64,000 nucleotides of DNA, from assembly GCA_964535955.1 (NCBI GenBank), contig CAZHVK010000003.1, positions 62,001 to 126,000 on the forward strand, written 5' to 3'. Source of the stretch: an uncultured Methanosarcinales archaeon (lineage in GTDB: Archaea > Nanobdellota > Nanobdellia > Woesearchaeales > CAXGTL01). A model generated the notes under the pieces. It made no database searches and had not been told where the DNA came from. It saw only the letters and a program-made list of their open reading frames with translations. Below are positions 1 through 64,000 of the stretch, piece by piece. How positions within the stretch are numbered: the stretch's first letter is position 1; each line of letters starts with the position of its first letter. Position numbers and translations under genes: made by a program.

Positions 1-161
1 TAGTCCTTATTAACAAATTCTAAGCTCATTCTAATTACCTTAAAACCTCAGATTAGGGCAATACACACCTTCTACCACACAAATGCAAACAGAACACTTA
101 TAAAGACTAAAATATTTCTTATTATTGTAGGAATTTGTTCTTGACAAAGAGACGAAAGCTA

Positions 162-3100
162 ATGCAACAAAAAAAACCTAATGAAAAACCTGGCAAAACT
201 AAAAAAACAATAGACCAAGATAGTCAACAGACCAAAAAAAAAGATCAAGAAGAAAAAAAAAAAGAAACAAAAGAAAAAATAATCATAAGAGTGATAGAAG
301 ATGAGATGAAAGAATCTTATCTAAGTTATGCAATGTCAGTTATAGTCAGCAGAGCACTACCAGATGTAAGAGATGGATTAAAACCAGTCCATAGAAGGAT
401 TCTTTTTGCAATGCATGAGATGGGTATGTACCCAAACAAACCATTTAAAAAATCAGCTAGAATTGTTGGTGAAGTTCTGGGAAAATTTCATCCACATGGA
501 GATATGTCTGTGTATGATGCTATGGTTAGAATGGCACAACCATGGTCATTAAGATATCCCCTTGTCCAAGGTCAAGGAAATTTTGGTTCTATTGATGGGG
601 ATAGTGCAGCTGCCCACAGGTATTGTATTACAGGAGATTCTTTAATATTAACTGAAAAAGGAATTATTCCTATAGAGGAGATCTCCAATGAAAAAGAAGG
701 TAAGATTAACATAAAAATTTTATCTTATGATGGGAAAAAGAACAAAGCTTCCAAATTCTTTAATTCTGGAAAACATAAAATAATCAAGATTTTAACAAAA
801 ACAGGATACTCTCTTGAAGGGTCTTATAATCATCCTATTTTAACATGGAAAGTTGGCCCAAATTTTAAGCCAATGATTTCATGGAAGTTATTAGAGGACC
901 TAAACAAAGATGATATTATTATAATAAATAGAAAAAATAACTTATTTTCAAATAGATCAACAAAACTTAAAAAGTATTTTCCAAAAAAAGGTTTCAAAAA
1001 TGAAATAGGATTACCATCTAAAATGAATAATGATTTAGCTTTTCTATTGGGAGCCTTGGTTAGTGAAGGATGTTTTCATAATAAACAAATCTTATTTAAT
1101 AATAAAGATAAAGAATTTTATAATAAGGTTAAATCAATTATTTTATCTCAGTTCAAAGGAATCCAATTATATGAAAGGAATATAAAAGGGAAATGTAAAG
1201 AATTAAGTATTTATGAACAAAAAGTAGTATTATTTTTAAAAAATATAGGATTAAAAAATAAGAAATCTCATGAAAAAGAGATTCCATTCTCAGTCTTATT
1301 ATCAAAAAAAGAACATGTAAAAAGATTTCTAATAAGTTTATTTGAGGGAGATGGAAGTGTTATTTTTATTAAGGATAAAAGACATAATGGGAGAAGTATT
1401 CAATTAACTTATGATTCAAAAAGTGAGAAATTAATCAAACAACTTAAAATAGTTTTATTAAACTTTGGAATTGTATCAAATTACCCAAGTATTGATAAAA
1501 GATGTAATTGCCTAAAATTATGCATTTCCTCGCATAAGAATATAAATCAATTCAATAAAGAAATAGGATTCTTTTCCAATAGAAAAAGAAAAACACTTAA
1601 ATTAATAGAAAAAATAAACCCAGCAAGATTAAGTAAAATTGATTTTATTCCTTTTCTAAATGATTATTTAAGATATAAATATAATTCAATGTTTATTGAA
1701 AAAAATAATTTTGATAGATATAATTCATTAAAGAAGAATTATGTAAAGCTTATCAAAATAATTAGTAAAGAAGATAAATATTTGATTGATTGGTTATTGA
1801 AGAATGAATTTTATTTTGATCAATCAATAGACATTAAGAAATTAAGAGATAAAAAGTATGTATATTCAATTAAAGTTAATAGTAAATGTCATTCCTTTAT
1901 TGCAAATGGGTTTGTTAACCATAACACAGAAGCACGCCTATCAAAAATATCTACAGAATTATTAACAGACATTGAAAAAAAAACAGTTGATTTTCAACCT
2001 AATTTTGATGCTTCACTAAAAGAACCAATTGTTTTGCCAAGTAGGATACCAAATTTACTTCTCAATGGTTCGTCTGGAATTGCAGTGGGCATGGCAACAA
2101 ATATTCCACCTCACAATTTAGTTGAGGTTTGTAATGGAATAATTTATGTAATTGACAACCCAGAATGTGAAAAAAAAGAAATAATGAATTTCATCAAAGG
2201 CCCTGATTTTCCAACAGGAGGAACAATCATAGGAAAACAAGGAATAATAAATGCATATAATACAGGCAGAGGAAAAATTACAATAAGAGGAAAAACAGTC
2301 ATAAAAGAAAAGGAAGGCAAAAAGGATAAAAAAAGAATAATAATAATAAATGAAATACCTTACCAACTAAATAAATCAAGTTTAATTGAAGAAATAGCAG
2401 ATTATGTAAGAAACAGGAAAATCACAGGAATAAGTGATATAAGGGATGAATCAGATAAACAAGGAATGAGAATTGTTATTGTATTGAAAAAAGATGCAAA
2501 TCAAGATGTTGTATTAAATCAATTATACAAAAAAACAAGATTGCAATCAACTTTTGGAATAAACATGCTTGCTTTAGTAAATAACGAACCTAAAACATTA
2601 AACATTAAACAAATAATAACTAGATTTATTGAACATAGAAAACAAGTTACAATTAGAAAAACAACTTATGATCTTGAAAAAGCAGAATTAAGAGCACACA
2701 TTCTGCAAGGTTTAATAATTGCATTAGATGATATTGATAATGTTGTTCAAAAAATAAAAGCCAGCAAAGATATAAAACAAGCAACAGAAGTATTAATCAA
2801 GCAGTATACATTATCAGAAACACAAGCAAAAGCTATTTTAGATATGAAACTACAAAAGTTAGCTTCACTAGAACAAGAAAAAATAAAAATAGAAAAAAAG
2901 GAACTATTAAAGCTCATAGAAAATTTAAAAAGTATATTAGCAAATGAAGCAAAAGTACTTCAAATCATAAAAGAAGAACTAAAGGAGATTATACAGAAGT
3001 ATGGTGATGAAAGAAGAACAGAAATATCTGAAGAAGAAAAAAGACTAATTGAAATAGAAGATATGATTAAAGAGGAAGACATGATTATTACTATTACACA

Positions 3101-4013
3101 TCAAGGTTATATTAAAAGATTACCAATCCAAACATATAAAAAACAGAAAAGAGGAGGAAAAGGAGTTATTGCAGCGTCTACAAAAGATGAAGATTTTGTA
3201 AGTGACTTGTTCATTGCCTCAACACATTCATATATCTTATTTTTCACAGATAAAGGACAAGTTCATTGGTTAAAAGTTTATGAAGTGCCAATAGGATCTA
3301 GACAATCAAGAGGAAAAGCAATAATAAATTTATTGAATGTAAAAGATGAAAAAATAACAGCAACTGTTCCTGTAAGAGAATTTAAGCAAGGAGATTATCT
3401 AATAATGGCAACAAAAAAAGGAACAATAAAAAAAGTAGATATTACTATGTTTCAAAAACCAAGAAAAGGAGGAATTCGAGCAATGACTTTAGAACAAGAT
3501 GATATTCTTATAAATGTAGTAAAGACAGATGGAAATAAACAAGTGTTATTGGCAACAAATAATGGAATGGCTATAAGATTTAAAGAAACAGATTTAAGAT
3601 CTATTGGAAGAACTGGAAAAGGTGTTAGAGGAATTAATCTAAAAAATGATGATAAAGTAATTGATATTATTGTTGTAGACAATAATAAAGATATTTTAAC
3701 AGTAACAGAAAATGGTTATGGAAAAAGAACAAAGATAAATGAATACAGAATAATAAACAGAGGAGGGGTAGGAGTAATAAACATAAAAACAGATGAAAGA
3801 AATGGGGAAGTAATAGGTGTATCAGCAGTGCAAGAAGAGGATGAAGTCATGCTAATAAGTAAGAATGGCATAATGATAAGAACACCCACTAAAGGCATAT
3901 CATGCATAGGTAGAAACACAAAAGGTGTTAGAGTCATGAGGCTAGAACAAGATGATAACTTAGTTGCAGTTGCAAAGATTATAAATGAAGAAGAGGATGA
4001 AAAGAATAAATAA
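162..4013 (+). CDS. gyrA: DNA gyrase subunit A, interrupted by an intein
   Basis: [33 protein letters not shown], catalytic [20 protein letters not shown], GyrA-box QKRGGKG and C-terminal pinwheel repeats. ATG at 162 preferred over TTG at 135. Confidence 0.97.
624..1925 (+). mobile_element. Intein (434 aa) with LAGLIDADG homing endonuclease, inserted right after the catalytic Tyr of GyrA
   Basis: Junctions RY/CITGDSL and [11 protein letters not shown] (Cys1, His-Asn terminus, Thr+1). Block B GSYNHP. LAGLIDADG-like motifs LLGALVSEG and LISLFEGDG. Confidence 0.95.
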
Positions 4014-4016
4014 ATA

Positions 4017-5138
4017 ATGAAAGCACTTCTCATAACACATCCAGGTATAGAAGATATTTCTGCACTAGAAGTCAAAGAATTAATAAAAAAACAATCAAAA
4101 ATAGAAAAAAGCATAGTAACATTTGAAACAAATAAATATGAAGACTTAGTAAAGATTGCTTACAAATCACAAAGTATATTAAAAATATTGGTGTTACTTG
4201 ATAAAATAAAAATAAAAAAGATCAATGATGTAAAGAAATTAAAAATTAATATAAAAGATTGGATAAATAAAAACACAGAATTTAAAATAAAATGTAAAAG
4301 AATTGGCAAACATGATTTTAAAAGTAAAGATATAGAAGAAGAAATAGGCGACTTAATCATAGATAAATATAAGTTAAAAGTGAATCTTACTGACCCTGAA
4401 CTTATTTTATATGCTTATATATATGAAGATAATTTATACTTAGGTGTTGATATTACAGGCATGGATTTAAGTAAAAGAAGTTATAAAATATTTAATAATC
4501 CTGACTCATTAAAAGGTATCATAGCTTACGCTTTAGTGAGGATAGCAGACTACAAATTAGGTAAAAAGTTCATTGATCCTTTTTGTGGTGATGGGACAAT
4601 AATAATTGAAACAGGATTATTTGCATCTAATTTTCCAGTAAGATTTTATGAAAAAGAAAAATTTTTATTTAGAATGCAAAAGCCATTCCAAAACATAGAT
4701 TTTGATAAATTATTAGAAAAAATTGATTCAGAATATAAAAAAAATAAATTAGATATAACAGGAAGTGAAAACTTATTAAGATATATTAACTCATGCAAAA
4801 AGAATGCAAAGATTGCAGGTATCTCTAAAAATATAGAATTCAGAAGATATGATATAGAATGGTTAGACACTAAATTAGCTAAAGATGATATTGATTTAAT
4901 AGTAACTAAAATAATCCAGCCTGGAAGATCTATTTCAATCAAAAAAATAGAAAAAATATACAAAGAACTATTTTATCATGCAGAGTTTATATTAAAGAAA
5001 ACTGGCAAGATTGTTATCATATCTAAAAACAAAGATTTAATAGAAAAAAAAGCAAAAGAATACAAACTAAAAACAAAAGTCAATAGACAAATAAAGATTG
5101 GTGATCATAATAATTATATATTGGAAATCACAAAATAA
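4017..5138 (+). CDS. THUMP-domain RNA methyltransferase (Trm14/RlmL-like)
   Basis: N-terminal THPGIE, THUMP region (CKRIGKHDFKS, VNLTDP), DLSKRSY and SAM-binding DPFCGDGTI. The NPPY-type motif is not recognisable. Confidence 0.8.
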   Translation: MKALLITHPGIEDISALEVKELIKKQSKIEKSIVTFETNKYEDLVKIAYKSQSILKILVLLDKIKIKKINDVKKLKINIKDWINKNTEFKIKCKRIGKHDFKSKDIEEEIGDLIIDKYKLKVNLTDPELILYAYIYEDNLYLGVDITGMDLSKRSYKIFNNPDSLKGIIAYALVRIADYKLGKKFIDPFCGDGTIIIETGLFASNFPVRFYEKEKFLFRMQKPFQNIDFDKLLEKIDSEYKKNKLDITGSENLLRYINSCKKNAKIAGISKNIEFRRYDIEWLDTKLAKDDIDLIVTKIIQPGRSISIKKIEKIYKELFYHAEFILKKTGKIVIISKNKDLIEKKAKEYKLKTKVNRQIKIGDHNNYILEITK

Positions 5139-5156
5139 TAATAATAATAATAATAA
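5134..5156 (+). repeat. (AAT)n microsatellite, about 7 units, overlapping the stop codon
   Basis: aataataataataataataataa read directly. Confidence 0.8.
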
Positions 5157-5198
5157 GCATAATAGTAGTAGTATATCATCAAGAAACAAAAAAAACAA

Positions 5199-5864
5199 TC
5201 AATATTTAATCCCATGCTTCTCCTTATACCACAACAAGATTATAAATTCAATTGCAAGTAATAATGCAAATTCACACATTACACTGGAAAATTGTGTGTT
5301 GAACATAGGTAAAAACACAAGGAAAATATATGTAGGAACTGTAAATATAAACATACCAAACATTCCTAAATAAAATAATCTTTTTTCATATTTAGATTTA
5401 ACACTTGATGTTCCCAAATAAAATAAGATTGTTGTGCCAACAATATAAACAATATAATATAATGAATAAAAATTATCTATCAGGCCTGTACTAGGGTATT
5501 GAATAAAGATAAGATTGCATACTGCAGATTCTTTATACAAAACATAAAAGCTAATCATAAAGAAGATTGCAGGAACATAAATTAAAATGTACCAATAATA
5601 ACTTATTTTTCTTCTCCACATTATTAAAGCATAAGAAATACCCATTGCAGGAAGTATTGTTGTTACACTCATTGCAAGTATTGTAAATATTTTTAAATTA
5701 GTAGTACAAATGAAAAATTCATTTAGTTGATACAATCCAAGCAAAAATGATATTAAAGCAATTATTTGATTCAATTTATCCTTAGGATTCTTTAACAAGA
5801 AATGCAAAGCTAATAAAAATTCTATTATGAATGTAGATAATGAAATATATGGAGCAAAGCACAT
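5199..5864 (-). CDS. Hypothetical polytopic membrane protein
   Basis: 221-aa ORF with about 7 hydrophobic segments; no recognisable catalytic motif. Confidence 0.7.
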   Translation of the reverse strand: MCFAPYISLSTFIIEFLLALHFLLKNPKDKLNQIIALISFLLGLYQLNEFFICTTNLKIFTILAMSVTTILPAMGISYALIMWRRKISYYWYILIYVPAIFFMISFYVLYKESAVCNLIFIQYPSTGLIDNFYSLYYIVYIVGTTILFYLGTSSVKSKYEKRLFYLGMFGMFIFTVPTYIFLVFLPMFNTQFSSVMCEFALLLAIEFIILLWYKEKHGIKY

Positions 5865-6013
5865 ATATCAAATAAAAGATTAATAATATATAAATATTCC
5901 TAAATTAATACAATTTAAGTAAAAATATAATTAAAAAAACAAACAATGAAAAAAATAAGAAAAACACAATGAAACAAAAAAAATAAAAAAAGAAATTAAA
6001 AATAACAAAATAA

Positions 6014-9000
6014 TTAATATCTTCTCTTCTTCTTACCAACTGCAAATATTGCCAGAAACATAAACAAAACTATTCCTGCCAAGATTACAAATCCACAGAT
6101 CATCAAAGTAGTTTCCCATGAATCATCAAGTTTGAAATAATCTATATCTTCTGCTCCTTGTTGCTGATAAATTTCTGCTGTTAACCCTTCAAAAAGATCT
6201 TCATCTTCAAAACCAGATTCTACATCTTTTTTAAATTCTATTTCTTTCTCAGTTATGCATTCTTTAACATCAAGATTCACTATTTTCTTGTCATCCTCTT
6301 CATCGTCATCATAATAAACAATTACTGATATAGGATATTCTTTTGCTTTAGCATCTTCTGGAATAAATAGATTAAAACTTCTTGAAAATTCTGAGTCATC
6401 ATCAAACACATCTGTCTCAAGATCAGAGATACTTGTATATCTTTCATTAATATTCAGCTCTGAATTAGTAATCTCTAGCACGACATCCTTTTCCTCTTCT
6501 GCACCATAATTTTTTATTTTAAGATCCAAATGAGTTGACCTATCACAAGATAATTCTTCGCTTGCTAAATCTGACCTTACTATTCTTAAATCATGGTCTT
6601 CCTTCTCAATAAATAAATCAAGATTCCATGTATCTTCATGATTAACTCCCAATCCATCTCTTCCATCAACAGTAATAATTACATCATATCCTGCAGATTT
6701 ATCATTCACATCAAGAGGGATATCAAAAGTCAACACTCTGTCTTCTGATTCGTCAGGATCTAATCTAAATGAATCAGTATCTTCATCAAGATCTTTATCT
6801 CCATCTTTTAAGATTTTTCTTATTTCTACTTGTATTTCTATACTCTTGATTTCATAGTCATCATTATCATCATCATCATACTTATTTTCTACATCAACAG
6901 TAAATTTAAGTACTGAACCTGGCTTTATATCATCAATATGTCCATTATTATCAATACTATAATCATCTTCACTATCATCAATCTCTACATCAACTATTTT
7001 TAACTTAGATGGAGGATTTTGATATACTAAAATCATTTTCTGGTCTATGTCTTTGTTTGTGATATCTATACTTCCAATCTTACTTTTTCTTGATTGTTCC
7101 CTTTCTGAAACAAATGTTCTTACAATGAGTTTTTGTGATAATCCAGGACCAAGAGTTAATTTCGTAGATGTTACATAATCCCCACTTTCAAGTTTCATTG
7201 AAATATTTTCATCATATTCAGGAATTAATGCAATTTCTATATCATCTAAAACTTCATACCCTGTATTTTCTATTACAATTTCTTGTGATTGTTCTGTTCC
7301 TCTTTCATCATCAAAAATAATCTCAGTATGGTCAATAGAGAGACTATAAGCATTAGCCTTATCTTTAGCAGTGAATGATGTAAAATGATCAACACTAAAT
7401 ACTAAAATTCCTGCAGACTTGTCATGAGAAATAATTTTACAAAAATCACAAACACTTGTTAAATCATTTTGGTCTGTTGTAAAACCATTATTATAATAAA
7501 TCACTGGTTTTTCAAGAGATGATACTTTCATAGTAATTGTAGCTTTCTTATTCTTGAACGCAGACAATACATTTGAATTTACTGCTACAATATTAGTTTG
7601 AATCCTAACATTATTATCAATATCTGCAACATCACTTAAATCAATAACTTCACTACCAAAATCAATCTTTCCTCTACTTCCTGCATCTATTTTTACATCA
7701 ACTGCTTTATCAACACCCTTGCTTATATCATGATTCAATGAAAAATCATAAGACACAGGTAAATCTGTCACAGTTACTGTCCATGAATAATTAACAACAT
7801 TAGCACTTTCAATCATTACAATAACTTCATAAGTACCTGTAGTACTTGGATCAAAAGTATATGAATAAATATTTCCAATTGGTGATGCATATCTTTTAAC
7901 AAATTTATCATTAACAATCCATGATACTACAAATGAATCATCAGGATCTGAAACAGATATTGAAAAATCAATTTTTTCATCCTCTCTGATTATTAGACTT
8001 GTTTGTTCAGGAAGTTTATTACTTATGTCAATACCATCATCAACTGAAGAGATAGTAATATCAATTTTCTGACTAACTAATAAACCATCACTATCAATCA
8101 AACTCAATGTTACTTCATCAGTACCATATTTGTCTTTAACAGGAACTATTGTCATTAAATCTGTTGAAGGGTTTATACTAATAGACATTAAATTAGTATC
8201 AACACCACTAACACTCCAAACCAGACTTGATCCAGAATCTTCTACATCATTACCATAATTAGTTAAATCAAAAGTATAAGTTGTATCTTCATTCAAATTC
8301 AGGTCAGGCACTGTTTGTGTAATACTAGGTGCTAAATTTATATGGTTCGTCTGTAAATAAAAGTCTTTAGATATTTCCATATCAAAATCATACACAGCTT
8401 TTATCTCAATTGGATAACTCCCACTCAAAACTTCTTCAGGAATTACAAAAGATTTTGTATAAGTATGATTTTGTTCACTATTAATACTATCAACAATACT
8501 TGAATTATCAATACCTAAATTAGCATTCTTAACACTTAATGTAATATCCCTTTCATCTTTGGTACCTAAATTACTTAAAACAAATCTTAATTCTGTATTA
8601 CCACCACTATTAACAGGCTGAGGACTTAAACTAATATCTTGGATAATCAAATGATGTCTTTGCCTTCCAACATCAATAAACATATCTCTTTCTTCAATAA
8701 AATATTCATTGCCCTCATAATCTTCAAATCTTAATGATAAATTTAATTCATAAGTACCTTCATCAGCACTAGTAGGAATTGGGAATATTAATGAATCTTG
8801 TTTTGTTGTTAATGGATCTAAATCAAATTTAAATTCTTTAACAACTTCATCCTCTTCTGTCAAACCAATTATATCAAATGATGCAGCTTCTAATTCAATT
8901 TCTCTGCCACTAAACAAATTCTCAAACTCAAATTCAAAAGTTAATTCATTACTTAAATTAACACTTTTTGTTTGACCCTGCTTGAATTCCTCACCATTCA

Positions 9001-11821
9001 TCTTGATATAATTAATAGAGAATGGATGTTTAACAGTAAGATTATATTCCTGCATTACAGAAAAATCTTTTTCATCTGTTATATTCAACTTTACTGAATG
9101 CATTCCTAAATGAGTTAAATTAGGAGACCATTCAATCAATCCAGTAGTATCATTTATTTTCATTTCTTCTGGTTTTACTAATAATTCATATTCCAAATCT
9201 TCTGCATCAGCATCACTAGCAGCAACTTGATAAGTATACTCTTGATTTGCTACACCAACCTCTAAAGGGGTTGAACTAATGACTGGAAGATTATTATACA
9301 ATACTGAGAACTGCTTTACTTCAGACTCAGTAATATGTGACAAAGAATCATCTAAATCCTGCATAGAATCATTTGCAATAATCTTCCAAGAATAACTCTT
9401 TAAATTTTCTAAATCAACACCAAGACTTCCAGATTCAGTAGACCCAAGTAATTTAAAATCATCATCAGTTTCATTCTTCAAATACACATGATAAGTAACT
9501 GTATCACCATCAGGGTCGCCTGTTAGATTCCACTGCAGATCAAATAAAGTTAGATTCACAACTTTATTATTTTCAGGATAAACAATTTCAGGAGTAAATG
9601 GATTTTCTTCCACAGGAGTTATATTTAATCTTAAAGTATTTGTTCCAGTCAATTCACCATCACTAACAGTAAAATCTATTAAAATTTCTCCAAAATAATT
9701 TAGTTTAGGCACAATATCAACAGTAAAATTATCAACCACAGTATCAAATGAAATACTTTCTATATTCTCATTTTCATTCACACTTTCATCAAAACTCAAT
9801 GTAAGATCTAAGGTTTCATTATCAATATCACTTAAATAATCAGTAAAATTAAATCTTATTGCTGTATCTTCATCAGAAGTGATATTTGGCAGTTCATTAA
9901 TTACAGGTGCACCATTGACATTTAAAACTTCTAATACAAATGAACCAGTAGTGCAATTATTATCTCTCTCAGAATCATCACAAATTTTCACACCTATTGT
10001 ATATTCTCCAACATCACCTTGTGTAGGAGTCCATGTAATCAAACCATTTGAATCTACTGCTAATTCTATTTCTTCTTCTACTTCAACAAGATATGTTAAC
10101 ACATCACCAACATCTTCATCACTTACATTTAATTCATAACTAAACAAAGAATCTTCTGACACATTCATATCACCTAAACCATAGATTATTGGTCCATGAT
10201 TAGTATTCACAGTAAAATCCAAAGTTTCTGTTTCTTCATTTCCAGCAAAATCAAGACACAGAATTTCAAGATCATTATCACTATCTAAAGCAGATAGCAT
10301 AACACTTCCATTTTGATTTTCTTCAAATAAAGTTAATTCATCACCTTGATTCAAAGTATAATAACAATCACCTTCTTCATTTATACTTATATTTAATAAA
10401 ACATTTGTAGTATCGTATAAATCTCCAATAGGTGAATAAACAGTTATTATAGGCAAATCATCATCTATTGTAAATTCTAATGATTCATCAGTTGCAGTAT
10501 TACCAGCAATGTCAGTAGCCAGAATAGTGATTGGTGATTCTAGATCACTAAGTACCAGATCACTGGTCCAATAATCAGTATCACCTTGTTGGAAAAGAGT
10601 CTGTTCATCAACAGTAACAATAAAAGAAGAATCATCAGTAACACTTACATTTAGAACCACTGATTCATCAGTCTGTACAAAATAAAATTCCAAACTAGCA
10701 TCACTTATCACAGGTTCTTCACTATCATAAATACTATTTGCAGAACCAGGAGTACCACCCAATTCTAAACTTTGTCCCCAATTATCAAAATCAAGATTAT
10801 ATCTTTCAAGAGAATAACCTTGTTCAGCCAAAGCTTCATAATCCACACTAACAGTATAAATATCATCAGCAAGAGTTAATTCTTCACCACTATTACTTAA
10901 TCCAGTACACATTGAATCAGCATCAACATGGAAAGCTAGTGCATCTTCAGGAATACTAGAAGTATTATAAACAAGAGTACCACTACCTCCATCAGTAATG
11001 ATTGCATATTCTCCTTGACTAAGTAAAAAATCATTTTCTGAATAAACTAATTCATCTGATTTATTTAAAAATCCTGTTAAGAGATCATCCCCGCATAAAG
11101 TCCATTCTTCAAGATTTATATCATTTAAACCAAAATTATATATTTCAATCCATTCATCATAAGAATCAGAACCAAGAGGATTATACATTATTTCATTGAT
11201 AAGCATACCAATAGGTGGGTGTTCATCATCAGATGAAGAGTTTTGCGGCTCAGGCACATCTCTTATTACAAAATCAACAGAATTATCATCAGTATCATAA
11301 CCATTCCCTTTATCTTCATCATGTTCTTCAGAAGAAATTCTTTCAAAACTTTTTAATTCAGTAGGACCAAAATCAAAAAGATCAATTGGATCTCCTTCTA
11401 TAGTATCAAAATTTTGATCATATATTCTCCATGCAATTGAATCAACATGTGCTCCATTTAAATCAACTAATTCTAATTCAACATTATTTTGCATAATTAT
11501 ATCAGATTCACGATCAGCATCAGGCCAATTAGGATTTGTTTTCCCCACTGTTCTCCAAGAAGCAGATGCAATAAGATAAAATCCATGTGAATCTATTATT
11601 GTATCTTCATAAAAAACCACATCAGGATCAATTGGATGGCTTGTCAGGATCTTCCACCCACTTATATCAATTGGTTGGCTAGTTGGATTGTAAAGTTCAA
11701 CAAAATTATCATTAATAAGAACTTCACTTATAACAACATGATTTGTAACCTCACCCAAAACCAATCCAGAAAATAGAATTAAACCTAGAACCAATATTAA
11801 TGTATTTATCACCTTTTTCAT
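6014..11821 (-). CDS. Giant acidic cell-surface protein: signal peptide, two lamin-tail domains, Ig/cadherin-like and CARDB-like repeats, C-terminal TM anchor
   Basis: Signal peptide MKKVINTLILVLGLILFSGLVLG. LTD motifs VVISEV..FVELYNPT..DISGW and LINEIMYNP..EWIEIYN..GTPG. Cadherin/Ig motifs (DPDGD, SDADAED, GLIEWSP). TM helix followed by KKKRRY. Confidence 0.85.
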   Translation of the reverse strand: MKKVINTLILVLGLILFSGLVLGEVTNHVVISEVLINDNFVELYNPTSQPIDISGWKILTSHPIDPDVVFYEDTIIDSHGFYLIASASWRTVGKTNPNWPDADRESDIIMQNNVELELVDLNGAHVDSIAWRIYDQNFDTIEGDPIDLFDFGPTELKSFERISSEEHDEDKGNGYDTDDNSVDFVIRDVPEPQNSSSDDEHPPIGMLINEIMYNPLGSDSYDEWIEIYNFGLNDINLEEWTLCGDDLLTGFLNKSDELVYSENDFLLSQGEYAIITDGGSGTLVYNTSSIPEDALAFHVDADSMCTGLSNSGEELTLADDIYTVSVDYEALAEQGYSLERYNLDFDNWGQSLELGGTPGSANSIYDSEEPVISDASLEFYFVQTDESVVLNVSVTDDSSFIVTVDEQTLFQQGDTDYWTSDLVLSDLESPITILATDIAGNTATDESLEFTIDDDLPIITVYSPIGDLYDTTNVLLNISINEEGDCYYTLNQGDELTLFEENQNGSVMLSALDSDNDLEILCLDFAGNEETETLDFTVNTNHGPIIYGLGDMNVSEDSLFSYELNVSDEDVGDVLTYLVEVEEEIELAVDSNGLITWTPTQGDVGEYTIGVKICDDSERDNNCTTGSFVLEVLNVNGAPVINELPNITSDEDTAIRFNFTDYLSDIDNETLDLTLSFDESVNENENIESISFDTVVDNFTVDIVPKLNYFGEILIDFTVSDGELTGTNTLRLNITPVEENPFTPEIVYPENNKVVNLTLFDLQWNLTGDPDGDTVTYHVYLKNETDDDFKLLGSTESGSLGVDLENLKSYSWKIIANDSMQDLDDSLSHITESEVKQFSVLYNNLPVISSTPLEVGVANQEYTYQVAASDADAEDLEYELLVKPEEMKINDTTGLIEWSPNLTHLGMHSVKLNITDEKDFSVMQEYNLTVKHPFSINYIKMNGEEFKQGQTKSVNLSNELTFEFEFENLFSGREIELEAASFDIIGLTEEDEVVKEFKFDLDPLTTKQDSLIFPIPTSADEGTYELNLSLRFEDYEGNEYFIEERDMFIDVGRQRHHLIIQDISLSPQPVNSGGNTELRFVLSNLGTKDERDITLSVKNANLGIDNSSIVDSINSEQNHTYTKSFVIPEEVLSGSYPIEIKAVYDFDMEISKDFYLQTNHINLAPSITQTVPDLNLNEDTTYTFDLTNYGNDVEDSGSSLVWSVSGVDTNLMSISINPSTDLMTIVPVKDKYGTDEVTLSLIDSDGLLVSQKIDITISSVDDGIDISNKLPEQTSLIIREDEKIDFSISVSDPDDSFVVSWIVNDKFVKRYASPIGNIYSYTFDPSTTGTYEVIVMIESANVVNYSWTVTVTDLPVSYDFSLNHDISKGVDKAVDVKIDAGSRGKIDFGSEVIDLSDVADIDNNVRIQTNIVAVNSNVLSAFKNKKATITMKVSSLEKPVIYYNNGFTTDQNDLTSVCDFCKIISHDKSAGILVFSVDHFTSFTAKDKANAYSLSIDHTEIIFDDERGTEQSQEIVIENTGYEVLDDIEIALIPEYDENISMKLESGDYVTSTKLTLGPGLSQKLIVRTFVSEREQSRKSKIGSIDITNKDIDQKMILVYQNPPSKLKIVDVEIDDSEDDYSIDNNGHIDDIKPGSVLKFTVDVENKYDDDDNDDYEIKSIEIQVEIRKILKDGDKDLDEDTDSFRLDPDESEDRVLTFDIPLDVNDKSAGYDVIITVDGRDGLGVNHEDTWNLDLFIEKEDHDLRIVRSDLASEELSCDRSTHLDLKIKNYGAEEEKDVVLEITNSELNINERYTSISDLETDVFDDDSEFSRSFNLFIPEDAKAKEYPISVIVYYDDDEEDDKKIVNLDVKECITEKEIEFKKDVESGFEDEDLFEGLTAEIYQQQGAEDIDYFKLDDSWETTLMICGFVILAGIVLFMFLAIFAVGKKKRRY

Positions 11822-11841
11822 ATCTAATCATCCCCCATTTA

Positions 11842-11907
11842 TTCATATAATCTTCATATAATCTTTATATAATCTTTATATAATATTCATATAATATTCA
11901 TATAATA
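11842..11907. repeat. Six tandem 11-bp units TT(C/T)ATATAAT(C/A) upstream of the giant surface gene
   Basis: ttcatataatc ttcatataatc tttatataatc tttatataata ttcatataata ttcatataata. Confidence 0.9.
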
Positions 11908-12128
11908 TTAATAAAAATTAATATATCAAAAACCCCTTTTTAAAATGTAATAATTACAATTATTAGATTATTACTATTCTAGAATAGAAAATCCTTATAT
12001 AAAGATTTCTATAGTTACAAATATTATTCTATAAATAGTATACTCCAATATAGAGATATTAAAATATTAATTAGAGGATAAAAAGAAAAGAATTTAAAAA
12101 AAGAAAAAGATTAAAAAAAATAAAAAAA

Positions 12129-14318
12129 TTATTTAAAAAATTTAAAAATAAGTAATCCAAAAATTGCTAACAATAAAACTGCAACAATTACTAGTAAAAC
12201 AACATAGCCAGTAGAATCTGTAAAACTTTGGTCGCCAATAATTACTTGGCCTCCTTGTTCTCCTTCACCTTCTGCTTCGCCTTCAGATTCACCTTCTCCT
12301 TCAGCTTCGCCTTCACCTTCACCTTCTGAAGAAAACCCACTAGATGATCCTTCTGCTCCTTTAGCCTTAACTATTAAGTCTATTTCTTTGTATTCACTTT
12401 CATCATCTTTCTCATAATAGGATTTGATTTTACAAGTGTATGTTCCTGGTTTTTGATCATCATCTACTGTAAATTGAAAGATGTCGTCAAACTTGCTGCT
12501 GTCTCTTTTAACCCTTGTTCTTAATTTAGGTACATCATCATGTGAATAAATCTTAGATACACCTAATTCATTACATTCAATTCCTACTGCAGCATCTTCT
12601 TCTGCATCTCTTCCAAGATTTTGAACTTCAAAACTTAATTTTGCTGTTTCGCCTTGTTCAACTTCAGCATCTAAGAATCTTGCTTCTGTAATTTCAATCA
12701 AATGATCAGGTTTTTCAATATCTAAAAAAGCTTCCCATGTGATTTTATGCTCTGCATCATCATCATCTTCACCTTTTACAATAATCTCTACAGTATAACC
12801 ATCATCTTTTTCATCAACTTCCCTAGGAATACTAAACTTAATATCAACAGAATCATCTTCACCAGGTTCTAAAATACTTATTGAATCTGATTCATCTATA
12901 TCGTCATTATCGTCAATATCTTTGATAGTTATATCAACATCAATTCTTTTTATGTCAATATTTTTTTCATAATTATCACTACTTGAAAAATCACTAACAA
13001 GATCTACTGTAAATACTAATTCTGTTCCTGGTAAAACACCACCAAAACTAGAACCATCACCAACAGGATCATCTTCCCCTGTATTGTCTGGTGAATCATA
13101 ATTAACATTTATTTCATCAATAATTAGCCTGCTTTTTGTTTCTAATAACAAACTATTGATTCTTTTTTCAGGTGCTTCTTTTGATTTAACAATTACATCT
13201 CCAATATCACGTTCACCTGAATGTTGATCTTTAGGTACGTGAATTTTCATATTAAAACTTACACTTTCTCCAGGTATTAATGAATAATCTTCTAATTTGC
13301 TTGCAAATGTAGAATCATCATCACCATCTTGTTTAAACAAAACATTATATTGGCTACCTGCATTTGATTCAATACTAATTTCTGTTATTGTTTCATCCCC
13401 TGTATTAGTTACTGAAAAAGTGCTAGTAAGATTTTCTCTTCTTTTTTGACCAGAACTACCAAATTTTAATTCATTGATAAGATCTAATTGTTTTCTAGGT
13501 TGGATAACCTTTGCTTCAAGACCAACTTCTTTTGTTTGAGAAGGACTACCAAATGTAATTTTAGCCTTTTCATTAGCATTGTTTTTATAAACAGCTGCTG
13601 CTTGATCAGCAGGAACAGTCATTTTTGCTTTAACAGTCACACTAGATTTATAAGGTACGTCAAAAAGAGTTAAATCATCAACAGTAAATGACATTGTCTC
13701 AATATTTAATGCATTATTCCCTGTAGTATATAACCTCTTTGATGTTGGTGCTTGAACAGAAGCAGTAATATCTTTATTACCTACATTAGATACTGTAAAT
13801 ACATCAAAAGATTCTCTTCCAATAACTAAACCATCTAGAACAATATTACTTACAGATATTTGTTCATTTGTTTTAACATTAAATGCAAAATTATCACTAT
13901 CTGTAAGAGGGCTTGTACCAGAACTTGTTGCTGTAATTTGTCCTGAATAAGCTCCAGCATATGCATCAGTAGGAACAGTTATTTTAAATTTAACATCCTT
14001 TGATTCACTTGCTGCTAATGTTGCAATTTTAGTTACTTCTGTATTATCAATATAATACTTAATATTGGTTACTTTATTTGCAGTAGTCTTAACACTAGAT
14101 GCAAAACCATCTCCAATTGAAAAAGAAATATCAGTTAATTCAGTTGCTTCTCCATTTGTTACTGTAAAATATCCTTCACCAAAAGAACCACCATCAATTT
14201 CATTTGATATTGCAGTTTTTTCAGTTAATTGTAAATCAGCACTAACTGAAAATGCTAATGCAAAAAAAATCACAAATAAAAACAAAGTTTTTATCATTAT
14301 ATTTCTATTTAATTTCAT
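12129..14318 (-). CDS. Surface/S-layer-like protein with Ig-like domains, EGEGE linker and C-terminal TM anchor
   Basis: Signal peptide, repeated VxNxG Ig-like motifs, EGEGEGEAEGEGESEGEAEGEGE stalk, TM helix. C-terminal half resembles that of 6014..11821. Confidence 0.8.
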   Translation of the reverse strand: MKLNRNIMIKTLFLFVIFFALAFSVSADLQLTEKTAISNEIDGGSFGEGYFTVTNGEATELTDISFSIGDGFASSVKTTANKVTNIKYYIDNTEVTKIATLAASESKDVKFKITVPTDAYAGAYSGQITATSSGTSPLTDSDNFAFNVKTNEQISVSNIVLDGLVIGRESFDVFTVSNVGNKDITASVQAPTSKRLYTTGNNALNIETMSFTVDDLTLFDVPYKSSVTVKAKMTVPADQAAAVYKNNANEKAKITFGSPSQTKEVGLEAKVIQPRKQLDLINELKFGSSGQKRRENLTSTFSVTNTGDETITEISIESNAGSQYNVLFKQDGDDDSTFASKLEDYSLIPGESVSFNMKIHVPKDQHSGERDIGDVIVKSKEAPEKRINSLLLETKSRLIIDEINVNYDSPDNTGEDDPVGDGSSFGGVLPGTELVFTVDLVSDFSSSDNYEKNIDIKRIDVDITIKDIDDNDDIDESDSISILEPGEDDSVDIKFSIPREVDEKDDGYTVEIIVKGEDDDDAEHKITWEAFLDIEKPDHLIEITEARFLDAEVEQGETAKLSFEVQNLGRDAEEDAAVGIECNELGVSKIYSHDDVPKLRTRVKRDSSKFDDIFQFTVDDDQKPGTYTCKIKSYYEKDDESEYKEIDLIVKAKGAEGSSSGFSSEGEGEGEAEGEGESEGEAEGEGEQGGQVIIGDQSFTDSTGYVVLLVIVAVLLLAIFGLLIFKFFK

Positions 14319-14511
14319 TTTTATACCACCCTAGTTAATATTCTAAATAATCGCAATACAAGGCTTCAAAGCCCCAAATTTAAACACCCCTTTTAAAGTT
14401 ATTAATTATTCTGGAGTAGTCACAAACCATATATAAAGCTTACTATTTTGCAAACTATATATTGGAGTATATAAGATAATATATATAAATATCATTCCCT
14501 AAACCACTAAA

Positions 14512-15399
14512 ATGAAAGATTTAATATTTTCAAGCACAATAGGTAATTTTATTCTAAATAAAAAATCAAACAAAATAAAGAAATATAAACAAAAACTGAA
14601 AAATAAAGAGATAAAAGAGGGCAATATTGAAGAAAAGAGGCAAATACTGCCCTATTTGAAAAATAAAGACTATTTTAAAGACTTTATTGAAAAAAACAAA
14701 GAATTTACTAAAAATGAAATAATTAAAAGCATAAATCAAGAAAATCTAATGATACAAACAGTAAACAATATACAAGAAATAGAAAAATGCATAAACATGC
14801 TTTCTAAGCGTCTAAGAGAATGGTATTCATTATATTTACCTGAATTAGACAAATCAACAGACAAGCATGAAATCTTTACAAATCTTGTTCTTAGAAAAAA
14901 CAAAACACAATTACTAAACCAATTAAAAGTAAAAAAAGACAAATGTCTTGGCAAAGATCTTGATAAAAAAGATATAAATGAAATCAAATTCTTAGCAGGT
15001 GAAATATCAAATTTACATAAACTAAAGAAAAAACACGAAACATATCTTGAAGATATCACAAAACAGTGTATGCCAAACAGTCAAAAAGTTGCAGGAACAA
15101 TGATTGCAGCAAAGTTATTAGCACATGCAGGTACATTATTAAGATTAATAGAATTTCCATCATCAACAATACAATTATTAGGAGCAGAAAAAGCCTTGTT
15201 TAGACATCTAAAAACAGGTGCACGTTGTCCAAAACATGGAATAATTATTGGGCATGAACTAGTTGCAAAAGCAAAAAATAAAGGCAAAATGGCAAGAATC
15301 TTGGCAGATAAAATATTAATAGCTGCAAAAGTTGATTATTTCAAAGGAGAACCTATTGGAAAAACATTAAGAGATAAATTGGACAAGTTGAAGGTATAA
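14512..15399 (+). CDS. nop5: Nop5/Nop56-58 box C/D sRNP subunit (short N-terminus)
   Basis: RLREWYSLYLPE, PSSTIQLLGAEKALFRHL, PKHGII, GKMARILA..AAKVDYF. Confidence 0.95.
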   Translation: MKDLIFSSTIGNFILNKKSNKIKKYKQKLKNKEIKEGNIEEKRQILPYLKNKDYFKDFIEKNKEFTKNEIIKSINQENLMIQTVNNIQEIEKCINMLSKRLREWYSLYLPELDKSTDKHEIFTNLVLRKNKTQLLNQLKVKKDKCLGKDLDKKDINEIKFLAGEISNLHKLKKKHETYLEDITKQCMPNSQKVAGTMIAAKLLAHAGTLLRLIEFPSSTIQLLGAEKALFRHLKTGARCPKHGIIIGHELVAKAKNKGKMARILADKILIAAKVDYFKGEPIGKTLRDKLDKLKV

Positions 15400-15478
15400 A
15401 ATTAGTACACTGACTTAGTCTCTATCGTCCTCGGGTAGGCGGTTGGGGGCTGGAAGGTGGGAATATAAAGAATACAAA

Positions 15479-16138
15479 ATGAAACAAACAAAACATGCAA
15501 AAATATTCGAAGACAGAGGAAGAATATACACAATCAACCTAGTCAAGGGTAAAAAAGTTTATGGTGAAAGATTATTCATAGAAAGAGGAATTGAATATAG
15601 AGAGTGGGATATAAGAAGAAGTAAGTTAGGCGCTGCAATTAAAAAAAATATAAAACAATTAGGTTTTAAGCCAGGCAATGTAGTATTATATTTAGGATCA
15701 GCTTCTGGAACTACAGTGAGTCATGTATCAGATATTATTGGGCCAAAAGGTCTCATCTTCGCACTTGAATTCGCTCCAAGAGTTATGAGAGATCTTATGT
15801 TTATGTGTAATGACAGAAAAAACATTGCACCTATTCTAGCAGATGCACATCAACCACAAAAATATGAAGACAAAATGTGTATGGTTGATTTTGTATTTCA
15901 AGATATTGCTCAAAAAGACCAAGCAGAAATCTTCCTAAGGAATTGTGAACTATTTCTAAAAGATGATGGATTAGCAATAATTGCAATCAAATCAAGAAGT
16001 ATAGATATTACTAAAAAACCAACATTAATTTACAAAATAGTTGAGAACAAACTTAAAGAAAAAATGGATGTCATAGACTTCAAAACATTAGATCCATTTG
16101 AAAGAGATCATTGTGTATTTTTGTGTAGAAAGAGATAA
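15479..16138 (+). CDS. flpA: Fibrillarin-like rRNA/tRNA 2'-O-methyltransferase
   Basis: VYGE, YREW..RSKLGAAI, VLYLGSASGTTVSHVSD, FQDIAQKDQ, LDPFERDH. Follows nop5. Confidence 0.96.
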   Translation: MKQTKHAKIFEDRGRIYTINLVKGKKVYGERLFIERGIEYREWDIRRSKLGAAIKKNIKQLGFKPGNVVLYLGSASGTTVSHVSDIIGPKGLIFALEFAPRVMRDLMFMCNDRKNIAPILADAHQPQKYEDKMCMVDFVFQDIAQKDQAEIFLRNCELFLKDDGLAIIAIKSRSIDITKKPTLIYKIVENKLKEKMDVIDFKTLDPFERDHCVFLCRKR

Positions 16139-16169
16139 AAATAAACGTAAATATTGCCACTTTAAAATC

Positions 16170-16183
16170 GAAACATTTAAATA
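16170..16183 (+). promoter_or_regulatory. BRE/TATA promoter (GAAACA-TTTAAATA) for a leaderless transcript starting near 16207
   Basis: TATA-like box ends about 23 nt before the ATG at 16207, the usual archaeal TATA-to-start spacing. Confidence 0.65.
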
Positions 16184-16206
16184 GTTTTTATACACTACTT
16201 ATTACT

Positions 16207-16245
16207 ATGACAAAAACAAATTATTTAGGATGTTGTTGTTGTTAG
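16207..16245 (+). CDS. Putative polycysteine leader peptide MTKTNYLGCCCC
   Basis: atg aca aaa aca aat tat tta gga tgt tgt tgt tgt tag, placed between a TATA box and tRNA-Cys/cysK/cysS. Confidence 0.75.
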   Translation: MTKTNYLGCCCC

Positions 16246-16304
16246 AATTCTTTCATTGTTTTAGTTTTTAATCTATAATCATTCAAGATTATCATGATTA
16301 TTCT

Positions 16305-16376
16305 GGAAGTGTGGCCAAGCGGCTAAGGCAAGAGGCTGCAACCCTCTGATCCTGGGTTCAAGTCCCAGCACTTCCT
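16305..16376 (+). tRNA. tRNA-Cys (GCA)
   Basis: Acceptor GGAAGTG/CACTTCC, D-arm GCC/GGC, anticodon stem AGAGG/CCTCT with loop CT-GCA-AC, T-arm CTGGG-TTCAAGT-CCCAG, discriminator U. No encoded CCA. Confidence 0.97.
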
Positions 16377-16477
16377 TCTCAAAAACTAAGATAATAATGA
16401 AAGAAACAATAAAACAAAGAATAAGATGAAAAAAATAAAAAATAAATTAGAATAAATAATATTGGAGGCGAATAAAA

Positions 16478-17371
16478 ATGAAAAATAACATATTATGGAC
16501 AATAGGAGACACACCCCTTGTAAAAATAAATAAATTAAACCCTAATAAAAATGTAAAGATCTATGCAAAATTAGAAGGGTTTAACCCAACTGGAAGTATA
16601 AAAGATAGAATTGCACTAAAGATGATCCAGCAAGCAGAAGTAGAAGGTATGCTAACAAAAGACAAAACAATAATAGAAGCAACATCAGGCAACACAGGAA
16701 TTGCTTTGGCAATGATTGGAACAGTTAGAGGATACAAAGTTGAAATTGTCATGAGTGAAGCTGTTTCAGTTGAAAGAAGGAAAATAATAAAAGCATTTGG
16801 AGCAAAGATTACATTAACAGACCCAACTCAAGGAACAGATGGTGCAATTAGAAAAGTAAAAGAATTGACTGAAAAATATCCAGATAAATATTTTACACCA
16901 GATCAATTTACAAACAAGTACAATAAGATTGCACATTATAAAACAACTGCAGAAGAAATTTGGAGAGATACTGGTGGAGAAATAGATTATTTTGTTTCTT
17001 CATTAGGAACATCTGGTACAATCATGGGTGTTGGTCTTGGATTAAAAGAAAACAATCCAAATATAAAGATTGTTGAAGCACATCCTGTAAAAGGGCATTA
17101 TATCCAAGGCTTGAAAAATATGGAAGAAGCAATTGTTCCTGCAATCTATGATCCATCAAAGATTGATGAATCAATAATGATAGAGACAGAAGATGCATTT
17201 GAGATAACTCGGCAGATTGTAAAACAAGAAGGTATATTTGTAGGTATGAGTAGTGGAGCAGCACTCTTAGCAGCAATAGAAATAGCAAAAAAAATTGATT
17301 CAGGCACAATAGTTGTTATATTTCCAGACAGAGGGGAAAAGTATTTAAGTACAACATTATTTAATGAATAA
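16478..17371 (+). CDS. cysK: Cysteine synthase (O-acetylserine sulfhydrylase, CysK/CysM family)
   Basis: IGDTPLV, NPTGSIKDR (PLP Lys), EATSGNTG, GTSGT, GMSSGA, PDRGEKYLST. GGAGG SD upstream. Confidence 0.93.
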   Translation: MKNNILWTIGDTPLVKINKLNPNKNVKIYAKLEGFNPTGSIKDRIALKMIQQAEVEGMLTKDKTIIEATSGNTGIALAMIGTVRGYKVEIVMSEAVSVERRKIIKAFGAKITLTDPTQGTDGAIRKVKELTEKYPDKYFTPDQFTNKYNKIAHYKTTAEEIWRDTGGEIDYFVSSLGTSGTIMGVGLGLKENNPNIKIVEAHPVKGHYIQGLKNMEEAIVPAIYDPSKIDESIMIETEDAFEITRQIVKQEGIFVGMSSGAALLAAIEIAKKIDSGTIVVIFPDRGEKYLSTTLFNE

Positions 17372-17389
17372 AGTACAAAGGTGAAGAAT

Positions 17390-18805
17390 ATGAAAAAACA
17401 CGAATTGTATTTATATAATACACTCACAAGAAAAAAAGAATTATTTAAGCCAATAGTTTCAGGAGAAGTGGGATTCTATAGTTGTGGGCCTACTGTTTAC
17501 TGGAATCAGCATATTGGGAATCTAAGGACTTATGTTTTTAATGATATTCTTAAAAGAGTATTATTATATGATGGATATAAAGTAAAACACATTATGAATG
17601 TCACAGATGTTGGCCACCTTACCAGTGATGCTGATACTGGCGAAGACAAGATGGAAAAAGCAGCTGCAAAAGAAGGAAAAAAAGCACAAGACATTGCAGA
17701 TTATTATTGGAAAATATTTAGACAAGACTTTAGAAAACTAAATATTATTGAACCAGATGTATGGTGTAAAGCAACTGAATACATACAAGAACAAATTAAT
17801 ATGTTAAAAGTTCTTGAAAAAAAAGGCTTCACATATAAAACATCTGATGGTATTTATTTTGATTCATTAAAATTAAATGATTATGGTAAATTAGCAAAAC
17901 TAAAGATAGAAGGATTAAAAGCAGGAATAAGAACAGATGTAAGAGAAAAAAAAAACCCAACTGATTTTGCTTTGTGGAAATTTTCAGAAAAACCAGGAAT
18001 AAGACAACAAGAATGGAACTCACCTTGGGGAATTGGGTTTCCAGGTTGGCATCTCGAATGTTCTGCAATGGCAGCAAAACATTTAGGTAAACAATTTGAT
18101 ATTCATACAGGTGGTGAAGACCATATCACTGTTCACCATACAAATGAGATTGCACAAGCAGAAGCAGCTTTTGGCAAAAAACCATGGGTAAAGTATTGGT
18201 TACATGGAGCTTTTTTAACATCAAAAGGTGAAAAAATCAGCAAAAGCAAAGGAGGTTTATTTACAATAGATAACTTAGAAGAAAAAAGATTCAAACCTTT
18301 AAGTTACAGATACTTGTGTCTTAATACACATTATAGAAAACAATTAAGCTTTTCATTAGAAGTTTTAAAAAATGCAGAAAAATCATATGATAGATTAAGA
18401 ACCATAATCAGAGATTTAAAACAAGAAAAAGATAAATCAAAAACAGAACAAAATACAAATAAACAAGAAATAAATGAATTATATTTAACAAAATTCGAAG
18501 ATGCAATCAATGACGATCTTAACATGCCACAAGCATTAGCAGTTTTATGGGACTTTGTTAGAGACAAAGATGCAAAAGGTAAATTAAAGACAATTGAAGA
18601 AATGGAAAAAGTGTTTGCTTTGGATTTGTTAGTTGAAGAAGAGAAAGTTAAAGTTTCTGATAAAATCACAAAACTTATTGATGAGCGTGAACAAGCAAGA
18701 AAAGACAAAGATTTTGCAAAAGCAGATAAAATAAGGGATAAACTAAAAGAAAAAGGAATAATTCTAGAAGATACTAAAGATGGTGTTAGGTGGAAAAAAG
18801 TTTAA
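17390..18805 (+). CDS. cysS: Cysteine--tRNA ligase
   Basis: CGPTVY, HIGN, DFALWK, PGWHLECSAM, DIHTGG..HHTNE, KISKS, AD.IRD.L. AAGGTGA SD before ATG 17390. Confidence 0.97.
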   Translation: MKKHELYLYNTLTRKKELFKPIVSGEVGFYSCGPTVYWNQHIGNLRTYVFNDILKRVLLYDGYKVKHIMNVTDVGHLTSDADTGEDKMEKAAAKEGKKAQDIADYYWKIFRQDFRKLNIIEPDVWCKATEYIQEQINMLKVLEKKGFTYKTSDGIYFDSLKLNDYGKLAKLKIEGLKAGIRTDVREKKNPTDFALWKFSEKPGIRQQEWNSPWGIGFPGWHLECSAMAAKHLGKQFDIHTGGEDHITVHHTNEIAQAEAAFGKKPWVKYWLHGAFLTSKGEKISKSKGGLFTIDNLEEKRFKPLSYRYLCLNTHYRKQLSFSLEVLKNAEKSYDRLRTIIRDLKQEKDKSKTEQNTNKQEINELYLTKFEDAINDDLNMPQALAVLWDFVRDKDAKGKLKTIEEMEKVFALDLLVEEEKVKVSDKITKLIDEREQARKDKDFAKADKIRDKLKEKGIILEDTKDGVRWKKV

Positions 18806-18812
18806 TAGAGGA

Positions 18813-19304
18813 TTATTTATAATCATCTATTCCAAATTTATCTGCCAAACGTCTCCTACCTCTTTTAACAGATTCTCCATATTCTTTTTTTTGTTTTTTT
18901 CTTATTTCCTCGTTTCTTCTTAATTTCTTATTATAGTGGTTATCGATAAGAGTCTCCCAATCACCAGGAATAAAACAATCAATATTATGAGGATAAGATG
19001 TGTAATCATAGACACTACCTTTACATTGGAAAACTGTTTTTTTATTATAAATAATACTTAATTCCACTTCATATCTTGTAGGATCTAACTCAGGATCAAC
19101 ATCAGCATCAATTATTAATCCTTTTTCTAATTTCATGCGTCCTTTAAAATTTTTATATCCTATAAAAATATTAAACGCTTTCTTAAAAATCTCCTTATCT
19201 TTACCATCTGATCTTCTTTCTTCAACCAAATCTTCCAAAGTCCTTTTCCTATCTAAACTCTCTATCAAATTGGCTGAATCTGGAACTTCTATCAAGATAA
19301 ACAC
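18813..19304 (-). CDS. Hypothetical protein, last gene of the kinase/vWA operon
   Basis: 163-aa ORF overlapping the upstream gene end, strong GGAGGAGGTG SD. The true start may lie a few codons downstream. Confidence 0.6.
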   Translation of the reverse strand: MFILIEVPDSANLIESLDRKRTLEDLVEERRSDGKDKEIFKKAFNIFIGYKNFKGRMKLEKGLIIDADVDPELDPTRYEVELSIIYNKKTVFQCKGSVYDYTSYPHNIDCFIPGDWETLIDNHYNKKLRRNEEIRKKQKKEYGESVKRGRRRLADKFGIDDYK

Positions 19305-20289
19305 CTCCTCCTAAATATTCATCACCTATCCTTCTTGATCTTCTAGATGTGGAATGAATAATTTTTTTGTTTGTATAACTTTTTTTAAAAGCTTCAAAAA
19401 CATTTACAGCACTTGACAAGAACTGATCCTTTAGACAAAGTTCATCACAAAGCAGCATTCTTCTATAACCAATATCATAAAGCCAAGCAAGTTCTGATAA
19501 ATCAGCACAACTAGGCACTGGTTTATCAACTAATGATAACAAGATTCTTGAACCAGCCATTGCATCTGGATCTTTATCAACAATCAATTTAACAGCATCT
19601 AATATTTCATGAGGTTTATCAACTTCAACATAAAGATCACCACGAGCAGCCATCAAAGATAAATAATTATCTTTTCTAAATTCATTTGCAACATAATGCA
19701 AACCTTTTTTATCTTCTATCTTTAATATAATCTCAGCATCTTTACCAATATAATCTCTGAATTCTTCAACATCTCTTTGACTATGAGTATATGATAAACA
19801 ATATTTATTAAAACCAGCTTTTACTGCTTTTTGAATCTTTTCAATCTCATAATCAAGAAACATTGGACCATGTACTTGAAGAGTTGGTTCTCTTATGTGT
19901 AATGATTCACCTTCAGAGACCATAAAATGAGGTCCTCCCTGGAATATCAAGCGATTTCCACCAACTATCTTATCAAGAACACAATAATCTTCACCAGCTT
20001 TAAACAAAACAGTTGTAGGTGTCTTGACAGATATAGGATGGTTAAGTACAAGCTCAAGATGATCCTTATATGCTTCAACTTCTGTTACTCTCAATTGCCA
20101 ACCTTTTATATCAAAATACAAAGGTATATGATCTTCGATAGAGTTAGCAATCTCAAGCTCTCCATCAAGTTGATTACCCTTAATCATCGCACTGTTTAAT
20201 CTTATTCCACACAACCTATTATCTTTTGCAAACTTTTTAAAGTGTGGAAATGTCGGCCAAAGTGTTACCATCAATTCCAGGTCTTTCAT
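19249..20289 (-). CDS. Divergent pyruvate-kinase-like protein (barrel plus B domain, no C-terminal domain)
   Basis: VTLWP, IRLNS, FDIKG.QLRV, LSY, IILKIE, LMAARGDLYVEV and MLLCDE correspond to pyruvate kinase motifs. Only 346 aa. Confidence 0.8.
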   Translation of the reverse strand: MKDLELMVTLWPTFPHFKKFAKDNRLCGIRLNSAMIKGNQLDGELEIANSIEDHIPLYFDIKGWQLRVTEVEAYKDHLELVLNHPISVKTPTTVLFKAGEDYCVLDKIVGGNRLIFQGGPHFMVSEGESLHIREPTLQVHGPMFLDYEIEKIQKAVKAGFNKYCLSYTHSQRDVEEFRDYIGKDAEIILKIEDKKGLHYVANEFRKDNYLSLMAARGDLYVEVDKPHEILDAVKLIVDKDPDAMAGSRILLSLVDKPVPSCADLSELAWLYDIGYRRMLLCDELCLKDQFLSSAVNVFEAFKKSYTNKKIIHSTSRRSRRIGDEYLGGGVYLDRSSRFSQFDREFR

Positions 20290-20310
20290 TTTTTATCAAC
20301 CTCCATATTT

Positions 20311-20394
20311 TGTCAAGAACCATTGGTCAATAGACCAGTGGTTCTTGATCATGCTCAGTATACCACCAGTCTATTGACTGGTGGAATACTGACA
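20311..20394. repeat. Twin-hairpin intergenic element, copy A
   Basis: TGTCA-[hairpin]-TGATCATGCTCAG-[hairpin]-CTGACA; same scaffold at 31628..31681. Confidence 0.8.
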
Positions 20395-20404
20395 TATCAA
20401 ATCA

Positions 20405-21382
20405 CTAAATAAGTGATTTTGATTTTTCAGGATCCCCACTTCTCTTCATCACTGATTTTCCAGCCATTAACTTAGGAACAGATTTTCTTCCTTTTAGATA
20501 ATGTACAGGATTCAAAGATTTAAGAACTGTTTTTATTTGTCCTGGGTCTTGCCTATCTTTTAATTCGTCTTCAAAATAACCAATTCTTCCTGTTTCTTTT
20601 GCAAGTATACCAAAGATTACATCAACAACTCTAGAAGCATCAGGTAATACTGCAATATGATCTTCTCCTAAAAGCGACTTCCAAGAGTCATATACTACTT
20701 TATTTGTTCCAGTCATCCCATCACTAGAACAAGTGTCATATGACTTGATCACTAAATAGACAGAATATTTCCTTTGTAATTCTTTTACCAATCCTTCTGC
20801 ACTTAATCTATTTTCTAATGCATTATATGTCCAATTTTTTGCTTGTTTTTTATCAACAGATGGATACATTTTTTCATCTCCAATAAAGATAAATATTGGA
20901 TTCACCGCATTACTCATCTCAACATTTCTTGCATAATACAATGCTGCTAAGTCATAACTTTCTTGAATTTGGCCACCACCACCACCTTCAACTACTAATT
21001 CTTTTAATCTCTTTTCTAGATCAGTGCCTTTTGTAAAAGGTCTTACTTGCAATGGATAATTATCACAATATGCATCACCAACAGCTGCAAAACTAATTTC
21101 CATATCTTCACCAAGGTATTCTTTACCTTCTAATTCAAGATATGGCAGCTTAGAAAATATTGTTGCTGGCCAATCACCCATTGATCCTGTTACATCACAA
21201 GCAATTACCAATGGTGATATACATTTTGTTTCTAATTTTCCAGGCACAAGATCTTTTGGATCTTTTCCAGAACTAACTGCATCACCGTAACTTCTACCTA
21301 CATGCCTATCATATGTTTTACGTGCAGTTTTAAAACTATATCCTGTCCACGGTCCTGGGTCATAATCTCCTGCTTCAGACAT
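20405..21382 (-). CDS. Intracellular vWA-domain protein
   Basis: MIDAS-like DVTGSM, VGD..D..PLQV, EGGGGG..ESY, IFIGDE. No signal peptide. Confidence 0.85.
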   Translation of the reverse strand: MSEAGDYDPGPWTGYSFKTARKTYDRHVGRSYGDAVSSGKDPKDLVPGKLETKCISPLVIACDVTGSMGDWPATIFSKLPYLELEGKEYLGEDMEISFAAVGDAYCDNYPLQVRPFTKGTDLEKRLKELVVEGGGGGQIQESYDLAALYYARNVEMSNAVNPIFIFIGDEKMYPSVDKKQAKNWTYNALENRLSAEGLVKELQRKYSVYLVIKSYDTCSSDGMTGTNKVVYDSWKSLLGEDHIAVLPDASRVVDVIFGILAKETGRIGYFEDELKDRQDPGQIKTVLKSLNPVHYLKGRKSVPKLMAGKSVMKRSGDPEKSKSLI

Positions 21383-21467
21383 TTTTTATCCCTCCATATA
21401 TTTTATACCTTATTTTTAGGGATTACAAACTAGCAAGATCAGTTACTCATCCCCAAAAAATTTTGTT

Positions 21468-22469
21468 TTATAAGCCCGGTATTGGCTTAAAACCAGAGCT
21501 GATTCTTCCAAAACTTTCTTTTCTTACTTTCCTTATTGTTTCACATAAATCTTCTTTATGCCAGTTAGGTCTTGAAAGAACATCTCTAACAATTAATCTT
21601 CTAATGAATTCACATAAAGGATCAGGAACATAATTAGGCACTTTTTTTCTTTGAACATCACCACCTACCGCATATATCATAGTTATACCTAAACCATAGA
21701 AGTCTGATTCTGGAATCAAAACATCTCCTGCCTGTTGTTCAGGAGAAGCAAAATAAGGTGTATAACCCTTGCAATAAGATTCATCTTTAGGTCTTATAAG
21801 TGATAGACCATAATCTACCAAAACAACAGTATGATCTTTAGGTTGAATAATAATATTCTGTGGCTTAACATCACCATGAACAACACCATGATAGTGTAAA
21901 TATTTTAATGCATTTAATGCACGCTCAGAAATCCAAGCAACATGTTCAGGATCTAATTTTCCAACTTTTGTGACTAATTGTTCAATAGTAGGACCAGGAA
22001 CATAACTCATAACAATTGCAGGACTACCATCTTCTAATTTTAAGATATCCCTCATAGTAGGAATACTAAAATGTCTTAAATCCCATATTGCTTTTGCTTC
22101 TTCTATTAATATCAATTCATCCTGAGGAGAAACATAATGACCATGCTTGATACAAACTGGTTCTTCAGCAATCATGTGCTCACCCTTATATGTCTTGCCA
22201 AAACCACCTTCTGCAAGTTGTTCTATAATCCTATAATTCCCAATAATCTTTCCTTCTAGATTATTTCTTTCATAATCATATTTTTCCTTTTTCTTAGGAC
22301 TCAAAAGAATTCTTTTAGCCTCGTTAATGGATTTTGCTAAATCTTCATCACCCTTTTTATCAGGGTGATATTCTTTCATTAATGTTTTATAAGCAGCTTG
22401 TATCACAGAAGGTCTTGCCCTTGGGCTTACTTCAAGAATTTCATATAAACTATAATTTTTATTTTTCAT
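21468..22469 (-). CDS. DnaJ J-domain fused to a Hanks-type Ser/Thr protein kinase
   Basis: YEILEV..AYKTL..YHPDK..INEAKRIL..YD (J domain with HPD). Kinase motifs AEGGFG, CIK, HGDVKPQN, DYG, ASPE, SDFYGLG. Confidence 0.92.
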   Translation of the reverse strand: MKNKNYSLYEILEVSPRARPSVIQAAYKTLMKEYHPDKKGDEDLAKSINEAKRILLSPKKKEKYDYERNNLEGKIIGNYRIIEQLAEGGFGKTYKGEHMIAEEPVCIKHGHYVSPQDELILIEEAKAIWDLRHFSIPTMRDILKLEDGSPAIVMSYVPGPTIEQLVTKVGKLDPEHVAWISERALNALKYLHYHGVVHGDVKPQNIIIQPKDHTVVLVDYGLSLIRPKDESYCKGYTPYFASPEQQAGDVLIPESDFYGLGITMIYAVGGDVQRKKVPNYVPDPLCEFIRRLIVRDVLSRPNWHKEDLCETIRKVRKESFGRISSGFKPIPGL

Positions 22470-22584
22470 TTCAAATATAAGGTAGTAAGCATACAATATA
22501 TACATAACGTACTTTCAATAAGCTAAAAACGTTTTGTAAGTATTAATAGAAAAGTTTAAATACTAGTTTTACTAACCAAGATAT

Positions 22585-23529
22585 ATGGAAATCAGAAAGC
22601 TGGTTAAAAGTGGAAATTCCTCATTAGTTGTTGCAATTCCCAGAATTTGGATTAAAAGAAATAAATTAAAACCAGGAAATAGAGTGTACATTGATGATGA
22701 TAAGAACAAATTAATTCTCCACACAGAATTAAAAAAAAGAAAAACAGAAAAAAAAGAAAAAGTGATAAATGTTGATGGAAAAAGAGAAAAAACAATTTGG
22801 GCAGATATTGTTACAGCTTATCTTGATGATTATTATCACCTTATTATTAAAGGAAAAGAATTAAAAAAACATAGAATATTAGTTAAAAAAACAATCTATG
22901 AATTAGTAGCTTTAGAATTGGTTGATGAATCCTCAGAAAGAATAATTGCAAAAAGTTTTCTTAATTTTGAGGATGCAGAATTAAAATTATTGATTAGAAG
23001 AGTTGATAATATATTAAGGTCCATGTTTATTGATTGTAAAGAATCAGCACACAATGCAGAATTATTCCTAACAGTAAAAGATACTGATAGAGAAGTTAAT
23101 AGGTTAAGTTTGTTAATACTCAAATTATTAAAAGTAGCTTATCTTGATAAATCAGTATTAGCTTCATTAGAAATTTCAGAATCAGAAATTATTAAATATT
23201 GGGATTTAAATCTTCATTTAGAAAAAATTGGTGATAGAATTAAAAATGTTGCAGAATTAATACATAAACTAAAATCTAAGAAGAAAAAAGATTTTTTAAA
23301 ATTCTTTTCAAAAGTTGAAAAAATGTATTTAGACATTATGAAATCCTTTTATACTTCTTCATTTGCTTTAACAGACGAAGTATATAATAAAAGAATATCT
23401 GTAGTAGGAGAACTTAAAGAATATATTCAAAAAAATAAAGATCCAATATACTCACAGATAGCAATCAATGCATTTAATTTAACAACACACATAACAGACA
23501 TTGGAAGGGTTGTAAGATTTATGAGTTGA
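22585..23529 (+). CDS. AbrB/MazE-PhoU family regulator
   Basis: N-terminal RKLVKSGNSSLVVAIPRIW (AbrB-like), PhoU-type DREVNR and LEKIGD. Confidence 0.85.
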   Translation: MEIRKLVKSGNSSLVVAIPRIWIKRNKLKPGNRVYIDDDKNKLILHTELKKRKTEKKEKVINVDGKREKTIWADIVTAYLDDYYHLIIKGKELKKHRILVKKTIYELVALELVDESSERIIAKSFLNFEDAELKLLIRRVDNILRSMFIDCKESAHNAELFLTVKDTDREVNRLSLLILKLLKVAYLDKSVLASLEISESEIIKYWDLNLHLEKIGDRIKNVAELIHKLKSKKKKDFLKFFSKVEKMYLDIMKSFYTSSFALTDEVYNKRISVVGELKEYIQKNKDPIYSQIAINAFNLTTHITDIGRVVRFMS

Positions 23530-23555
23530 GCCTATGAATTGAATCTAATTCTTAT

Positions 23556-24269
23556 TCAATCCTTTAACACAAAATAAATCCTTCTATTTCCTTTCCCCTT
23601 ATTACTTGACTTAAGAAACTCAATCACTCCAATCTCTTTAACATTCTTTACTTGTGTTCCGCCATCAGGTTGCTTATCTAGATCAGGAAGGTCAACAATA
23701 CGAAGTTGTTTGATTGCAGGCGGAAGCACAGAAGCCAATTTCATCATATTTGGATCATTTACACATTCCTCACGATCCATATAATAAATCTTAACATCAT
23801 GCTCACCAGAAATATATTCATTAGACTTAACAATAGCTTGTTTCAACAACTCAGGATCATATTTCTCAATATTAAAGTCAACACGAGATTTATCTATTCC
23901 TATTTGATTACCAGTAATTTTTGCACCATAATCTTTAAACAAAAACCCACACAAAACATGACATGCAGTATGCATTCTCATTAATTTATATCTGCGATCC
24001 CAATTAAGAATTCCCTTTACTTTATCACCTATTTTCAAACCAGGTTTATCAATTTCTAAAGAAATATCATTGCCAAACTTTTTTGCAAAGACAATATTAA
24101 ACTCTTCACCAGAATCATTGACCAATTTACCCTCATCATGAGGTTGCCCACCTGACTCACCATAAAACAAGCTTTTATCTAAGACAATAAACTTATCATC
24201 TTTAACAGAAACAACTTGTGCTTCAAATTCTTTTTCATAACTATTATCTAAGTATAGTAATTCAGTCAT
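23556..24269 (-). CDS. alaX: Alanyl-tRNA editing protein AlaX (AlaXM type)
   Basis: LY.DNSY, FYGESGGQPHDEG, MRMHTACH, DKQPDGGTQV, NKGKGNRR. The second His of the C/DGGTH motif reads Q. Confidence 0.88.
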   Translation of the reverse strand: MTELLYLDNSYEKEFEAQVVSVKDDKFIVLDKSLFYGESGGQPHDEGKLVNDSGEEFNIVFAKKFGNDISLEIDKPGLKIGDKVKGILNWDRRYKLMRMHTACHVLCGFLFKDYGAKITGNQIGIDKSRVDFNIEKYDPELLKQAIVKSNEYISGEHDVKIYYMDREECVNDPNMMKLASVLPPAIKQLRIVDLPDLDKQPDGGTQVKNVKEIGVIEFLKSSNKGKGNRRIYFVLKD

Positions 24270-24729
24270 TTTTTCCTCCCCCAAATATTTCATAAGACTT
24301 TATAACAACATCATATAAATTTCTCAAAGAGCCTTTAAGATTATATAATAAATCAACACTTGCAAAACTTCCAGCAGGCTTTCCTTTATTTTCTATTGAT
24401 TTAAGATATTCTTCATTAAATTTAGACCTATCGTGAATTCTAGCAGAAATTATTGAAACATTTCTGTCATCACAAAAATCAATTAATTTTTGTACCAAAT
24501 CTTTAGAAGAATTATCAGGATAAATCTGTTTTTCAGTAACTGCTCTCGCTTCTTTAATCACACCCTCTTTTAATGAATAAATCACTTTAAAATATTTATC
24601 TAAATATTTTATAGGAAAACTATTAGCTGTTGATTCTGAATCTGAATTAGGATATACTTTATCAAATTCACAATTTGAATCTTTTAATAAACTTATAAAT
24701 TCTACTAAATTAAGTTCTCCAAAATTCAT
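24262..24729 (-). CDS. Hypothetical protein
   Basis: 155-aa ORF overlapping both valS and alaX in an operon-like arrangement. Confidence 0.6.
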   Translation of the reverse strand: MNFGELNLVEFISLLKDSNCEFDKVYPNSDSESTANSFPIKYLDKYFKVIYSLKEGVIKEARAVTEKQIYPDNSSKDLVQKLIDFCDDRNVSIISARIHDRSKFNEEYLKSIENKGKPAGSFASVDLLYNLKGSLRNLYDVVIKSYEIFGGGKND

Positions 24730-27185
24730 TTCTTCTCAACCACACCTAACTCAATACCTAACTCAACAGGGTAATTATTACAAGCAATAGAAACCTCTTG
24801 ATCAAATACAATCGCTTCAGCATGAGTTACAGCTTTTATATCTTCAACAACTTTCATCAAAGCTTCCCTATGTTCTTGTTTTTCACATTTTATAACCAAA
24901 CGTTTCAAAGGAGCTTTTAATGATACCTTATTATCTGATTTGAATTTACGGACAGTGCTGATAACCTCGATTGCAACATCACCAGACAACTCAGCACTTT
25001 CATCAATCATTGATTCATTAATTTCAGGCCATTTAGAAATATGAATGCTTTCTATTTTTGTTTTTTTTTTAAAATATGATTGATAAATATGTTCAGTAAT
25101 ATAAGGCATAAATGGTGAATAAAGTTTTAAAACATTAAACAAAACATTGTACAGAGTATATTGAGCACTTTTCCTTTCCTCAACACCTCGAGAATCAGGA
25201 TTATAAAGACGATCTTTAACAACCTCTAAATAATTATCACAAAAAGTTTGCCAAAAGAATTTATCAGTCTCTAATCTAGGCCTAGAAAACCTAAATTTAT
25301 CAAATCTTTCAGTTGCAAATTTTACTAATCTGTTCATTTTTGATAATATCCATTTATCAAAAACTTGCAATGTAGGTTTAGACAAATCATAATCTTCTAA
25401 GTGCATTATTGAAAATTTAGATGCATTGAAAATTTTTGTTACTGTTTTCTTACCAGCAACTACATCTTTTTCAGGAAAAGGTAAATCTTCACCAAGTTTA
25501 CAACCACCAGCCATAAAACGAAGAGCATCTGCAGAATATTTCTTAATCATAACCTGAGGTTCAATAACATTACCCTTAGATTTAGACATTTTTTTACCTT
25601 TAGGATCCAGCATCCAACCATTGACAAAACAATGGTTCCAAGGTTTAAGATTAAAATGTAATTTACTTTTTATAACAGTATTAAATAACCAGAATGTGAT
25701 TATATCATGACCCTGAGGTCTTAGATTCATAGGATTTTTTCTTAATTTTTCATAAATTGTATGATTCTTAAACAACTCAATAACAATTGTTGGTGTTAAT
25801 GAACTTGTAGCCCATGTATTTATTATATCTTTCTCACCAATGAATTCAGAACATCCACATTTAGAGCATTTATCAACAGGAGCTTTGTCTTCCAAAGGAT
25901 CTACAGGAAGATCTTCTTCACGAGCAAGAATAACTTCATCACATTTTTTACAATACCAAACCGGAAATGGTATACCAAAAGGAAGCTGACGAGAAATACA
26001 CCAATCCCAAGCAAGACCATTTACCCAATTATCATATCTGTTTTTCATATGCTTAGGGTGCCATTCCAATTCATTACCCCAAGCAAGCATTTTATCTTTT
26101 AGATCTAAATATTTAATAAACCATTGTTTGGAATGAATAAATTCGACTGTTGTTCCACATCTTTCGTGAACATTAACAAAATGTTTTATAGGTTTTTGTC
26201 CTTTAAGTAATTCATTTTTTTTAAGATCTACAATAATTTGTTTACGTGCATTTTCAATTTTCATACCTTCATACTTTCCAGACAATTTAGTCATCAAACC
26301 ATTTTTATCAATTGCTTCTTTTATTGGTAATTTATGTGCTTTTTGCCATTCCATATCAGCTTGATCACCAAAAGTACAGCACATAACAATTCCTGTTCCT
26401 TTTTCAGGATCTGCCCTATGATCTTCTAAAATAGGAACTTCAAAATCAAATAAAGGAACTTTTGCTTTCTTACCTTTTAATTTTTTAAAACGATTATCAT
26501 CAGGATGATAAAATACAGCAACACATGCAGGCAACAATTCTGGCCTAGTTGTTGCAATTATTAATTCTTTATCACCTACTTTAAACACAATATCATTAAA
26601 ATAAGAACTAATTTCTTTATCTTCACATTCAACCTGCGCAATTGCAGTTTTACATTTAGGGCAAAAGATGGCAGGAGCTTCTGTCCTATATTCCCTACCA
26701 ATTTTATACAAATCAATAAAAGATTTTTGAGAAATTCTTTGACAATGAGGATCGATTGTTGAATAATTGATTGTAAAATCACAACTAATTCCTAACCTTT
26801 TCCAATCATTAGTATAACTAGGTTTTAATTCATTATTCAAAGTGTCCAAACATAATTTTCTAAATTCTTTTCTATGCATGTTTGCTGCTTTAACCTTTTT
26901 CAATTTTTCAACAAGTAATTTCGTTGGTAAACCATTATCATCAGTACCAAAAGGTTGCAAAACATTAAATCCTTTCATTCTTTTGTATCTTGCAATAAAA
27001 TCTTGTTGACTATTACCAAATGCATGGCCTATATGCATTTTTCCACTAACAGTCGGAGGAGGAGTATCAATTACAAACAAAGGTTTATCAGAATCAGGAT
27101 CAAACTTATAAATAACATTATTCTCCCAAAACTTTAATATATTGGGCTCTTCAATTTGAGGATCATATTTCTTAGCTAATTCCAT
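24726..27185 (-). CDS. valS: Valine--tRNA ligase (archaeal type)
   Basis: DTPPPTVSG.MHIGH, ATTRPEL, GTGIVMCCTFGD, WDWCISRQ, RPQGHDII, KMSKS. Confidence 0.96.
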   Translation of the reverse strand: MELAKKYDPQIEEPNILKFWENNVIYKFDPDSDKPLFVIDTPPPTVSGKMHIGHAFGNSQQDFIARYKRMKGFNVLQPFGTDDNGLPTKLLVEKLKKVKAANMHRKEFRKLCLDTLNNELKPSYTNDWKRLGISCDFTINYSTIDPHCQRISQKSFIDLYKIGREYRTEAPAIFCPKCKTAIAQVECEDKEISSYFNDIVFKVGDKELIIATTRPELLPACVAVFYHPDDNRFKKLKGKKAKVPLFDFEVPILEDHRADPEKGTGIVMCCTFGDQADMEWQKAHKLPIKEAIDKNGLMTKLSGKYEGMKIENARKQIIVDLKKNELLKGQKPIKHFVNVHERCGTTVEFIHSKQWFIKYLDLKDKMLAWGNELEWHPKHMKNRYDNWVNGLAWDWCISRQLPFGIPFPVWYCKKCDEVILAREEDLPVDPLEDKAPVDKCSKCGCSEFIGEKDIINTWATSSLTPTIVIELFKNHTIYEKLRKNPMNLRPQGHDIITFWLFNTVIKSKLHFNLKPWNHCFVNGWMLDPKGKKMSKSKGNVIEPQVMIKKYSADALRFMAGGCKLGEDLPFPEKDVVAGKKTVTKIFNASKFSIMHLEDYDLSKPTLQVFDKWILSKMNRLVKFATERFDKFRFSRPRLETDKFFWQTFCDNYLEVVKDRLYNPDSRGVEERKSAQYTLYNVLFNVLKLYSPFMPYITEHIYQSYFKKKTKIESIHISKWPEINESMIDESAELSGDVAIEVISTVRKFKSDNKVSLKAPLKRLVIKCEKQEHREALMKVVEDIKAVTHAEAIVFDQEVSIACNNYPVELGIELGVVEKK

Positions 27186-27293
27186 ATTAGAAACAGTATG
27201 TGTTATAGTATTTAAAAAGGTTATTATTTATAATGTACAATATATACATTAATTCCAAGAAACCTTAATAAACAACCAATTCTTCCCAAATCC

Positions 27294-28508
27294 ATGTCAA
27301 ACCAACCATGGACTAGAAAATATCAACCAAGAAATTCTAAAGAAATATTTGGTCAGAACAAAGCAATTGAAATGCTAAAATATTACATAAATAATTATAA
27401 ACAACAAAAAAAGAAAGCAGTAATATTATATGGAATGCCTGGAAATGGAAAAACAAGTTCAATTTATGCATTAGCCAATGAATTTGATATGGAAATAATC
27501 GAAATAAATGCTTCAGATTTTAGAAATAAAGAACAAGTTGAATCATTAGTAGGTAATGCATCGCAACAAATGTCATTATTTATGAAAGAAAAAATAATAT
27601 TATTTGATGAAATAGATGGCCTTAGTGGAAGTAAGGATAAAGGAGGGATATCAGCAATAACAAAAATCATAGAAAAAAGTAAATTTCCAATAATTATGAC
27701 AGCAAATAACCCATATAATAAAAAACTTTCTACACTAAGAAAAAAATGTGAAATGATTCAGTTCACAACACTTTCATATATATCTATATACAATTGTCTG
27801 AAAAACATTTCTAAACAAGAAAACATTGAATATGATGAAAATACACTAAAAACATTAGCAAGAGTTCAAGGTGGTGATTTAAGAGGTGCAATAACAGACT
27901 TACAATTACTTTCAACAAATAAATCACTTAATAAACAGATAATAGAAGAATTATCATCAAGGAACCAAAAACAATCAATGTTAAAAGCTTTAGTCAAAAT
28001 ATTTAAAAATTCTAAACCAGAGATAGCAGTTTCAGCATTTGATGATGTTGATGAAGACTTAAATAGATCTTTATTATGGATTGATGAAAACTTACCAAAA
28101 GAATACAAAAAACCAAAAGATCTTTACAATGCATATTTATTTTTATCAAAATCAGAAATATTTAATTCAAGAATTAAAAGATGGCAGTATTGGCGTTTAT
28201 TGGTTTATTTTAATATACTCATGACAGCAGGTGTTGCAGTTAGTAAAGATGAGAAATATAAACATTTTATAATTTATAGGCCTACAACAAGAATTTTAAA
28301 ATTGTGGAGAGCAAAGATGAAATATTCGAAAAAAAAAGATATTGCAAAAAAGATTGCACAAAAAACACATACAAGTTCTAAGAGGGCAGTAAATAGCATT
28401 TTACCATTTATCAAAGTTTGTTTTAAAAAAGATAAAGAATTCTCAAAAAAAATAATTAAAGAATTAAAACTAAGTGATGATGAAATAAATTATTTAAGGA
28501 CTTCTTAA
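27294..28508 (+). CDS. rfcL: Replication factor C large subunit
   Basis: WTRKYQP, Walker A GMPGNGKT, EINASDFR, DEIDG, GDLRGAI, WIDEN, QYWRL. Confidence 0.93.
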   Translation: MSNQPWTRKYQPRNSKEIFGQNKAIEMLKYYINNYKQQKKKAVILYGMPGNGKTSSIYALANEFDMEIIEINASDFRNKEQVESLVGNASQQMSLFMKEKIILFDEIDGLSGSKDKGGISAITKIIEKSKFPIIMTANNPYNKKLSTLRKKCEMIQFTTLSYISIYNCLKNISKQENIEYDENTLKTLARVQGGDLRGAITDLQLLSTNKSLNKQIIEELSSRNQKQSMLKALVKIFKNSKPEIAVSAFDDVDEDLNRSLLWIDENLPKEYKKPKDLYNAYLFLSKSEIFNSRIKRWQYWRLLVYFNILMTAGVAVSKDEKYKHFIIYRPTTRILKLWRAKMKYSKKKDIAKKIAQKTHTSSKRAVNSILPFIKVCFKKDKEFSKKIIKELKLSDDEINYLRTS

Positions 28509-28601
28509 ATTATATAAGTTATGAAAAATCACCAATTAATCAAAATGTGCAGGCATATATATAGATAAATTTATATAGAATATTAACAAACTAAATAAAT
28601 A

Positions 28602-30722
28602 ATGAAAAAAAAGTTGTTGATATTTATTATAATATTTCTAATTTTGTTTAGTTTAAATAATATTGCAATGATAAAAGAAGACAAGAATGTAAATGAAAAT
28701 TATAATTTAGGTGATATGATCACCACTTCAGGGTTTATTTTATTAGAAGAAAATATGCTAGCAAATTTTAAAATAAAATTAGTATGCTCAAATGAAGAGA
28801 AATTATTGATGACAAAGATATTTAATGTTGAAAAAAACGAAAAACATAATTTTGAAGAAAAATTATTTATTCCTTTGTTTTATGAAGATAAATGTAAATT
28901 AAAATATGAAATCCTAAAAAATCAATTAATAATTGATGAGGCAACCTCTAATGATTTTATACTTGTCAAAGATATAAATGCAAACATATCCATGGATAAA
29001 AAAGAGATCCAATTGGGTGAATCCATAACCTTAAATGGGAGAATTACTAAACTAAATAATCAACAAACAAAAGGAACAGCTTTGATAACAATTGAAAAGG
29101 ATGGGGAAACATTCCTCGTTTTTAATTCTGATATAAATGAAGGAATTTTAGAAGAAAAAATTGGACCTGTATTTATCCCAAATGGTGATTATGATTTAAT
29201 TGTTTATGTTAGAGATGCATATGGTAATGAAAAAACAATAAAAGATATAAGATTTAATGTTTTAACAAAAATAAATTTAACAACAGAGATAGATGATGCA
29301 AGATATTTTCCAGAGGAAACAATTAAAATAAGTGGTGAGATTAATAATTTTAAAGAAATCTCAAATGAGTTTACTTTAAAAGTAAGATTAAATGATTATA
29401 AAGAAGAAAAAAAGATCTCAAATAAATTCAAACATAAATTAACCATTCCAAAAGATACAAAATCAAATGAAAATATTCTTACTATAGAAATTCTTGATAA
29501 ATATGGTAACAAAGGTGTGGAAGAACATAAAATATATATAATACCCATAATAAAAGAAATAGTGCTAAAAACCAACAAAGAAGAATTTATTCCTGATGAA
29601 GATTTAATGATAAATATTACATTATTAGATCAAGCAAAACATGTTGTTTATGATGAGATTAAAATAAGTATAAAAAAAGGTTTTTTCAACATTTACAAAG
29701 AAATTATAAATTCTAAAAATTTATTAAAATATAAAATTGATAAAGATTTAAGTAATAAAGAAATAAAAATAATTGCTAATTACGAAAAATTAGAATCTGA
29801 GAAAAAAATAATAATTATGTCTGAACAAACAAAAGAAGACAAACAAGAAAACAAAGGATTAAACTATCTGGCAGGAAACTTGGTTAAAGATATAAGATCT
29901 AATAATAATATAATTTATGCATTGATTATCCTCTTCTTATTACTTGTTTTAATATTTGTATTTTCACATTCAAAATTAAGAAAAGAAATAACGCATGTAT
30001 TTAAAACAAAAATGGATAAATCAGAAAAAGTTAAAAAAAAATTACAAAACAAAATAAAAGAAAAACATAAAGAAAAAAAAGAATTAGAACAAACATTTCA
30101 TAAATACATAGACCCTGCTATTGCTAAAAAATTAATAAATGATAAAGACAATAAAGAAGGCATCAAAAAAAATGTAACTGTTTTATTTGCCGATATGAGA
30201 GGTTTTACAAGATTAGCTGAAAAAGGAGATTTTGAAGATATTTCAGAAAATTTGAATATATTCTATAAAGCAGTAAACAGTTCAATAAAGATTTATAATG
30301 GTATAATAGACCAATTAGTTGGTGATCAAGTGTTTGCATTATTTAATGTAACAAAAGAAGATAAAAATCATATCTTGAATGCTATAAAAGCAGCTATCAA
30401 AATAAGACAAAATCTTAAGAATGTAAATAAACAACTTATAAAAAAGAACAAAAAATTAATAAAAGCAGGAATAGGAATTAATTCTGGGGAAGTATTATTA
30501 AGTCATATTGGTTCTGATAATATGTTAAGATACACTGCAATAGGTAATACTGTAAACCTTGGTGCAAGATTACAAGGAAAAGCTAAACACAGCCAAATAT
30601 TAATCACACAAGAGACATACAAATTAATAAAAAATGAAATAGAAGTTGAAGATTTAGGTTATATGAATTTCAAAAATATTAGTAAACAAATAAATGTGTT
30701 TAATGTTATTGGTTTAAAATGA
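28602..30722 (+). CDS. Membrane-anchored class III nucleotide cyclase with a large extracellular beta-rich region
   Basis: Signal peptide, single TM, coiled coil, then TFHKYI, VTVLFADMRGFT, GDQVFALF, GIGINSG, YTAIGNTVNLGARL. Confidence 0.9.
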   Translation: MKKKLLIFIIIFLILFSLNNIAMIKEDKNVNENYNLGDMITTSGFILLEENMLANFKIKLVCSNEEKLLMTKIFNVEKNEKHNFEEKLFIPLFYEDKCKLKYEILKNQLIIDEATSNDFILVKDINANISMDKKEIQLGESITLNGRITKLNNQQTKGTALITIEKDGETFLVFNSDINEGILEEKIGPVFIPNGDYDLIVYVRDAYGNEKTIKDIRFNVLTKINLTTEIDDARYFPEETIKISGEINNFKEISNEFTLKVRLNDYKEEKKISNKFKHKLTIPKDTKSNENILTIEILDKYGNKGVEEHKIYIIPIIKEIVLKTNKEEFIPDEDLMINITLLDQAKHVVYDEIKISIKKGFFNIYKEIINSKNLLKYKIDKDLSNKEIKIIANYEKLESEKKIIIMSEQTKEDKQENKGLNYLAGNLVKDIRSNNNIIYALIILFLLLVLIFVFSHSKLRKEITHVFKTKMDKSEKVKKKLQNKIKEKHKEKKELEQTFHKYIDPAIAKKLINDKDNKEGIKKNVTVLFADMRGFTRLAEKGDFEDISENLNIFYKAVNSSIKIYNGIIDQLVGDQVFALFNVTKEDKNHILNAIKAAIKIRQNLKNVNKQLIKKNKKLIKAGIGINSGEVLLSHIGSDNMLRYTAIGNTVNLGARLQGKAKHSQILITQETYKLIKNEIEVEDLGYMNFKNISKQINVFNVIGLK

Positions 30723-30763
30723 AAAAGAAAAAATATTAAAAAATTCAAAAATAAAAAAATTAT

Positions 30764-31525
30764 TTATAAATAACTTAAAGCACATAAATCAGCATATTCT
30801 AATGCTAATAAATAATCATCAACAGTAAAATCACAGTTAACTTTTTCTGAACCACCACTTAAATTCTGTTCTTCTCTATATTTATTTAATAATTGGAATA
30901 TTGCATGATTCCCATCTTTTTCTTTTTTACTAACAACTACTATACCATTATTATTTCTACCCCATTTATTAGTTTCTGCTTCATGATCAACTCTAGGATC
31001 TTCCTTCCAATTATTAATAATATGATACTCAACATCTAATTTTTTCTTACCATATAATTCTCTAAACACTATATCTCTTAATATTAAACAACCAGGTTTG
31101 CCAAGATGCTTTTTATCTAATTCAAATTCAGGCCTAGTATCTTCTGGATTATCTGGATTTGGAGTCCAAGCATAAGGAACTAAATAATTTCCAAAAATAC
31201 CTTTTTTTTCCATATATTCAACAAGCCATATAGAAACTTTATTACAAGGAATTACTTCTTTAAGTTGGGAAGATAATTCATTAGCAGCTTTATGAAAAAG
31301 CCCCCTACTATTAGGCAATGATTCAATAGTTGTCATCAATTGTTCTTTCATTCTTAATTCTTTAAGAATAAACTTTGCCAGATTTTCATCAGATACCATA
31401 GCAGGATAATATTTTTGAAAAAAAAGATCACTAGTTAATATCATACAATCTCTTCTTATTTGAGAATGAGTAAGTTCTTTCCCATCAAGATAAACCTTTC
31501 CATTTAAATTTTCCATAAACATCAC
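30764..31525 (-). CDS. Stand-alone GAF-domain protein
   Basis: IPCNKVSIWLV, IINNWKEDPR, IFQLLNK...FTVDD (NKFDE-like signature). Confidence 0.7.
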   Translation of the reverse strand: MMFMENLNGKVYLDGKELTHSQIRRDCMILTSDLFFQKYYPAMVSDENLAKFILKELRMKEQLMTTIESLPNSRGLFHKAANELSSQLKEVIPCNKVSIWLVEYMEKKGIFGNYLVPYAWTPNPDNPEDTRPEFELDKKHLGKPGCLILRDIVFRELYGKKKLDVEYHIINNWKEDPRVDHEAETNKWGRNNNGIVVVSKKEKDGNHAIFQLLNKYREEQNLSGGSEKVNCDFTVDDYLLALEYADLCALSYL

Positions 31526-31627
31526 CTTTTATATTTTTAAATAAAATAATTACATTACCTTTTATATTATTTTCCAAACTCAAAAACAACCATTACAAAA
31601 CCTAATTAATAGTATGTGCATAGCGCC

Positions 31628-31681
31628 TGTCATAAATCTCCGATTTATGATCATGCTCAGGAATGTTCTACATTTCTGACA
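31628..31681. repeat. Twin-hairpin intergenic element, copy B, nested in a larger fold-back (about 31605..31795)
   Basis: TGTCA-TAAATCTCCGATTTA-TGATCATGCTCAG-GAATGTTCTACATTT-CTGACA. Confidence 0.8.
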
Positions 31682-31837
31682 TGTTAGGCAAGTGAACACA
31701 TGTTAATTTCGTAAGACAACAACTAACAGCCAATTCAAGAGCAAATGCTCAATAGAACTTGGCTGATGTGAACGAACTATACACATACAATTAATAAATA
31801 CCTTTAAATATAAACTACCCACTTCTACATAAATATT

Positions 31838-31980
31838 GGACCTGTAGCCTAGTCTGGATACAAATCTTGCTAGAAAGGGCAACGGCCTTCTAAGCTATAA
31901 ATTGCAAAGAGAGCCGTGGGTCGAGGGTTCGAAATCCTATCAATATAAAAATTGTTAGAAAGAAAGTCCCTCCAGGTCCG
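31838..31980 (+). tRNA. tRNA-Arg (TCT) with three introns (D-loop 31860..31875, anticodon loop 31893..31911, T-loop 31934..31966)
   Basis: Removing the three inserts gives a 75-nt cloverleaf: GGACCTG/CAGGTCC, GCCT/GGGC, ACGGC-CT-TCT-AA-GCCGT, GAGGG-TTCGAAT-CCCTC, discriminator G. Each insert forms a BHB-like motif. Confidence 0.9.
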
Positions 31981-32009
31981 CTCTTTTTTATATCAAAAAA
32001 CACACCACA

Positions 32010-32260
32010 ACTTACACACCTTTATTTCTTATAGAGATAGATCTTGATGGGAATTACACCAAATCCTATTTTCCATTTATTTGTAATATTGAAAATAAAT
32101 AGATAATTAATAATTATTAATAATATAATAAAATATATTTATTATTATATTATTATTATATATTATTAAAAAACCAAACTTTATTTTCATATATAAATTT
32201 CTCAAAACAACCAAATTCATTTAAAATACTCTTCCATACGAACTCAAGGGGTCAGTCTAT
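32010..32260. other. Probable replication origin (oriC)
   Basis: Inverted ORB-like boxes (minus strand CTCTATAAGAAATAAAGGTGTG at 32015..32036; plus strand CTTCCATACGAACTCAAGGGGT at 32231..32252) flank an almost pure A/T tract (about 32090..32170) immediately upstream of cdc6. Confidence 0.75.
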
Positions 32261-32317
32261 AGTAACTACTATTTAAAGTTACAAATGTTTAAAAACCTTT
32301 ATTTCTTTTGGAAAAAT

Positions 32318-33529
32318 ATGCAAGAAAAAGGGTTGAAAGGTTTTTTTAATAATTTCCTTAGTAAAGAGAGTCTGTTTAGAGATAAGAAGGTTCTCCAAGC
32401 TTCCTATACACCAGAAACAATCAAACACAGAGAAGATCAAATAAAAACCATAGCAAACATCCTTGCACCAACATTAAAACTAGATAAACCATCAAACTTA
32501 TTTATCTATGGAAAAACAGGATCTGGCAAAACATTATCAATAAAATTTGTTTCAAAAGAAATATTAGAATTAGCAAGTCAAACAAATATCCCTATAAAAA
32601 TAGTATATATTAATTGTAAATTAAAAAAAGTAGCAGACACAGAATATAGATTGGTTGCTCAAATATCAAGAAAATTAGGAAAAGAAATTCCAGCAACTGG
32701 TTTACCAACAGAAGAAGTTTATAATATTTTTTACAAAGCAATTGATCATCAAAAACAAGTTGTAATATTGCTTTTAGATGAAATAGACCAATTAGTTAAA
32801 AAATCTGGTGATGAAATATTATATAATTTAACAAGGATAAATTCAGAACTTATCAATGCTCAATTAGGAATAGTAGGGATTTCAAATGATATTCTATTTG
32901 CTGATAATCTTGATCCAAGAGTAAAAAGTTCTTTAAGTGAAGAAGAATTAGTATTTCCTCCTTATAATGCTCTTCAAATACAAGATATACTAAAGCAAAG
33001 AGCAAAAAATGCTTTTAATGAAAATACTCTAGAACAAGGTGTTATTGAAAAATGTGCAGCATATGCAGCACGTGAACATGGTGATGCAAGGAGAGCTTTA
33101 GAATTATTAAGAGTGGCAGGTGAGATTGCTGAAAGGGAAGATTCAACTAAAGTATCAATTAAACATATTGATAAAGCTGAAGATAAGATTGAAAGAGACA
33201 AAATTTATGATGTTATTATTACACAACCCAAACAATCACAATTAACACTTTATTCAATATTAAACATACACGAACAAAAACAAACTTTCATATTTACTGG
33301 GGAAGTTTATGAGTTATATAAAAAATTGTGTGACAAAGTTAAATTAAGACCTTTAACACAAAGAAGAATTTCAGATATTGTTGCAGAGTTAGATATGTTA
33401 GGCATAATTAATGTTTCAGTTATATCAAAAGGAAGATATGGGAGAACAAGAGAAATATCTTTGGCAATACCAGAAACAATCTTACCCAAAATCAAATCAA
33501 TTCTAACAAAATCTCTCGATATTAAATAA
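32318..33529 (+). CDS. cdc6: Orc1/Cdc6 replication initiator
   Basis: Walker A GKTGSGKT, LDEID, LDPRVKSSL, FPPYNA, HGDARRAL, winged helix SKGRYGRT. ATG 32318 preferred (ORF open from 32285). Confidence 0.97.
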   Translation: MQEKGLKGFFNNFLSKESLFRDKKVLQASYTPETIKHREDQIKTIANILAPTLKLDKPSNLFIYGKTGSGKTLSIKFVSKEILELASQTNIPIKIVYINCKLKKVADTEYRLVAQISRKLGKEIPATGLPTEEVYNIFYKAIDHQKQVVILLLDEIDQLVKKSGDEILYNLTRINSELINAQLGIVGISNDILFADNLDPRVKSSLSEEELVFPPYNALQIQDILKQRAKNAFNENTLEQGVIEKCAAYAAREHGDARRALELLRVAGEIAEREDSTKVSIKHIDKAEDKIERDKIYDVIITQPKQSQLTLYSILNIHEQKQTFIFTGEVYELYKKLCDKVKLRPLTQRRISDIVAELDMLGIINVSVISKGRYGRTREISLAIPETILPKIKSILTKSLDIK

Positions 33530-33545
33530 CAATTATTTCAAGAAG

Positions 33546-35186
33546 ATGGAAACTTTAGAATCTAAAAAAGAAATTGTAAACTTTTTCATAGATAAAGGTT
33601 TTTTAATTTCTAATGAATTTATTTTAGACCTTGAGAATGAACAAAAAAACAAAGAGGACTTTTTTAATAAAGAAATAAAACAAATTACTAAAAATTCATT
33701 GATTGTTTTAAGCAATGATTTTTTAGAAACAAGTAAAAAGGTAGAATCTTTTAGCATTTCTGAGTTCAATAGATTAAAATCTTTCTCACAAAAAAGTAAA
33801 AATAAGGATTTACTCAATGAATTCATTAAATCATTAACAGAATTTAAAGAAGAGGACAAACCAAAAGAACAAGAAGATGTCAAAATTATATTTTCTTATC
33901 AAGAAAAAAGCAAAAAGAGAACATATGGAGATTTTGTTTCATATTTTAAGTCAAGGTATAACCAAATAAAGGAATTTTTAATAAATAGGCAAGAATTAAG
34001 TAATACTCTCTCCATAAATAAAGTTTTATCAAAAAAAGAAAAAGAATCAGTTTCAATTATTGCAATGGTAAGTGAAAAAAGGACTACCAAAAATGGGAAC
34101 ATAATATTGACAGTGGAAGATCAAACAGGATCAATCAAAGTATTAATTAATAAAAATAAATCAGAGCTTCATAAAGAAGCTAATGATATTTGTCTAGATG
34201 AAGTATTGGCAATTCAGGGTGTTAATGGAGGTAATATAATCTTTGTAAATAAGATTTTATGGCCAGATATACCTCTTAGCAAGGAATTAAGAAAGTCCTC
34301 AGATGAAGCTTACGCTGTTTTTATATCAGATACAGAATTTGGATCAAAGTTTTTCTTAAAAGAACCATTTAATAATTTTATAAAATGGCTAAACTCAGAA
34401 TTAGGAAATAAAGAACAAATAAGAATTTCCTCTTTAGTTAAATATTTATTTATTATCGGTGATTTAGTTGATGGTGTAGGGATTTATCCAGGACAAGAAG
34501 AAGATTTGATTATTCCAGACATTTATGAACAATACAAAGTTTTTGCAGACTATCTAAAAAGAATTCCCAAACATATTAAAATAATAATTTGCCCTGGTAA
34601 TCATGATGCAATGAGAATAGCAGAACCTCAGCCGCCTTTATATGAAGATTTTGCAAAACCAATTTACGAACTTCCAAATACTATCATTGTAAGTAATCCA
34701 GCATATATAAATTTTAATTCAACTGATAATTTTTCAGGTTTTGATGTTTTAATGTACCATGGTTATTCCTTAATATATTATTCAGAAAATGTAAATAGTA
34801 TAAGAACTTTAGGAGGCCAAGAAAGAGTTGACTTAACAATGAAATATCTTTTAAAAAGAAGACATTTGGCTCCTACACATCAATCAACCTTATCCTTACC
34901 AACAGCTGAGAAAGATCATTTAATAATAAGTAAAATACCTGATTTTTTTGTAACAGGTCATATTCATAGGACAACTGTTTCAAATTATAAAAATATTACT
35001 TTAATTAATGCATCTTCTTGGACAGGTATGACCCCAAATCAGGAAAAAAGAGGATTAAAACCACAACCTGCAAGAGCAATCATCACAAATTTACAAACAA
35101 GACAGGTTAAGATAATGAATTTTGAAATCTTGAAATCTTTAAAGGATCCAAAACAAAATCAAAAATTAGAGGTTTTAAATAAATGA
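33546..35186 (+). CDS. polB: DNA polymerase D small subunit DP1
   Basis: OB fold (TKNGN..EDQTG), GDLVDGVGIYPGQ, PGNHD, YHG, RRHLAPTH, GHIH. Confidence 0.95.
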   Translation: METLESKKEIVNFFIDKGFLISNEFILDLENEQKNKEDFFNKEIKQITKNSLIVLSNDFLETSKKVESFSISEFNRLKSFSQKSKNKDLLNEFIKSLTEFKEEDKPKEQEDVKIIFSYQEKSKKRTYGDFVSYFKSRYNQIKEFLINRQELSNTLSINKVLSKKEKESVSIIAMVSEKRTTKNGNIILTVEDQTGSIKVLINKNKSELHKEANDICLDEVLAIQGVNGGNIIFVNKILWPDIPLSKELRKSSDEAYAVFISDTEFGSKFFLKEPFNNFIKWLNSELGNKEQIRISSLVKYLFIIGDLVDGVGIYPGQEEDLIIPDIYEQYKVFADYLKRIPKHIKIIICPGNHDAMRIAEPQPPLYEDFAKPIYELPNTIIVSNPAYINFNSTDNFSGFDVLMYHGYSLIYYSENVNSIRTLGGQERVDLTMKYLLKRRHLAPTHQSTLSLPTAEKDHLIISKIPDFFVTGHIHRTTVSNYKNITLINASSWTGMTPNQEKRGLKPQPARAIITNLQTRQVKIMNFEILKSLKDPKQNQKLEVLNK

Positions 35187-38100
35187 TTTGTTCAAAAAAC
35201 ATGCAAAATTATTTTGATTCAATTTTAGCTAAAATAAAAATTGAATTAGATATAGCAAAAAAAGCAAGAAAAAAAGGATTAGATCCTGATGATGAAGTAG
35301 AAATCAGATTAGCAAAGAATTCGGCTGAAAGGGTTATTGGACTTATTTCTATTGTAGCACCTCAAATAATAAATAAAGGCATCGAAAAAAGGATTATCGA
35401 TCTTGAAAAGAAATTTGGTGTTCTAGACAAAAGAGTCGCTTTAACAATTGCTTTAGAAATTGCTCAAGAAAAATATTGTAAATTTAAAGATAAAAAAGAA
35501 GCAATGGAAGTTGGTATTAGGACAGGATTTGCATATGTTACTTTGGGTGTTGTATCAAGTCCTTTAGAGGGATTCACAGAACTGAAAATAAAAAAAAGAA
35601 GAGATGGAAAAGAATATTTTAGTATGTATTATTCAGGTCCAATAAGAAGTGCTGGTGCAACAATAGCTTCATGGTCATTGATAATAGGTGATTATATTAG
35701 GAAAAAAATGGGTTATGCACCTTATGATCCTGATGAAAAAGAAGTAAAAAGAATACACAGAGAATTAAGTGATTTTCATGAATATATAACAAACTTGCAA
35801 TATTTTCCTTCTGAACAAGAGTCTCATTTTATGGGTGAAAATTTACCAATTGAAATTAATGGTGATCCTTCTGAAAAATATGAAGTTAGTAATTATAAGG
35901 ATTTGCCAAGAATTGAAACAAATCTATTAAGAAGTGGTTTTTGTTTAATGCATGCAGAATGTATGGCTCTAAAAGCACCTAAGGTTTGGAAAGATTTACA
36001 GAAATGGTCTAAAGAATTCGGTTTAGAACATTGGAAATTTCTTGAAGAATTTATAAAAATACAAAAAAAAGCAAAGGCAAAAGGTCAAACAAAAGTTTTA
36101 GAAAACAAAGACAAGCCAAAAATTACTCCTGATTATACATATATTACAGATTTAGTTGCAGGTCGTCCTGTTTTAGGATACCCATTAAGAAAAGGAGGCT
36201 TTAGATTAAGATATGGTCGGGCAAGAACAAGTGGTTATTCATCTTTAGCAGTGCATCCAGCTACTATGCAAGTACTTAATGATTTTTTTGCATTTGGAAC
36301 TCATGTAAAGGTTGAAAGACCCAGCAAAGGAGGTATCTTGACTCCTTGTGATATTCTTCATGGTCCTATTATCAAATTAAAAGATAATAGTGTTATTATT
36401 CTTGATACTGAAAAAAAAGCTAAAAAATATAAAAAAGAAGTACAAGAAATATTATTTTTAGGTGATTTATTGATTAGTTATGGTGATTTTTTTGATAGGG
36501 CACATTCTTTAGTGCCTGCAGGTTATTGTGAGGAATGGTGGTTATTAGAATTTGAAAAAAAATGTGTTAATATTTTTGGAACTATTGACTCTGCAAAAAT
36601 CTCAGAACTTACAGACGTAAATGAAAATTTGATTGATAATCTATTAAAAAATCCATTTAAAACAAAGTTATCTGCGAAAGAAGCAATTTTATTCTCAGAA
36701 AGATTAAAAATACCTTTGCACCCTTTATACACTTTTCATTGGAAAGATATTTCTTATGAAGATTTTAAAATACTAATAAATTGGTTAAAAACAGGAAAAA
36801 TTGAAAAAATAAATGATAAAATTAATAAAATAATAATTAAATTAGAAAACAAACCAAAAAGAATTTTAGAACGACTGGGTTTAGAACATTTATGCATAAA
36901 TAATGAATTTGTTGTAATTGAAAAGGAAAATTCAACAATTTTATTATATTTATTTAATTATTTTAAATTTGAATTTGAAAATTCTAAAACAAATTTTAAC
37001 AATTCTTTAGATTTCATTAATGAGATTTCTAAGACAATAATAAGAGACAAAAGTGGAACTTTTATAGGAGCAAGAATGGGTAGACCTGAAAAAGCAAAAA
37101 TGAGAAAATTAACAGGATCACCTCAAGTATTATTTCCTGTTGGAGAAGAAGGTGGCCGCCTTAGAAGTTTTCAATCAGCATTAGAAAAAGGAAAAATAAC
37201 CTCTGATTTTCCAGTTTATAAATGTAATAAATGTGATAAAAATACCATCTTAAGAATTTGTGAAAATTGTGGTGGAAAAACAAAACAATTATTTAATTGT
37301 TATACTTGTGGTTTGATTGAAGACAAAGAATGCAAGATTCATGGGAAAACAAGATCCTACAAAAACCAAATAATTAATATTAATTATTATTTTAATAATA
37401 TTCTTAAAAAATTGAGATTACGTACTTATCCTGATTTAATAAAAGGAGTAAGGGGAACAAGTAGTAAGGAACATGTACCTGAAAACCTTGCAAAAGGTAT
37501 TTTAAGATCAAAGCATAATATTTATGTCAATAAAGATGGAACAATAAGATTGGATGGGTCTGAAGCACCAATTACACATTTCAAACCTAAAGAAATTGGT
37601 GTAGATATAGAAAAACTAAAACAATTGGGATATGATAAGGATTGTTTTGGTAAAGAATTAACAGACATTAACCAAATCATTGAATTAAAAGTCCAAGATA
37701 TTATTCTTCCTTGTTGTAGGACAGGTAATGATGAACCTTTTGATGATGTATTATTTAGGATTACAAAATTTATAGATGAGTCTTTAGAAAGAATATATAA
37801 TTTAGAATCTTATTACAACTTAGAAAGCAAACAAGATTTAGTAGGGCAGTTTGTAGTTGCTTTAGCACCTCATATTTCAGCAGGAACAGTTGCAAGAATA
37901 ATAGGGTTTTCAAACACACAAACCTTTTTAGCGCATCCCTTATTTCATGCATGCCTTAGAAGAGATTGTGATGGCGATGAAGCAGGATTATTTTTATTAT
38001 TAGATGGTTTAATTAATTTTTCCAGAAAATATTTACCAGGCAGCAGAGGTTCTACACAAGATGCTCCTTTGGTATTAACATCAATACTAATTCCTACTGA

Positions 38101-38782
38101 AGTTGATGATATGGCATTTAATATTGATATACAATGGAAATATCCTTTAGAATTATATGAATCAGCTCTTGAATACAAAATGCCATGGGATGTTAAGATA
38201 AAAAGAGCAGAAATGTATTTAAATACTGAAAACCAATATGAAAAATGGGGTTTTACTCATAATACTAATAATTTTAATACAGGCATTTTTTGTTCAGCTT
38301 ATAAATTATTACCTTCTATGAAAGACAAATTAAAAAGCCAGATGGATTTGGCTGTTAAGATTAGAGCTGTTGATGCAAGTGATGTAGCAAGTTTAATAAT
38401 AAATAAACATTTTTTAAAAGATATAAAAGGAAACTTAAGAAAATTTTCACAACAACAATTTAGATGTGTTAATTGCAATGTTAAATATAGAAGACCTCCT
38501 TTGATTGGTAATTGTACTAATTGTGGAGGAAAAATTATATTTACTATTTCAGAAGGCAGTATAGTTAAATATCTTGAACCAAGCATAAGTTTAGCAGAGA
38601 AATATGATGTTCTTCCCTATGTTAAACAAACATTAGAATTAACCAAAAGAAGGGTAGAAGGAGTATTTGGAAAAGAAAAAGAAAAACAAGCTGGATTAGG
38701 AGCCTGGTTTACTAAAATCTCAAAGCAGGGTTCAGATGATACCCAAAGACAAGTTTCTGACAAACCAACAGCTAAACCTTAA
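35183..38782 (+). CDS. polC: DNA polymerase D large subunit DP2
   Basis: GPIRSAG, AGRPV..GGFRLRYGR, GARMGRPEKAK, catalytic RRDCDGDE, Zn fingers. No intein. Confidence 0.97.
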   Translation: MICSKNMQNYFDSILAKIKIELDIAKKARKKGLDPDDEVEIRLAKNSAERVIGLISIVAPQIINKGIEKRIIDLEKKFGVLDKRVALTIALEIAQEKYCKFKDKKEAMEVGIRTGFAYVTLGVVSSPLEGFTELKIKKRRDGKEYFSMYYSGPIRSAGATIASWSLIIGDYIRKKMGYAPYDPDEKEVKRIHRELSDFHEYITNLQYFPSEQESHFMGENLPIEINGDPSEKYEVSNYKDLPRIETNLLRSGFCLMHAECMALKAPKVWKDLQKWSKEFGLEHWKFLEEFIKIQKKAKAKGQTKVLENKDKPKITPDYTYITDLVAGRPVLGYPLRKGGFRLRYGRARTSGYSSLAVHPATMQVLNDFFAFGTHVKVERPSKGGILTPCDILHGPIIKLKDNSVIILDTEKKAKKYKKEVQEILFLGDLLISYGDFFDRAHSLVPAGYCEEWWLLEFEKKCVNIFGTIDSAKISELTDVNENLIDNLLKNPFKTKLSAKEAILFSERLKIPLHPLYTFHWKDISYEDFKILINWLKTGKIEKINDKINKIIIKLENKPKRILERLGLEHLCINNEFVVIEKENSTILLYLFNYFKFEFENSKTNFNNSLDFINEISKTIIRDKSGTFIGARMGRPEKAKMRKLTGSPQVLFPVGEEGGRLRSFQSALEKGKITSDFPVYKCNKCDKNTILRICENCGGKTKQLFNCYTCGLIEDKECKIHGKTRSYKNQIININYYFNNILKKLRLRTYPDLIKGVRGTSSKEHVPENLAKGILRSKHNIYVNKDGTIRLDGSEAPITHFKPKEIGVDIEKLKQLGYDKDCFGKELTDINQIIELKVQDIILPCCRTGNDEPFDDVLFRITKFIDESLERIYNLESYYNLESKQDLVGQFVVALAPHISAGTVARIIGFSNTQTFLAHPLFHACLRRDCDGDEAGLFLLLDGLINFSRKYLPGSRGSTQDAPLVLTSILIPTEVDDMAFNIDIQWKYPLELYESALEYKMPWDVKIKRAEMYLNTENQYEKWGFTHNTNNFNTGIFCSAYKLLPSMKDKLKSQMDLAVKIRAVDASDVASLIINKHFLKDIKGNLRKFSQQQFRCVNCNVKYRRPPLIGNCTNCGGKIIFTISEGSIVKYLEPSISLAEKYDVLPYVKQTLELTKRRVEGVFGKEKEKQAGLGAWFTKISKQGSDDTQRQVSDKPTAKP

Positions 38783-38850
38783 TAAATTACAAATTGCTAA
38801 TATTTTATTACCAATTTCTACTTGTCAACTTCTTATTATGGGTTTCTACT

Positions 38851-39159
38851 CTATTCTTCTTTAAGAATTAATGCTTGCGCATAAGGAATTCCATTAATTT
38901 TTAAAATATTATTTTTATTAATAAAACCCTTTTCCAAACAAAAACTAATAGAATTTTTTCCAACAATATTTATTGTGTTGGCTTGTTTTACAACAGCTTC
39001 AACTTCTGGCCCATCTAACTCATCACCTTTATAAAAAATTGATGTCAAATCAAGTTGTAATCCCTCTTCTTCATATTTCTTCCCAATTATATCAATATCA
39101 CACATAGCTATTATAACTTTTCCTTCATGAGATATATGCTTTTTTATTATATATTTCAT
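38851..39159 (-). CDS. DUF424 family protein
   Basis: IAMCDIDIIGK, FYKG, INIVG, INGIPYAQ. Usual neighbour of aIF2-beta. Confidence 0.85.
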   Translation of the reverse strand: MKYIIKKHISHEGKVIIAMCDIDIIGKKYEEEGLQLDLTSIFYKGDELDGPEVEAVVKQANTINIVGKNSISFCLEKGFINKNNILKINGIPYAQALILKEE

Positions 39160-39176
39160 TTTTATTTTTCCTAAAT

Positions 39177-39587
39177 TCAAATTTTAGATTTAACAGGGTG
39201 GTGCGCACCACATGCTAGACACCTTAAGATAGTTATTTCACCATCTTTTATCAGTTTAGTTTCAGGTTTATTACATTCTTTACAAAGAACATAATTTTTA
39301 GCATATTTTTCTATTTTTTCATTAATCCTTGAAGAAGGAATTTTAGATCCAAGAATTAATGCACTTTTTGTTAATTCACCAGGTGTTGCTAATTCTTTTA
39401 AGATAAACTTCATTAAATGTTTTATATCTCTATGAAATATATCAGCTATTTGATTAAAATTAGATATTACTGTTTTATTTCCTTGAATATGTCCTTTAAC
39501 TTTAGGTATATCAAATCTTGATATTTCTAAAATATTTTTAGGTACTTCTTCCCTTCCTTTATCTAATAGTTTTTCATAATCATCCAT
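39177..39587 (-). CDS. eif2b: Translation initiation factor aIF-2 beta
   Basis: YEKLL, RFDIP, GNKTVISNF, KELATPG, C..C..PET..C.ACGA Zn ribbon. Confidence 0.95.
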   Translation of the reverse strand: MDDYEKLLDKGREEVPKNILEISRFDIPKVKGHIQGNKTVISNFNQIADIFHRDIKHLMKFILKELATPGELTKSALILGSKIPSSRINEKIEKYAKNYVLCKECNKPETKLIKDGEITILRCLACGAHHPVKSKI

Positions 39588-39715
39588 CTTAATATATTGG
39601 AATCTTTATCCATTTTTAAATCTATCCTTATTGTATATACATATTTATAATATGTATATATAACCAAATATCAATTAGAAACATTTAAATATATACATTA
39701 GATATTATTTATATT

Positions 39716-40585
39716 ATGGTGATAGAATCTTTAATAAGTCCTTTTAAAGCAAAACAAAAACCTTATGAATTAGTTTTTTATGGTTTTTTTTATTCAACTA
39801 TATCTATTTTTCTTTCAACTTTAATATTTAAGCAGTATTCCAGTTTATTAATGGTTTTTTTATCAGTAATGGCGTGTATGCCATTGATGTATAATACTAT
39901 GAAACAAGAAGAAAAAAAAGATATTATTTTTAAAAGCGAAATTAAATTATTAAAAGAGCATGGGAAAGCTATTGAATTTCTCATGTTTTTATTTTTAGGC
40001 ATAACTGTAGGATACACTTTTTGGTATCTTATTTTGCCTCATTTTCCTTTATTTAGTAAAGGTTTTTTCAATGATGGTTTCTTTTTTAGGGTCCAAAAAG
40101 AAACTTTATTTGCAATAAATGGAAGAATCACAGGAAATATTGTAAGAGGTGACCTCTTTATGAGAATTTTGATAAATAATATAAAGGTTTTAACCTTTTG
40201 TATTCTTTTCTCATTTTTATTTGGTTTAGGCGCTATATTTATTCTTACTTGGAATGCTTCAGTAATTGCAACAGCTACTGGTGATTTTATAAAATCTGGT
40301 TTTGCTGCTATAAATAAATTGAATAAAGGAATAACTTTTAGTCACTTCTTTACCATAATTGCTTCTTTTTTTAGATATATGATACATGGTATTCCTGAAA
40401 TAACTGCATATTTTGTAGGAGGTTTGGCAGGAGGGATTATTTCATTTGCAATTGCAAATCACCATTTCAGGACAAAGAAATTTGAAAATATTTTATTAGA
40501 TTCTTCAGAACTAGTAATTATTGCAATATTAATTTTGGTTATCGCAGGTTTACTAGAAGTTTATGTCACACCACTATTTTTTTAG
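39716..40585 (+). CDS. SpoIIM/DUF95 family membrane protein
   Basis: ILINNIKV, LTWNASV, HGIPEI, AGLLEVYVTP. Confidence 0.85.
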   Translation: MVIESLISPFKAKQKPYELVFYGFFYSTISIFLSTLIFKQYSSLLMVFLSVMACMPLMYNTMKQEEKKDIIFKSEIKLLKEHGKAIEFLMFLFLGITVGYTFWYLILPHFPLFSKGFFNDGFFFRVQKETLFAINGRITGNIVRGDLFMRILINNIKVLTFCILFSFLFGLGAIFILTWNASVIATATGDFIKSGFAAINKLNKGITFSHFFTIIASFFRYMIHGIPEITAYFVGGLAGGIISFAIANHHFRTKKFENILLDSSELVIIAILILVIAGLLEVYVTPLFF

Positions 40586-40622
40586 CAACTTTTTAATCCT
40601 TTTTATAATCTTTTTTATTTTT

Positions 40623-41303
40623 TTATTCAAGAATCTTAATTTTACCAGGACTAATTTCAAAAACATCTCCTTTTTCTAACAATTCTGTTATTAATATTTC
40701 CTTGTTTATTAGATTAGTATTCACTAAAATCTCTTGAATATTTGCACCATTTCCTCTATCTAATTTTCTTATTTCATTAATTATTTTATCATAGATTAAT
40801 GGTGTCTTAACTTCTTCATTTTTTTTTTCTTCAACCTGTTTTGGTTTATTTATTTTTTTTCCTAAAAAAACATCTTTTGGCTTATTTTTCTTCAATTTCA
40901 TATTTTCCAATTTAATTTCCTTTTTCCTTAATTCAATCATTTTTAAATTGGAAATCTTATTCAGAATTTCAGGAATAACATATTTATTATTATTAAATTC
41001 TCTTACTTTTCCAATAATATTAATCAAATCACCTACTACAAATTTAGTAAAATCAAAGTCATTTTCAAATGTTCTTACTTCGATTTGATCAGTGCCATCA
41101 TCAATAACCAACATTTTTTGTTCATTATTTTCATTTATAGGTTTAAGAATAATTGTGCCAAGGATATTAACTCTTGAAACTTTTTTGTTTGGAAAATCAA
41201 GGAAATTAGGAAGCCATCCTTCTTGTTTTACATAAGGATATTTTTTTAAATCTTCAATTGTAACTTTGTGCGCAATTTGCCTCTTAATTGTTTTTTCTAC
41301 CAT
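40623..41303 (-). CDS. RPA32-like OB-fold ssDNA-binding protein with C-terminal winged helix
   Basis: VSRVNILG, IDDGTDQI.VR.F, IIGKVRE, GDVFEISPG. Confidence 0.8.
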   Translation of the reverse strand: MVEKTIKRQIAHKVTIEDLKKYPYVKQEGWLPNFLDFPNKKVSRVNILGTIILKPINENNEQKMLVIDDGTDQIEVRTFENDFDFTKFVVGDLINIIGKVREFNNNKYVIPEILNKISNLKMIELRKKEIKLENMKLKKNKPKDVFLGKKINKPKQVEEKKNEEVKTPLIYDKIINEIRKLDRGNGANIQEILVNTNLINKEILITELLEKGDVFEISPGKIKILE

Positions 41304-41313
41304 TTTTTATATC

Positions 41314-43332
41314 TTAAATTCTACTTAAAAACCCACGCCGAGGTTCAAACACATCACCAGATCTCTTTAATCTCTCAATTACTTCTTCTGCTTCATCTCT
41401 TTTTATATCATGATTTTCAGCTTCATTAACAACATCTTCAATAGGAATTACTTTACCTAATTTATTTTCAAGTTCATAAATTATTTCTTTAATTACTGAA
41501 ATTTTTCCTCTTTGTGAAGCAGTAATCCCAGAAGCAATCCTATCAATGTCTATCTTTCCTGTTTCAGGATCAATACCTATTTGTGATAAACAATAATGAA
41601 GAATTTCTATAGCCCTTTCTGCATCTTTTTTTAGAACTTTATTAGATAACCTCAATTTAGCAGAAGCTTCACTTAATCTTACTAATGCTTCAAGTTGTCT
41701 TGGTGAGATAGGAACTGTTTTTATTTTACCTTCTTCAGAACCAGACATTCTCATTTTAATATAATATTCCCTTATTTTTTCCAATGCTGAATCAGTTAAT
41801 ATTGGCCTACACTTTTGCCTTGCATATGATATAAATTTTTTTAATAATTCTGTTGGAATATCTACTTCACCAATTTCAGGATTTTGATGTAATGACAATA
41901 TATGCTTTGACATTAATTTATCTTTATTTTCATCAGGAATATCTTTTATTGCAAAAATTAAATCAAATCTATTGATTAATGCAGGCGGCATATCAAATTG
42001 TTTTGCAAGTATTTCATAAGGATCAAATCTCCCAAATTTAGGATTTGCTGCTGCAAGTACAGTTGTTTCACATCTTAATGTTGCTTGAACATTTGCTTTA
42101 CTAATACTAATTGTTTGTTGTTCAAGTGCCTCATGCATTGCAGATCTATCTTCTGTTGTCATCTTATCTATTTCATCAATCATACAAAATCCCTTATGAC
42201 TAAGCGGCAAAGCACCTGCTTCTAATGTCCACCCACCTAAAAATTCATCTTTAAGTACAGATGCTGTTAAACCAGCACCAGAAACACCTTTTCCACTTAC
42301 ATATCTACATTTAGGCGCAACTTTACTCATTCTTTTAAGTAACTGGCTTTTTCCAGCACCAGGATCTCCTATCAATAAAACATGCATGTCTCCTCTTGTT
42401 GTAACTCCATCAGACCTTGTTTTCTTAACACCACCAACAAGTTGTAGAATGAGCGCTTCTTTTATTTTATCATAACCATAGATAGAAGGAGCAACACTTT
42501 TTATTAATTTGTTTATTATTTTAGGATTTTTAGCTAATTCTAATATTTTTTCTTCTTCTTCATCAGATATTTCTATTTCATAATAATCTTCTTGAATAGG
42601 TTCAACATAATTAGATTCTATTAATAAGTCAAATCTTGTAAGCTGCGCACCAGATCGCGATGTTATTGGAATTTCCTTTACAATCCCATTTATTAAAATT
42701 TTACTTCCTGGGTTTGTTTTTTTATCAGATAATGGACTTACCTGGTCCTCTTTTAAAAAAACATTCATTCTTTTTGGTTGTTCTCCGCCTTCAAGATCTT
42801 CAGCAGCTTCTTCTAAAGAAATTCTTTGAATATCTATTAATTCTTTACTTAATAATCTAAACTTACCTTTTCTTCCACAGCCACACCTGCTTGGTTCTTT
42901 AAACTTTTGTTCAGATTGTATCACAGATATAATATTTCCACAACTAGGACATTCAAATCTTGTATTCGTTACTTGAGGTCTTACATCTGATTTTTGCCTC
43001 ACAACTCCTTGAATACACAAAAATTTACCAATATGTTTACTTCTTACATTTCTAACTAATATTTCTTGTAATTTTGATAAATTTTTTACTCTTATTCTAA
43101 AGTTTGCAACTTGTTTTGGCAAATCAAATTGTTCCACAGCTATTTCTGCCGCCCTTATAACTTCTTCTGGTTGATCTAACATTAAATCTGCAATCTCTGG
43201 ATTAAATTTGCTTAATTCTGAAAAATCAATAAGAAAGAAATTGTTTCCTTTATTTATAGTTTCTAATAATTTAGCATGATAATTAGTTTCAAGAAATTCT
43301 TGGAATATTCTTATTTGTTCTGATGCATCCAT
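41314..43332 (-). CDS. mcm: MCM replicative helicase
   Basis: Zn finger CPSCG..CGCG, GDPGAGKSQ, IDEIDKM, AAANPKFGRFD, NRFD, RQLEALVRL. No intein. Confidence 0.97.
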   Translation of the reverse strand: MDASEQIRIFQEFLETNYHAKLLETINKGNNFFLIDFSELSKFNPEIADLMLDQPEEVIRAAEIAVEQFDLPKQVANFRIRVKNLSKLQEILVRNVRSKHIGKFLCIQGVVRQKSDVRPQVTNTRFECPSCGNIISVIQSEQKFKEPSRCGCGRKGKFRLLSKELIDIQRISLEEAAEDLEGGEQPKRMNVFLKEDQVSPLSDKKTNPGSKILINGIVKEIPITSRSGAQLTRFDLLIESNYVEPIQEDYYEIEISDEEEEKILELAKNPKIINKLIKSVAPSIYGYDKIKEALILQLVGGVKKTRSDGVTTRGDMHVLLIGDPGAGKSQLLKRMSKVAPKCRYVSGKGVSGAGLTASVLKDEFLGGWTLEAGALPLSHKGFCMIDEIDKMTTEDRSAMHEALEQQTISISKANVQATLRCETTVLAAANPKFGRFDPYEILAKQFDMPPALINRFDLIFAIKDIPDENKDKLMSKHILSLHQNPEIGEVDIPTELLKKFISYARQKCRPILTDSALEKIREYYIKMRMSGSEEGKIKTVPISPRQLEALVRLSEASAKLRLSNKVLKKDAERAIEILHYCLSQIGIDPETGKIDIDRIASGITASQRGKISVIKEIIYELENKLGKVIPIEDVVNEAENHDIKRDEAEEVIERLKRSGDVFEPRRGFLSRI

Positions 43333-43492
43333 TTTTTATCTATCTTCTTTTTTTAACACTTATTTTTTAGTATAATAGTCATTTAACTATATGTTCATAT
43401 ATACTTATATTTACCCCTTTTAATAAAAAGAAAAAAAATCAAAATTTATAAATATTTATCCATTGCAATATCTATTTCAAACTATCAAACTA

Positions 43493-44080
43493 TTATTTCT
43501 GTTTTTTGATTTCTTTTAAAGTCTTAACAAGCTTGTCTAATGCAACATGAGCATCATCTTCACTTTTAGTACCAGTACATACTATCTTTCCATTACTAAA
43601 TAATAAAAATGTAGCTCTTCCAGGTCCTTCTTTACCACCTAGCTTATAAACTAATCCTGGGAATTGCTCAGGTTCATACTCAGCATTTGTTAATTTCATA
43701 GCCAATGTGTTAAGATTTAGGTCCATTCCAATACTACCAGATGCAACCATATTTTGGATCTGTATAATTGGTTTTACTGTTATATTAATATTGATTTTGT
43801 GTAGACTTTTGATAATCTTTTTAATTGAAGCATCAACATCAGCCATATTTCTTGCACCAGTACATACTACTTTTCCTGAACTAAATATTAAAGCAGAAGT
43901 TTTAGGATCTTTTATCCTTATAACCAAACCTGGGAACTGCTCTGGATTATATTCTGTATTACTTAAAGTAGCAGCCATCTTTTCCAAAGGTATATCATGC
44001 TCTAAACTTGTTGAAACAACTATATTAACTATCTTTATCTTTTTTTCTTGCTTTTTAGCCTTTTTAACTTTTTTTGCCAT
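43493..44080 (-). CDS. tbp: TATA-box binding protein
   Basis: Two repeats: NIVVS..YNPEQFPGL..LIFSSGKVVCTG and NMVAS..YEPEQFPGL..LLFSNGKIVCTG. Confidence 0.97.
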   Translation of the reverse strand: MAKKVKKAKKQEKKIKIVNIVVSTSLEHDIPLEKMAATLSNTEYNPEQFPGLVIRIKDPKTSALIFSSGKVVCTGARNMADVDASIKKIIKSLHKININITVKPIIQIQNMVASGSIGMDLNLNTLAMKLTNAEYEPEQFPGLVYKLGGKEGPGRATFLLFSNGKIVCTGTKSEDDAHVALDKLVKTLKEIKKQK

Positions 44081-44249
44081 TTAAACAACCTCCTATTAGT
44101 AATTTATTTATAAACACACTCTTTTTAAAGCCCCTCTTTTATAAATGATTTATAAACACTTATAAGTTGGAAAGTGAGATTCCTTTATAAATGCTCTTAT
44201 TTTTTCATAGAAAATGACAATCTTAATTTATTTTCAATATAGAATTTAA

Positions 44250-44648
44250 TTAAGCAATAACTAAATATTTCTTCTGCTTCATAACAATAACTCTAGTACC
44301 ATTAGTCTTTAATCTTTTCCTAAGACCAGTGTCTTGTGTACAAACAATACAATCTTTATCAACAAAGCCAACAATCAGGTCATCAACATATATGTCTGAT
44401 TTTGTCTTAATTACTTTGACTTTCTTCTTTTTAAGTAATTGCAAAGCCATTTTTGCATTAATACTGTGTTTTCCTTTGCCAATATCAACCAATTTCTTAA
44501 GTTCATTAATACTTTTATCCAAAACACAAATAATATACTTAGAACCCATGATTTTCTTAATTTCTAAAAATATATCTACTTTGAATTGGAATGGTATCAT
44601 ACAAAAGTTTGTGTCTAGTAGTATTGTTTTCATGTTTTTATTTATCAT
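44250..44648 (-). CDS. PIN-domain protein (Fcf1/Utp23-like)
   Basis: LLDTNF, INEL, VDDLI, VCTQD..LRKRL. Confidence 0.88.
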   Translation of the reverse strand: MINKNMKTILLDTNFCMIPFQFKVDIFLEIKKIMGSKYIICVLDKSINELKKLVDIGKGKHSINAKMALQLLKKKKVKVIKTKSDIYVDDLIVGFVDKDCIVCTQDTGLRKRLKTNGTRVIVMKQKKYLVIA

Positions 44649-44665
44649 TTAATTCCTTACCTAAT

Positions 44666-45460
44666 TCATCTCAATCCCATTCCTTTCAAAATTTTCTTTG
44701 TTTTCATTGTATCACCCAAAGGATCAGGACTTTCATTGATTATCATACAATCAATTTTATACTTCTTTAAATACTTTACCAATTCTTTGATATCTTTTTC
44801 TTTGGTGATTAGGTGCCTACGTTCTCCTTTTGGACCAAACTCAATACCAGAAAAATGACAATGTACATGTTTCAAATGCTTAATCTTTTTCATAACAGAA
44901 TCATAATCAATTTTGCCTATATTACGGGCAAGAAGGTGAGCAAAATCAACACAAATGCCACACTTTGTTTCTTTCATAAGTTGCAATAATTCATCCAAAT
45001 CACCAAATTGAGAAGCTTTTCCAGTTGTTTCAGGTGCAAGCTTTACTTTATTAAATCCTTCACTTTTAATAATCTCTTGCATATCAAGAATCCTATCTTT
45101 AACAGATTCATATATTTCTTTTTTGTCTCTTTCTTTATAATAAGCACCATGAAAAACAACATTGCCTCCTCCTATATAATACATTTTTTCACAACTTTGT
45201 AAAATTCGTTTCATACTTGCTTTTATTTTTTCTTTCTCATCAGAACATAGGTTAATATAATATGGTGCATGAACTGATAATTGTAAACCTAGCTTCTTCC
45301 TCAACTCACCAACTTGTTTAGCCAAAGAATTACCCATCTTCACTCCTCGCACAAATTCTACTTCTTGACCATCTAAACCTAATTTCTTTAATTTAATAAG
45401 TGATTTAAGAACCCCATTATCAATATTCCCAGCAGTACCAATTTTTATTTTAAAACTCAT
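44666..45460 (-). CDS. nfo: Endonuclease IV family (AP endonuclease 2)
   Basis: EVEFVRGV, SVHAPYYINL, VFHG, PETTGK.SQFG, DFAH, HCHFSGI, INESP. Confidence 0.9.
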   Translation of the reverse strand: MSFKIKIGTAGNIDNGVLKSLIKLKKLGLDGQEVEFVRGVKMGNSLAKQVGELRKKLGLQLSVHAPYYINLCSDEKEKIKASMKRILQSCEKMYYIGGGNVVFHGAYYKERDKKEIYESVKDRILDMQEIIKSEGFNKVKLAPETTGKASQFGDLDELLQLMKETKCGICVDFAHLLARNIGKIDYDSVMKKIKHLKHVHCHFSGIEFGPKGERRHLITKEKDIKELVKYLKKYKIDCMIINESPDPLGDTMKTKKILKGMGLR

Positions 45461-45466
45461 TCTTCT

Positions 45467-46840
45467 TTATTTTTTTCTTATTTTCTTTATCTTTTTTTGT
45501 AATTTCTTAATTCTTTGTTTTTTCATTTTTTTCTGTTTTTCTGATGTCCTTATTTTTGGATTATTTACTTTCCTCTTTTCTTTTATTATTTCAATCTCTT
45601 CAGCATGAGCAACTTTTCTTTTTATAAAATATTTAGAGAATTTAATAGAAATAGTTGAAACTATTATTGAATAAAGAACAAAGATTAATGTGTAATTAAG
45701 TATCTCTTGACTTCCAGGAAGACTTGTAAATAATATTTGTTTATTACCCACAGCCAAAGAATAACTTAATAATAAAGTGGCAACAACAGCTACAGCAATT
45801 CCTTTAGAAGCATTCAATGCCATAAACAATTTTTCTCTTAGATTAAATTCCTTTTTTCTAAATGTCAATCCAATACTAATAAATCTGACCAATAAATATA
45901 TTAAGAATAACAACCCAGATTTCACAAAAAATACCCAATTCGTTGGTATATCAATTAAGATTCCAATCAAAATAAAAACAGTAATTTCTAAAAAATTTGA
46001 TAGAATACTTGAGAATTGTTGTAATTGTTGTTTTTGTTTAATATAGATATTTCCAAACATCAAACCAAGTGTTGTAACAGCTAGAACACCATTACCTCCT
46101 AAATTTTCAGCAAGTATAAATGATAATAAAGCAGCAGACATGATTATTAAAGGACTTAAAGTTTGAGAATATATCTTTCTCATTAATTTTAAAATTATTA
46201 ACCCTATTAAAAGACCTGCTCCTATTCCTGAAGCAATTTGTTGTAAAAAAGGAATTATGTGTGAAATTACATTAGTAAATGCACCACTCCCTTCGATCTT
46301 AATCATCATATTCAAAATTATAAATGGTAACAAAACAATCAAAGGTGTATTTATTATTGATTCAACTTTAAGAAATTGCAATACTTTGTGTTTTGTTTCT
46401 TTTAACATATACAAAACAGCATCAGGACTTGTTCCAGACATTAATGCAGCAAACATAAGAGCAAAAAATATATTCTTACTATCTAAAAACAAATAAGTAA
46501 TTCCTGAAAAAAGAATAAGATTAACAAACAAAAATATAACTGAATATTTCAAAGCTGCAATCGAAAAATCATCAAATTCTTTGTACTTAAATTGCGATGT
46601 TGAATCAAAAATAATCATAACTAGGGCAAGAATAGATAAACTGGCAATAAACACTATAGGAAATTCTATTTTTTCAACATTCATGACTTCAGCATAATAT
46701 TTAATTAAATAATTAATAATAATACCAGAAATAATTAATAAGAATATATTAGGTACTTTCACTCTTTGAGCAAAATAAGTGATTATCAACCCTATTAGGA
46801 TTAATATACCCAAATATGTTAGATAAGTCAAAGCTTCCAT
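45467..46840 (-). CDS. Cation:proton antiporter (CPA1/NhaP-like)
   Basis: About 12 TM segments; GTSP, ESIINTP, GGNGVLAV, KGIAVAV; basic C-terminal tail. Confidence 0.85.
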   Translation of the reverse strand: MEALTYLTYLGILILIGLIITYFAQRVKVPNIFLLIISGIIINYLIKYYAEVMNVEKIEFPIVFIASLSILALVMIIFDSTSQFKYKEFDDFSIAALKYSVIFLFVNLILFSGITYLFLDSKNIFFALMFAALMSGTSPDAVLYMLKETKHKVLQFLKVESIINTPLIVLLPFIILNMMIKIEGSGAFTNVISHIIPFLQQIASGIGAGLLIGLIILKLMRKIYSQTLSPLIIMSAALLSFILAENLGGNGVLAVTTLGLMFGNIYIKQKQQLQQFSSILSNFLEITVFILIGILIDIPTNWVFFVKSGLLFLIYLLVRFISIGLTFRKKEFNLREKLFMALNASKGIAVAVVATLLLSYSLAVGNKQILFTSLPGSQEILNYTLIFVLYSIIVSTISIKFSKYFIKRKVAHAEEIEIIKEKRKVNNPKIRTSEKQKKMKKQRIKKLQKKIKKIRKK

Positions 46841-46993
46841 TTATTCACCACTTTTTTTGAAAATAATATTTTTACAACAATAATATGTACTTTTTAATAT
46901 ATCTTCATTTATATTCTTATTATATATATATGTTTCCATTATAATAATCTTTATAAAGTCTTTTATTAAAGTCATAATATGAGGTGATATATT

Positions 46994-47416
46994 ATGACTA
47001 TTGTAGGATTTAATTTTACAAAGATTAATGTTGAAAGAAAAAAAATAACAAATGATAAACTTTCAATAAAAAGAGATTTATCAATAAAAAACATAAAACC
47101 TAAACAAATAGGATTAGATGGTAATAAAGCCGCACTTGAAGCAGACTTTAATTTTAACATTGACTATCTTGATGAAAAAAAATCTAAGTTCGCAAATATT
47201 TCTTTATCATGTAGTTTGGTTTTTTTGAATAAAAAAGAATTAATTGATGAGATCTTATTACAGTATAAAAAAAAGAAATCAATCAAACCAGAAATATTAT
47301 CATATTTATTAAATTATACTTTTAATAAGTGCAATATACAGGCTTTGTTATTAAGCAAAGAAGTTAGTTTACCCTCACACATACAAATGCCTAGATTAAA
47401 AGTTGAGAAGAAATAA
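46994..47416 (+). CDS. Conserved hypothetical archaeal protein
   Basis: 140 aa, MTIVGFNFTKINVER start and LPSHIQMP end; GAGGTGA SD. Confidence 0.7.
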   Translation: MTIVGFNFTKINVERKKITNDKLSIKRDLSIKNIKPKQIGLDGNKAALEADFNFNIDYLDEKKSKFANISLSCSLVFLNKKELIDEILLQYKKKKSIKPEILSYLLNYTFNKCNIQALLLSKEVSLPSHIQMPRLKVEKK

Positions 47417-47424
47417 AACTTATT

Positions 47425-48339
47425 TCATTTTTCCATAATAAAAGGATAAGCTTCCATTACTTCATGTATAAAAGTGTCACAATTATAAATCCCTAATTCA
47501 GAAATTATTCCAGTAACATTTTCAGGATTAATTTTTTCAAAAGCATAATTCAATATTTTCACGTTTTTGGGTTTATTTGGCCATACTTCTTTGAAATATC
47601 TCTTTTCTATCTCTGTTTCATAACCAAATACAGTGTGTGGATCAAATGACCATGAATTTGTGCATACAAAAACTGGTGTATTGAATTTGATAGCAATCTC
47701 AGCAAACATCTCAGAACCTATCTTATTAATCACTTTACCAGTAGAAGTTATGGCATCACAACCTATTAGCATCATATCACACTCTTTTAATGCTAATCTT
47801 CCAGCAGAATCAACAAAATGTGTAACTTTTATTCCATGAGATGCCAATTCTTTGGCTGTTATCCTTCCTTGAAACATTGGTCTTGTTTCAGTATTATGAA
47901 CTTCAAACTTTTTACCTTGTTTTTTAGCTTCTATTAGGATTGCAGTAACAGTTGATGAATGACAATGAGTAAAAATAATCATACCATTTTTGATCATTCT
48001 TGAACCAATTTTAACAATCTCTTGTTTTGATTTTTTGAAATGTTCTTGAACCTTTTTCAATCTATCATGGAGATCATGTTTCATTACACTTATATTATCA
48101 TGGTGCAGATCATGAAACAAATAATTAACAGCATTCCTAAGTGTTGGTTCAGTAGACCTTGCCTTAAACAATAATTTTTTTGATAATATTAAATCATGCC
48201 ATAATTCTTTAGGATTCTTGTGTTTAAAATTTTTTACGATTACATAGATGCTTTTTGAACCTTCTTTTGCAATATTTTCAGCACCCTGAATCTTTAAATC
48301 TTTAATTTTTTCTACAATTTTCAAAAATTCTTTATTCAA
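47425..48339 (-). CDS. Ribose-1,5-bisphosphate isomerase / eIF2B-family protein
   Basis: KIQGA, RSTEP, THCHSS (catalytic Cys), TETRP, GCDAI (catalytic Asp), NKIGS. Confidence 0.85.
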   Translation of the reverse strand: MNKEFLKIVEKIKDLKIQGAENIAKEGSKSIYVIVKNFKHKNPKELWHDLILSKKLLFKARSTEPTLRNAVNYLFHDLHHDNISVMKHDLHDRLKKVQEHFKKSKQEIVKIGSRMIKNGMIIFTHCHSSTVTAILIEAKKQGKKFEVHNTETRPMFQGRITAKELASHGIKVTHFVDSAGRLALKECDMMLIGCDAITSTGKVINKIGSEMFAEIAIKFNTPVFVCTNSWSFDPHTVFGYETEIEKRYFKEVWPNKPKNVKILNYAFEKINPENVTGIISELGIYNCDTFIHEVMEAYPFIMEK

Positions 48340-48962
48340 CTTGCTAACCCCTCTACCATTTTTTCTTCTGGTTTGAATACATAAGCAGTATTATCATCAA
48401 AATAACCACACATAAAATTATCTAGGGATATCCCAGTTCTTTTACTAAGCATTAAAGCATAAAAATAAACTTGACATTGTGCATATTTTTCTAAATGTGC
48501 ATTTGGTTTATAATCCCAAATCCAAATTTTTCCATCTTCTATCCTTAAAGCATCTATATGCCCAGTTAAAGGCAATTCTTCACCAAATATTTTTTGAAAA
48601 CTTTTAATTTCTTCAGGCATTAACCATATGGGGACTTCTACAGCCAAGGTTTTATTATCTCTTTCCAGCATAAAAATTTGGACATTTGAATGCGCACTTT
48701 TATAATTATTATTTGTAAGACCTTGTTCAGCCAAACTAGAAACTTCATGGCCAGATATTTGTATTTCTTTAACAGGTAGGTCAAATTTAAGACCAGAACT
48801 TCTTGGCCCATGATTAAAGTAGTTATCAGGACAACTATTAAACATTTCTTCTAAATATATTTTTAAAGATAAAAATCTATTATTACAAAGAAATTCTGTT
48901 TTTTTTAAATGCAGCCTGTAATGATAAAACCAGCCATGTTTAAAAGATTTATGTTTAATCAT
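48336..48962 (-). CDS. PD-(D/E)XK nuclease family protein
   Basis: AVEVPIW, GHIDAL, WDYK, Q..YAL. Confidence 0.8.
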   Translation of the reverse strand: MIKHKSFKHGWFYHYRLHLKKTEFLCNNRFLSLKIYLEEMFNSCPDNYFNHGPRSSGLKFDLPVKEIQISGHEVSSLAEQGLTNNNYKSAHSNVQIFMLERDNKTLAVEVPIWLMPEEIKSFQKIFGEELPLTGHIDALRIEDGKIWIWDYKPNAHLEKYAQCQVYFYALMLSKRTGISLDNFMCGYFDDNTAYVFKPEEKMVEGLAS

Positions 48963-49006
48963 AATGAGTTAAATGAGTATATAAAAAATTAATAAAAAAA
49001 GAAAAG

Positions 49007-49297
49007 TTATTTTCTCCTCTTTTTCTTTTTACGTTTTTTTGATCTTTTTGGCTTTTTACTTCTTCTCTTACCAATCATTGCTTCAATTTTATATTCTTCC
49101 CTAGCAATTTTCATAGCCATTCTTTCAATATGAACTTCCATTCTTGCAACTCTTCTTTCCATTATTACTAGCATTCTTAGGCTATAAACAATAGCAGCTA
49201 AAGTACCTACTATAATAGCAAGAATAACATTAATTCTAGGAATAAGCTTTCCCATATAGTTTACAAGTAATTCGACACTCGCAGGATCTAAAACCAT
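49007..49297 (-). CDS. Small membrane protein with very basic C-terminus
   Basis: One TM helix, coiled coil, K/R-rich tail; GAGGTG SD. Confidence 0.7.
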   Translation of the reverse strand: MVLDPASVELLVNYMGKLIPRINVILAIIVGTLAAIVYSLRMLVIMERRVARMEVHIERMAMKIAREEYKIEAMIGKRRSKKPKRSKKRKKKKRRK

Positions 49298-49356
49298 TTT
49301 TTATACACCTCTTTTTATAATAATATTAATTATATATATAAATATAGATGATACCT

Positions 49357-49440
49357 ATATAAATGTATCGGAAATGGAATATCCATTTCCAGACATTTAT
49401 GCCCAGAAATCTACGATTTCTCGTGTATAAATGTTTCGGA
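49357..49440. repeat. Twin-hairpin element between near-direct repeats TATAAATGT(A/T)TCGGA
   Basis: GGAAATGGA-ATA-TCCATTTCC and AGAAATC-TAC-GATTTCT hairpins. Confidence 0.65.
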
Positions 49441-49463
49441 AGATGTCACTTCATCCAAAATAT

Positions 49464-49769
49464 TCAAATTCCATAAACATTACCTAATCTTTCTATATTT
49501 TCCTTCATTTTTTTGTTTACAGTATTTTCAATAAAATTTAGAATTAATTTTTCTCTTGCCTTTATAATTTCTTTATTTATACCAATTTTAGAAGGGCACT
49601 CCCTTTCACAAGCTCCGCACATAAGACAAGAATTAAACACCTTGTTTATTCTTTTTTCTTTAATCAAGATCATAAACCCTCTTGGTGATTTAGTTTCTCT
49701 GGGTAATAATTTATATAATGGACAAACAGCTTTACAAAATCCACATAAATTACATTTTTCAGTTGTCAT
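49464..49769 (-). CDS. 2x[4Fe-4S] ferredoxin-like subunit (GlcF N-terminal-like)
   Basis: CNLCGFCKAVCP, SPRG, CLMCGACERECP. Confidence 0.88.
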   Translation of the reverse strand: MTTEKCNLCGFCKAVCPLYKLLPRETKSPRGFMILIKEKRINKVFNSCLMCGACERECPSKIGINKEIIKAREKLILNFIENTVNKKMKENIERLGNVYGI

Positions 49770-49814
49770 GTCGTTAACCTCCAGTTAATGACACACAGAA
49801 ATGCTTTGCATTTC

Positions 49815-50987
49815 TTAGTGTGTTAATTTCCCCTTATTTAATATATTATTAGGGTCATATTTAGCTTTTAAGCTTTTTATTTCATTCACTCTTTTATCTC
49901 TCAACAGTTTTTGATATCTAACACCTATACCAAAATTAGATATTTTTCCATTAGCACTTTTTATTTTTTCATGTATATCTTTTAGTTCATATAATTGTTG
50001 TTCTTTCAAGAATAATAAATAAACTCCTAATCCTATGTGACTTATAATTGGTATATTCTTTTTTCTTAATATTTTAAAAAATTCTTCTGCATGCTCAATG
50101 TCTAAAGAAGGAGTTTCAATAAATAAATATTTTTCTTCCATAAGCTTATTAAATACTTTCTTTCTAACATTAAAAATAATTTTTATATTTTTTTCATCTT
50201 TTATTTTTCCTTCATTTGTCTTATATTCAATAATTAAATAATGTTTTTTTTCTATTTTAGCAATTCCTGAAGAGATTTTATCAATATATTGGATTGAGAA
50301 TACATTTTCATTATTTTTTATTTCTTTAACTTTATTAACCACATCTATTGTCCTTTCAAATCCTAAAAGATCTAATGATTTAACTTCTATTTTATTTATT
50401 ATTTTTAATTTAGCTTTTGTTACTATTCCTAAACACCCTTCTGTCCCTACAAAATCTCTAATTCTTTGCGTTTTTAAACATTTTCCAGTACCATCAATAA
50501 TCCCTAATTCAATTATATTATCAAACATTCTGCCATATTTCAATGACCAGAATCCAAATGAATCATTTCCAACCATCCCCCCTATTGTTGAAATTTTTTC
50601 AGATTGTGGGATAATTGGGAACATATATTTATACTTTTTTAAAACATTGTTAAGTTGAGACAATATTACTCCAGGTTCAACAGTAACATAACCTTCTCTT
50701 AAATTAATTTCAACAATCCTATTCATTCTAGATAAATCTAATACTATTGAATTATTTGGAAGAACAGACCCTCCTAAATTTGTTCCAGAACCTCTAACAA
50801 CTATATTATGATTTGATCGATTACAAAAAACAACAATTTTTCTTATTTGTTCTTCATTTTTCGGCCAAACAATTGCTAATAAATCTTTTCCCTTTTTTTG
50901 TGAAGCATCATAACTATAACAAATCTTATCTAATAATTCTTCTGAAACATTTTCTTTTCCACATATTTCAATAAGTTTTTTAATCAA
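49815..50987 (-). CDS. FAD-binding oxidoreductase (GlcD/D-lactate dehydrogenase family)
   Basis: YSYDAS, RGSGTNLGG, STIGGMV, GTEGCLGIVT, DPNNILNKGK. TTG start with GAGGT SD. Confidence 0.88.
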   Translation of the reverse strand: MIKKLIEICGKENVSEELLDKICYSYDASQKKGKDLLAIVWPKNEEQIRKIVVFCNRSNHNIVVRGSGTNLGGSVLPNNSIVLDLSRMNRIVEINLREGYVTVEPGVILSQLNNVLKKYKYMFPIIPQSEKISTIGGMVGNDSFGFWSLKYGRMFDNIIELGIIDGTGKCLKTQRIRDFVGTEGCLGIVTKAKLKIINKIEVKSLDLLGFERTIDVVNKVKEIKNNENVFSIQYIDKISSGIAKIEKKHYLIIEYKTNEGKIKDEKNIKIIFNVRKKVFNKLMEEKYLFIETPSLDIEHAEEFFKILRKKNIPIISHIGLGVYLLFLKEQQLYELKDIHEKIKSANGKISNFGIGVRYQKLLRDKRVNEIKSLKAKYDPNNILNKGKLTH

Positions 50988-51019
50988 GTTTTTTTACCTC
51001 TTGGATTTCTTTTTTCCCC

Positions 51020-51958
51020 TTATTCTTTATATTCTTCAACTTTTATCTCTTTTTTTTCTTCTTCTTCTCTTGTGTATTCTACTTTTGTCTGTTTTTTATC
51101 TTCCTCTTGTCCTATCCTTTTTATTTCTTTTTTTATTTCCCTTTCTTCTTTTTCTTTTTCCATTATCTTTTCAATTTTTTCTTCTCTCATTTCTTCTTTC
51201 TCTTTTTTCTCTTCCTTTACTACGACTTTTTCTTCTAAATGCTTGAATAAATCACTTAATTCTAGAATTTCTAAATTACTTTTATTATTTTCATCAAAAT
51301 GTTCATAACATAATGGGCATAAAGTTAATAATTTATTAGTTTTGGTCTTATCTAAAGTCAATCTTGAAACATTCCTAGTTAAATTTGTCTTTCTTAATGG
51401 GCTATGGCCAGTACCACAACAAAAGTTTTCATCCAATACCTTAATATTATAATTTTGTTTTTTAATTAATTCTTTAACTTTTTCAATTAATTTATCATCT
51501 TTCATCATATAACAAGGAATATGTAATGTTATTCTTTCTTTTAAAATTTCTTTATCATACTCTTCTGACAATTTATTTTTATCTTGTTCAAGTTCTATTT
51601 TTCTTATATTATTTGCAATAGTTTCAATTATGTGTTCTGTTTCAATATTATAGTATTTTTTAAAAATATGAGTGCATGCAGGGCAATTTGTGATAATTTT
51701 TGTAATTTTTTGATTTTTAAAAATTAATTTATTCTTTTCAATTATCTTTTCAAAAGAGTCTTTGTAGCCAGAATTCAACAGTGGCAAACCACAACACAAT
51801 TCTTCAATTTCTAACATCACAAAATCTATTCCTAATCTTTTTAAAAGCTTTTTATAATTATCAACAATCTCTTTTTGTTTAAATTTAGATACACAACCAG
51901 GATAATATAGAACTTTACCCATTTTTAACATATTTTTAACTTTATCTAAAAAAACCAT
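51020..51958 (-). CDS. CCG-domain (Fe-S)-binding protein (GlcF/HdrB-like) with charged E/K tail
   Basis: YYPGC, ELCCG, CPAC; second repeat PC, CCG, CPLC. Confidence 0.85.
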   Translation of the reverse strand: MVFLDKVKNMLKMGKVLYYPGCVSKFKQKEIVDNYKKLLKRLGIDFVMLEIEELCCGLPLLNSGYKDSFEKIIEKNKLIFKNQKITKIITNCPACTHIFKKYYNIETEHIIETIANNIRKIELEQDKNKLSEEYDKEILKERITLHIPCYMMKDDKLIEKVKELIKKQNYNIKVLDENFCCGTGHSPLRKTNLTRNVSRLTLDKTKTNKLLTLCPLCYEHFDENNKSNLEILELSDLFKHLEEKVVVKEEKKEKEEMREEKIEKIMEKEKEEREIKKEIKRIGQEEDKKQTKVEYTREEEEKKEIKVEEYKE

Positions 51959-52051
51959 GCTTCCATCAACCTCAAATATATAGTCAAATATATCTATTAA
52001 TAAAGATTATTATAGAAGAATGAATATGATGGAAAGATTATGTTGGGTTTT

Positions 52052-52234
52052 CTAATCTCTTTCTTTAGCTGCTGTTTTATTTTGTAAGTATACTGCTTTT
52101 AATAAGGTATATATTGCATCAAGTTTTAAAAATTCTGACCGATCTTCATTACTTTGGCAATTATTTATTTCAGCTACTGCGAATAGTCCTTCTATTTGTC
52201 TATAGAACTTATTACTGTTTTCTGGGTTTGTCAT
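52052..52234 (-). CDS. Small hypothetical protein
   Basis: 60-aa ORF filling the gap downstream of the TrmB gene, same strand. Confidence 0.45.
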   Translation of the reverse strand: MTNPENSNKFYRQIEGLFAVAEINNCQSNEDRSEFLKLDAIYTLLKAVYLQNKTAAKERD

Positions 52235-52246
52235 TTTTTGTTTTAC

Positions 52247-53044
52247 TTAAACCTTCTCAAGCCCTTTCCATGTCTGCTCAAACATATCTGACATAGTGTT
52301 TGCAAACAACTCAGTATTAACCCAAATACCTGTATCATAAGCAGGGTGGACTTTTGAATCATCAATCAACATAAACATCACTTCTTTTCCATCTATAATA
52401 CAAAAACGAGCTTTCATATTCTTTAAAGTTTTTACTTCAGCAACTTTTGAAAGTACTTTTGCAAATTTATTACCTTTCTTAATAGGAGCTGCAATTCTTA
52501 TACTAACTCCTCTTTGTTTTAATTTTTCAAAAGTCTTTTTCAGTAAGCTAGTTTTTCTTTCAAAACCTTTTTCACTTGTTACAAGAACAACTGATTTTTC
52601 AGCATTTTTAACCATTAAATTAAGATGATGATATAGGTTTTCTCTCCCTTTTAGAGCCCCAGACATTTCTGTTGGTTCAACTAATTCTATTCCTTGTTCA
52701 TGAAGATTATTTAATTCATTTAGAATTTTACTATCTTTAATATCATCTATAATCTTAACATTTTTATCAGCATCTTTTTTTATTCTTTTTTTAACTCTTT
52801 CCACAACTTCATTTGGTGGAACAGCAATATATTTGATAGGTTTTCCAAGTTTCATAACAATAAATCCTTTTCTTTCTAATGATTCAAGAACGTCATATGT
52901 CCTGGATCTTGGTACATTCGCAATATCAGATAACTCACCAGCAGTAGAAGTCCCCCTACTTAGCAAAGCAGACCATAATTTTGCTTCATATGTATTTAAT
53001 CCAAAATCTTTAAGCTTATTTAAAAATTCTTTTTGTATTATCAT
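52247..53044 (-). CDS. TrmB family transcriptional regulator
   Basis: GLNTYEAK, TAGELSDIANVPRSRTYDVLESL..KGF, PIKY.AVPP; C-terminal effector domain. Confidence 0.93.
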   Translation of the reverse strand: MIIQKEFLNKLKDFGLNTYEAKLWSALLSRGTSTAGELSDIANVPRSRTYDVLESLERKGFIVMKLGKPIKYIAVPPNEVVERVKKRIKKDADKNVKIIDDIKDSKILNELNNLHEQGIELVEPTEMSGALKGRENLYHHLNLMVKNAEKSVVLVTSEKGFERKTSLLKKTFEKLKQRGVSIRIAAPIKKGNKFAKVLSKVAEVKTLKNMKARFCIIDGKEVMFMLIDDSKVHPAYDTGIWVNTELFANTMSDMFEQTWKGLEKV

Positions 53045-53364
53045 AGTAAATCTTGCCTCCTAAACCTATTTCTCCATAAATTTCAATTTTATCACTTAAA
53101 AAGCCTTAAAAAAGCCATTTCTAAAGCTAAAAACCTCTATTTTGCATATTTGCATTAAATAACTATCAGAAAACCTCTTTTAAGATATAATCTCTCTTTT
53201 TATCTTAATTTTTATATTATATTAGCAATATCTTACTTATATATAAATCTTTCCAAGCTGTTATCATTTTTAAGTGATGAATAAACATATTTAATATATA
53301 CATAAATAAATACATATCCTATTCCAACACATTTATAAATAATCTATATATAACTATCAATGAT

Positions 53365-56034
53365 ATGGAACAAGAAAATATAGATTTTAAACAAATAGAG
53401 CAAAAGTGGCAAAAAAAGTGGGAAGATGGTAATGTATTTAAAACACCAGAAGAATCAACAAAACCCAAATTCTATTGTTTAGAAATGTTCCCTTACCCTT
53501 CTGGATCTGGATTACACATAGGTCATGCATTTAATTATACAATTGGAGATATTTATGCCAGGTTCAAGCGTATGCAAGGATTTAATGTTCTTTATCCTAT
53601 GGGTTATGATGCTTTAGGATTACCTGCAGAAAATGCAGCTATAAAAAATAGTGAGCATCCAAAAGAATATACCAAGAACTCGATTAATAATTTCATGAAA
53701 CAACAAAAAGCTATTGGTTTAAGCTATGATTGGGATAGAGTTCTACCAACCTGCATACCAGAATATTATAAATGGAATCAATACTTTTTTTTAAAATTCT
53801 TTGATAAAGGTCTTGCATACAAAAAGAAAGCCCCTGTTAATTGGTGTCCTAAGTGTGAAACAGTATTAGCAAATGAACAAGTACATAATGGAATGTGCTG
53901 GCGTCACACAGATACATTAGTTGAACAAAAAAATCTAGAACAATGGTTTTTCAAGATAACAGATTATGCAGAAGAACTTTTAAAAGATATTGATAAATTA
54001 AAAGGTTGGCCAGAAAGAATAAAAATAATGCAAAAGAATTGGATAGGTAAAAGCAAAGGTGTTGAGATCTTTTTTGATATTGTTGATGAAGATGGTGAAA
54101 AAATAACACAAATATCAACATACACAACAAGACCAGACACCATCTTTGGAGTTACATACCTTGTTTTAGCTGTTGAACACCCATTAGTATTAGAACTGAC
54201 AAAAGGCACATCAAGAGAACAAGATGTTAAGAATTTCATAATAGAGACAAAAAAAAAGTCAACAATAGAAAGAACAGCAGAAGGAAAAGAAAAAAATGGA
54301 ATATTTCTTGGAAAATATTTTATAAATCCAACAACAGGTGAAAAACTACCACTCTGGACAGCAGATTATGCATTATATGAATATGGTACAGGAGCAGTCA
54401 TGGCTGTACCTGCACACGATCAACGTGATTTTGAATTTGCAAGAAAATACAACCTTCCTATTAAAGTTGTTATTCAACCACAAGAATTCAAACTTGATCC
54501 TGAAAAAATGTCAAGATCATACATGGACCAAGGTAATTTAGTTAATTCAAAACAATTTGATGGAAAAAACAATCTAGAAGCAATCAAAGACATTGGTCAA
54601 TGGATGGAACAAGAAAAAACAGGAAAAATAACAACAAATTACAAACTAAGAGATTGGTTAATTTCTAGACAAAGATATTGGGGAACACCAATTCCAATCA
54701 TATATTGCAATAAATGTGGAATTGTAAAAGTTCCTGAAACAGATTTACCAATAGTATTGCCTGAAAATGTTGAATTTGGGCATGGTAATCCATTATTAAC
54801 TAATAAAGAATTTGTTGATGTTAAATGTCCTAAATGTGGAGAACCTGCAAAAAGAGAAACAGATACAATGGATACATTTGTAGACAGTAGTTGGTATTTT
54901 TTTAGATTTTGTGACCCTCATAACAAAATTCTTCCTTTTGAAAAAGAAAAAGTAGGATATTGGTTGCCGGTTGACCAATACATAGGCGGAGCAGAACACG
55001 CATGCATGCATCTGATTTATGCAAGATTCTTTACAAAAGCATTAAGAGACTTAGGAATGCATGGTATTGATGAACCATTTACAAAATTATTTAATCAAGG
55101 CATGCTGCATGGTGAAGATGGTCATGTTATGTCAAAGAGTAGAGGAAATGTTGTTTTACCAGAACATGTTTCAGAAAAATATGGAATAGACACAGCTAGA
55201 TTTTTCTTATTATCAATTGCTTCTCCTGACAAAGATAGGGAATGGAGTGATAAAGGTATTGAAGGAAGTTTCAGATTTACCAAAAAAATAATGAATTATT
55301 TTGATACAGTAAAGATAACAACATCATCAAGCAAAGTAGAAAGCAAACTAAACAAAGCAATTAAAGGCATAACTGAAGATATTGAAGAATTTAGGTACAA
55401 TTTTGCAATAATCAAGATTAGACATTTATTTGATTCACTTGAATCACAAGCAAGCAAAGACACATTAGAAAAATTCTTATTAATTTTGCATCCATTTTGC
55501 CCGCACATTACAGAAGAACTTTGGGAAAAAATAGGCAACCAACCATTCATAAGTTTGCAAAAATGGCCAGAATTTGATGAATCAAAGATAGATGAAAAAG
55601 CAGAATCAGCAGAAGACATGATCAAAGAAATATCAAAAGACATAACACATATACAAGAACTTGCAAAAATAAAAAAACCAAAAAAAATAACATTGATCAT
55701 TGCAAAAGACTGGAAATACAAATTCTTTAAAAAGATGAAACAATTGTTAGAAAAAACGCACAATCAAGGAGAAATCTTAAAATCAGTTATGGAAACAGAC
55801 TTAAAAAACCAAGGCCAGCATATTAAAAAACTAGTACCAAAGATTGTCAAAGACGAATCAATAATTCCAGAACACATGTTGACAAAAGAAACAGAGATAA
55901 AAGAACTACAAGACAATAAAAAACACTTAGAAGAAAGATTCAACACCAAACTAGAGATAATAAAAGCAGAAGATTCAAAAGAGAAAAAAGCACAGAATGC
56001 ACTTCCAAATAAACCAGCAATCTTAGTAGAATAA
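53365..56034 (+). CDS. leuS: Leucine--tRNA ligase
   Basis: EMFPYPSG.GLHIGH, TVLANEQV, YTTRPDT, GTGAVMAVPAHDQRD, SRQRYWGTPIP, GGAEHA, VMSKS. Confidence 0.97.
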   Translation: MEQENIDFKQIEQKWQKKWEDGNVFKTPEESTKPKFYCLEMFPYPSGSGLHIGHAFNYTIGDIYARFKRMQGFNVLYPMGYDALGLPAENAAIKNSEHPKEYTKNSINNFMKQQKAIGLSYDWDRVLPTCIPEYYKWNQYFFLKFFDKGLAYKKKAPVNWCPKCETVLANEQVHNGMCWRHTDTLVEQKNLEQWFFKITDYAEELLKDIDKLKGWPERIKIMQKNWIGKSKGVEIFFDIVDEDGEKITQISTYTTRPDTIFGVTYLVLAVEHPLVLELTKGTSREQDVKNFIIETKKKSTIERTAEGKEKNGIFLGKYFINPTTGEKLPLWTADYALYEYGTGAVMAVPAHDQRDFEFARKYNLPIKVVIQPQEFKLDPEKMSRSYMDQGNLVNSKQFDGKNNLEAIKDIGQWMEQEKTGKITTNYKLRDWLISRQRYWGTPIPIIYCNKCGIVKVPETDLPIVLPENVEFGHGNPLLTNKEFVDVKCPKCGEPAKRETDTMDTFVDSSWYFFRFCDPHNKILPFEKEKVGYWLPVDQYIGGAEHACMHLIYARFFTKALRDLGMHGIDEPFTKLFNQGMLHGEDGHVMSKSRGNVVLPEHVSEKYGIDTARFFLLSIASPDKDREWSDKGIEGSFRFTKKIMNYFDTVKITTSSSKVESKLNKAIKGITEDIEEFRYNFAIIKIRHLFDSLESQASKDTLEKFLLILHPFCPHITEELWEKIGNQPFISLQKWPEFDESKIDEKAESAEDMIKEISKDITHIQELAKIKKPKKITLIIAKDWKYKFFKKMKQLLEKTHNQGEILKSVMETDLKNQGQHIKKLVPKIVKDESIIPEHMLTKETEIKELQDNKKHLEERFNTKLEIIKAEDSKEKKAQNALPNKPAILVE

Positions 56035-56167
56035 TTATTAAAGAAACTGGTGTCTGTAAGACCACAGAAAACCTAACACATTGTCAAACGATCAGGACTT
56101 TCCAAATAACAAAACAAAAACATGGAAAGTTTGAGCGAACCAGTTTCTTACAAAAAGAGGTTCTATA

Positions 56168-56578
56168 ATGTCATTTAAACATAAACTAAAATACTTTGTA
56201 CGCTACTGGCTTCCACCAATACTTTGGGCTATTCTAATCTTTTACATGTCATCAATATCATTTCCACCAGACAAGCCAGGCATTAGGTTTAGTGATAAGG
56301 TGTTACACACAGCAGAATTCTTTGCATTATCATTTTTATTATTCAGAGCAATCTACAACTCCAAATACAGAAAAGCAGCTTACTGGTTTGCAATATTATT
56401 AACAATCTTATATGGAATAAGTGACGAACTCCATCAGATCCTAACACCACAAAGAGTATTTGATATTTATGATGTTTTGTTTAATAGTTTAGGAGCAAGT
56501 TTGGTTTTTATTTTATCTTATTTTCCTAAAACATTTACAAGAATCATTTTCTTTGACTATGATAAATTAAGAAAATAA
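56168..56578 (+). CDS. VanZ family membrane protein
   Basis: DKVLH..EF, YGISDELHQ..P.R, DVLFN..G. Confidence 0.9.
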   Translation: MSFKHKLKYFVRYWLPPILWAILIFYMSSISFPPDKPGIRFSDKVLHTAEFFALSFLLFRAIYNSKYRKAAYWFAILLTILYGISDELHQILTPQRVFDIYDVLFNSLGASLVFILSYFPKTFTRIIFFDYDKLRK

Positions 56579-56580
56579 GT

Positions 56581-56855
56581 TGGCAAGCACACCCAGGAAT
56601 GAGCACAACCCAGCTTAATGGCTTAACCCTGACCTTTCCTTGGTCCTGCAACCCTAAGAGCACCAGTTTCATAGGTTATAGCTGCTTCATTCCTGACCTG
56701 ACTAATTTCCCTATGAAGCCAGTCCCAAAGGACAGAACTTCATTGTCCAGACCAGGACCATTAAACTAAAGCTATACCGCTTCCTGAGCTTCGATCCCAT
56801 CATATAGCCCAGTTATGGCAACAGGCAGGGGCTAACTACCCGATCTAGCTTACCA
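56581..56855 (-). ncRNA. ffs: Signal recognition particle RNA (archaeal 7S)
   Basis: GC-enriched ~275-nt region. Minus strand carries the helix-8 motif GTCAGGTCAGGAATGAAGCAGC, 5' GGTAAGC pairs with 3' GCTTGCC, and a TTTAAATA box lies about 22 nt upstream. Confidence 0.9.
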
Positions 56856-56943
56856 GTATATAGGATAGAAGGAGTGTATTTAAACTTAACTATGTTTTCC
56901 ACAACATAAAACTTTATTAACCAAAATCTTCACCATATACATA

Positions 56944-57747
56944 ATGGTTAACAAAATCATATTCTTAGGTACAGCAGGTGATTCAATCCTAGTCAGCAAA
57001 CAATACAGATCATCTGGAGGCATTATTCTACAATTTTACAATACACAGTTTCACATAGATCCAGGACCAAACACAACACAAAAAGCAGCAGAAGCAAAAA
57101 TACATCTAAGAGAAAACACAGCACTTCTCATCAGCTCACCAGATATTATCAACTCAAATGACACAAACATCACTATCAATGCAATGACATATGAAGGTAT
57201 GGATCCAAAAGGAGTTCTAGTCACAAACAATACTATTCTAAATGGAAATGAAAACATAAGACCAATTATAGGACAAAAACAAAAAACATATGTTGAAAAA
57301 ATCATAACCTTACAACCAAACAAAAGAATAGCAATTGAAAACATAGAAATTCAAGGAATTGACACAACAAATGATAATAATCTGTGCTTTAAATTCTATA
57401 CAAAAGATTTCACATTGGTTTATGCAGGAAACACTGGTTTTGATAAACATTTATTAGACCAATATGCAGGAACAAACATTCTTATATTGAATGTAAAGAA
57501 CTTAAAAGATGATAAACCACATGAACTAAATATAGAACAAGCTGAGAAAATAATCACAGAGATAAAACCAAACCTAACAATTATCACAGGCTTTGGATTC
57601 AGTATGTTAAAAGCAGACCCAACATTTGTAGCTAGAGAACTAAAAATAAAAACAGGACAACAGATCATAGCTGCAAAAGATGGAATGATTGTAGAACCTG
57701 ACAGTTATCGTGCTCAAGCAAAACAAAAGAGTTTGCTTGGAATGTAA
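56944..57747 (+). CDS. Metallo-beta-lactamase-fold protein, metal ligands degenerate
   Basis: IIFLGTAG, HIDPGP, AAKDGM framework. The HxHxDH position reads SPDIIN. Confidence 0.75.
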   Translation: MVNKIIFLGTAGDSILVSKQYRSSGGIILQFYNTQFHIDPGPNTTQKAAEAKIHLRENTALLISSPDIINSNDTNITINAMTYEGMDPKGVLVTNNTILNGNENIRPIIGQKQKTYVEKIITLQPNKRIAIENIEIQGIDTTNDNNLCFKFYTKDFTLVYAGNTGFDKHLLDQYAGTNILILNVKNLKDDKPHELNIEQAEKIITEIKPNLTIITGFGFSMLKADPTFVARELKIKTGQQIIAAKDGMIVEPDSYRAQAKQKSLLGM

Positions 57748-57963
57748 TCAATAAACCTTAATCCCTTTTTTCTTCAACTTATGTCTCAACAACTGATCCC
57801 TACGCCATTCTATTATAAAGTCCTGCACAATCTTCACACAAAGCTTAGCTCGACTACCATATATACCTTCAGTCTTAACAATCTTATCCATTTCATCACA
57901 TAATGGCTTAGGTAAGTTTACAGCCCTGTAACGACCTAATCTTTTTCTAGTATCTTTTGTCAT
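57748..57963 (-). CDS. Ribbon-helix-helix (CopG-like) DNA-binding protein
   Basis: YRAVNLPKPLCDEMDKIV...YGSRAKL; AGGGGA SD before ATG 57963. Confidence 0.7.
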   Translation of the reverse strand: MTKDTRKRLGRYRAVNLPKPLCDEMDKIVKTEGIYGSRAKLCVKIVQDFIIEWRRDQLLRHKLKKKGIKVY

Positions 57964-58143
57964 ATTATCATCCCCTATATGTACTGGTTGCATTAATATT
58001 ATATAAATTTATTTATTTTCTTTTCACTATTGATATTCTCTAACATATATTCTTCATATTGAGAATATATTTATCTTAATTCCACTATATATATAAGCGT
58101 GGGATGGGTATTTTATCATATATCTAATTAACAAACTAAAAAA

Positions 58144-60978
58144 ATGATAGATGATTTTAAACAAACAATAGACAAGCTTAAACAAAAGCTCTCAACAAGC
58201 TCTGAGATAGATGACAGTATACAAAAGTTCATTGAATACAGGCTTTACAATAAATATAATAACACTCATCATAAAAGTATAGTAACAAAACTAAAAAACA
58301 TAGTAAACAGTACTTTTAGAACAAAATCAAAACACTATTTTAACAAACTAAAGAAAATAATAAAAAATCTATCTAAAGAAAGACTAGAAATAGCAGATAC
58401 ACAACTAGACAACTTATTATCAGAATTAAAATTTTCATTTTTCACAGGTTTTGTATACCATTATTTTGATAATTATTCTTTTATCAATGACTATACCTAT
58501 AATTATTTAACAACAGATTTCATAAAACTATCAAAACAAACCCATGACATAGATCCTCTAGAATTCATAAAAACATTAGAAAACATAAAAAACTACAACT
58601 CAAATTTTTGTAAACAAGAATTCTTAAAAACAATACAATCAATAATCAACCAGGATAATAAACAGTACATCCTTTGTTTAGAAAACCTATCTAAGTTAAT
58701 CTCACATAAAAAAAACCAGCTTGATGAACTTCTTATTTCATCTGCTAATTGTAAATCAGTTAAAAACTATGACAAAAGTGCCATATGTCTTGAAAAGATT
58801 TTAGAAACAGACTATAAAAATCCAAACATATTTTACAAACTAAGCGAAGACTATCTAAATCTTAATAATTATGAAAAATCTCAGCAGAATCTATTAAAAG
58901 TAATCTCCTTAATAGAATCTAAAGAAACACTAACCAAAGAACAAAAACACCAATTAATAGATTCTTACAATAGACTTGGTTTTTCTTATATTAAACAGGC
59001 AAAAGATTTCTATAAAGAAGAAAAACATGAATATTTTGAAGGTTATGGTGATAATCTGTTTAGAGCTATTGAAGTATTAAACAATACTATAAAAAAATAC
59101 CCAAGAAATGTAAAAGCATATTACTTACTGGTTTCAGCTTATCTTTATTTATCAGATTATTATGAAAAGAAAAAACAACTTATGATAAAAAATCCTTATA
59201 ATATTGAAGATTCATTAAAACAAAAAAGAATACAAGAATTAGAAAAAAAATTTAATCAAGCATCTTCAAAAGCAAGAAAAATAATAGGCAAGATCTTTGG
59301 GTCAAAAGGATATTCTAAAACTGAAAAAAATAATAAACCTTATTTTGAATATTATCCTGATATTGATTCTAGGCGTTTTTTATTCCATCTTAACTCTTTC
59401 TTAGATGTAGGCATCACTTTAAAATGTTTCGATAAATCAGATTCAGATAGGGCTAATTTAGAAGATGATATTCTTGATCTATTAAGAGAACCTTCTAAAT
59501 ATACTTGTTTTAGAAATGGAAATAGATTAGAAACACCAAAATCATGGGTACTTGAATTTGATGATAAGGTTGTTTTGGTCGAAGAATACATCCCTGAACA
59601 AAATATGTTTAGATATTTTAAATATCTTAATCATAGGTTTATTAGAAAATCTATTAATCAAAGAGAATTAAGAAATCTCAAACTATCAGAACTAGAATGG
59701 ATAGTTGATATCACAGCACAGCTCCAGATTTATTTAACAAATAGGATAGGAGGGTATGATATTTCTTCTGATTATTATTCAAAGGGATTTGAAACAAGAT
59801 TCATAGGTCAATTAGATAAATACAAAGAATTATTATTAAAACCTCATGATTGGAGAATATCAGAACAAGATAAACAAGAACTTATAAGATTACATAAAGA
59901 AAACATAAATAATAAAATTCTCTCAAGCAAACCACCTTATAAACTAGACTTGCATTTATTGAGTATTGATGCAAATCTTAAGAATTTTCTAAAAAACAAA
60001 AAAAAGATTGATTTAGAAATAAAGGATAAAAAAATAGCAGTCATAGATCCTATTTCAGCAATAGAATTTGCAACAGGTTTTTTATCTCAACAAGATGAAT
60101 TATATTTGCATTATAGGTGGTTGCTAAACATTATCCAAAACAAACTAGCTAATTCACCAGAACCAACAGAACAAGGAGGCATTATCCAGGATATTACTAA
60201 TAAACTCATCCCAATTAAAGAAAAAGTAATCAAAGAATTTGATGATTTATTAGCAGATGGCTATAATATAAACAAAGAACATGAATCAGAATACAAAGCT
60301 TATAGATCTAAATTCAATAAAATAATCATAAAATATATTTCTAAACAAGACCAAGAAGAATATAATTATTTGATCAATTTAGTAGGGATTGATAGGCATC
60401 TGGCAATTGCATCAGACAAATTAAGGGATATTAATAGAATTAAAAATGACACAAACTCCTTCATTGAAGAACATCCTGATGTCAAAAACTTCATTGATTC
60501 AATTCTAAATTATTCAAACAAATGTGAAGGTTATAAAGAAAATATAATTGACTGCTGGAAAAATATAAATCTAGAAGCAGGAAAAGTAGTGCTTGATTCC
60601 CTTTGCAAATCAAATACAATTAGTGTTCTTGATTTTTTCACAGAAATCTCACCTTTAGTTGGTGATGCTCCTCATAATAAGATTGTTGATATACTCATGC
60701 AGTCTGTTGAGATATATCACGATTACAAGAAATACCAACAAAATTATAGATCAGAATTGAATAGAATCAAAATCAAAGACGAAATAAGGGAATATTTACT
60801 TAGACAAGATGATATTGATTCAAATTATCATTATTATCTGTATCATTTGAAAAGAGCAAGAATAAATATGGAACAAATAGGTTTACTTGATTTTAGAAAT
60901 AAACTCCAAGAAGTATATGGTTTTTGGGATTTCAGAGGTGATAGAAATAACAATGGGGATGGTACAAATGAATTATGA
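58144..60978 (+). CDS. Large protein with TPR-like repeats and a probable APH/kinase-like domain
   Basis: TPR-like helices (YDKSAICLEKIL..P..FYKLSEDYL; P.NVKAYYLL). Kinase-like ITLK, TPK, VLVEEYI, IDANLKNFL, IDLE. Confidence 0.6.
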   Translation: MIDDFKQTIDKLKQKLSTSSEIDDSIQKFIEYRLYNKYNNTHHKSIVTKLKNIVNSTFRTKSKHYFNKLKKIIKNLSKERLEIADTQLDNLLSELKFSFFTGFVYHYFDNYSFINDYTYNYLTTDFIKLSKQTHDIDPLEFIKTLENIKNYNSNFCKQEFLKTIQSIINQDNKQYILCLENLSKLISHKKNQLDELLISSANCKSVKNYDKSAICLEKILETDYKNPNIFYKLSEDYLNLNNYEKSQQNLLKVISLIESKETLTKEQKHQLIDSYNRLGFSYIKQAKDFYKEEKHEYFEGYGDNLFRAIEVLNNTIKKYPRNVKAYYLLVSAYLYLSDYYEKKKQLMIKNPYNIEDSLKQKRIQELEKKFNQASSKARKIIGKIFGSKGYSKTEKNNKPYFEYYPDIDSRRFLFHLNSFLDVGITLKCFDKSDSDRANLEDDILDLLREPSKYTCFRNGNRLETPKSWVLEFDDKVVLVEEYIPEQNMFRYFKYLNHRFIRKSINQRELRNLKLSELEWIVDITAQLQIYLTNRIGGYDISSDYYSKGFETRFIGQLDKYKELLLKPHDWRISEQDKQELIRLHKENINNKILSSKPPYKLDLHLLSIDANLKNFLKNKKKIDLEIKDKKIAVIDPISAIEFATGFLSQQDELYLHYRWLLNIIQNKLANSPEPTEQGGIIQDITNKLIPIKEKVIKEFDDLLADGYNINKEHESEYKAYRSKFNKIIIKYISKQDQEEYNYLINLVGIDRHLAIASDKLRDINRIKNDTNSFIEEHPDVKNFIDSILNYSNKCEGYKENIIDCWKNINLEAGKVVLDSLCKSNTISVLDFFTEISPLVGDAPHNKIVDILMQSVEIYHDYKKYQQNYRSELNRIKIKDEIREYLLRQDDIDSNYHYYLYHLKRARINMEQIGLLDFRNKLQEVYGFWDFRGDRNNNGDGTNEL

Positions 60979-61888
60979 TTCACTTGAAGATTTTTTACAA
61001 GATGATGGTGGAAAAGTTGATCTTCATTACCATATAGATGAAGGAGCAGGTGATCCATTAGAAGAATTCAGAAAATGTTTAGAAAAAGGGTATGATGTAA
61101 TTGCATTTACAGAACATAATTCAGTAGATGGTTTAATGGAAATAAACAACAAATTTGATGATATCATTAAGTTAAGAAAAAAGTATAATAAGAATACAAA
61201 AATAATTCCCTCAATAGAATTAACTTCAAACATTCCTAGTAAACAACCTGTTTCTGATAAAGGAACAAATAGGATTCATATTTTAGGATTAGGCATTAAT
61301 TTCAAAAATGAATCATTTCAAAATGAATTAATAATATATCAAGAAATAGATAATGAAAGAACAAGAAGAATTTTCAATAACATTGCTAAACGTGTGAAAA
61401 ATGATACAGGAAAACAAATTTCTTTTGCTGATTTTGTTGGAGAAAGAGATTATTTACATTATACAACAGGAGACTTAGTAGAATACTTGTACAAACAAGT
61501 CTATAAAGAGACTAGAAATGGCAACCAGATAAAAAGAAAATTTTTTCATTTTAAATCAAAAACATATGTTGGTCATGAACAAGCACTTGATGTATTCAAT
61601 ACAATCTATTTTGTTAAGAAATATGGAGGTATCCCAATAGTTGCCCATCCTGACAATCTCTCAAAATTTGATTTAATGACATTAAAAGATTTTGGATTAA
61701 AAGGAATAGAAATAATAAATAAAAGATTCAAAAAAGATCCTGATAAAAAAAGAGAATTATATCAATGGGCAAGGGAATTAGGGTTATTCATAGTTGGTGG
61801 AAGTGATGAAGATCCTGATTTTAAGCCACTCCCATACAGAATAATAGAACAATTCGAACAAAACAATATTAAATTCAATTATTTATAA
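60968..61888 (+). CDS. PHP-domain phosphoesterase (TrpH/YciV-like)
   Basis: VDLHYH, AFTEHN, SIELT, IHILG, VAHP, GLKGIE, GGSD. Overlaps the upstream stop. Confidence 0.85.
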   Translation: MNYDSLEDFLQDDGGKVDLHYHIDEGAGDPLEEFRKCLEKGYDVIAFTEHNSVDGLMEINNKFDDIIKLRKKYNKNTKIIPSIELTSNIPSKQPVSDKGTNRIHILGLGINFKNESFQNELIIYQEIDNERTRRIFNNIAKRVKNDTGKQISFADFVGERDYLHYTTGDLVEYLYKQVYKETRNGNQIKRKFFHFKSKTYVGHEQALDVFNTIYFVKKYGGIPIVAHPDNLSKFDLMTLKDFGLKGIEIINKRFKKDPDKKRELYQWARELGLFIVGGSDEDPDFKPLPYRIIEQFEQNNIKFNYL

Positions 61889-62797
61889 TCATAACTTATA
61901 TATTATCAGTCCTCCTAGCATATTATATATAACTTCAACAATAGTACAGAGATGAAACAATATTTTTAATTCTTCTTTTTTCAATTTTTCAAACAATTCT
62001 TCTGATTTACAATGAAAATCTGTTTTTTTCTTTCCAAATTCCACCATTTTTTTTAATTCAAATTTATAAAAAAGATCATAGAATGACTTAAGATACTTAT
62101 TAGTCTCTTCAAAATGTTTGATAATATCTTTGCTCAATTTCATTGGTTTTTTTGTAAGGTGGTGTGCAATATCATTATACAAATCACCAATCTTTTCAAG
62201 TTCTTCAGTAATATAATATATAGTAGTTGTTTTATTTACAGGAGTGTACCCTTTTTTATTTAGGATTCTTCTACAAAAATCAGTAAACTTGTTTATGTTA
62301 ACATCTCTAAGAGTGATACTCTTTATATCATCTATATTCTCTCTTTTAGATGCATCCAAAAGATCATCACCCATTGCAAGCAAGAACAAGAAAGTCCTTC
62401 TAAAAAGTGTATCAAACTCTTCATATACAGCATGTGTTATTTTTTTGATAGATACATTTTTCTTACCTTCATTAACAATAGCCAATCCTATGCAGGAGTC
62501 ACTCATTATCTTTTGTACTTGTTTAAGTTCATTTGAATTTTCAAACGTCACATTTATATCATCATACCCTGACTTATAAGCAGCTGCAATAGTTCTTCTT
62601 ATCATGGGATCTAAACCAGATATATTAAGCTTAATACTTTTTGTAGCATATCCTTTTTCTGTTGATATAACTAAAGAATTATCATTTTGTTCAACATTGA
62701 TTTCATCACCTCCTTTCAAACCATACTTTTTGACCCATTTAGCAGGCAATGTAATAGTATGTGTACTGTGTCCTTGTTTTATGATTTTTCTTCTCAT
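61889..62797 (-). CDS. AbrB/MazE-PhoU family regulator (paralogue of 22585..23529)
   Basis: RKIIKQG..TITLPAKWV, AYKSGYD, DVNINKF, LEKIGD. Confidence 0.87.
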   Translation of the reverse strand: MRRKIIKQGHSTHTITLPAKWVKKYGLKGGDEINVEQNDNSLVISTEKGYATKSIKLNISGLDPMIRRTIAAAYKSGYDDINVTFENSNELKQVQKIMSDSCIGLAIVNEGKKNVSIKKITHAVYEEFDTLFRRTFLFLLAMGDDLLDASKRENIDDIKSITLRDVNINKFTDFCRRILNKKGYTPVNKTTTIYYITEELEKIGDLYNDIAHHLTKKPMKLSKDIIKHFEETNKYLKSFYDLFYKFELKKMVEFGKKKTDFHCKSEELFEKLKKEELKILFHLCTIVEVIYNMLGGLIIYKL

Positions 62798-63121
62798 ATA
62801 TAGGCACCTCCAAAATACTCAAGTAATTATATTCAATATAATTAAATAAAGCTCACACTACCTTTTTTACAATAATATTGATAGTAACACTACTATATAT
62901 ATTTTTCGCAATCACTATTGATATATTAGAATACAATAATCACAAACCGGATGCAATATTTACAAATCTTGTAAAGCCATTATTCTTGAGTAACACCATC
63001 ACTATTGAAAATATGCCACCTTATTTTATCCTGTGAACAAAACTATATACTATCCCTACTGTAATACATACTGTAAGGATACAATAAAGATACAATAAAG
63101 ATAAAGAGAGGTTACAGAAAC

Positions 63122-63316
63122 ATGAAATATGTAAATGTTCCATTACCAAAACCAATCATAGATTTGGTTGATAAGATAATTTCAGATGAAAGTAAGGGAT
63201 TCAGATCAAGACCTGATTTCATCCTCCATCATATAAGAATTGCCTTAAAAGAGGAGGACAAAAATGCCCTACAAAATACCTATACAATGTCCGTACTGCG
63301 GCAAGGCACAGATTGA
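63122..63316 (+). CDS. Ribbon-helix-helix DNA-binding protein
   Basis: YVNVPLPKPIIDLVDKII...GFRSRPDFI; GAGG SD. Confidence 0.75.
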   Translation: MKYVNVPLPKPIIDLVDKIISDESKGFRSRPDFILHHIRIALKEEDKNALQNTYTMSVLRQGTD

Positions 63317-63443
63317 GGTTCCTTACAAAAAAGGAACACAAGAAGAATTAGTGTTAAGAGTAGAATTTCTTGAATCACAATTACATAGACTAATGAAAAC
63401 AAACATGGACCTTAGAAAAACCCTATCTAAGGTGATAAAATAA
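63264..63443 (+). CDS. Small CxxC/coiled-coil protein (59 aa, below ORF-track cut-off)
   Basis: GAGGAGG SD at 63251..63257; MPYKIPIQCPYCGK...LVLRVEFLESQL. Confidence 0.6.
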   Translation: MPYKIPIQCPYCGKAQIEVPYKKGTQEELVLRVEFLESQLHRLMKTNMDLRKTLSKVIK

Positions 63444-63799
63444 TTGGGTGAATAGAGAGGTGATAAGATGTTTATGCCTACAATAAGATATCGAAAAGAT
63501 ATGAAACATTTATTTAAATCTAAGTACAGCAACAAAAACAATATCATAACACAAAAAATAAGGTGGGGATTGAAAAATGCAAGCTGATATTGAAGCAACT
63601 TAAACAAAAAAAACAAAACATTTTTTTTCATTGTGGGTATGCAACTAGTACATAAAAATCATATAAAATCATGCAAAGGTGATTCATGTGTTGACAAAGC
63701 TGAGAAAAAAACTCAAAGCACTTCGAAGGAAATCAAGAAAAAAGTCAAGAAAAAAAAGAAAGTAAAACAAAAGTAAAAATTTAAATAAAAAACAGGCAG

Positions 63800-64000
63800 G
63801 TGATAAAAATTTCACTTGAAAATAAAATCCAATATCTTGCAATAGGTGAGTTAGCCTTAGGCACAAAAGCATACGACTCCAGAGCAATGGATGGCTTAGC
63901 TTTATTCTTAGAGATAAACAACTACAAGATTGACAACCTTGTAATTGATTCTGGTCTAGTCCCACTTATTCCAGAATATTATGGCATTAATAATGCGAAA
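63800..64000 (+). CDS. 5' part of a gene running off the window, possibly a degenerate metallophosphoesterase fold
   Basis: Open frame from GTG 63800 to the window end: ...YLAIGELALGTKAYD...IDNLVIDSGLV. Confidence 0.5.
   Translation, partial: MIKISLENKIQYLAIGELALGTKAYDSRAMDGLALFLEINNYKIDNLVIDSGLVPLIPEYYGINNAK

Follow-up and report, generated by a model that had tools for sequence, protein, structure and literature searches.

A putative cysteine-sensing leader ORF upstream of archaeal cysteine synthase genes

Attenuation by leader peptides, which relies on transcription and translation being coupled, is known from textbooks as a bacterial mechanism. In the enterobacterial trp, his and leu attenuators, a leader peptide rich in cognate codons couples the supply of charged tRNA to read-through of a terminator located before the biosynthetic genes. 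In the Escherichia coli tna operon, the ribosome is retained where the TnaC leader ORF ends and there covers the entry site for Rho, next to the stop codon.

For cysteine, leader peptides containing runs of Cys codons were predicted before cys/cbs operons of Mycobacterium, Propionibacterium acnes and Bifidobacterium longum, with the tna operon as an analogy in the available text (Seliverstov et al., 2005; PMC1262725). The mycobacterial Ms5788A, or 'Cys ribulon', type comprises leaderless polycysteine short ORF (sORF) attenuators and, according to the accessible account, the sORF logic considered below is proven there (Canestrari et al., bioRxiv 10.1101/834739). As far as the accessible parts of the literature searched extend, no archaeal amino-acid leader-peptide attenuator or polycysteine case was found, in agreement with the initial annotation of the region described here, which knew of no well-characterised archaeal equivalent. 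The sORFs with Cys runs that precede archaeal cysK genes are probably cysteine-sensing switches; until now, switches of this type have been described from bacteria alone.

The cysteine locus and its leader ORF

The window, i.e. the whole 64 kb stretch of DNA analysed, carries several signs of an archaeal host, including Nop5 and fibrillarin genes upstream of the locus, an archaeal SRP RNA and a GC content of ~28%. On the forward strand, co-oriented and at the places given by the initial annotation, are a TATA box, a 12-codon ORF with four TGT codons, a U-rich tract and genes for tRNA-Cys(GCA), cysteine synthase and cysteinyl-tRNA synthetase (CysRS). The tRNA gene (16305..16376) was identified by ARAGORN and matches Rfam RF00005 at 61.4 bits. 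The synthase gene, of the cysK/cysM family (16478..17371), matches Pfam PALP (2.7e-71) and NCBIfam TIGR01136 cysKM (387 bits, cut-off 344), and cysS, encoding cysteine--tRNA ligase (17390..18805, with an alternative GTG start at 17381), matches Pfam tRNA-synt_1e (1.7e-90) and NCBIfam TIGR00435 (467 bits, cut-off 340). A GGAGG Shine–Dalgarno (SD) sequence (16464..16468) is located at -14 from the cysK ATG and another, AGGTGA, at -11 of cysS; both genes thereby carry SDs like internal cistrons.

The sORF (16207..16245, forward strand) has the translation MTKTNYLGCCCC, encoded by 12 codons and followed by TAG (ATG ACA AAA ACA AAT TAT TTA GGA TGT TGT TGT TGT TAG). The four TGT codons are the proposed sensor (16231..16242); on neither of its strands does the window have another (TGY)4 run, although it contains 10 runs of any trinucleotide repeated four times. 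Cysteine occupies 4 of the 12 codons, against 1.16% of the 18,984 residues encoded by the 46 long ORFs of the window, which contain four CC dipeptides and no CCC. Competing ORFs of at least 20 aa are absent over the sORF on both strands, and a window-wide search for other amino-acid-run sORFs behind TATA boxes yielded nothing comparable.

The TATA box TTTAAATA (16176..16183), a putative promoter of the leader transcript, matches TTTAWATA at 8/8 positions and starts at -31 from the sORF ATG. Matches of at least 7/8 at -35 to -29 precede 10 of the 46 long ORFs, a leaderless habit of this genome, and the spacing before the sORF is the same as for the window's own leaderless genes. The sORF is thus probably leaderless. 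A TATA box with a short ORF is in itself common in the window, where matches of 7/8 or better occur near that distance before 96 short ORFs; the argument against a chance origin thus depends on the element being conserved in other genomes.

Conservation of the Cys run among cysK loci

The survey covered 81 cysK loci, consisting of the window and the best 80 of 557 confirmed CysK relatives. A short ORF with an ATG or GTG start, ending in three or four Cys codons and a stop, lies on the same strand directly before cysK in seven of these loci. All seven are among the 22 archaeal-labelled loci, 15 of which lack the sORF; in the 59 bacterial-labelled loci among the same best 80 there was no convincing Cys leader, and L011, L017, L038 and L040 have only scattered Cys. 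The seven positive loci hold eight such sORFs, each co-oriented with the cysK gene that it directly precedes. The upstream sense DNA, 35.9 kb in total, gave nine matches and the 1.18 Mb elsewhere in the loci gave five, a density ~60 times higher upstream; in 1000 shuffles, the matches averaged 0.085 and never exceeded two. One of the nine, in L060, was discounted because it is inside a gene on the opposite strand.

The counterparts upstream of cysK are MINTIYLGCCCC in L001, MINAICCC in L003, MKPNQCCCC in L029, M(M)IQMKTKTCCCC in L068, MIHMNNLICCCC or MNNLICCCC in L079, and a peptide ending SSCCCRC in L064. Their hosts are Nanoarchaeota/Woesearchaeota-like, Aenigmatarchaeota and Thermoplasmatota. 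Lengths range from 8 to 24 residues and the conserved part is the Cys run alone. Towards the N-terminus the sequence is variable, L001 differing from the window by T/I, K/N and N/I, and TAG, TGA and TAA are all used as stops. Apart from one CGT in L064, the changes within the run are confined to TGT/TGC third positions, giving variants such as TGT TGC TGT, TGT TGT TGT TGC and TGT TGC TGT TGT. The initial annotation had looked to an in-frame run in relatives, with TGT/TGC synonymous variation, as the mark of a codon run, and both are present; a chance microsatellite is ruled out by this conservation across cysK loci.

Comparison of the window with L001 reveals identity at 15/15 positions of the Cys run and stop, 57/59 between the stop and the tRNA gene, and 8/8 of the TATA box, the flanks of which are 62–74% identical; for comparison, identity is 0.87 in cysK, 0.79 in cysS and 0.49 in the tRNA–cysK spacer. 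The TATA box is again found at -31 in L001, at -30 in L003 and at -33 in L029. Overall, a match of at least 7/8 occurs at -30 to -34 from the sORF start in five of the seven loci, the spacing being atypical in L079 and L064.

The constant partner of the sORF is cysK, present in 7/7 loci. GGAGG, GAGGT or AGGTG precedes the gene in each of them, which suggests, from the sequence, that cysK is read as a downstream cistron. The initial annotation had envisaged a self-contained feedback loop of tRNA-Cys, cysK and cysS; this arrangement is found only in the window, L001 and L003, three of the seven loci, and the conserved partner is cysK. The tRNA-Cys gene lies behind the sORF in L001 as in the window. 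In L003, it contains a 30-nt intron and begins 26 nt from the sORF stop, and a T6 tract after it means that cysK may be a separate unit there.

The run might have no translational function: common descent could have preserved a plain TGT repeat, or a site that acts in the DNA (as a promoter, a tRNA leader or a binding site for a transcription factor). This is consistent with the 10 trinucleotide runs of the window, with a palindrome within the block TAGAATTC and with L003, in which the TATA box before the sORF must serve the tRNA too; given the 26 nt from stop to tRNA, it is possible that one promoter serves both there. The run is nevertheless held in frame between start and stop in seven loci that differ by TGT/TGC changes and use three stop codons among them, in hosts from different phyla (CysS of the window and L003 are only 42% identical), and four of the seven loci have no tRNA. 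The lack of a translational function is thus very improbable, and a tRNA promoter or leader alone is rejected as a general account, since 4/7 loci lack a tRNA next to the sORF. A separate promoter for the tRNA is conceivable in the window, in view of weak TATA-like words (5/8) downstream of the sORF and before the tRNA.

Alternatively, the sORF could serve to make its peptide and have no regulatory role; a small peptide that is rich in thiols or binds metal, expressed together with cysteine synthase, would be an example. Small Cys-rich proteins exist in archaea, and the conserved part of the sORF is indeed a C-terminal Cys cluster. The peptides are, however, only 8–24 residues long with conservation limited to that cluster, nucleotide conservation continues for 59 nt past the stop (57/59 between the window and L001), and the sORF always heads cysK, so that a peptide product is barely credible.

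A third alternative is translational attenuation as in Mycobacterium smegmatis Ms5788A, in which the free Cys tract would hide the SD of the next gene and a stalled ribosome would free it. The layout of the sORF, probably leaderless and with a C-terminal Cys run, is the same, and cysK has an SD in 7/7 loci. Against this, pairing of the Cys run with the 28 nt that precede the cysK start codon gives weak duplexes (-2.1 to -8.0 kcal/mol), in 7/7 loci no better than those of shuffles (0.31–0.98 of shuffles equalled them), and the Cys run is separated from the SD by an entire tRNA gene in the window, L001 and L003. SD sequestration of the mycobacterial kind is thus not supported, and we regard it as improbable.

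Selection for a Cys-sensing leader ORF, read from a short and probably leaderless cistron, is the likely explanation of the conserved run. On a quick CysK tree, the presence of the sORF needs at least three changes, a count as low as this occurring in 3 of 500 shuffles, and the strongly supported branches are compatible with a single origin; the tree is therefore consistent with either gain or loss.

The region past the stop codon and a candidate mechanism

Immediately downstream, the stop codon and a conserved block, TAGAATTCTTTCATTGTTTTAGTTTTT (16243..16269), form a candidate conditional archaeal terminator. The block contains a U4 tract (16259-16262) and a U5 tract (16265-16269), 14–24 nt past the sORF stop, and is nearly identical in L001, L003 and L029. 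At least two tracts of U4 or longer occur no more than 36 nt after the stop of the cysK-proximal sORF in 7/7 loci, compared with 2.5–11% of background windows per locus. In L064, a hairpin and U6–7 follow each of two sORFs. Archaeal termination takes place at U tracts, and U4 tracts are described as being recognized by aCPSF1 (PMC13675443). Multiple T tracts are also found at the operon ends of the window and resemble the post-stop tracts, which are shorter (U4 and U5) than those of strong operon ends (U7–U8).

T tracts are frequent in AT-rich spacers in general, an observation that counts against reading them as terminators. Between the block and the tRNA, a perfect 8-bp inverted repeat, ATAATCAT/ATGATTAT (16275..16301), with an 11-nt loop, ends 3 nt before the tRNA gene. 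It is kept in L001 with one loop change and is absent in L003 and L029.

No conserved RNA switch emerged from RNAalifold of the four closest elements (-0.74 kcal/mol, 0 compensatory pairs), and mutually exclusive conserved terminator and antiterminator hairpins were not found in the leader. An Rfam search at gathering thresholds of the window and six loci found no RNA family at the leader except tRNA, and a search of 16100-16500 at E<=1 again returned tRNA only, with no T-box or other known family. A scan for bacterial-type promoters and terminators gave 0 terminators; its models are bacterial and uninformative for an archaeon. A covarying helix between codons 2–5 and the post-stop block (A-U in the window, C-G in L029) was noted by eye only and is not claimed.

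As another alternative, the leader could be a hairpin switch or an mRNA-stability device, in which the sORF start pairs with the U-rich region past the stop or with the Cys run and only a ribosome on the sORF keeps the hairpin open; once closed, this would serve as the stem of a terminator, prevent re-initiation or alter decay from the 5' end. In a variant, the stalled ribosome would shield the 5' end from 5'-3' exonucleases. Pairing of the start with the post-stop region is better than in shuffles in L029 (0.02), L068 (0/500) and L079 (0/500), the only loci with a notable leader hairpin (whole-leader z -3.0, -3.0 and -1.9, respectively). Pairing of the start with the Cys run is better than in shuffles in the window (0.034) and L064b (0.008), and the window has a 10-nt inverted repeat (16210-16219/16256-16265) with 90% complementarity. 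However, the pairing partner changes from locus to locus, L001 and L003 show neither pairing, and the consensus fold is empty. The leaders of the window (z -0.02), L001 (+1.07) and L003 (-0.21) fold no better than shuffles, and A-rich early codons pair with UGU/GUU runs through composition alone. Both forms of this explanation are accordingly considered unlikely.

The arrangement of Cys run, stop and U tracts would instead allow a ribosome-dependent decision on termination. Transcription would begin at or next to the sORF ATG, giving a leaderless mRNA, and a ribosome would trail RNA polymerase across the 12 codons. With ample Cys-tRNA, the ribosome would arrive at the stop and depart, leaving the U-rich RNA 14–24 nt past the stop naked; the polymerase would then terminate, either intrinsically at oligo-U or with aCPSF1/FttA, and little tRNA-Cys, CysK and CysRS would be produced. 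When Cys-tRNA is scarce, the ribosome would stall on the four UGU codons with its front edge about at the stop codon. Being directly behind the polymerase on the U tracts, it would suppress termination, so that the operon is read through. To our knowledge, a stalled ribosome stopping archaeal termination has no experimental precedent. Ribosome profiling in Haloferax indicates, in the available text, weak A-site pausing at Cys codons (PMC7261190).

The initial annotation's interpretation of the sORF as a candidate cysteine-sensing leader ORF gains support, at the sequence level, from its conservation, the TATA spacing, the SDs of cysK and the U tracts of all seven loci. On balance, the sORF would seem to be translated and conserved as a sensor of cysteine, acting in cis from the leader of an archaeal cysteine operon. 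For the termination step as set out above, with U-tract termination suppressed by a stalled ribosome, our confidence is a little short of even. It may tentatively be proposed as the first ribosome-mediated amino-acid-sensing transcription attenuator of the Archaea, with the stalled ribosome behind the polymerase blocking oligo-U- or aCPSF1(FttA)-dependent termination, in an element that would be old or mobile enough to have reached Nanoarchaeota, Aenigmatarchaeota and Thermoplasmatota.

If this conserved archaeal case is true, the position of the ribosome is used as a metabolic sensor in the third domain, and in some lineages a single feedback from charged tRNA would govern a tRNA gene together with its synthetase and the amino-acid synthase. 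It would also suggest that the cysK of genome-reduced DPANN archaea really supplies cysteine for translation. Unannotated ORFs of 8–24 codons would be flagged as regulatory parts of archaeal genomes, and the leader, at ~65 nt, would be a compact natural test object for the interplay of archaeal ribosome, RNA polymerase and aCPSF1(FttA).

Comparison with known attenuation systems

The sORF resembles the trp, his and leu attenuators in its richness in cognate codons, and differs from them in its putatively leaderless mRNA and in that no alternative hairpins or bacterial-type terminator were found. The geometry matches that of tna: the proposed stall site is where the sORF ends, and the candidate termination signal starts a few to ~25 nt past the stop. 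The tna stall, however, results from the nascent peptide and free tryptophan and the factor is Rho, whereas here a lack of charged tRNA is proposed, with aCPSF1/FttA or intrinsic oligo-U termination as the candidate.

The bacterial elements of PMC1262725 are, as presented in its available text, likewise short ORFs with Cys runs near the stop and no conserved terminator or antiterminator hairpins. Factor-dependent termination with Rho was proposed for them, whereas the candidate signal here is an archaeal oligo-U tract. In having at least two tracts of U4 or longer and no obligatory hairpin, the leaders resemble archaeal U-tract terminators as characterized in the accessible part of PMC13675443; those lie at operon 3' ends, whereas the tracts described here are inside a 5' leader, before the genes.

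In layout, the sORF resembles the mycobacterial Ms5788A type which, in the available description, has a first cistron with a C-terminal Cys run heading cysteine-metabolism genes, leaderless there and probably so here, and in which pausing of the ribosome is likewise proposed to report on Cys-tRNA (Canestrari et al., bioRxiv 10.1101/834739). The Cys run is shorter in the archaeal loci, at three to four codons compared with eight consecutive codons, and the duplex between Cys tract and SD demonstrated in Ms5788A was not found. Unlike that type, the sORF described here has an archaeal host and a TATA promoter in the window, conserved terminator-like U tracts past its stop and, in three loci, tRNA-Cys inside the unit that it would control.

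Organization of the leader in the window

A TATA box, polycysteine ORF, T-rich tract, tRNA-Cys, cysK and the CysRS gene occupy the order and positions described in the initial annotation. A perfect archaeal TATA word (TTTAAATA, 8/8; 16176–16183, plus strand) is located 23 nt ahead of the ATG of the short leader ORF (sORF; 16207–16245, plus strand), which comprises 12 codons and a TAG stop (ATG ACA AAA ACA AAT TAT TTA GGA TGT TGT TGT TGT TAG; peptide MTKTNYLGCCCC) and is followed on the same strand by the T-rich stretch AATTCTTTCATTGTTTTAGTTTTT. Downstream on the plus strand are tRNA-Cys(GCA) (16305–16376), a 101 nt A-rich spacer devoid of T tracts and ending in GGAGG, a cysK/cysM-family cysteine synthase gene (16478–17371) and cysS, encoding CysRS (17390–18805). 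Nop5 and fibrillarin genes lie immediately 5' of the leader region. A perfect 8 bp inverted repeat (ATAATCAT/ATGATTAT; 16275–16282/16294–16301, 11 nt loop), which stops 3 nt short of tRNA-Cys, is present in locus L001 and missing in L003 and L029; a role in processing or pausing is possible. The window (GC ~28 %) encodes an archaeal SRP RNA at another place, and its host is probably a DPANN archaeon, since named relatives of its CysS are mostly Pacearchaeota, Nanoarchaeota and Woesearchaeota (63–70 % identity), together with one Aenigmatarchaeota-labelled and one Patescibacteria-labelled match.

Upstream of the long ORFs in the window, TATA matches of at least 7/8 cluster between −34 and −30 relative to the ATG, and 10 of 46 genes have one at −35 to −29, which is a signature of leaderless mRNAs. 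Gene starts in the window are of two classes, the leaderless, with TATA at −30 to −34 and no Shine–Dalgarno sequence (SD), and the remainder, with GGAGG/GGTG at −10 to −15. The 8/8 TATA of the sORF is at −31; the spacing in its counterparts is −31 (L001), −30 (L003), −33 (L029) and −34 (L068), and is less clear in L079 and L064. An SD precedes cysK in all seven sORF-bearing loci, as would be expected of a downstream cistron. In L003 the gap between the sORF stop and the tRNA is just 26 nt, so the sORF promoter must drive the tRNA there too. In the window, tRNA-Cys may have a promoter of its own, because a weak TATA-like word (TCTATAAT, 5/8) occurs 33 nt upstream.

Selection on the terminal Cys run

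The window on its own could not settle whether the Cys run arose by chance, because a TATA-like word (at least 7/8) with a short ORF behind it is common in AT-rich DNA (96 cases in the window). The Cys run of the sORF is the sole (TGY)4 in the window, both strands counted, among 10 fourfold trinucleotide runs. Cys accounts for 1.16 % of the 18 984 residues of the 46 long ORFs, in which CC occurs four times and CCC never. An (AAT)7 microsatellite within a convergent intergenic spacer (5134–5154) forms, on the minus strand, a Tyr-run short ORF with a TATA-like word upstream, most likely by chance.

The window CysK, searched against one genome per species (GTDB), gave 599 pattern matches and 557 confirmed relatives, of which the best 80 were used (L001–L080). 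CysK in these best 80 is 73–92 % identical in highly diverse bacteria and archaea, so the loci are a taxonomically mixed sample (21 archaeal-labelled, or 22 with the window, and 59 others). At least three TGY codons followed by a stop were found nine times, including the window, in all loci on both strands; six of these matches are sense-strand and no more than 350 nt upstream of cysK. A broader rule (short ORF of 5–60 codons, at least three Cys among the last five, final codon Cys), applied to all loci, with the window represented by an 8.9 kb piece around cysK, gave nine matches in 35.9 kb of upstream sense DNA versus five in 1.18 Mb elsewhere; 1000 shuffles of the upstream regions averaged 0.085 matches, with at most 2. 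Two of the nine matches come from L064, and one, in L060, was discounted because it sits within an opposite-strand gene. The expectation that relatives keep the Cys run in frame holds, with synonymous TGT/TGC variation, the element being present in 7 of 81 loci, the window included. All seven are among the 22 archaeal-labelled loci, 15 of which lack the element, as do all 59 others.

The counterparts encode MINTIYLGCCCC in L001 (stop TAG), MINAICCC in L003 (TGT TGC TGT, TAG), MKPNQCCCC in L029 (TGT TGT TGT TGC, TAG), M(M)IQMKTKTCCCC in L068 (TGT TGC TGT TGT, TGA), MIHMNNLICCCC (GTG start) or MNNLICCCC in L079 (TAA), and ...NFSSCCCRC in L064 (TAA), which has a second, upstream sORF (MVKKKSAKKKESGCSCC). 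Differences within the run are all synonymous T/C third positions except one CGT (L064), the residues N-terminal to it vary freely, and it directly adjoins the stop in every case. This pattern is that of a leader peptide in which the codons, rather than the peptide sequence, count. At the sequence level, the comparison shows selection for an in-frame Cys run at the end of a short ORF close to the promoter. The tandem Cys-rich ORFs of L064 (3670–3723 and 3809–3889), both ahead of cysK and each with its own TATA-like word ~27 nt upstream, may form a double attenuator.

Gene partners and hosts

The proposal that one leader governs tRNA-Cys, cysK and cysS is supported for cysK, to which the sORF is linked without exception in the element-bearing loci surveyed (7/7), but only three of these loci have tRNA-Cys and cysS in the unit. 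L001 is syntenic with the window (Nop5–fibrillarin–sORF–tRNA–cysK–cysS). Its Methanosarcinales bin label is probably wrong, given its 30 % GC and the Pacearchaeota, Nanoarchaeota and Woesearchaeota CysS relatives of the window, which it matches in full synteny. The cysK SD-start region of L001 (GGAGGCGAA...ATG; 3925–4000) is duplicated ~55 nt apart, so that the tRNA–cysK spacer is 192 nt, versus 101 nt in the window. L003 (Nanoarchaeota, 41 % GC) has sORF, tRNA-Cys, cysK and cysS, adjoined by a divergent PPDK gene; its tRNA-Cys(GCA) (2809–2912) contains a 30 nt intron at non-canonical position 31/32, and was seen only with the intron option, default ARAGORN and the Rfam gathering search having missed it. 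L029 (Woesearchaeota) has sORF–cysK only, and L064 (Aenigmatarchaeota, 52 % GC) has sORFs–cysK, then ftsZ. In L068 and L079 (Thermoplasmata/Thermoplasmatales labels), sORF–cysK is downstream of Fe-S NTPase, cupin and thioredoxin genes; the L068 label is supported by its HypD, for which all taxon-named relatives among the best 120 are Thermoplasmatales or Thermoplasmatota.

On a quick CysK tree, the sORF state needs at least three changes (as few in 3/500 shuffles), and well-supported branches are compatible with a single sORF origin. The tree intermixes bacteria and archaea, with relatives including Dehalococcoidia, Bacteroidales, Patescibacteria and Methanomassiliicoccales; CysK seems to have been transferred widely among anaerobic members of both domains. 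Six Methanomassiliicoccales-type loci (L009, L015, L023, L042, L061, L076), in which the Cys sORF is absent, have a common motif, GATATAGTWATTATAAATGCTC...TTTCACCA, ~70–20 nt upstream of cysK, probably an alternative control. The sequence TTTGTTGGCAATTT, ~50 nt before cysK in both L025 (Thermoplasmatales-labelled) and L011 (Bacteroidales-labelled), suggests a common regulatory site or a misbinned contig. The sORF-less cysK–cysS locus L010 (Woesearchaeota) has an inverted repeat (TTTTCGGTTTT...AAAACCGATTTT; 2230–2300) in its cysK leader.

Downstream signal and proposed mechanism

All seven cysK-proximal sORFs have at least two T4+ tracts within 36 nt past the stop (background 2.5–11 % of windows per locus). 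At least two T4 tracts within 30 nt past the stop occur in 5/46 window genes versus 7.7 % of intergenic windows; operon ends in the window have several T5–T8 tracts straight after the stop. In L064, a GC hairpin and U6–7 lie downstream of each sORF. These sequences establish a terminator-like U-tract signal directly downstream of the sORF. The Cys run and stop are identical in the window and L001 (15/15), and the 59 nt from stop to tRNA (57/59) are conserved between them like the tRNA (71/72), above cysK (0.87), cysS (0.79) and the tRNA–cysK spacer (0.49). The block TAGAATTCTTTCATTG(T/G)TTTAGTTTT is found again in L003 and L029.

A conserved fold was absent from the four closest leaders (RNAalifold, −0.74 kcal/mol, 0 compensatory pairs), and the leader matches no Rfam family. 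Folding resembled shuffles in the window (z −0.02), L001 (+1.07) and L003 (−0.21); L029 (−3.0), L068 (−3.0) and L079 (−1.9) form a hairpin in which the start region pairs with the post-stop region and the Cys codons lie in the loop. In duplex tests, this start:post-stop pairing exceeded shuffles in the same three loci and start:Cys-run pairing did so in the window and L064b (one of the two L064 sORFs); neither did in L001 or L003.

The sORF would be translated co-transcriptionally, and low Cys-tRNA would halt the ribosome on the UGU codons. If the ribosome footprint is taken as ~27–28 nt, the front of a ribosome whose A site holds a Cys codon would extend to between roughly the stop codon and +9, and a polymerase positioned over the U tracts (+14 to +24) would have its RNA exit point at about +0 to +8. 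The two would therefore touch, and the stalled ribosome could interfere with intrinsic release or keep out aCPSF1/FttA, the archaeal U-tract-binding termination factor, while a ribosome that terminates and departs would expose the U-rich RNA. The response direction and the termination step are putative. In an archaeon, ribosomes were seen to pause weakly with Cys codons in the A site (PMC7261190). The cysteine-sensing reading in the initial annotation is backed by all available computational tests, although the conserved target is cysK.

The literature searched, which lacks most subscription journals, yielded no amino-acid-run leader peptide or attenuator from an archaeon; earlier reports are possible. 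The proposed stalled-ribosome step resembles the tna operon, where a factor entry site is masked; masking was also put forward for actinobacterial Cys leaders, likewise without hairpins (PMC1262725). The leaderless polycysteine sORFs of mycobacteria (bioRxiv 10.1101/834739) have the same logic and sORF layout. They differ in domain, promoter type and downstream signal, and in that some loci here include a tRNA gene. The SD duplex demonstrated in mycobacteria is missing here: in none of the seven loci did the Cys run pair with the SD region of cysK better than shuffles did. Because of these differences, the archaeal leader, alike in logic, is rated as not a member of the mycobacterial sORF family.

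Follow-up and report, generated by a model that had tools for sequence, protein, structure and literature searches.

A conserved polycysteine leader ORF ahead of cysteine genes in Woesearchaeales archaea, a candidate amino-acid attenuator

The leader locus

The window, meaning the whole 64,000-nucleotide stretch of DNA analyzed here, carries a short cysteine-ending ORF at the head of a co-oriented series of genes in the order leader ORF, tRNA-Cys, cysK/M, and cysS, with the nop5 and fibrillarin genes as its upstream neighbors. The features, read from the sequence, from the translation, or with the tools named, are as follows.

16170-16175 and 16176-16183, + strand: promoter, a purine-rich BRE-like stretch followed by the TATA box (-31 to -24 from the leader ATG)
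16207-16245, + strand: predicted leaderless ORF of 12 codons, the last four of which are TGT (16231-16242), with the stop at 16243-16245
16246-16269, + strand: U-rich post-stop box, a candidate termination or cleavage site, with CAU at 16254-16256
16305-16376, + strand: tRNA-Cys(GCA), the sole tRNA-Cys that ARAGORN found in the assembly, for which it gave only about 12 tRNA lines, so that further tRNAs may be unassembled
16381-16405, + strand: stretch complementary to the box that could close a long stem round the tRNA; present in only four genomes
16464-16468, + strand: GGAGG, Shine-Dalgarno sequence of cysK/M
16478-17371, + strand: cysteine synthase (CysK/CysM subfamily), TIGR01136 above cut-off
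17390-18805, + strand: cysS, class I CysRS, with ATG at 17390 and an in-frame GTG at 17381, TIGR00435 above cut-off

The TATA box ends 23 nt before the leader ATG at 16207. The first-pass annotation had described this arrangement of a TATA box, a gap of about 23 nt, a 12-codon ORF with four terminal TGT codons, a U-rich tract, tRNA-Cys(GCA), cysteine synthase, and CysRS, and it was confirmed from the coordinates, ARAGORN, and the TIGR matches. The cysteine synthase exceeded the NCBIfam cysKM cut-off (387 versus 344 bits) and fell below both the cysM and the cysK equivalog cut-offs of NCBIfam. No clear cysE gene was found in the genome, just partial matches below the cut-offs, and for this reason the "self-contained" feedback loop proposed earlier is overstated. 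The tRNA could have a promoter of its own, given a TATA-like stretch at 16265-16272, and this counts against control of the tRNA by the leader.

Directly after the tRNA, a 10-codon ORF (16397-16429) begins within the box-complementary stretch, and in G002, G042, and G105 the tRNA is likewise followed by short AUG ORFs. Elsewhere in the window, the reverse strand encodes a distant pyruvate-kinase-like protein, far under the cut-offs (19249-20289); beside it lie genes that by eye look like those of a vWA protein and a J-domain kinase (20405-22505). An archaeal SRP RNA is also encoded on the reverse strand (56581-56855). A T-box or other curated riboswitch was rejected, as only the tRNA and the SRP RNA reach Rfam gathering scores in the window.

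Conservation and distribution of the leader

Four consecutive TGY codons with a stop directly behind them occur just seven times on the two strands of the 1.49 Mb genome, and at least three Cys within the last seven codons were found in 2 of its 1167 TATA-led short ORFs, the window leader included. No leader for any other amino acid was prominent among these TATA-led short ORFs.

Regions upstream of cysK in relatives and in other archaeal genomes were searched, along the lines proposed with the first description of the locus, and short ORFs with terminal Cys runs were found. Within the order, 55 of 251 genomes have cysK/M, at 60 places, of which 59 were examined; four of these had less than 300 nt upstream, leaving 55 evaluable loci. 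At 35 of the 55 loci, the sense strand has a TATA-led short ORF with three or more Cys toward its 3′ end, compared with one locus for the antisense strand. The positive loci span many families, although related genomes among them are not independent. The TATA filter was broadened once the first examples were known; without it, the counts were 38 of 55 in sense versus 6 of 55 in antisense orientation. Three of the 55 loci come from unpublished genomes (positive in G209 and G211, negative in G134), and without them the leader stands at 33 of 52 loci. The strict leader is absent at 20 of the 55 loci, which counts against the attenuator reading given below; two of the leader-negative loci have a two-Cys version with the box described in the next section.

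A second survey of the 251 genomes was anchored on the pattern itself (TATA, ATG, three TGY, TRR) and was blind to frame and neighbors. It revealed 48 places in 42 genomes, compared with one for the reversed-pattern control. The run was in frame with a true stop at 31 of the 48 places, and cysK, cysE, cysS, or tRNA-Cys lay within 1.4 kb of 27 of these; at the remaining four, the contig ends within about 470 nt. None of the 16 out-of-frame places had a cysteine gene nearby, and one further in-frame place, with a Trp ahead of the stop, does have one. A looser pattern (two Cys, a stop, and the CAU box) matched 360 of 401 genomes and was dropped as too unspecific.

For the comparison of leaders, we used a non-redundant pool of 53, in which the window and G002 leaders collapse into that of G105 (common stop context). 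The peptides are 7 to 29 codons long with 3 to 9 Cys, and Cys is the final residue in 49 of 53, part of the pool having been chosen for three TGY ahead of the stop. The Cys codons comprise 158 TGT and 56 TGC, both kinds occur together within 41 of the 53 leaders, and all three stop codons are represented. The non-Cys residues are unconserved, conservation being confined to the Cys tail. Thus, the conserved, in-frame poly-Cys ORF with TGT/TGC variation that the first-pass annotation had suggested testing for in relatives is borne out. An A-rich profile followed by TTTA(A/T)A spans -36 to -23 across the 53 leaders, a set chosen with the TATA filter, and position -1 is T in 41 of 53, as expected for a pyrimidine-purine start site at the predicted start. 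Between G000 and G002, the Cys run, stop, and box show no change in 40 positions and the TATA box none in 8, compared with 6 of 23 in the spacer and 3 of 21 bases in codons 2 to 8, all three of them amino-acid-changing.

Several genomes have a pair of leaders, which precede cysK and tRNA-Cys-cysS, respectively (for example G012, G041, and G067), and tRNA-Cys lies directly behind at least 12 of the 53 leaders, at times 25 to 30 nt from the stop. In G003, of the same genus, fibrillarin is joined straight to cysS, and the leader and cysK are both absent. A decayed cassette was seen upstream of cysS in G004 (L463), with the TATA box and the post-stop box retained, the Cys ORF lost, and cysK cut down to about 20 codons from its 3′ end. 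An in-frame cysK-cysS fusion follows the leader at L007 (G044), and G121 and G092 have frames of 776 to 780 codons that resemble it. At L183 (G052), two poly-Cys leaders with divergent promoters stand back to back, one of them ahead of tRNA-Cys and cysS. Other genes are headed by leaders as well (L010, L358, L396, and L177). These small ORFs may encode a sulfur carrier of the TusA type, a small membrane protein, an unknown protein of 200 residues, and a product resembling an acetyltransferase.

The leader itself had been recognized from the window, while its spread over three archaeal phyla, named here after record titles, and the conserved CAU box after its stop had gone unnoticed. In other Nanoarchaeota orders, belonging to the window's class, a leader was found at 2 of 4 evaluable loci. 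The Aenigmatarchaeota have it at 4 of 26 evaluable loci by the strict rule and at 6 by eye, with none in antisense orientation, and most of these leaders have a CAUUGG or similar box. In one Thermoplasmatota class, leaders occur at 5 of 30 cysK-family loci in a cysK-anchored search, about half of the 30 being distant homologs; the TATA pattern gave 11 places in 9 of 201 Thermoplasmatota genomes, none convincing as a leader by eye, and Methanomassiliicoccales-titled records had a leader in 0 of 9. A pattern scan of metagenomes gave, among 80 of 119 loci, two with cysK downstream, a third that was leader-like, and otherwise noise. Among the 80 closest cysK homologs, a leader was found in 6 of 21 archaeal records, and one of the archaeal form in 0 of 59 bacterial records. 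In a FastTree tree of 177 cysK proteins, from which the unpublished genomes were left out, the window cysK is placed among bacterial sequences with low support, and the leader-bearing genes are scattered over the whole tree; therefore, the leader is not tied to one cysK lineage. It occurs before unrelated cysK lineages and before cysE, cysS, and tRNA-Cys.

Variants were also seen. Three Aenigmatarchaeota tRNA-Cys-cysK loci (L426, L427, and L440) have short upstream ORFs in which, by eye, one Leu-Cys pair lies close to the stop, perhaps a variant with just one Cys, and L429 and L431 have a tandem pair of Cys-ending short ORFs ahead of cysK. In a Parcubacteria record (L120), the region about 165 to 10 nt upstream of cysK has a bacterial -35/-10 promoter and a leaderless 19-codon ORF with three mid-ORF Cys codons, followed by a hairpin and a U-run. 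This CPR bacterium thereby seems to have a Cys attenuator of the classical type.

The conserved box after the stop codon

Comparison of the 53 leaders revealed a box with the approximate consensus UUCUUUCAUUGUYYUAGUU. A CAT lies 6 to 12 nt past the stop in 41 of 53 leaders, compared with a mean of 7.6 and a maximum of 18 in 2000 shuffles, and the spacing inside the box is fixed, with an A at CAT+9 in 35 of 42. The CAUUG core recurs in three phyla. In a genome-wide profile scan, the window box had the top score (22.7, the next being 17.1), with a training set that contained the window's own context. The profile was not enriched at ordinary gene ends of the genome, and because these are unmarked, the box is not the general terminator, a point against the proposal below. 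Searched alone in 301 genomes of the phylum, the box matched 13 places, about the control level, and made sense only at two Cys leaders; accordingly, there was no sign of it behind leaders for other amino acids.

Several observations run the other way. Twelve of the 53 leaders have no CAT at +6 to +12, which counts against an output based on the box, and 12 of 53 have no four consecutive U within 60 nt, which counts against termination as the output. At L007, cysK starts just 16 nt past the leader stop, and this counts against the proposal below. Pairing of the box with the leader's own AUG (p 0.18) and with a partial 16S rRNA (11 of 200 shuffles equally good) were considered and rejected.

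A proposed ribosome-based sensor and its alternatives

In bacteria, runs of cognate codons in leader peptides control biosynthetic operons. The archaeal element is real and conserved, and it is most likely a regulatory leader that works like these amino-acid attenuators but falls outside the known families in the structural tests. Control of this kind is described so far only in bacteria, and no archaeal amino-acid leader peptide was found in print by a literature search that missed most subscription papers. A two-codon Met-Trp ORF before trpY of Methanothermobacter has reportedly been proposed to attenuate translation and would be a partial precedent. Archaeal trp control is described as acting through DNA-binding proteins (PMC6737238), no transcription attenuation or antitermination was known in archaea as of 2021 (PMC8448881), and a 2026 review contains no word beginning with "attenuat" (PMC13675443).

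We hypothesize that the element is a ribosome-based sensor of charged Cys-tRNA, a role that the frame, position, and gene linkage of the Cys run make very probable. Transcription would start at the leader AUG, as the promoter spacing suggests, and the ribosome would load at the 5′ end. When Cys-tRNA is scarce, the ribosome is expected from known decoding to stall on the terminal Cys codons, right against the box, where it would keep aCPSF1/FttA, or U-tract termination, off the nascent RNA, and RNA polymerase would then read into tRNA-Cys, cysK, and cysS. With ample Cys, the ribosome would complete the ORF and depart, the box would be exposed, and the transcript would be cut or terminated. In our judgment it is an even call whether the stalled ribosome acts in this way, by preventing transcripts from being terminated early or cleaved during synthesis at the box, with aCPSF1/FttA as the probable factor; the aCPSF1 gene is encoded in the genome. 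Since translational control cannot regulate a tRNA-Cys located 25 to 30 nt past the stop, an output at read-through or processing is favored over control of translation start, in line with the original proposal for the window and with tRNA-Cys being the first gene behind those 12 or more leaders.

The published dimensions bear on this proposal in both directions. The ribosome extends 15 to 16 nt past the P-site start (PMC7261190), and a stall would therefore cover the Cys run, the stop, and up to 6 to 7 nt beyond; the CAU itself would be left uncovered, which counts against the proposal. FttA requires RNA from -1 to -36; its cut lies 22 nt from the 3′ end, and the U-rich RNA that it binds is 9 to 14 nt upstream of the cut (PMC11616081). 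By arithmetic from these numbers, taken from other organisms, a cut at CAU would place the U-rich site of FttA on the last Cys codon and the stop, where a ribosome on the Cys run could cover it. The optimal base at the FttA cut is U rather than C (PMC11616081), which counts against a cut at CAU, and exclusion of FttA by the ribosome was offered in the same 2024 paper only as a hypothesis. The presence of aCPSF1 on early elongation complexes fits premature termination (PMC8448881), and the preference of aCPSF1 for single-stranded CA in vitro (PMC3553952) also speaks for the proposal. The fullest version of the proposal, to which we give somewhat less than an even chance, is that archaea would here have their first transcription attenuator: a ribosome loaded without a leader and held at the Cys codons would sterically exclude the CPSF73-like nuclease aCPSF1/FttA from a dedicated CAU box, the speed of Cys decoding in the cell would set tRNA-Cys, synthetase, and cysteine synthesis, and the module would be kept across three phyla with cysK swapped.

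The closest known counterparts are bacterial. The polycysteine leaderless sORFs of the mycobacterial "Cys ribulon" (10.1101/834739) are also short ORFs with a C-terminal Cys run that head cysK/cysE operons, at several loci per genome, as in some relatives here. They differ in that their Cys tract pairs with a downstream Shine-Dalgarno sequence, a pairing that the archaeal leaders lack, and only the archaeal leader has a TATA promoter, a conserved CAU box, and tRNA-Cys and cysS as targets. Actinobacterial cys leader peptides (PMC1262725) share the Cys runs near the stop and the absence of a conserved hairpin; their authors proposed factor-dependent (Rho) termination at unconserved polyY sites, whereas the archaeal leader has a conserved box and aCPSF1/FttA as the candidate factor. 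Termination by aCPSF1/FttA, also inside operons, likewise uses a U-rich cis element and a factor that is encoded here, and the available parts of these reports describe no ribosome-gated, nutrient-responsive case (PMC11616081, PMC10450193, and PMC8448881).

Rho-dependent attenuation at E. coli tnaC is alike in its proposed logic, with a ribosome stalled at the leader end blocking a termination-factor site just downstream. The sensor differs: TnaC senses free Trp through its nascent peptide, and the archaeal leader would use a cognate codon run. The classical trp/his attenuators also have a cognate codon run in the leader of a biosynthetic operon, but they use terminator/antiterminator hairpins, which the archaeal leader lacks, and the archaeal Cys codons are terminal rather than mid-ORF. 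A hairpin attenuator of the trp/his type was rejected for the window, with no terminator-like site in 16100-16520 and local folds equal to shuffles.

Several alternatives keep the same sensor and change the output. The best surviving of them, which we regard as unlikely, is post-transcriptional: the full transcript would be cut at the box, or tRNA processing would be steered, unless ribosomes queue on the Cys run. In its favor, the in vitro preference of aCPSF1 for single-stranded CA was measured on free RNA (PMC3553952), the leading edge of a terminating ribosome (+9/10) would by arithmetic land on the CAU, and in the window a long stem that encloses the tRNA, folded from 16205-16500 (z -2.5; equaled in 2 of 200 shuffles), could mask the box after synthesis of the tRNA. 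The partner stretch of that stem, however, recurs solely in G002, G042, and G105, and pairing of the box with downstream RNA was no better than shuffles (mean duplex z 0.17 over 52 leaders).

Less likely again is a mycobacterial-type or hairpin output, in which a free Cys tract or the box would pair with the Shine-Dalgarno sequence, the start codon, or a local partner. Such pairing has been demonstrated in mycobacteria (10.1101/834739), about six long leaders have a small stop-in-loop hairpin by eye, and a weak covariation links box +10 to the third base of the terminal Cys codon (p 0.013, for one of six columns and with kin that are not independent). Over the whole set, however, pairing of the Cys tract with downstream RNA was at the level of shuffles (mean z -0.29), the 4 of 52 leaders that fell below -2 showing it at inconsistent places, and a mycobacterial-type output is for this reason not indicated. 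The box against the next start codon behaved like permuted pairs (p 0.42-0.88), the local fold averaged -4.09 compared with -4.05 kcal/mol for shuffles, with p ≤0.05 in just 4 of 53 leaders, and pairing would be unable to control a tRNA. This absence of general RNA pairing counts for a factor-based output.

We give the same low weight to a box that acts as a polymerase pause signal, or as the target of a dedicated regulator that binds RNA or DNA and that the ribosome would displace or outrun. Sequence specificity, the fixed inner spacing, and uniqueness in the genome suit this reading, as does a resemblance to the NusG pause motif TTNTTT (PMC12288461), but the motif occurs in just 16 of 53 leaders, the CAUUG core in three phyla favors a universal reader, and an unsystematic look revealed no regulator gene traveling with the leader.

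Without the sensor, the Cys content of the peptides could suggest a trans-acting micropeptide with a role in metal or thiol binding; this is improbable, given that length and non-Cys residues are unconserved and that the ORF always comes first in the cysteine operon and is linked to a box in cis. The all-TGT run in the window and the 58 triple TGY runs ahead of a stop triplet in this AT-rich genome might suggest a TGT microsatellite or an ORF that arose by chance. This reading is contradicted by the conserved frame, the synonymous TGT/TGC variation, the conservation of the Cys tail alone, and the linkage to cysteine genes, and we consider its probability negligible.

Small-genome archaea are usually regarded as lightly regulated symbionts. 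If the proposed attenuator operates, amino-acid supply in such archaea would be regulated, with a tRNA gene under the control of its own decoding, and the leader would be a natural switch of about 70 nt on which archaeal attenuation and ribosome-FttA exclusion can both be examined.

Follow-up and report, generated by a model that had tools for sequence, protein, structure and literature searches.

The tRNA-Cys gene of the archaeon studied here is flanked by a leader and a trailer whose complementarity exceeds chance, and both arms of the resulting stem are, as judged by sequence comparison with the single close homologue, under strong purifying selection. We regard the stem as probably functional. 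More tentatively, we propose that it is a selectively maintained leader-trailer stem in a common tRNA-Cys-cysK-cysS transcript and that it is coupled to a mini-ORF that senses cysteine, a reading that is quite possible but that we do not take for granted. The evidence comes from two closely related genomes and one partial, more distant case, and this narrow base is its main weakness.

Genomic setting of the element

The whole stretch of DNA analysed (64 kb, hereafter the window) is AT-rich (GC 0.23-0.34) and stems from an uncultured DPANN archaeon; archaeal markers in it are archaeal SRP RNA, aNOP56, fibrillarin, TBP, MCM, Cdc6 and PolD. A scan of genome contigs with the cysteinyl-tRNA synthetase (CysRS) as query yielded 80 related loci, and the nearest CysRS relatives belong to MAGs of the Woesearchaeota, Pacearchaeota and Nanoarchaeota type. 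At the locus of interest all genes lie on the + strand, in the order aNOP56, fibrillarin, a 339-nt gap that holds the element, cysK and cysS. The tRNA-Cys(GCA) within the gap is the sole tRNA of the 64-kb window. The features are as follows.

14512-15399, + strand: aNOP56
15443-16138, + strand: fibrillarin
16168-16183, + strand: predicted promoter of archaeal BRE/TATA type (TCGAAACATTTAAATA); weight matrix score 12.0 bits at 16176
16207-16245, + strand: mini-ORF MTKTNYLGCCCC with stop codon, predicted to be leaderless and presumably translated; ATG 24 nt past the TATA motif
16231-16242, + strand: four UGU Cys codons, forming the outer extension of the 5' arm; paired with 16406-16416 in the minimum free energy (MFE) fold
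16248-16269, + strand: 5' arm of the bracketing helix, including the U-tract 16259-16269
16269-16300, + strand: inner hairpin between 5' arm and tRNA; inverted repeat, with a variant of it in the MFE fold
16305-16376, + strand: tRNA-Cys (GCA), CCA not encoded; ARAGORN, and Rfam RF00005 at 61.4 bits
16381-16416, + strand: 3' arm, with core 16381-16405; its extension, 16405-16416, is paired to the stop codon and the Cys codons
16417-16477, + strand: A-rich spacer before cysK, with the SD GGAGG at 16465-16469; unpaired in the MFE fold
16478-17371, + strand: cysteine synthase (CysK/CysM family); NCBIfam TIGR01136 cysKM, 387.3 bits (cut-off 344.15)
17381-18805, + strand: cysteine--tRNA ligase (CysRS); NCBIfam TIGR00435 cysS, 466.9 bits (cut-off 340)

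The start of cysS may instead be the ATG at 17390. Apart from tRNA, no Rfam family, T-box included, matched the region 16100-16520, either at the gathering threshold or at E<=10. Neither RNase P RNA (Rfam, whole window) nor RNase P or splicing-endonuclease (EndA) domains (Pfam, 35 window ORFs) were detected, results that at 64 kb are uninformative for the whole genome.

A predicted leaderless mini-ORF precedes tRNA-Cys

A promoter weight matrix was trained on 26 promoter sites of non-Cys tRNA genes of the related loci, with training scores of 6.9-19.7 bits. In the window the matrix gave 12.0 bits at 16176, a score of at least 12 being reached at only 10 positions on the + strand; all other sites within 16140-16320 scored 0.1 bits or less. 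This distal site is also present, with the same motif and spacing, in two of the related loci, L001 (11.5 bits) and L060 (15.7 bits), and in all three genomes an ATG follows 23-24 nt past the motif. Equal spacing, with the motif about 24 nt before the ATG, is found for the leaderless genes at 39716, 28602 and 53365 of the window and for many protein genes of the related loci, and corresponds to the geometry of leaderless mRNAs. Among the tRNA genes of the related loci, a TTTAWAW motif ends 18-30 nt (mostly 23-27) before the tRNA in 25 of 43 cases; given this fixed short distance, these tRNAs would be made with almost no 5' leader. For tRNA-Cys, the sole recognisable promoter sits before the mini-ORF. 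Transcription is therefore predicted to start at, or 1-2 bases from, the mini-ORF AUG, which would render the mini-ORF leaderless and provide tRNA-Cys with an exceptional 98-nt leader. A proximal promoter, TCTATAAT (16272-79, 25 nt before the tRNA), was considered and discarded: no site near it exceeds 0.1 bits, and its L001 counterpart has one T replaced by C.

The mini-ORF MTKTNYLGCCCC comprises 12 codons and ends in four UGU Cys codons, and thus displays the tandem codons of a leader peptide. Four consecutive Cys codons are present in the window (16231-16242) and in L001, one Cys codon in L060. Runs of at least four TGY occur only seven times in 1.0 Mb (both strands), and two of the seven are the leaders of the window and of L001. 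Read-through of TAG was dropped as a possibility, since TAG terminates 3 of 40 long ORFs in the window and is thus a stop codon.

On the 3' side, the longest T run within 100 nt of tRNA-Cys has two residues; for 37 of the 45 tRNAs in the set, a run of at least four is found there. No promoter-like site lies between the tRNA and cysK (by matrix to 16320, by eye beyond), and cysK is led by an SD (GGAGG). Given the lack of any T run of three or more, the lack of a promoter-like site and the SD of cysK, we infer a single transcript from the mini-ORF through cysS, in which mini-ORF, 5' arm, hairpin, tRNA-Cys, 3' arm, spacer, cysK and cysS would follow one another. The mini-ORF would then be the first cistron of an operon of cysteine-related genes, cysK and cysS lying on the same strand and being presumably co-transcribed with it.

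Leader and trailer are predicted to form a stem around the tRNA

A preliminary description of this DNA had pointed out an inverted repeat that brackets the tRNA, and all its sequences and coordinates proved correct when checked against the sequence. The 5' arm is composed of TTCTTTCATT (16248-16257), GTT (16258-60) and TTAGTTTTT (16261-16269), the 3' arm of AAAAACTAA (16381-16389), GATAAT (16390-95) and AATGAAAGAA (16396-16405). The stem core starts 3 nt past the stop codon of the mini-ORF and consists of 10 + 9 perfect pairs (16248-57 with 16396-405, 16261-69 with 16381-89) flanking a 3 x 6 internal loop. In the MFE fold of 16200-16480 (RNAfold), this loop is converted into four extra pairs, two of them G-U, and a 3-nt bulge (16394-96); the stem further continues across the Cys codons and the stop (16231-16243 with 16405-16416), with a weak outermost helix beyond. 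The same fold contains the anticipated pairing of ACAATA (16406-11) with the last Cys codons, which includes one G-U pair. The inner hairpin ATAATCAT/ATGATTAT is likewise present as an inverted repeat, and ACAAAAACAA (16210-19) has the two alternative partners ascribed to it, the Cys tract (-8.2 kcal/mol) and the U-rich tract (-6.4). The long stem, the inner hairpin and the acceptor stem are joined in a three-way junction whose linkers at the tRNA ends measure only 4 and 5 nt; the distance between helix and tRNA is 36 nt on the 5' side and 5 nt on the 3' side.

Two other readings of the arms were rejected. A mobile element with terminal inverted repeats was dismissed since the 5' arm is single-copy in the window and no flanking direct repeat was seen by eye. 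A small ORF in the 3' arm (ATG at 16397, encoding MKETIKQRIR) has neither SD nor promoter, and its sequence is accounted for most simply by complementarity to the 5' arm.

For comparison with chance, the composite stem was defined as a perfect stem of at least 10 bp plus a perfect stem of at least 9 bp, with a loop of at most 6 nt per side and a span of at most 250 nt. It is unique in the 64-kb window, and 20 windows shuffled in 100-nt blocks contained one in total (0.05 per window). Tests based on energy discriminate less well, given a U-rich 5' flank facing an A-rich 3' flank. For wide flanks the duplex energy was -27.6 compared with -19.7 +/- 3.4 for dinucleotide shuffles, 20 of 1000 of which were equal or better; when the 3' flank alone was shuffled, 65 of 1000 were as good. 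Flanks of 60 nt were equalled by 9 of 200 shuffles and narrow flanks, picked post hoc, by 1 of 1000. An equal energy was also obtained when arbitrary segments of the window were paired, in 153 of 1314 cases, many of them GC-richer coding DNA. Among 43 tRNA genes (window and related loci), those of L001 (z = -3.15) and of the window (z = -1.95) have the two most negative z-scores for flank pairing, and for the fold of the whole region (z = -3.25 for the window, -4.13 for L001) none of 200 shuffles was as good in either case. The helix is thus more stable than shuffled AT-rich controls, as had been expected of it, but only moderately so (p about 0.001-0.05).

Both arms are conserved in a close homologue

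The full layout is shared by one of the 80 related loci, L001, and in part by L060. L001 is 78-80% identical to the window in CysRS and about 92% in CysK. Within 16205-16430 the two differ at 14 of 226 positions, and within 16221-16404 at 4 of 184, of which 2 fall in the 84-nt leader, 1 in the tRNA and 1 in the 28-nt trailer. The leader (16221-16304) is accordingly identical at 82 of 84 positions and the trailer (16377-16404) at 27 of 28, the conservation decaying past 16405; the 5' arm (16248-16269) is 100% identical. By comparison, the four flanking genes agree at 202 of 307 four-fold degenerate sites (66%), and intergenic DNA outside the conserved block aligns poorly. A binomial estimate puts the p value of this excess conservation at about 1e-12 (leader) and 1e-4 (trailer). 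The contrast between a near-invariant block and 66% identity at four-fold sites argues that the arms, the hairpin and the Cys run are under purifying selection.

The pattern of substitutions is in keeping with this. Both L001 substitutions in the hairpin stretch (16274 and 16293) fall at unpaired positions. The L001 mini-ORF MINTIYLGCCCC lies at the same promoter distance and has four Cys codons: ATG, frame, Cys codons and stop are kept, and codons 2-5 vary freely (TKTN to INTI). Six substitutions affect paired positions. Three of them keep the pair, all being one-sided and opposite G (G-U to G-C at 16258/16392 and 16238/16410, G-C to G-U at 16241/16407), and three break it, one of them at the terminal pair 16243/16405 and the other two within the weak outermost helix. 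Two-sided changes were found at none of 74 pairs, in a comparison with one near-identical homologue that is too close for covariation. The predicted fold of L001 has the same architecture as that of the window.

In L060 (CysRS 65%), tRNA-Cys directly precedes cysS and is itself preceded by the promoter and a mini-ORF, MKSALFGCW, with a single Cys codon. TTCTTTCAT past the stop codon is kept in this locus as well, and an 18-nt pattern shared by the mini-ORF end and the next bases, TAGARTTCTTTCATWGTT, occurs in 2 of the 80 loci only, L001 and L060. The flanks of the L060 tRNA can pair (5 + 4 + 5 bp), no better than shuffled sequences do (z = -0.06; whole region z = 0.04), and its cysS has a promoter-like TATA sequence of its own. 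In L063, tRNA-Cys is on the other strand and lacks the mini-ORF. Scanning 400 nt upstream of cysS in the other loci revealed no convincing poly-Cys mini-ORF; the best-looking candidate, in L014, was rejected as it falls within a coding region.

A ribosome on the Cys codons is predicted to shorten the stem

The preliminary description had interpreted the region as an attenuator in which ribosome position selects between mutually exclusive structures and thereby masks or exposes a U-rich terminator. When a ribosome footprint was blocked during folding (first Cys codon, fourth Cys codon, stop), the stem was shortened stepwise (-58.1, -50.0, -42.1, -38.8 kcal/mol). The outer and middle stem were lost in these constrained folds, as the attenuator idea requires, but no new helix formed in their place and the 3' arm turned single-stranded; mutually exclusive structures were thus not borne out. 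The switch between ACAAAAACAA and the U-tract is not conserved either, the pairing energy being -6.4 kcal/mol in the window versus -2.8 in L001. Masking of the U-tract by the long-range helix fails on timing: because the 3' arm is transcribed more than 110 nt later, the helix is powerless over termination at 16259-69. As for the terminator, no hairpin-plus-U site was found in 15900-16700 and no stable hairpin precedes the U-tract 16259-69 in leader-only folds, which leaves the tract a weak candidate. Transcription termination in archaea is not known to need a hairpin. T runs of five or more in coding sense strands are not avoided (135 seen, about 104 expected). With no conserved switch, no terminator and a late 3' arm, the classical version of the attenuator is weak. 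The interpretation is supported in part: the helix, the inner hairpin, the overlap with Cys and stop codons and the modelled removal of the outer and middle stem by a ribosome stand; the alternative structures and the terminator do not. The setting, with a promoter of leaderless geometry, a (UGU)4 mini-ORF, tRNA-Cys, cysK and cysS, fits together better than the preliminary description could show. What survives of the idea, on the strength of modelled folds, is that a stalled ribosome would prevent the leader-trailer stem.

Until the 3' arm exists, the start segment is available to the Cys tract as a partner (-8.2 kcal/mol; L001: -5.6), at an energy about equal to that of the tract's later pairing with the 3' extension (-8.4; L001: -7.1). 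The SD of cysK (16465-69) is unpaired in every fold, the ribosome-blocked ones included, and the partner of the Cys tract is 16405-16416 rather than the SD.

Proposed mechanism

In the mechanism that we propose, the RNA would begin with the AUG of the leaderless 12-codon ORF, give or take one or two bases, and ribosomes would translate this ORF and could stall on it. With Cys-tRNA(Cys) plentiful, the ribosome would complete the ORF and depart. A stem of about 32 bp (20 in the core and 12 over the Cys codons) would then close round the pre-tRNA with its inner hairpin, and this closed state would form a crowded three-way junction. The junction may slow trimming of the 5' and 3' extensions of the tRNA, and slowed trimming would also delay release or use of the downstream cysK-cysS message (low state). 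With Cys-tRNA(Cys) scarce, a ribosome stalled on the UGU run would cover roughly 16222-16257. Since this footprint would leave only the weak A-U inner segment, the stem would open (high state). Such a sensor would measure the joint product of the three genes under its control. Hindered processing of the embedded tRNA is our best guess at the output step of the closed stem, and the direction of regulation could be opposite to that proposed.

Alternative explanations

The stem might serve processing or stability constitutively and independently of translation, organising excision of the tRNA from a polycistronic precursor; in a variant of this explanation, the cleaved leader fragment stays paired to the 5' end of the cysK-cysS mRNA and protects it. 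The Cys-codon run would then matter as RNA sequence only, and constraint at the RNA level indeed fits the conservation of synonymous positions in the second half of the mini-ORF when codons 2-5 are free. It is also consistent with a helix that encloses the tRNA exactly and with a 98-nt leader which, exceptional next to near-leaderless related tRNAs, may need special handling. Left unexplained are the leaderless position of the ATG in three genomes and the end of a Cys-codon frame, in a lineage where (TGY)>=4 is rare, just before tRNA-Cys, cysK and cysS; the bulge-helix-bulge geometry, moreover, is absent. We judge a constitutive stem unlikely, while still a serious contender. The same geometry decides against a bulge-helix-bulge substrate of the archaeal splicing endonuclease, from which the pre-tRNA would be excised and perhaps circularised. 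A long leader-trailer helix round a stable RNA in an archaeon, with one 3-nt bulge (16394-96), invites this explanation. However, the opposite strand has no 3-nt bulge 4 bp away, only a 5-nt bulge 8 bp away, and with the helix 36 nt and 5 nt from the tRNA ends, cleavage inside it cannot give mature ends; we find this explanation scarcely credible.

The complementarity could also be incidental. Both arms would then be conserved separately, the 5' arm as mini-ORF end and U-rich tract and the 3' arm as a trailer or 5'-UTR element, and the match would arise from U-rich versus A-rich composition. That the observed energy is reached in 2-6% of wide-flank shuffles and in 153 of 1314 genomic segment pairs speaks for it, as do the absence of covariation between the near-identical window and L001 and the retention of TTCTTTCAT in L060 with no significant partner, which suggests a sequence-specific role of the 5' arm beyond pairing. 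Yet the 10 + 9 composite occurs once in 64 kb, exactly round the sole tRNA, as against 0.05 per shuffled window; the 3' arm is conserved at 27 of 28 positions with no other candidate cause (no promoter score, no Rfam match); conservation fades where pairing fades; and substitutions opposite G keep the pairing in 3 of 3 cases. Incidental complementarity is therefore, in our estimate, rather improbable, if not negligibly so. In a classical transcription attenuator, finally, the U-tract 16259-16269 would act as a premature terminator, hidden or laid open by whichever hairpin the ribosome's position favours. In support, a T4 + T5 tract is found 14-24 nt past the stop codon and is identical throughout in L001, and the start segment has two possible partners, the Cys tract and the U-tract. 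Since T4-T7 runs lie within 20 nt of 21 of 45 related tRNA genes, oligo-T is likely a terminator signal in this lineage. Against this stand the lack of terminator-like hairpins (0 found), the drop of the pairing between start segment and U-tract from -6.4 to -2.8 kcal/mol in L001, and the lack of a T-run between mini-ORF and tRNA in L060. T>=5 runs, besides, are no rarer in genes than composition predicts, so that T5 is a weak signal, and the long-range helix is excluded from any part in it by the later transcription of the 3' arm. A classical attenuator thus appears very unlikely.

Comparison with known systems

That bacteria sense amino acids through ribosomes stalled on leader peptides is textbook knowledge. 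The T-box leaders of Firmicutes, by contrast, bind tRNA directly, without ribosome or leader peptide, and unlike them the element described here has no Rfam T-box match. In archaeal rRNA operons, leader and trailer pair into long bulge-helix-bulge processing stems that enclose the stable RNA. The present element resembles these in its long leader-trailer helix around a stable RNA and differs in that the bulge-helix-bulge is absent and that a hairpin and linkers separate the helix from the tRNA ends. Transcription of tRNAs in Nanoarchaeum equitans is leaderless. Most tRNA genes of the related loci are similar, with a TATA motif about 24 nt upstream and a start predicted to coincide with the mature 5' end or to adjoin it; unlike this pattern, tRNA-Cys has a predicted 98-nt leader, which in the proposed model is translated. 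RNase P is reported not to be found in N. equitans (PMC10100707).

The closest parallel is the mycobacterial 'Cys ribulon', with attenuators based on polycysteine leaderless sORFs (Canestrari et al., 10.1101/834739). One of them, Ms5788A, was studied experimentally and in detail: its Cys tract forms a repressive duplex with the SD region, and a stalled ribosome frees the SD (10.1101/834739). The two systems have in common a leaderless first-cistron mini-ORF, consecutive Cys codons and a cysteine-related operon, and, as in Ms5788A, the Cys tract would be one strand of a duplex that a stalled ribosome would prevent, a duplex that is predicted in the present case (10.1101/834739). They differ in that our host is archaeal and the system is known from sequence and predicted folds, in that the strand which pairs with the Cys tract follows an embedded tRNA-Cys and sits some 50 nt before an SD that it does not mask, and in that the controlled unit would include the cognate tRNA and the cysteinyl-tRNA synthetase (10.1101/834739). 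Since the folds contain neither an alternative structure nor a paired cysK SD, the mycobacterial mechanism of SD masking does not apply. The element may nevertheless belong with the polycysteine leaderless sORF attenuators of mycobacteria, as an archaeal form that carries an embedded cognate tRNA; this is our best reading, put forward with reserve.

Among the other bacterial Cys leaders is the uORFC-8-2 motif before cysS in Rhodobacterales, which has an intrinsic terminator stem and U run at its end (PMC8632094); in Actinobacteria, leader peptides with Cys codons are described ahead of cys/cbs operons (PMC1262725). These leaders share with our element a short ORF, tandem Cys codons near its end and Cys codons in a stem (PMC8632094, PMC1262725). 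Unlike uORFC-8-2 as described, the present element lacks a terminator hairpin, has a long-range stem across a tRNA and resides in an archaeal host (PMC8632094). In the open-access literature searched, we found no archaeal leader-peptide attenuator and no leader with an embedded cognate tRNA.

Significance

Compared with the known systems, what we propose as new is the archaeal domain, the position of the pairing partner behind an embedded cognate tRNA, and the joint control of tRNA, synthetase and biosynthetic enzyme. That this is the first leader-peptide attenuator in Archaea, and one of a new design in which the stem encloses the cognate tRNA and the regulated step is maturation of that embedded tRNA, is a possibility to be entertained with some doubt. 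Should sensing fail as an explanation, a strongly conserved leader-trailer stem would remain, on a tRNA precursor of unusual length for a lineage whose tRNAs otherwise have next to no leader, and the stem would still be a useful pointer to tRNA 5'-end processing in such organisms. Should it hold, leaderless mini-ORF sensors would have arisen independently in an archaeon and could work via the architecture of a tRNA precursor. The element itself is a defined one of 230 nt. A reduced DPANN genome would then retain a compact homeostat for the supply of Cys-tRNA, and a single transcript would encode the tRNA, its synthetase and the cysteine synthase, all that is needed for Cys-tRNA(Cys).

tRNA genes upstream of cysS in related loci

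A tRNA-Phe(GAA) gene was found upstream of cysS and on the same strand in 29 of the 80 related loci, mostly at a distance of about 0.9-1.0 kb. The tRNA-Cys of the window, located about 1.0 kb upstream of cysS, occupies the position matching that of tRNA-Phe(GAA) in these relatives. The tRNA-Phe(GAA) genes usually have a T-run of their own, and the next gene is preceded by a separate promoter of the leaderless type. Bacterial labels (Patescibacteria, Aminicenantes, Saccharibacteria, Portnoybacteria) are attached to several MAGs with a CysRS sharing 60-78% identity with the archaeal one of the window, and Methanosarcinales labels to those of loci L001 and L044; these labels look as if they arose from mistakes in binning or labelling.

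Upstream of several tRNA-Phe genes, the first ~15 nt of the gene are duplicated and accompanied by an insert of 65-80 nt:

L071, about 6905-6998: start copy and insert
L074, about 6835-6928: start copy and insert
L041, about 6190-6323: start copy and insert
L075, minus strand, upstream of the tRNA at 6404-6475: start copy and insert

A motif like GTTCGCTACAAC is common to the inserts, the match in L075 being only partial. In L041 the unit of start copy and insert is present as two repeats, and the tRNA-Phe gene, called tRNA-Thr by ARAGORN, also contains an intron-like insert. These units could be small insertions of a mobile kind or could reflect an unusual layout of the precursor.

Sequences flanking tRNA-Cys in the window, L001 and L063

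In the window, the 3' arm of the stem enclosing tRNA-Cys opens a second tiny ORF:

Window 16397-16429: ORF encoding MKETIKQRIR*

The start codon of this ORF is conserved in L001, the related locus with the same layout, where the ORF is longer. The window ORF has neither a Shine-Dalgarno sequence nor a promoter and is probably simply the complement of the 5' arm. L001 (7020-7090) further contains about 60 more bases ahead of cysK than the window; this extra sequence duplicates the GGAGGCGAA Shine-Dalgarno region. Within it lie a hairpin with perfect pairing (ATGCAAAAC..GTTTTGCAT) and a short ORF.

The tRNA-Cys of L063 lacks the mini-ORF:

L063 10495-10585, minus strand: tRNA-Cys with leader-trailer pairing

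A hairpin and a T-run lie upstream of this gene, and a 6-bp leader-trailer pairing (AAGGAT/ATCCTT) adjoins its acceptor stem; the flank pairing is no stronger than in shuffled sequences.

Termination and tRNA leader length

Sense-strand runs of at least five T numbered 135 in the coding regions of the window, versus about 104 predicted from composition, and several T6-T8 runs were located at transcription-unit ends (e.g. after the gene at 12129-14318). Since T runs of at least five are as common within genes as composition would suggest, and unit ends carry several longer ones, a single T5 probably terminates transcription only weakly in this organism. Separately, an intein splits the GyrA gene of the window (135-4013, plus strand); it contains a LAGLIDADG homing-endonuclease domain.

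In the upstream regions of tRNA genes from related loci L003-L077, a TATA motif ended 18-30 nt upstream of the mature tRNA 5' end in 25 of 43 genes. Given this spacing, the tRNA transcripts of the DPANN relatives should be near-leaderless, and in this the relatives would resemble the RNase P-free Nanoarchaeum equitans.

Follow-up and report, generated by a model that had tools for sequence, protein, structure and literature searches.

The window analysed here, an archaeal stretch of 64,000 nucleotides, carries genes for a J-domain kinase, a cytoplasmic vWA protein, a pyruvate-kinase-like enzyme (PKL) and an orphan protein, alongside a divergent regulator gene:

21468..22469, minus strand: J-domain plus Hanks-type Ser/Thr kinase, 333 amino acids, first gene of the cassette
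20405..21382, minus strand: cytoplasmic vWA protein, 325 amino acids, characterised by AlphaFold model, fold searches and PHROG 2971
20312..20395, no strand assigned: pair of long hairpins between the vWA and PKL genes
19249..20289, minus strand: PKL, 346 amino acids, A barrel plus B lid
18813..19304, minus strand: gene 4, an orphan of 160–163 amino acids, coding-like, not a conserved member
22585..23529, plus strand: AbrB-PhoU transcription regulator (Pfam MazE/AbrB and PhoU), divergent from the kinase gene

A sequence-only reading had described four co-oriented genes, and all four open reading frames do occupy the minus strand at these positions. Each scores as coding in its own frame (0.26, 0.30, 0.21 and 0.24 for genes 1–4, with seven housekeeping genes of the same window as reference) and negatively in the others. 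Strong SD sites, claimed for the last three genes, are present at genes 2 and 3 (GGAGG at normal spacing) but not at gene 4, where GGAGG falls only 2 nt before the GTG, so that a start at the in-frame TTG at 19295 is likelier. The kinase gene has no SD site and is likely leaderless; an in-frame ATG at 22505 would extend its product to 345 amino acids. Genes 3 and 4 overlap by 56 nt, an overlap arising from the non-conserved PKL tail (residues ~309–346), which fails to score as coding.

The 115-nt spacer between the vWA and PKL genes has a fold energy of −55.8 kcal/mol. Its hairpin pair is no conserved cassette element but a dispersed REP-like repeat of the window’s genome: contigs C7 and C11 each hold a nearly complete copy, and other contigs have partial matches. 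A scan for sigma-70 promoters and terminators stayed at chance level (23 vs 21.3), the sigma-70 model being unsuited to an archaeon. The stretch was also found in DNA contigs of four marine metagenome runs, all from one study.

Gene 4 had been counted as a fourth member of the operon, a claim that finds no support: protein searches find only its own sequence, with no homologue in 112 other loci, Atlas protein clusters gave no usable match, and the gene downstream of PKL varies from locus to locus. Its co-orientation, its own SD site and its position within a block missing from two relatives would suit a single functional system of all four genes, in which gene 4 is an effector or sensor peculiar to this lineage; set against the lack of homologues in those searches and the changing gene after PKL, we consider this highly improbable.

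The AbrB-PhoU protein, overlooked in that reading, likely belongs to and regulates the cassette, as its recurrence suggests: it occurs in 8/24 archaeal PKL loci against about one expected, and two genomes of the same genus lack both it and the cassette at this site, a variable chromosomal slot. The PhoU domain might suggest a link to phosphate starvation, but this is unproven, and the window’s genome yielded no PstS-family protein. Nor did the sequence-only reading mention the settings of the wider family, NAD-salvage and PurA-like, which are described below.

Distribution of the kinase–vWA–PKL cassette

The conserved unit comprises three genes, encoding the J-domain kinase, vWA protein and PKL. 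The earlier suggestion of a conserved module of this kind is borne out by neighbourhood analysis, in which the genes co-occur in other genomes and across phyla, with agreeing trees. Loci were drawn from the best 80 of 292 genome matches, so distant versions are under-sampled, and come from Woesearchaeota, CPR bacteria, Spirochaetes and large viral contigs. Of the 94 loci whose upstream flank spans 240 bases or more, 93 have the vWA gene immediately before PKL. Within the window’s clade (clade A), the kinase is encoded at 38/40 cellular and 16/16 viral loci (54/56 together), while it is missing from 13/21 loci of the sister clade (clade B), which implies that PKL can do without it. The invariant core is therefore vWA plus PKL, not vWA plus kinase. 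In a second, independent sample, covering 251 genomes of the order, the vWA protein had a strong match in 21, and in 20 of these a PK-like gene lay within ~3 kb on the same contig.

Tree distances are correlated at 0.88 for PKL and vWA (84 loci), and at 0.82 for PKL and kinase and 0.86 for vWA and kinase (59 loci each); within clade A alone the values are 0.57–0.66. Such agreement is expected of any block transferred whole and does not imply physical contact. The trees indicate transfer of the cassette across domains, with sequence conservation across phyla of ~55–69%. Of 14 viral records checked, three showed viral hallmarks: L117 has Gp23, L130 has terminase and L134 has both, while sheath turned up in no record. 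For the remaining records the viral assignment is that of IMG/VR or, in the case of LR745208, of GenBank.

Kinase, vWA protein and a possible role in defence

Pfam and motif inspection both confirm the intact catalytic motifs and HPD J domain previously reported for the kinase. DnaJ (PF00226) matches residues 8–65 above cut-off (E = 3e-14), with HPD at 35–37, and Pkinase matches residues 79–270 (E = 3.5e-27). The kinase is of the non-RD type (HGD instead of HRD), with a G-loop EGGFG, K108, E124, HGDVKPQN (D200, N205), DYG and SPE; catalytic residues are kept in 57–59/59 aligned homologues. Coupling to chaperones, as had been proposed, is favoured by the HPD J domain and by a DnaK gene in the window’s genome, but was overstated for the family, given that HPD is degenerate in 12/46 J domains and that a J domain is found in 0/21 clade-B loci.

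The vWA protein has no Pfam or NCBIfam match; its one profile match is PHROG 2971 (E = 2.6e-27). Among Atlas protein clusters, the vWA clusters are unnamed, the nearest named one being VWA_4 at 0.83–0.84, and a sequence search of solved structures gave no match for the family. The AlphaFold model (pLDDT 88.6) is nearest to integrin beta-I domains (Z 15.3, rmsd 2.7, 189 aligned). In this vWA-fold model the MIDAS-like motif noted from sequence is indeed present, as D63-x-T65-G-S67, E141 and D169, in a cytoplasmic protein; the aspartates D63 and D169, after strands 1 and 4, are found in 137/137 aligned rows. Column counts over the same 137 rows also show a conserved N-terminal extension with near-invariant W12, R30 and Y32, and the C-terminal helices bear conserved W234 and R277-Q278.

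An anti-virus or inter-element conflict system, in which the J-kinase senses infection via DnaK and PKL, as the effector, depletes PEP or produces a nucleotide with a toxic or signalling action, would fit the patchy spread (21/251 genomes), the cross-domain transfer and variable slot, the matches of the kinase domain to MADS6 and PD-T4-6 models and the ADP-ribosylglycohydrolase genes near 7/16 viral loci (in part duplicates and a single phage clade). We nevertheless judge it unlikely, and the case for the anti-virus module proposed earlier is weak. The full triad is carried by 16/16 clade-A viral loci, on large viral contigs that keep it intact, and flanks are mostly housekeeping. A PADLOC scan matched only the generic kinase domain and gave nothing for vWA or PKL, and the kinase matches lie far under the NCBIfam cut-offs (103 vs 460 bits); for MADS, PD-T4-6 and BREX PglW there was no whole-protein match above cut-off and no partner gene. 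Only 7 of 150 flanking proteins from 44 cassette loci (a raw count) match PADLOC at E ≤ 1e-15, all of them generic (three ThiF, two DNA methylases and two partial MADS). Conservation across phyla at the level given above is also unlike that of fast-evolving effectors.

PKL: fold, acceptor pocket and function

PKL matches the PK barrel by Pfam (E = 2.3e-10), and scores 40–43 bits against NCBIfam pyruvate kinase models with cut-offs of 306–432. The model of residues 1–308 (pLDDT 96.3) has the fold of the PK A and B domains (Foldseek, TM 0.76 to 1PKY); the protein stops after the barrel, and the C-terminal regulatory domain PF02887 has no match. A plasmid search gave a conventional PK only.

Substrate-site residues were compared over an alignment of 145 rows numbered against E. 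coli PykF. The PEP/Mg residues R30, N32, D60, K62, R67, S166, K190, E192 and D218 of PKL are present in 144–145/145 rows, and the PykF set for PEP and divalent metal (R32, K220, E222, ARGD243–246, T278) is likewise retained, with T278 replaced by Ser (S247) in 144/145. The acceptor pocket is rebuilt: the PykF NDP-site residues H37, D127, K156, S312 and G313 correspond to M35, A98, E128, C281 and D282 in the window’s PKL. Across the family, M35 is found in 135/145 rows, E128 in 139/145, R248 (for Q279) in 143/145, and C/G281 and D282 each in 145/145; D126-D127 becomes K97-A98 in clade-A PKLs, and the inter-subunit R292 mostly C or S. Residues of the Streptococcus pneumoniae enzyme that map to K156, S312 and D127 bind the nucleotide ribose and nucleotide Mg (bioRxiv 10.1101/2024.06.25.600556). 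The window’s own PKL has W64, where 135/145 rows carry R or K. At the GDP-selectivity motif E(Q/H)xxR, clade-A PKLs read E-L-x-x-E; a GTP-specific PK, an idea drawn from PurA-like and EF-G neighbours, is thus unsupported, the motif being absent.

The window’s genome, 100% complete, has enolase and PPDK/PEP synthase as PEP supply, an NDK, and two PKLs as its sole PF00224 matches, with no other PK. A strong PF00224 match (E ≤ 1e-60) occurs in 12/21 vWA-positive genomes compared with 83/251 overall; since a conventional PK coexists in those 12, PKL is probably not glycolytic, as the sequence-only reading had argued in rejecting a glycolytic operon. NadE, NadM, PncA, PncB or NAD kinase genes flank 29/31 sister-clade loci, and the second PKL copy of the same genome (the C17 paralogue) lies inside an NAD-salvage regulon with NrtR. 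The window copy is not linked to nad, pnc or nrtR genes, and NAD genes are near only 2/65 loci of its clade (1/49 cellular, 1/16 viral), with one further NadM-like gene (L063) seen in a separate flank survey; as they so seldom flank this clade, any NAD link for it is carried over from the sister clade.

The explanation we favour, while holding it as a whole at somewhat under an even chance, takes the kinase, vWA and PKL genes as a mobile cassette and PKL as an enzyme of nucleotide or NAD rescue, driven by PEP and gated by phosphorylation, which would pass phosphate not to ADP but to another acceptor of nucleotide type and be switched by the kinase via the vWA protein. The AbrB-PhoU protein would control transcription. 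The J domain, an optional input of the window’s clade, would dock DnaK and tie kinase activity to chaperone load; the kinase would phosphorylate the vWA protein, for which the conserved Ser/Tyr-rich N-terminal arm is a candidate site, and the vWA protein would gate PKL. The product may help to refill nucleotide or NAD pools when the cell is stressed or infected; this would account for the siting of sister copies in NAD-salvage regulons and for the retention of the cassette by large phages.

Retention of R67, K62, T9 and P12, which are NDP-site residues in PK, leaves room for an ordinary NDP acceptor. PKL would then be a dedicated NTP regenerator (PEP + NDP → pyruvate + NTP) that may replace glycolytic PK here, the kinase and vWA protein standing in for the allosteric C domain. 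This would suit a genome whose only PF00224 matches are PKLs, the invariance of R67, K62 and N32, the NTP-consuming partners of PKL elsewhere (NadE, NadM, PurA-like, QueC-like and EF-G) and a 321-residue chain called pyruvate kinase in the PDB (8IW2). We think it rather unlikely in view of the Glu found in place of the ribose-binding Lys in 139/145 rows, the missing GDP-selectivity motif, the NDK already present and the frequency of strong PF00224 matches in vWA-positive genomes, which gives no sign of replacement.

Alternatively, the vWA protein may be a substrate or carrier, with PKL (elsewhere the PurA-like ligase) modifying its N-terminal arm as a PEP-dependent protein-modifying enzyme. 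The vWA family pairs with two unrelated phosphoryl-transfer enzymes: tandem loci L058, L076 and L081 have one vWA per enzyme (PKL and PurA-like), and Bxz1-type and Vibrio phages have vWA with PurA-like alone, without PKL. The near-invariant W12, R30 and Y32 of the arm and the acidic residues gained by the PKL pocket (E128, D282 and E44) point the same way. An adaptor that binds different clients via its MIDAS accounts for the same pairing, however, and to our knowledge PK folds are not established as protein kinases in prokaryotes; this reading, too, seems improbable.

Returning to the rescue enzyme, a broader proposal, possible but doubtful, is that the cassette represents a class of PEP-powered signalling or rescue systems. 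In these, a PK scaffold would transfer phosphate to an acceptor other than an NDP (a precursor of pyridine nucleotides, some unusual nucleotide or the vWA arm), gated by an integrin-like vWA protein and a DnaK-coupled kinase. Swapped among DPANN archaea, CPR bacteria and huge phages, they would offer an ATP-independent route to survive or override nucleotide or NAD depletion in infection. Pyruvate kinase is regarded as a family with a single reaction; the large family of PKL paralogues, with its conserved, rebuilt acceptor site and constant vWA partner, points to new chemistry, which is directly testable with three small soluble proteins. In DPANN and CPR genomes PKL genes commonly carry the label ‘pyruvate kinase’, and metabolic reconstructions may therefore err where they take them for the glycolytic enzyme. 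Found intact on large viral contigs, the triad is a candidate means by which phages control the nucleotide or NAD pools of their hosts.

Comparison with known systems

The kinase–vWA–PKL cassette is likely an uncharacterised and undescribed system: we found no description in the freely accessible main texts searched (supplements of the Aravind group may mention it). Its PKL shares the A barrel, B lid and PEP/Mg residues of canonical PK (EC 2.7.1.40; PF00224 plus PF02887; PykF 1PKY, S. pneumoniae PYK 8XW6-9), but has ~19% identity, a shortened lid and no C domain, replaces the nucleotide contacts H37, D127, K156, S312 and G313 and the inter-subunit R292 family-wide, and nearly always adjoins a vWA gene.

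The kinase–PP2C–vWA module known as the TerY-P triad resembles the cassette in that an active-type Ser/Thr kinase gene adjoins a standalone cytoplasmic vWA gene. The analogy drawn in the sequence-only reading was overstated: PP2C genes are near 3/49 clade-A cellular, 0/31 clade-B and 0/18 viral loci and absent from the window cassette, a J domain takes the place of the zinc ribbon, the third gene encodes a metabolic enzyme, and the core, vWA plus PKL, persists without the kinase. In general profile libraries, no Pfam, NCBIfam or PADLOC match assigns the vWA protein to the TerY subfamily. A neighbourhood of kinase, PP2C and standalone vWA has been described (PMC7159879).

A precedent for an archaeal kinase acting on a vWA protein comes from Sulfolobus, where ArnC and ArnD phosphorylate ArnB (PMC6509490). 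Both systems join a Hanks kinase to a MIDAS-bearing vWA protein, there as a phosphorylation switch. The cassette, however, has no FHA partner such as ArnA, its vWA protein has an N-terminal arm and no beta-sandwich in the model, and its predicted output is an enzyme instead of archaellum expression. MoxR AAA+/vWA chaperone pairs (NorQ-NorD, CbbQ-CbbO, RavA-ViaA) and MoxR-vWA ternary conflict systems (PMC7159879) likewise place a MIDAS vWA adaptor by a client-like enzyme, and fold searches match the vWA protein to that of NorD (Z 11.7). MoxR ATPase genes are absent from the window cassette and not among the recurrent neighbour families of the cassette (an AAA_5 gene lies downstream in two loci only, L030 and L044), the J domain would recruit DnaK instead, and there is no ternary-type variable effector slot.

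NrtR NAD-salvage operons and phage NAD salvage by NadV/NadM (PMC9503650, PMC7824862) resemble the sister clade, which sits among pncB, pncA, nadE, nadM, Nudix and nrtR genes; the accessible parts of those papers mention no PK-like or J-kinase gene, and the window’s clade stands mostly apart from NAD genes. Similar in layout is gp247–gp250 of Bxz1-type mycobacteriophages (Ser/Thr kinase, hypothetical, PurA-like), where a kinase of the same family (E = 9e-28 to the cassette profile) precedes a protein of the same vWA family (29% identity). These genes have been annotated only one by one, a J domain was not detected, and a PurA-like gene takes the place of PKL; with the kinase–vWA pair ahead of it in culturable phages, the arrangement offers a laboratory handle.

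Genes of the cassette and their setting

The genome holding the window is 1.49 Mb in size and 100%-complete, and the window, on its contig C3, carries archaeal genes whose nearest homologues are labelled Woesearchaeota, Pacearchaeota or Nanoarchaeota. The four ORFs proposed by the sequence-only reading are real and share one orientation, between cysS and an alaX/valS block:

17381–18805: cysS, on one side of the cassette
18813–19304, minus strand: gene 4, an orphan ORF
minus strand: gene 3, pyruvate-kinase-like enzyme (PKL), 346 aa
minus strand: gene 2, vWA protein
minus strand: gene 1, J-domain Ser/Thr kinase
22585–23529, divergent from the cassette: AbrB-PhoU gene, recurring at other loci
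on the other side: alaX/valS block

Gene 1 combines DnaJ and Pkinase domains, and its motifs are intact as described (HPD35, K108, E124, H198-G-D200-V-K-P-Q-N205, D219-Y-G); K108, E124 and H198 are invariant in 59 aligned homologues, with D200, N205 and D219 kept in 57–58. Gene 2 matched no Pfam family, and VWA_2 was reached at E ≤ 0.01 by 2/137 homologues; its predicted structure is a vWA fold, closest in fold searches to integrin beta-I domains. D63, S67, D103, D169 and W234 are invariant in the 137 aligned rows, and E141, which we take to be the beta-I-type MIDAS glutamate, occurs in 136/137. This vWA family is large, with 838 clusters at 50% identity (E ≤ 1e-30). A twin-hairpin REP-like repeat dispersed in the genome (window 20312–20395, C7:44211–44340, C11:27748–27880) has its window copy between the vWA and PKL genes, where it could affect transcript stability. 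Elsewhere (window 28602–30722) lies a gene for a large secreted/membrane protein, the C terminus of which resembles class III adenylate cyclase by eye.

Gene 4 does not appear to belong to the cassette as first supposed: no homologue was found in 112 other loci, nothing matched in Atlas and its own sequence was the sole match in the protein search (1 hit among 36 candidates, 89–286 residues). An in-frame ATG lies six codons 5′ of its GTG (19305–19316, minus strand), with TAG three codons after the ATG, perhaps a trace of a slightly longer ancestral gene. AbrB-PhoU genes occur in 8/24 archaeal loci, against 1.07 expected at the density of this genome (five paralogues), although the P value of 2e-5 overstates this, as kin loci are not independent. 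The window copy clusters with those from L022, L045 and L048 (support 99), and an HTH gene is divergent upstream of the cassette in four other loci (directly in L037, L038 and L053, ~5 kb away in L049). In two genomes of the same genus, cysS adjoins a 157-aa/valS block at the cassette site (G003) or the slot is occupied by two unrelated genes (G002), so that at this site gene 4 shares its presence or absence with the triad and the regulator. An AbrB-PhoU gene, the likely regulator, accompanies the cassette.

Linkage and genomic contexts of the three genes

A scan of GTDB genomes using an alignment of PKL turned up 292 relatives. The best 80 served as loci; with 18 from IMG/VR, 98 loci were subjected to six-frame searches using profiles built in part from those same loci. 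Among the best 80 of 292 and the viral loci (which include the near-duplicate pairs L118/L131, L121/L122 and L125/L132), the vWA gene lay directly 5′ of PKL in 46/47 cellular loci of clade A (the window's PKL clade), 29/29 of its sister clade B, 16/16 clade-A viral and 2/2 other viral loci, excluding four loci with <240 bases upstream. For loci with ≥2,300 bases upstream, the corresponding counts were 38/40, 8/21, 16/16 and 1/2 for the kinase and 32/40, 0/21, 16/16 and 1/2 for the J domain. BLAST with the window's own proteins recovered the same layout wherever the ORF caller had retained the gene. Among 251 genomes drawn independently from the order, 25 had a vWA match, strong (E ≤ 1e-40) in 21, and 20/21 of the latter had a weak PF00224 match no more than ~3 kb away on that contig. 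Two unpublished genomes, G132 and G206, enter the totals 251, 25, 91 and 83 and underlie no other claim. FastTree distances for the three genes correlated at 0.82–0.88 overall and 0.57–0.66 within clade A (four near-duplicate loci omitted), and archaeal, CPR, spirochaete and viral rows intermingled in the PKL tree, the pattern expected for a block moved whole.

Clade A (J-kinase, vWA, PKL) mostly stands alone: by profiles, NAD genes were nearby in 1/49 cellular (best 80 of 292) and 1/16 viral loci, and L063 has an additional NadM-like gene. Clade B is without the J domain, and nadM, nadE, pncA, pncB, Nudix or NAD kinase genes sit alongside it in 29/31 loci (best 80 of 292); the NAD link holds for clade B, not for the window's clade A. 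The second copy in this genome (L021, C17:3391–11828; 36–40% identity to the window copy) is clade B, ordered as follows:

pncB-pncA-nadE-Nudix-nadM-kinase-vWA-PKL-nrtR, three small ORFs interspersed

In L021 an unknown gene of 135 aa also separates vWA from PKL. In clade B an unknown family of ~290 aa without Pfam match is usually found between these two genes (L094:5154–6020 and seven other loci); at L054:2266–3680 the J-kinase is immediately preceded by that family together with a small RelA/SpoT-domain gene. A third context involves a PurA-like gene (L029, L058, L076, L081, L133, L134), with a separate vWA gene per enzyme in L058, L076 and L081; it occurs without PKL in Bxz1-type mycobacteriophages and Vibrio phages, and the vWA has matches in 161 Mycobacterium phage records.

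Further arrangements were seen. In L068, L071 and L075 the J-kinase has the opposite orientation to vWA-PKL, and a PP2C gene follows it in the last two. The kinases of L040, L043 and L049 no longer have a J domain; 5′ of them lies a ThiF/E1 gene, joined in L043/L049 by JAB and a ClpX-like ATPase, and a CYTH gene lies 3′ of PKL. In L030:7086–15216, the genes after vWA-PKL are Ham1, thymidylate-synthase-like and QueC-like; beyond them come four genes, one of them AAA_5, that are also found 3′ of PKL in L044 (1955 onward). One phage clade (L119, L125, L129) has an EF-G gene directly 3′ of PKL and ADP-ribosylglycohydrolase upstream; the next gene in L081 encodes an EF-G-family GTPase (~607 aa). 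A different C-domain-less PK (336–346 aa, near-canonical active site) occurs in L031:5258–7793, L032:1079–4139 and L019, preceded in L031 and L032 by a 484–513-aa Ser/Thr kinase without vWA, a second, independent pairing of kinase and short PK; L032 has a regulator-like gene similar to AbrB-PhoU nearby.

Active site of the pyruvate-kinase-like enzyme

Gene 3 is, as proposed, a truncated enzyme, with PK domains A and B and no C domain. In E. coli PykF numbering, taken from the alignment, PKL retains T9, P12, R32, N34, D66, K68, R73, S192, K220, E222 and A243–D246, positions known to bind PEP and metal. Substitutions are S36>A/V, H37>M, E71>Q, K156>E, G157>S, G248>Y/F, T278>S, Q279>R, R292>C/S, S312>C/G and G313>D, plus D126-D127>K-A in clade A, and a novel C285 is present in 142/145 rows. 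In conventional PKs of the same order (14 rows, three of them short or split), H occurs in 10, K in 9, T, R and S in 14 each and G in 10. The S. pneumoniae PK structure paper places Lys184 on the ribose hydroxyls and Thr306, Ser340 and Asp153 at the nucleotide Mg waters (bioRxiv 10.1101/2024.06.25.600556); judged from their spacing of 122 and 34 residues, they correspond to PykF K156, T278, S312 and, less exactly, D127. Compared with conventional PK, PKL has therefore lost or reversed most sugar-phosphate contacts and has fixed new residues, suggesting a changed acceptor rather than decay.

Strong PF00224 matches occur in 12/21 vWA-positive genomes (11 full-length) versus 83/251 overall, so PKL is not a general stand-in for glycolytic PK, and the earlier view that this is no glycolytic operon holds in general; in the window's genome, where no other PK was found, PKL could fill that role.

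Defence, mechanism and known systems

The earlier idea of an anti-virus module has weak support. The kinase domain, and it alone, matched defence models. Of 163 ORFs flanking clade-A cellular loci, 150 (from 44 loci) were scanned; 7 matched PADLOC at E ≤ 1e-15, all generic, and Pfam on 58 of the flanking ORFs gave mainly housekeeping families, with one AbiEii and one transposase. The triad is itself carried by GenBank phage LR745208 (485 kb) and by IMG/VR contigs of 46–485 kb. Metabolic rescue seems to us a likelier role than host defence, but the cassette may serve in conflict on either side. In the mechanism we infer, AbrB-PhoU would control transcription of the cassette, the J domain would dock DnaK, the kinase would phosphorylate the vWA protein, which would gate PKL, and the product would help to refill nucleotide or NAD pools.

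Kinase-vWA-PKL is a real, widespread three-gene module with a re-tooled enzyme and a predicted function. It is apparently undescribed: no account of the cassette was found in the accessible portions of the literature searched, including PMC7159879, PMC7824862, PMC9503650, PMC12428139, PMC6509490 and bioRxiv 10.1101/2024.06.25.600556. We count it as a new kind because no family tested accommodates its invariant core, vWA plus PKL; it would lose that status were PKL an ordinary NDP kinase. The nearest tested precedent is the phosphorylation of the vWA protein ArnB by ArnC/ArnD (PMC6509490).
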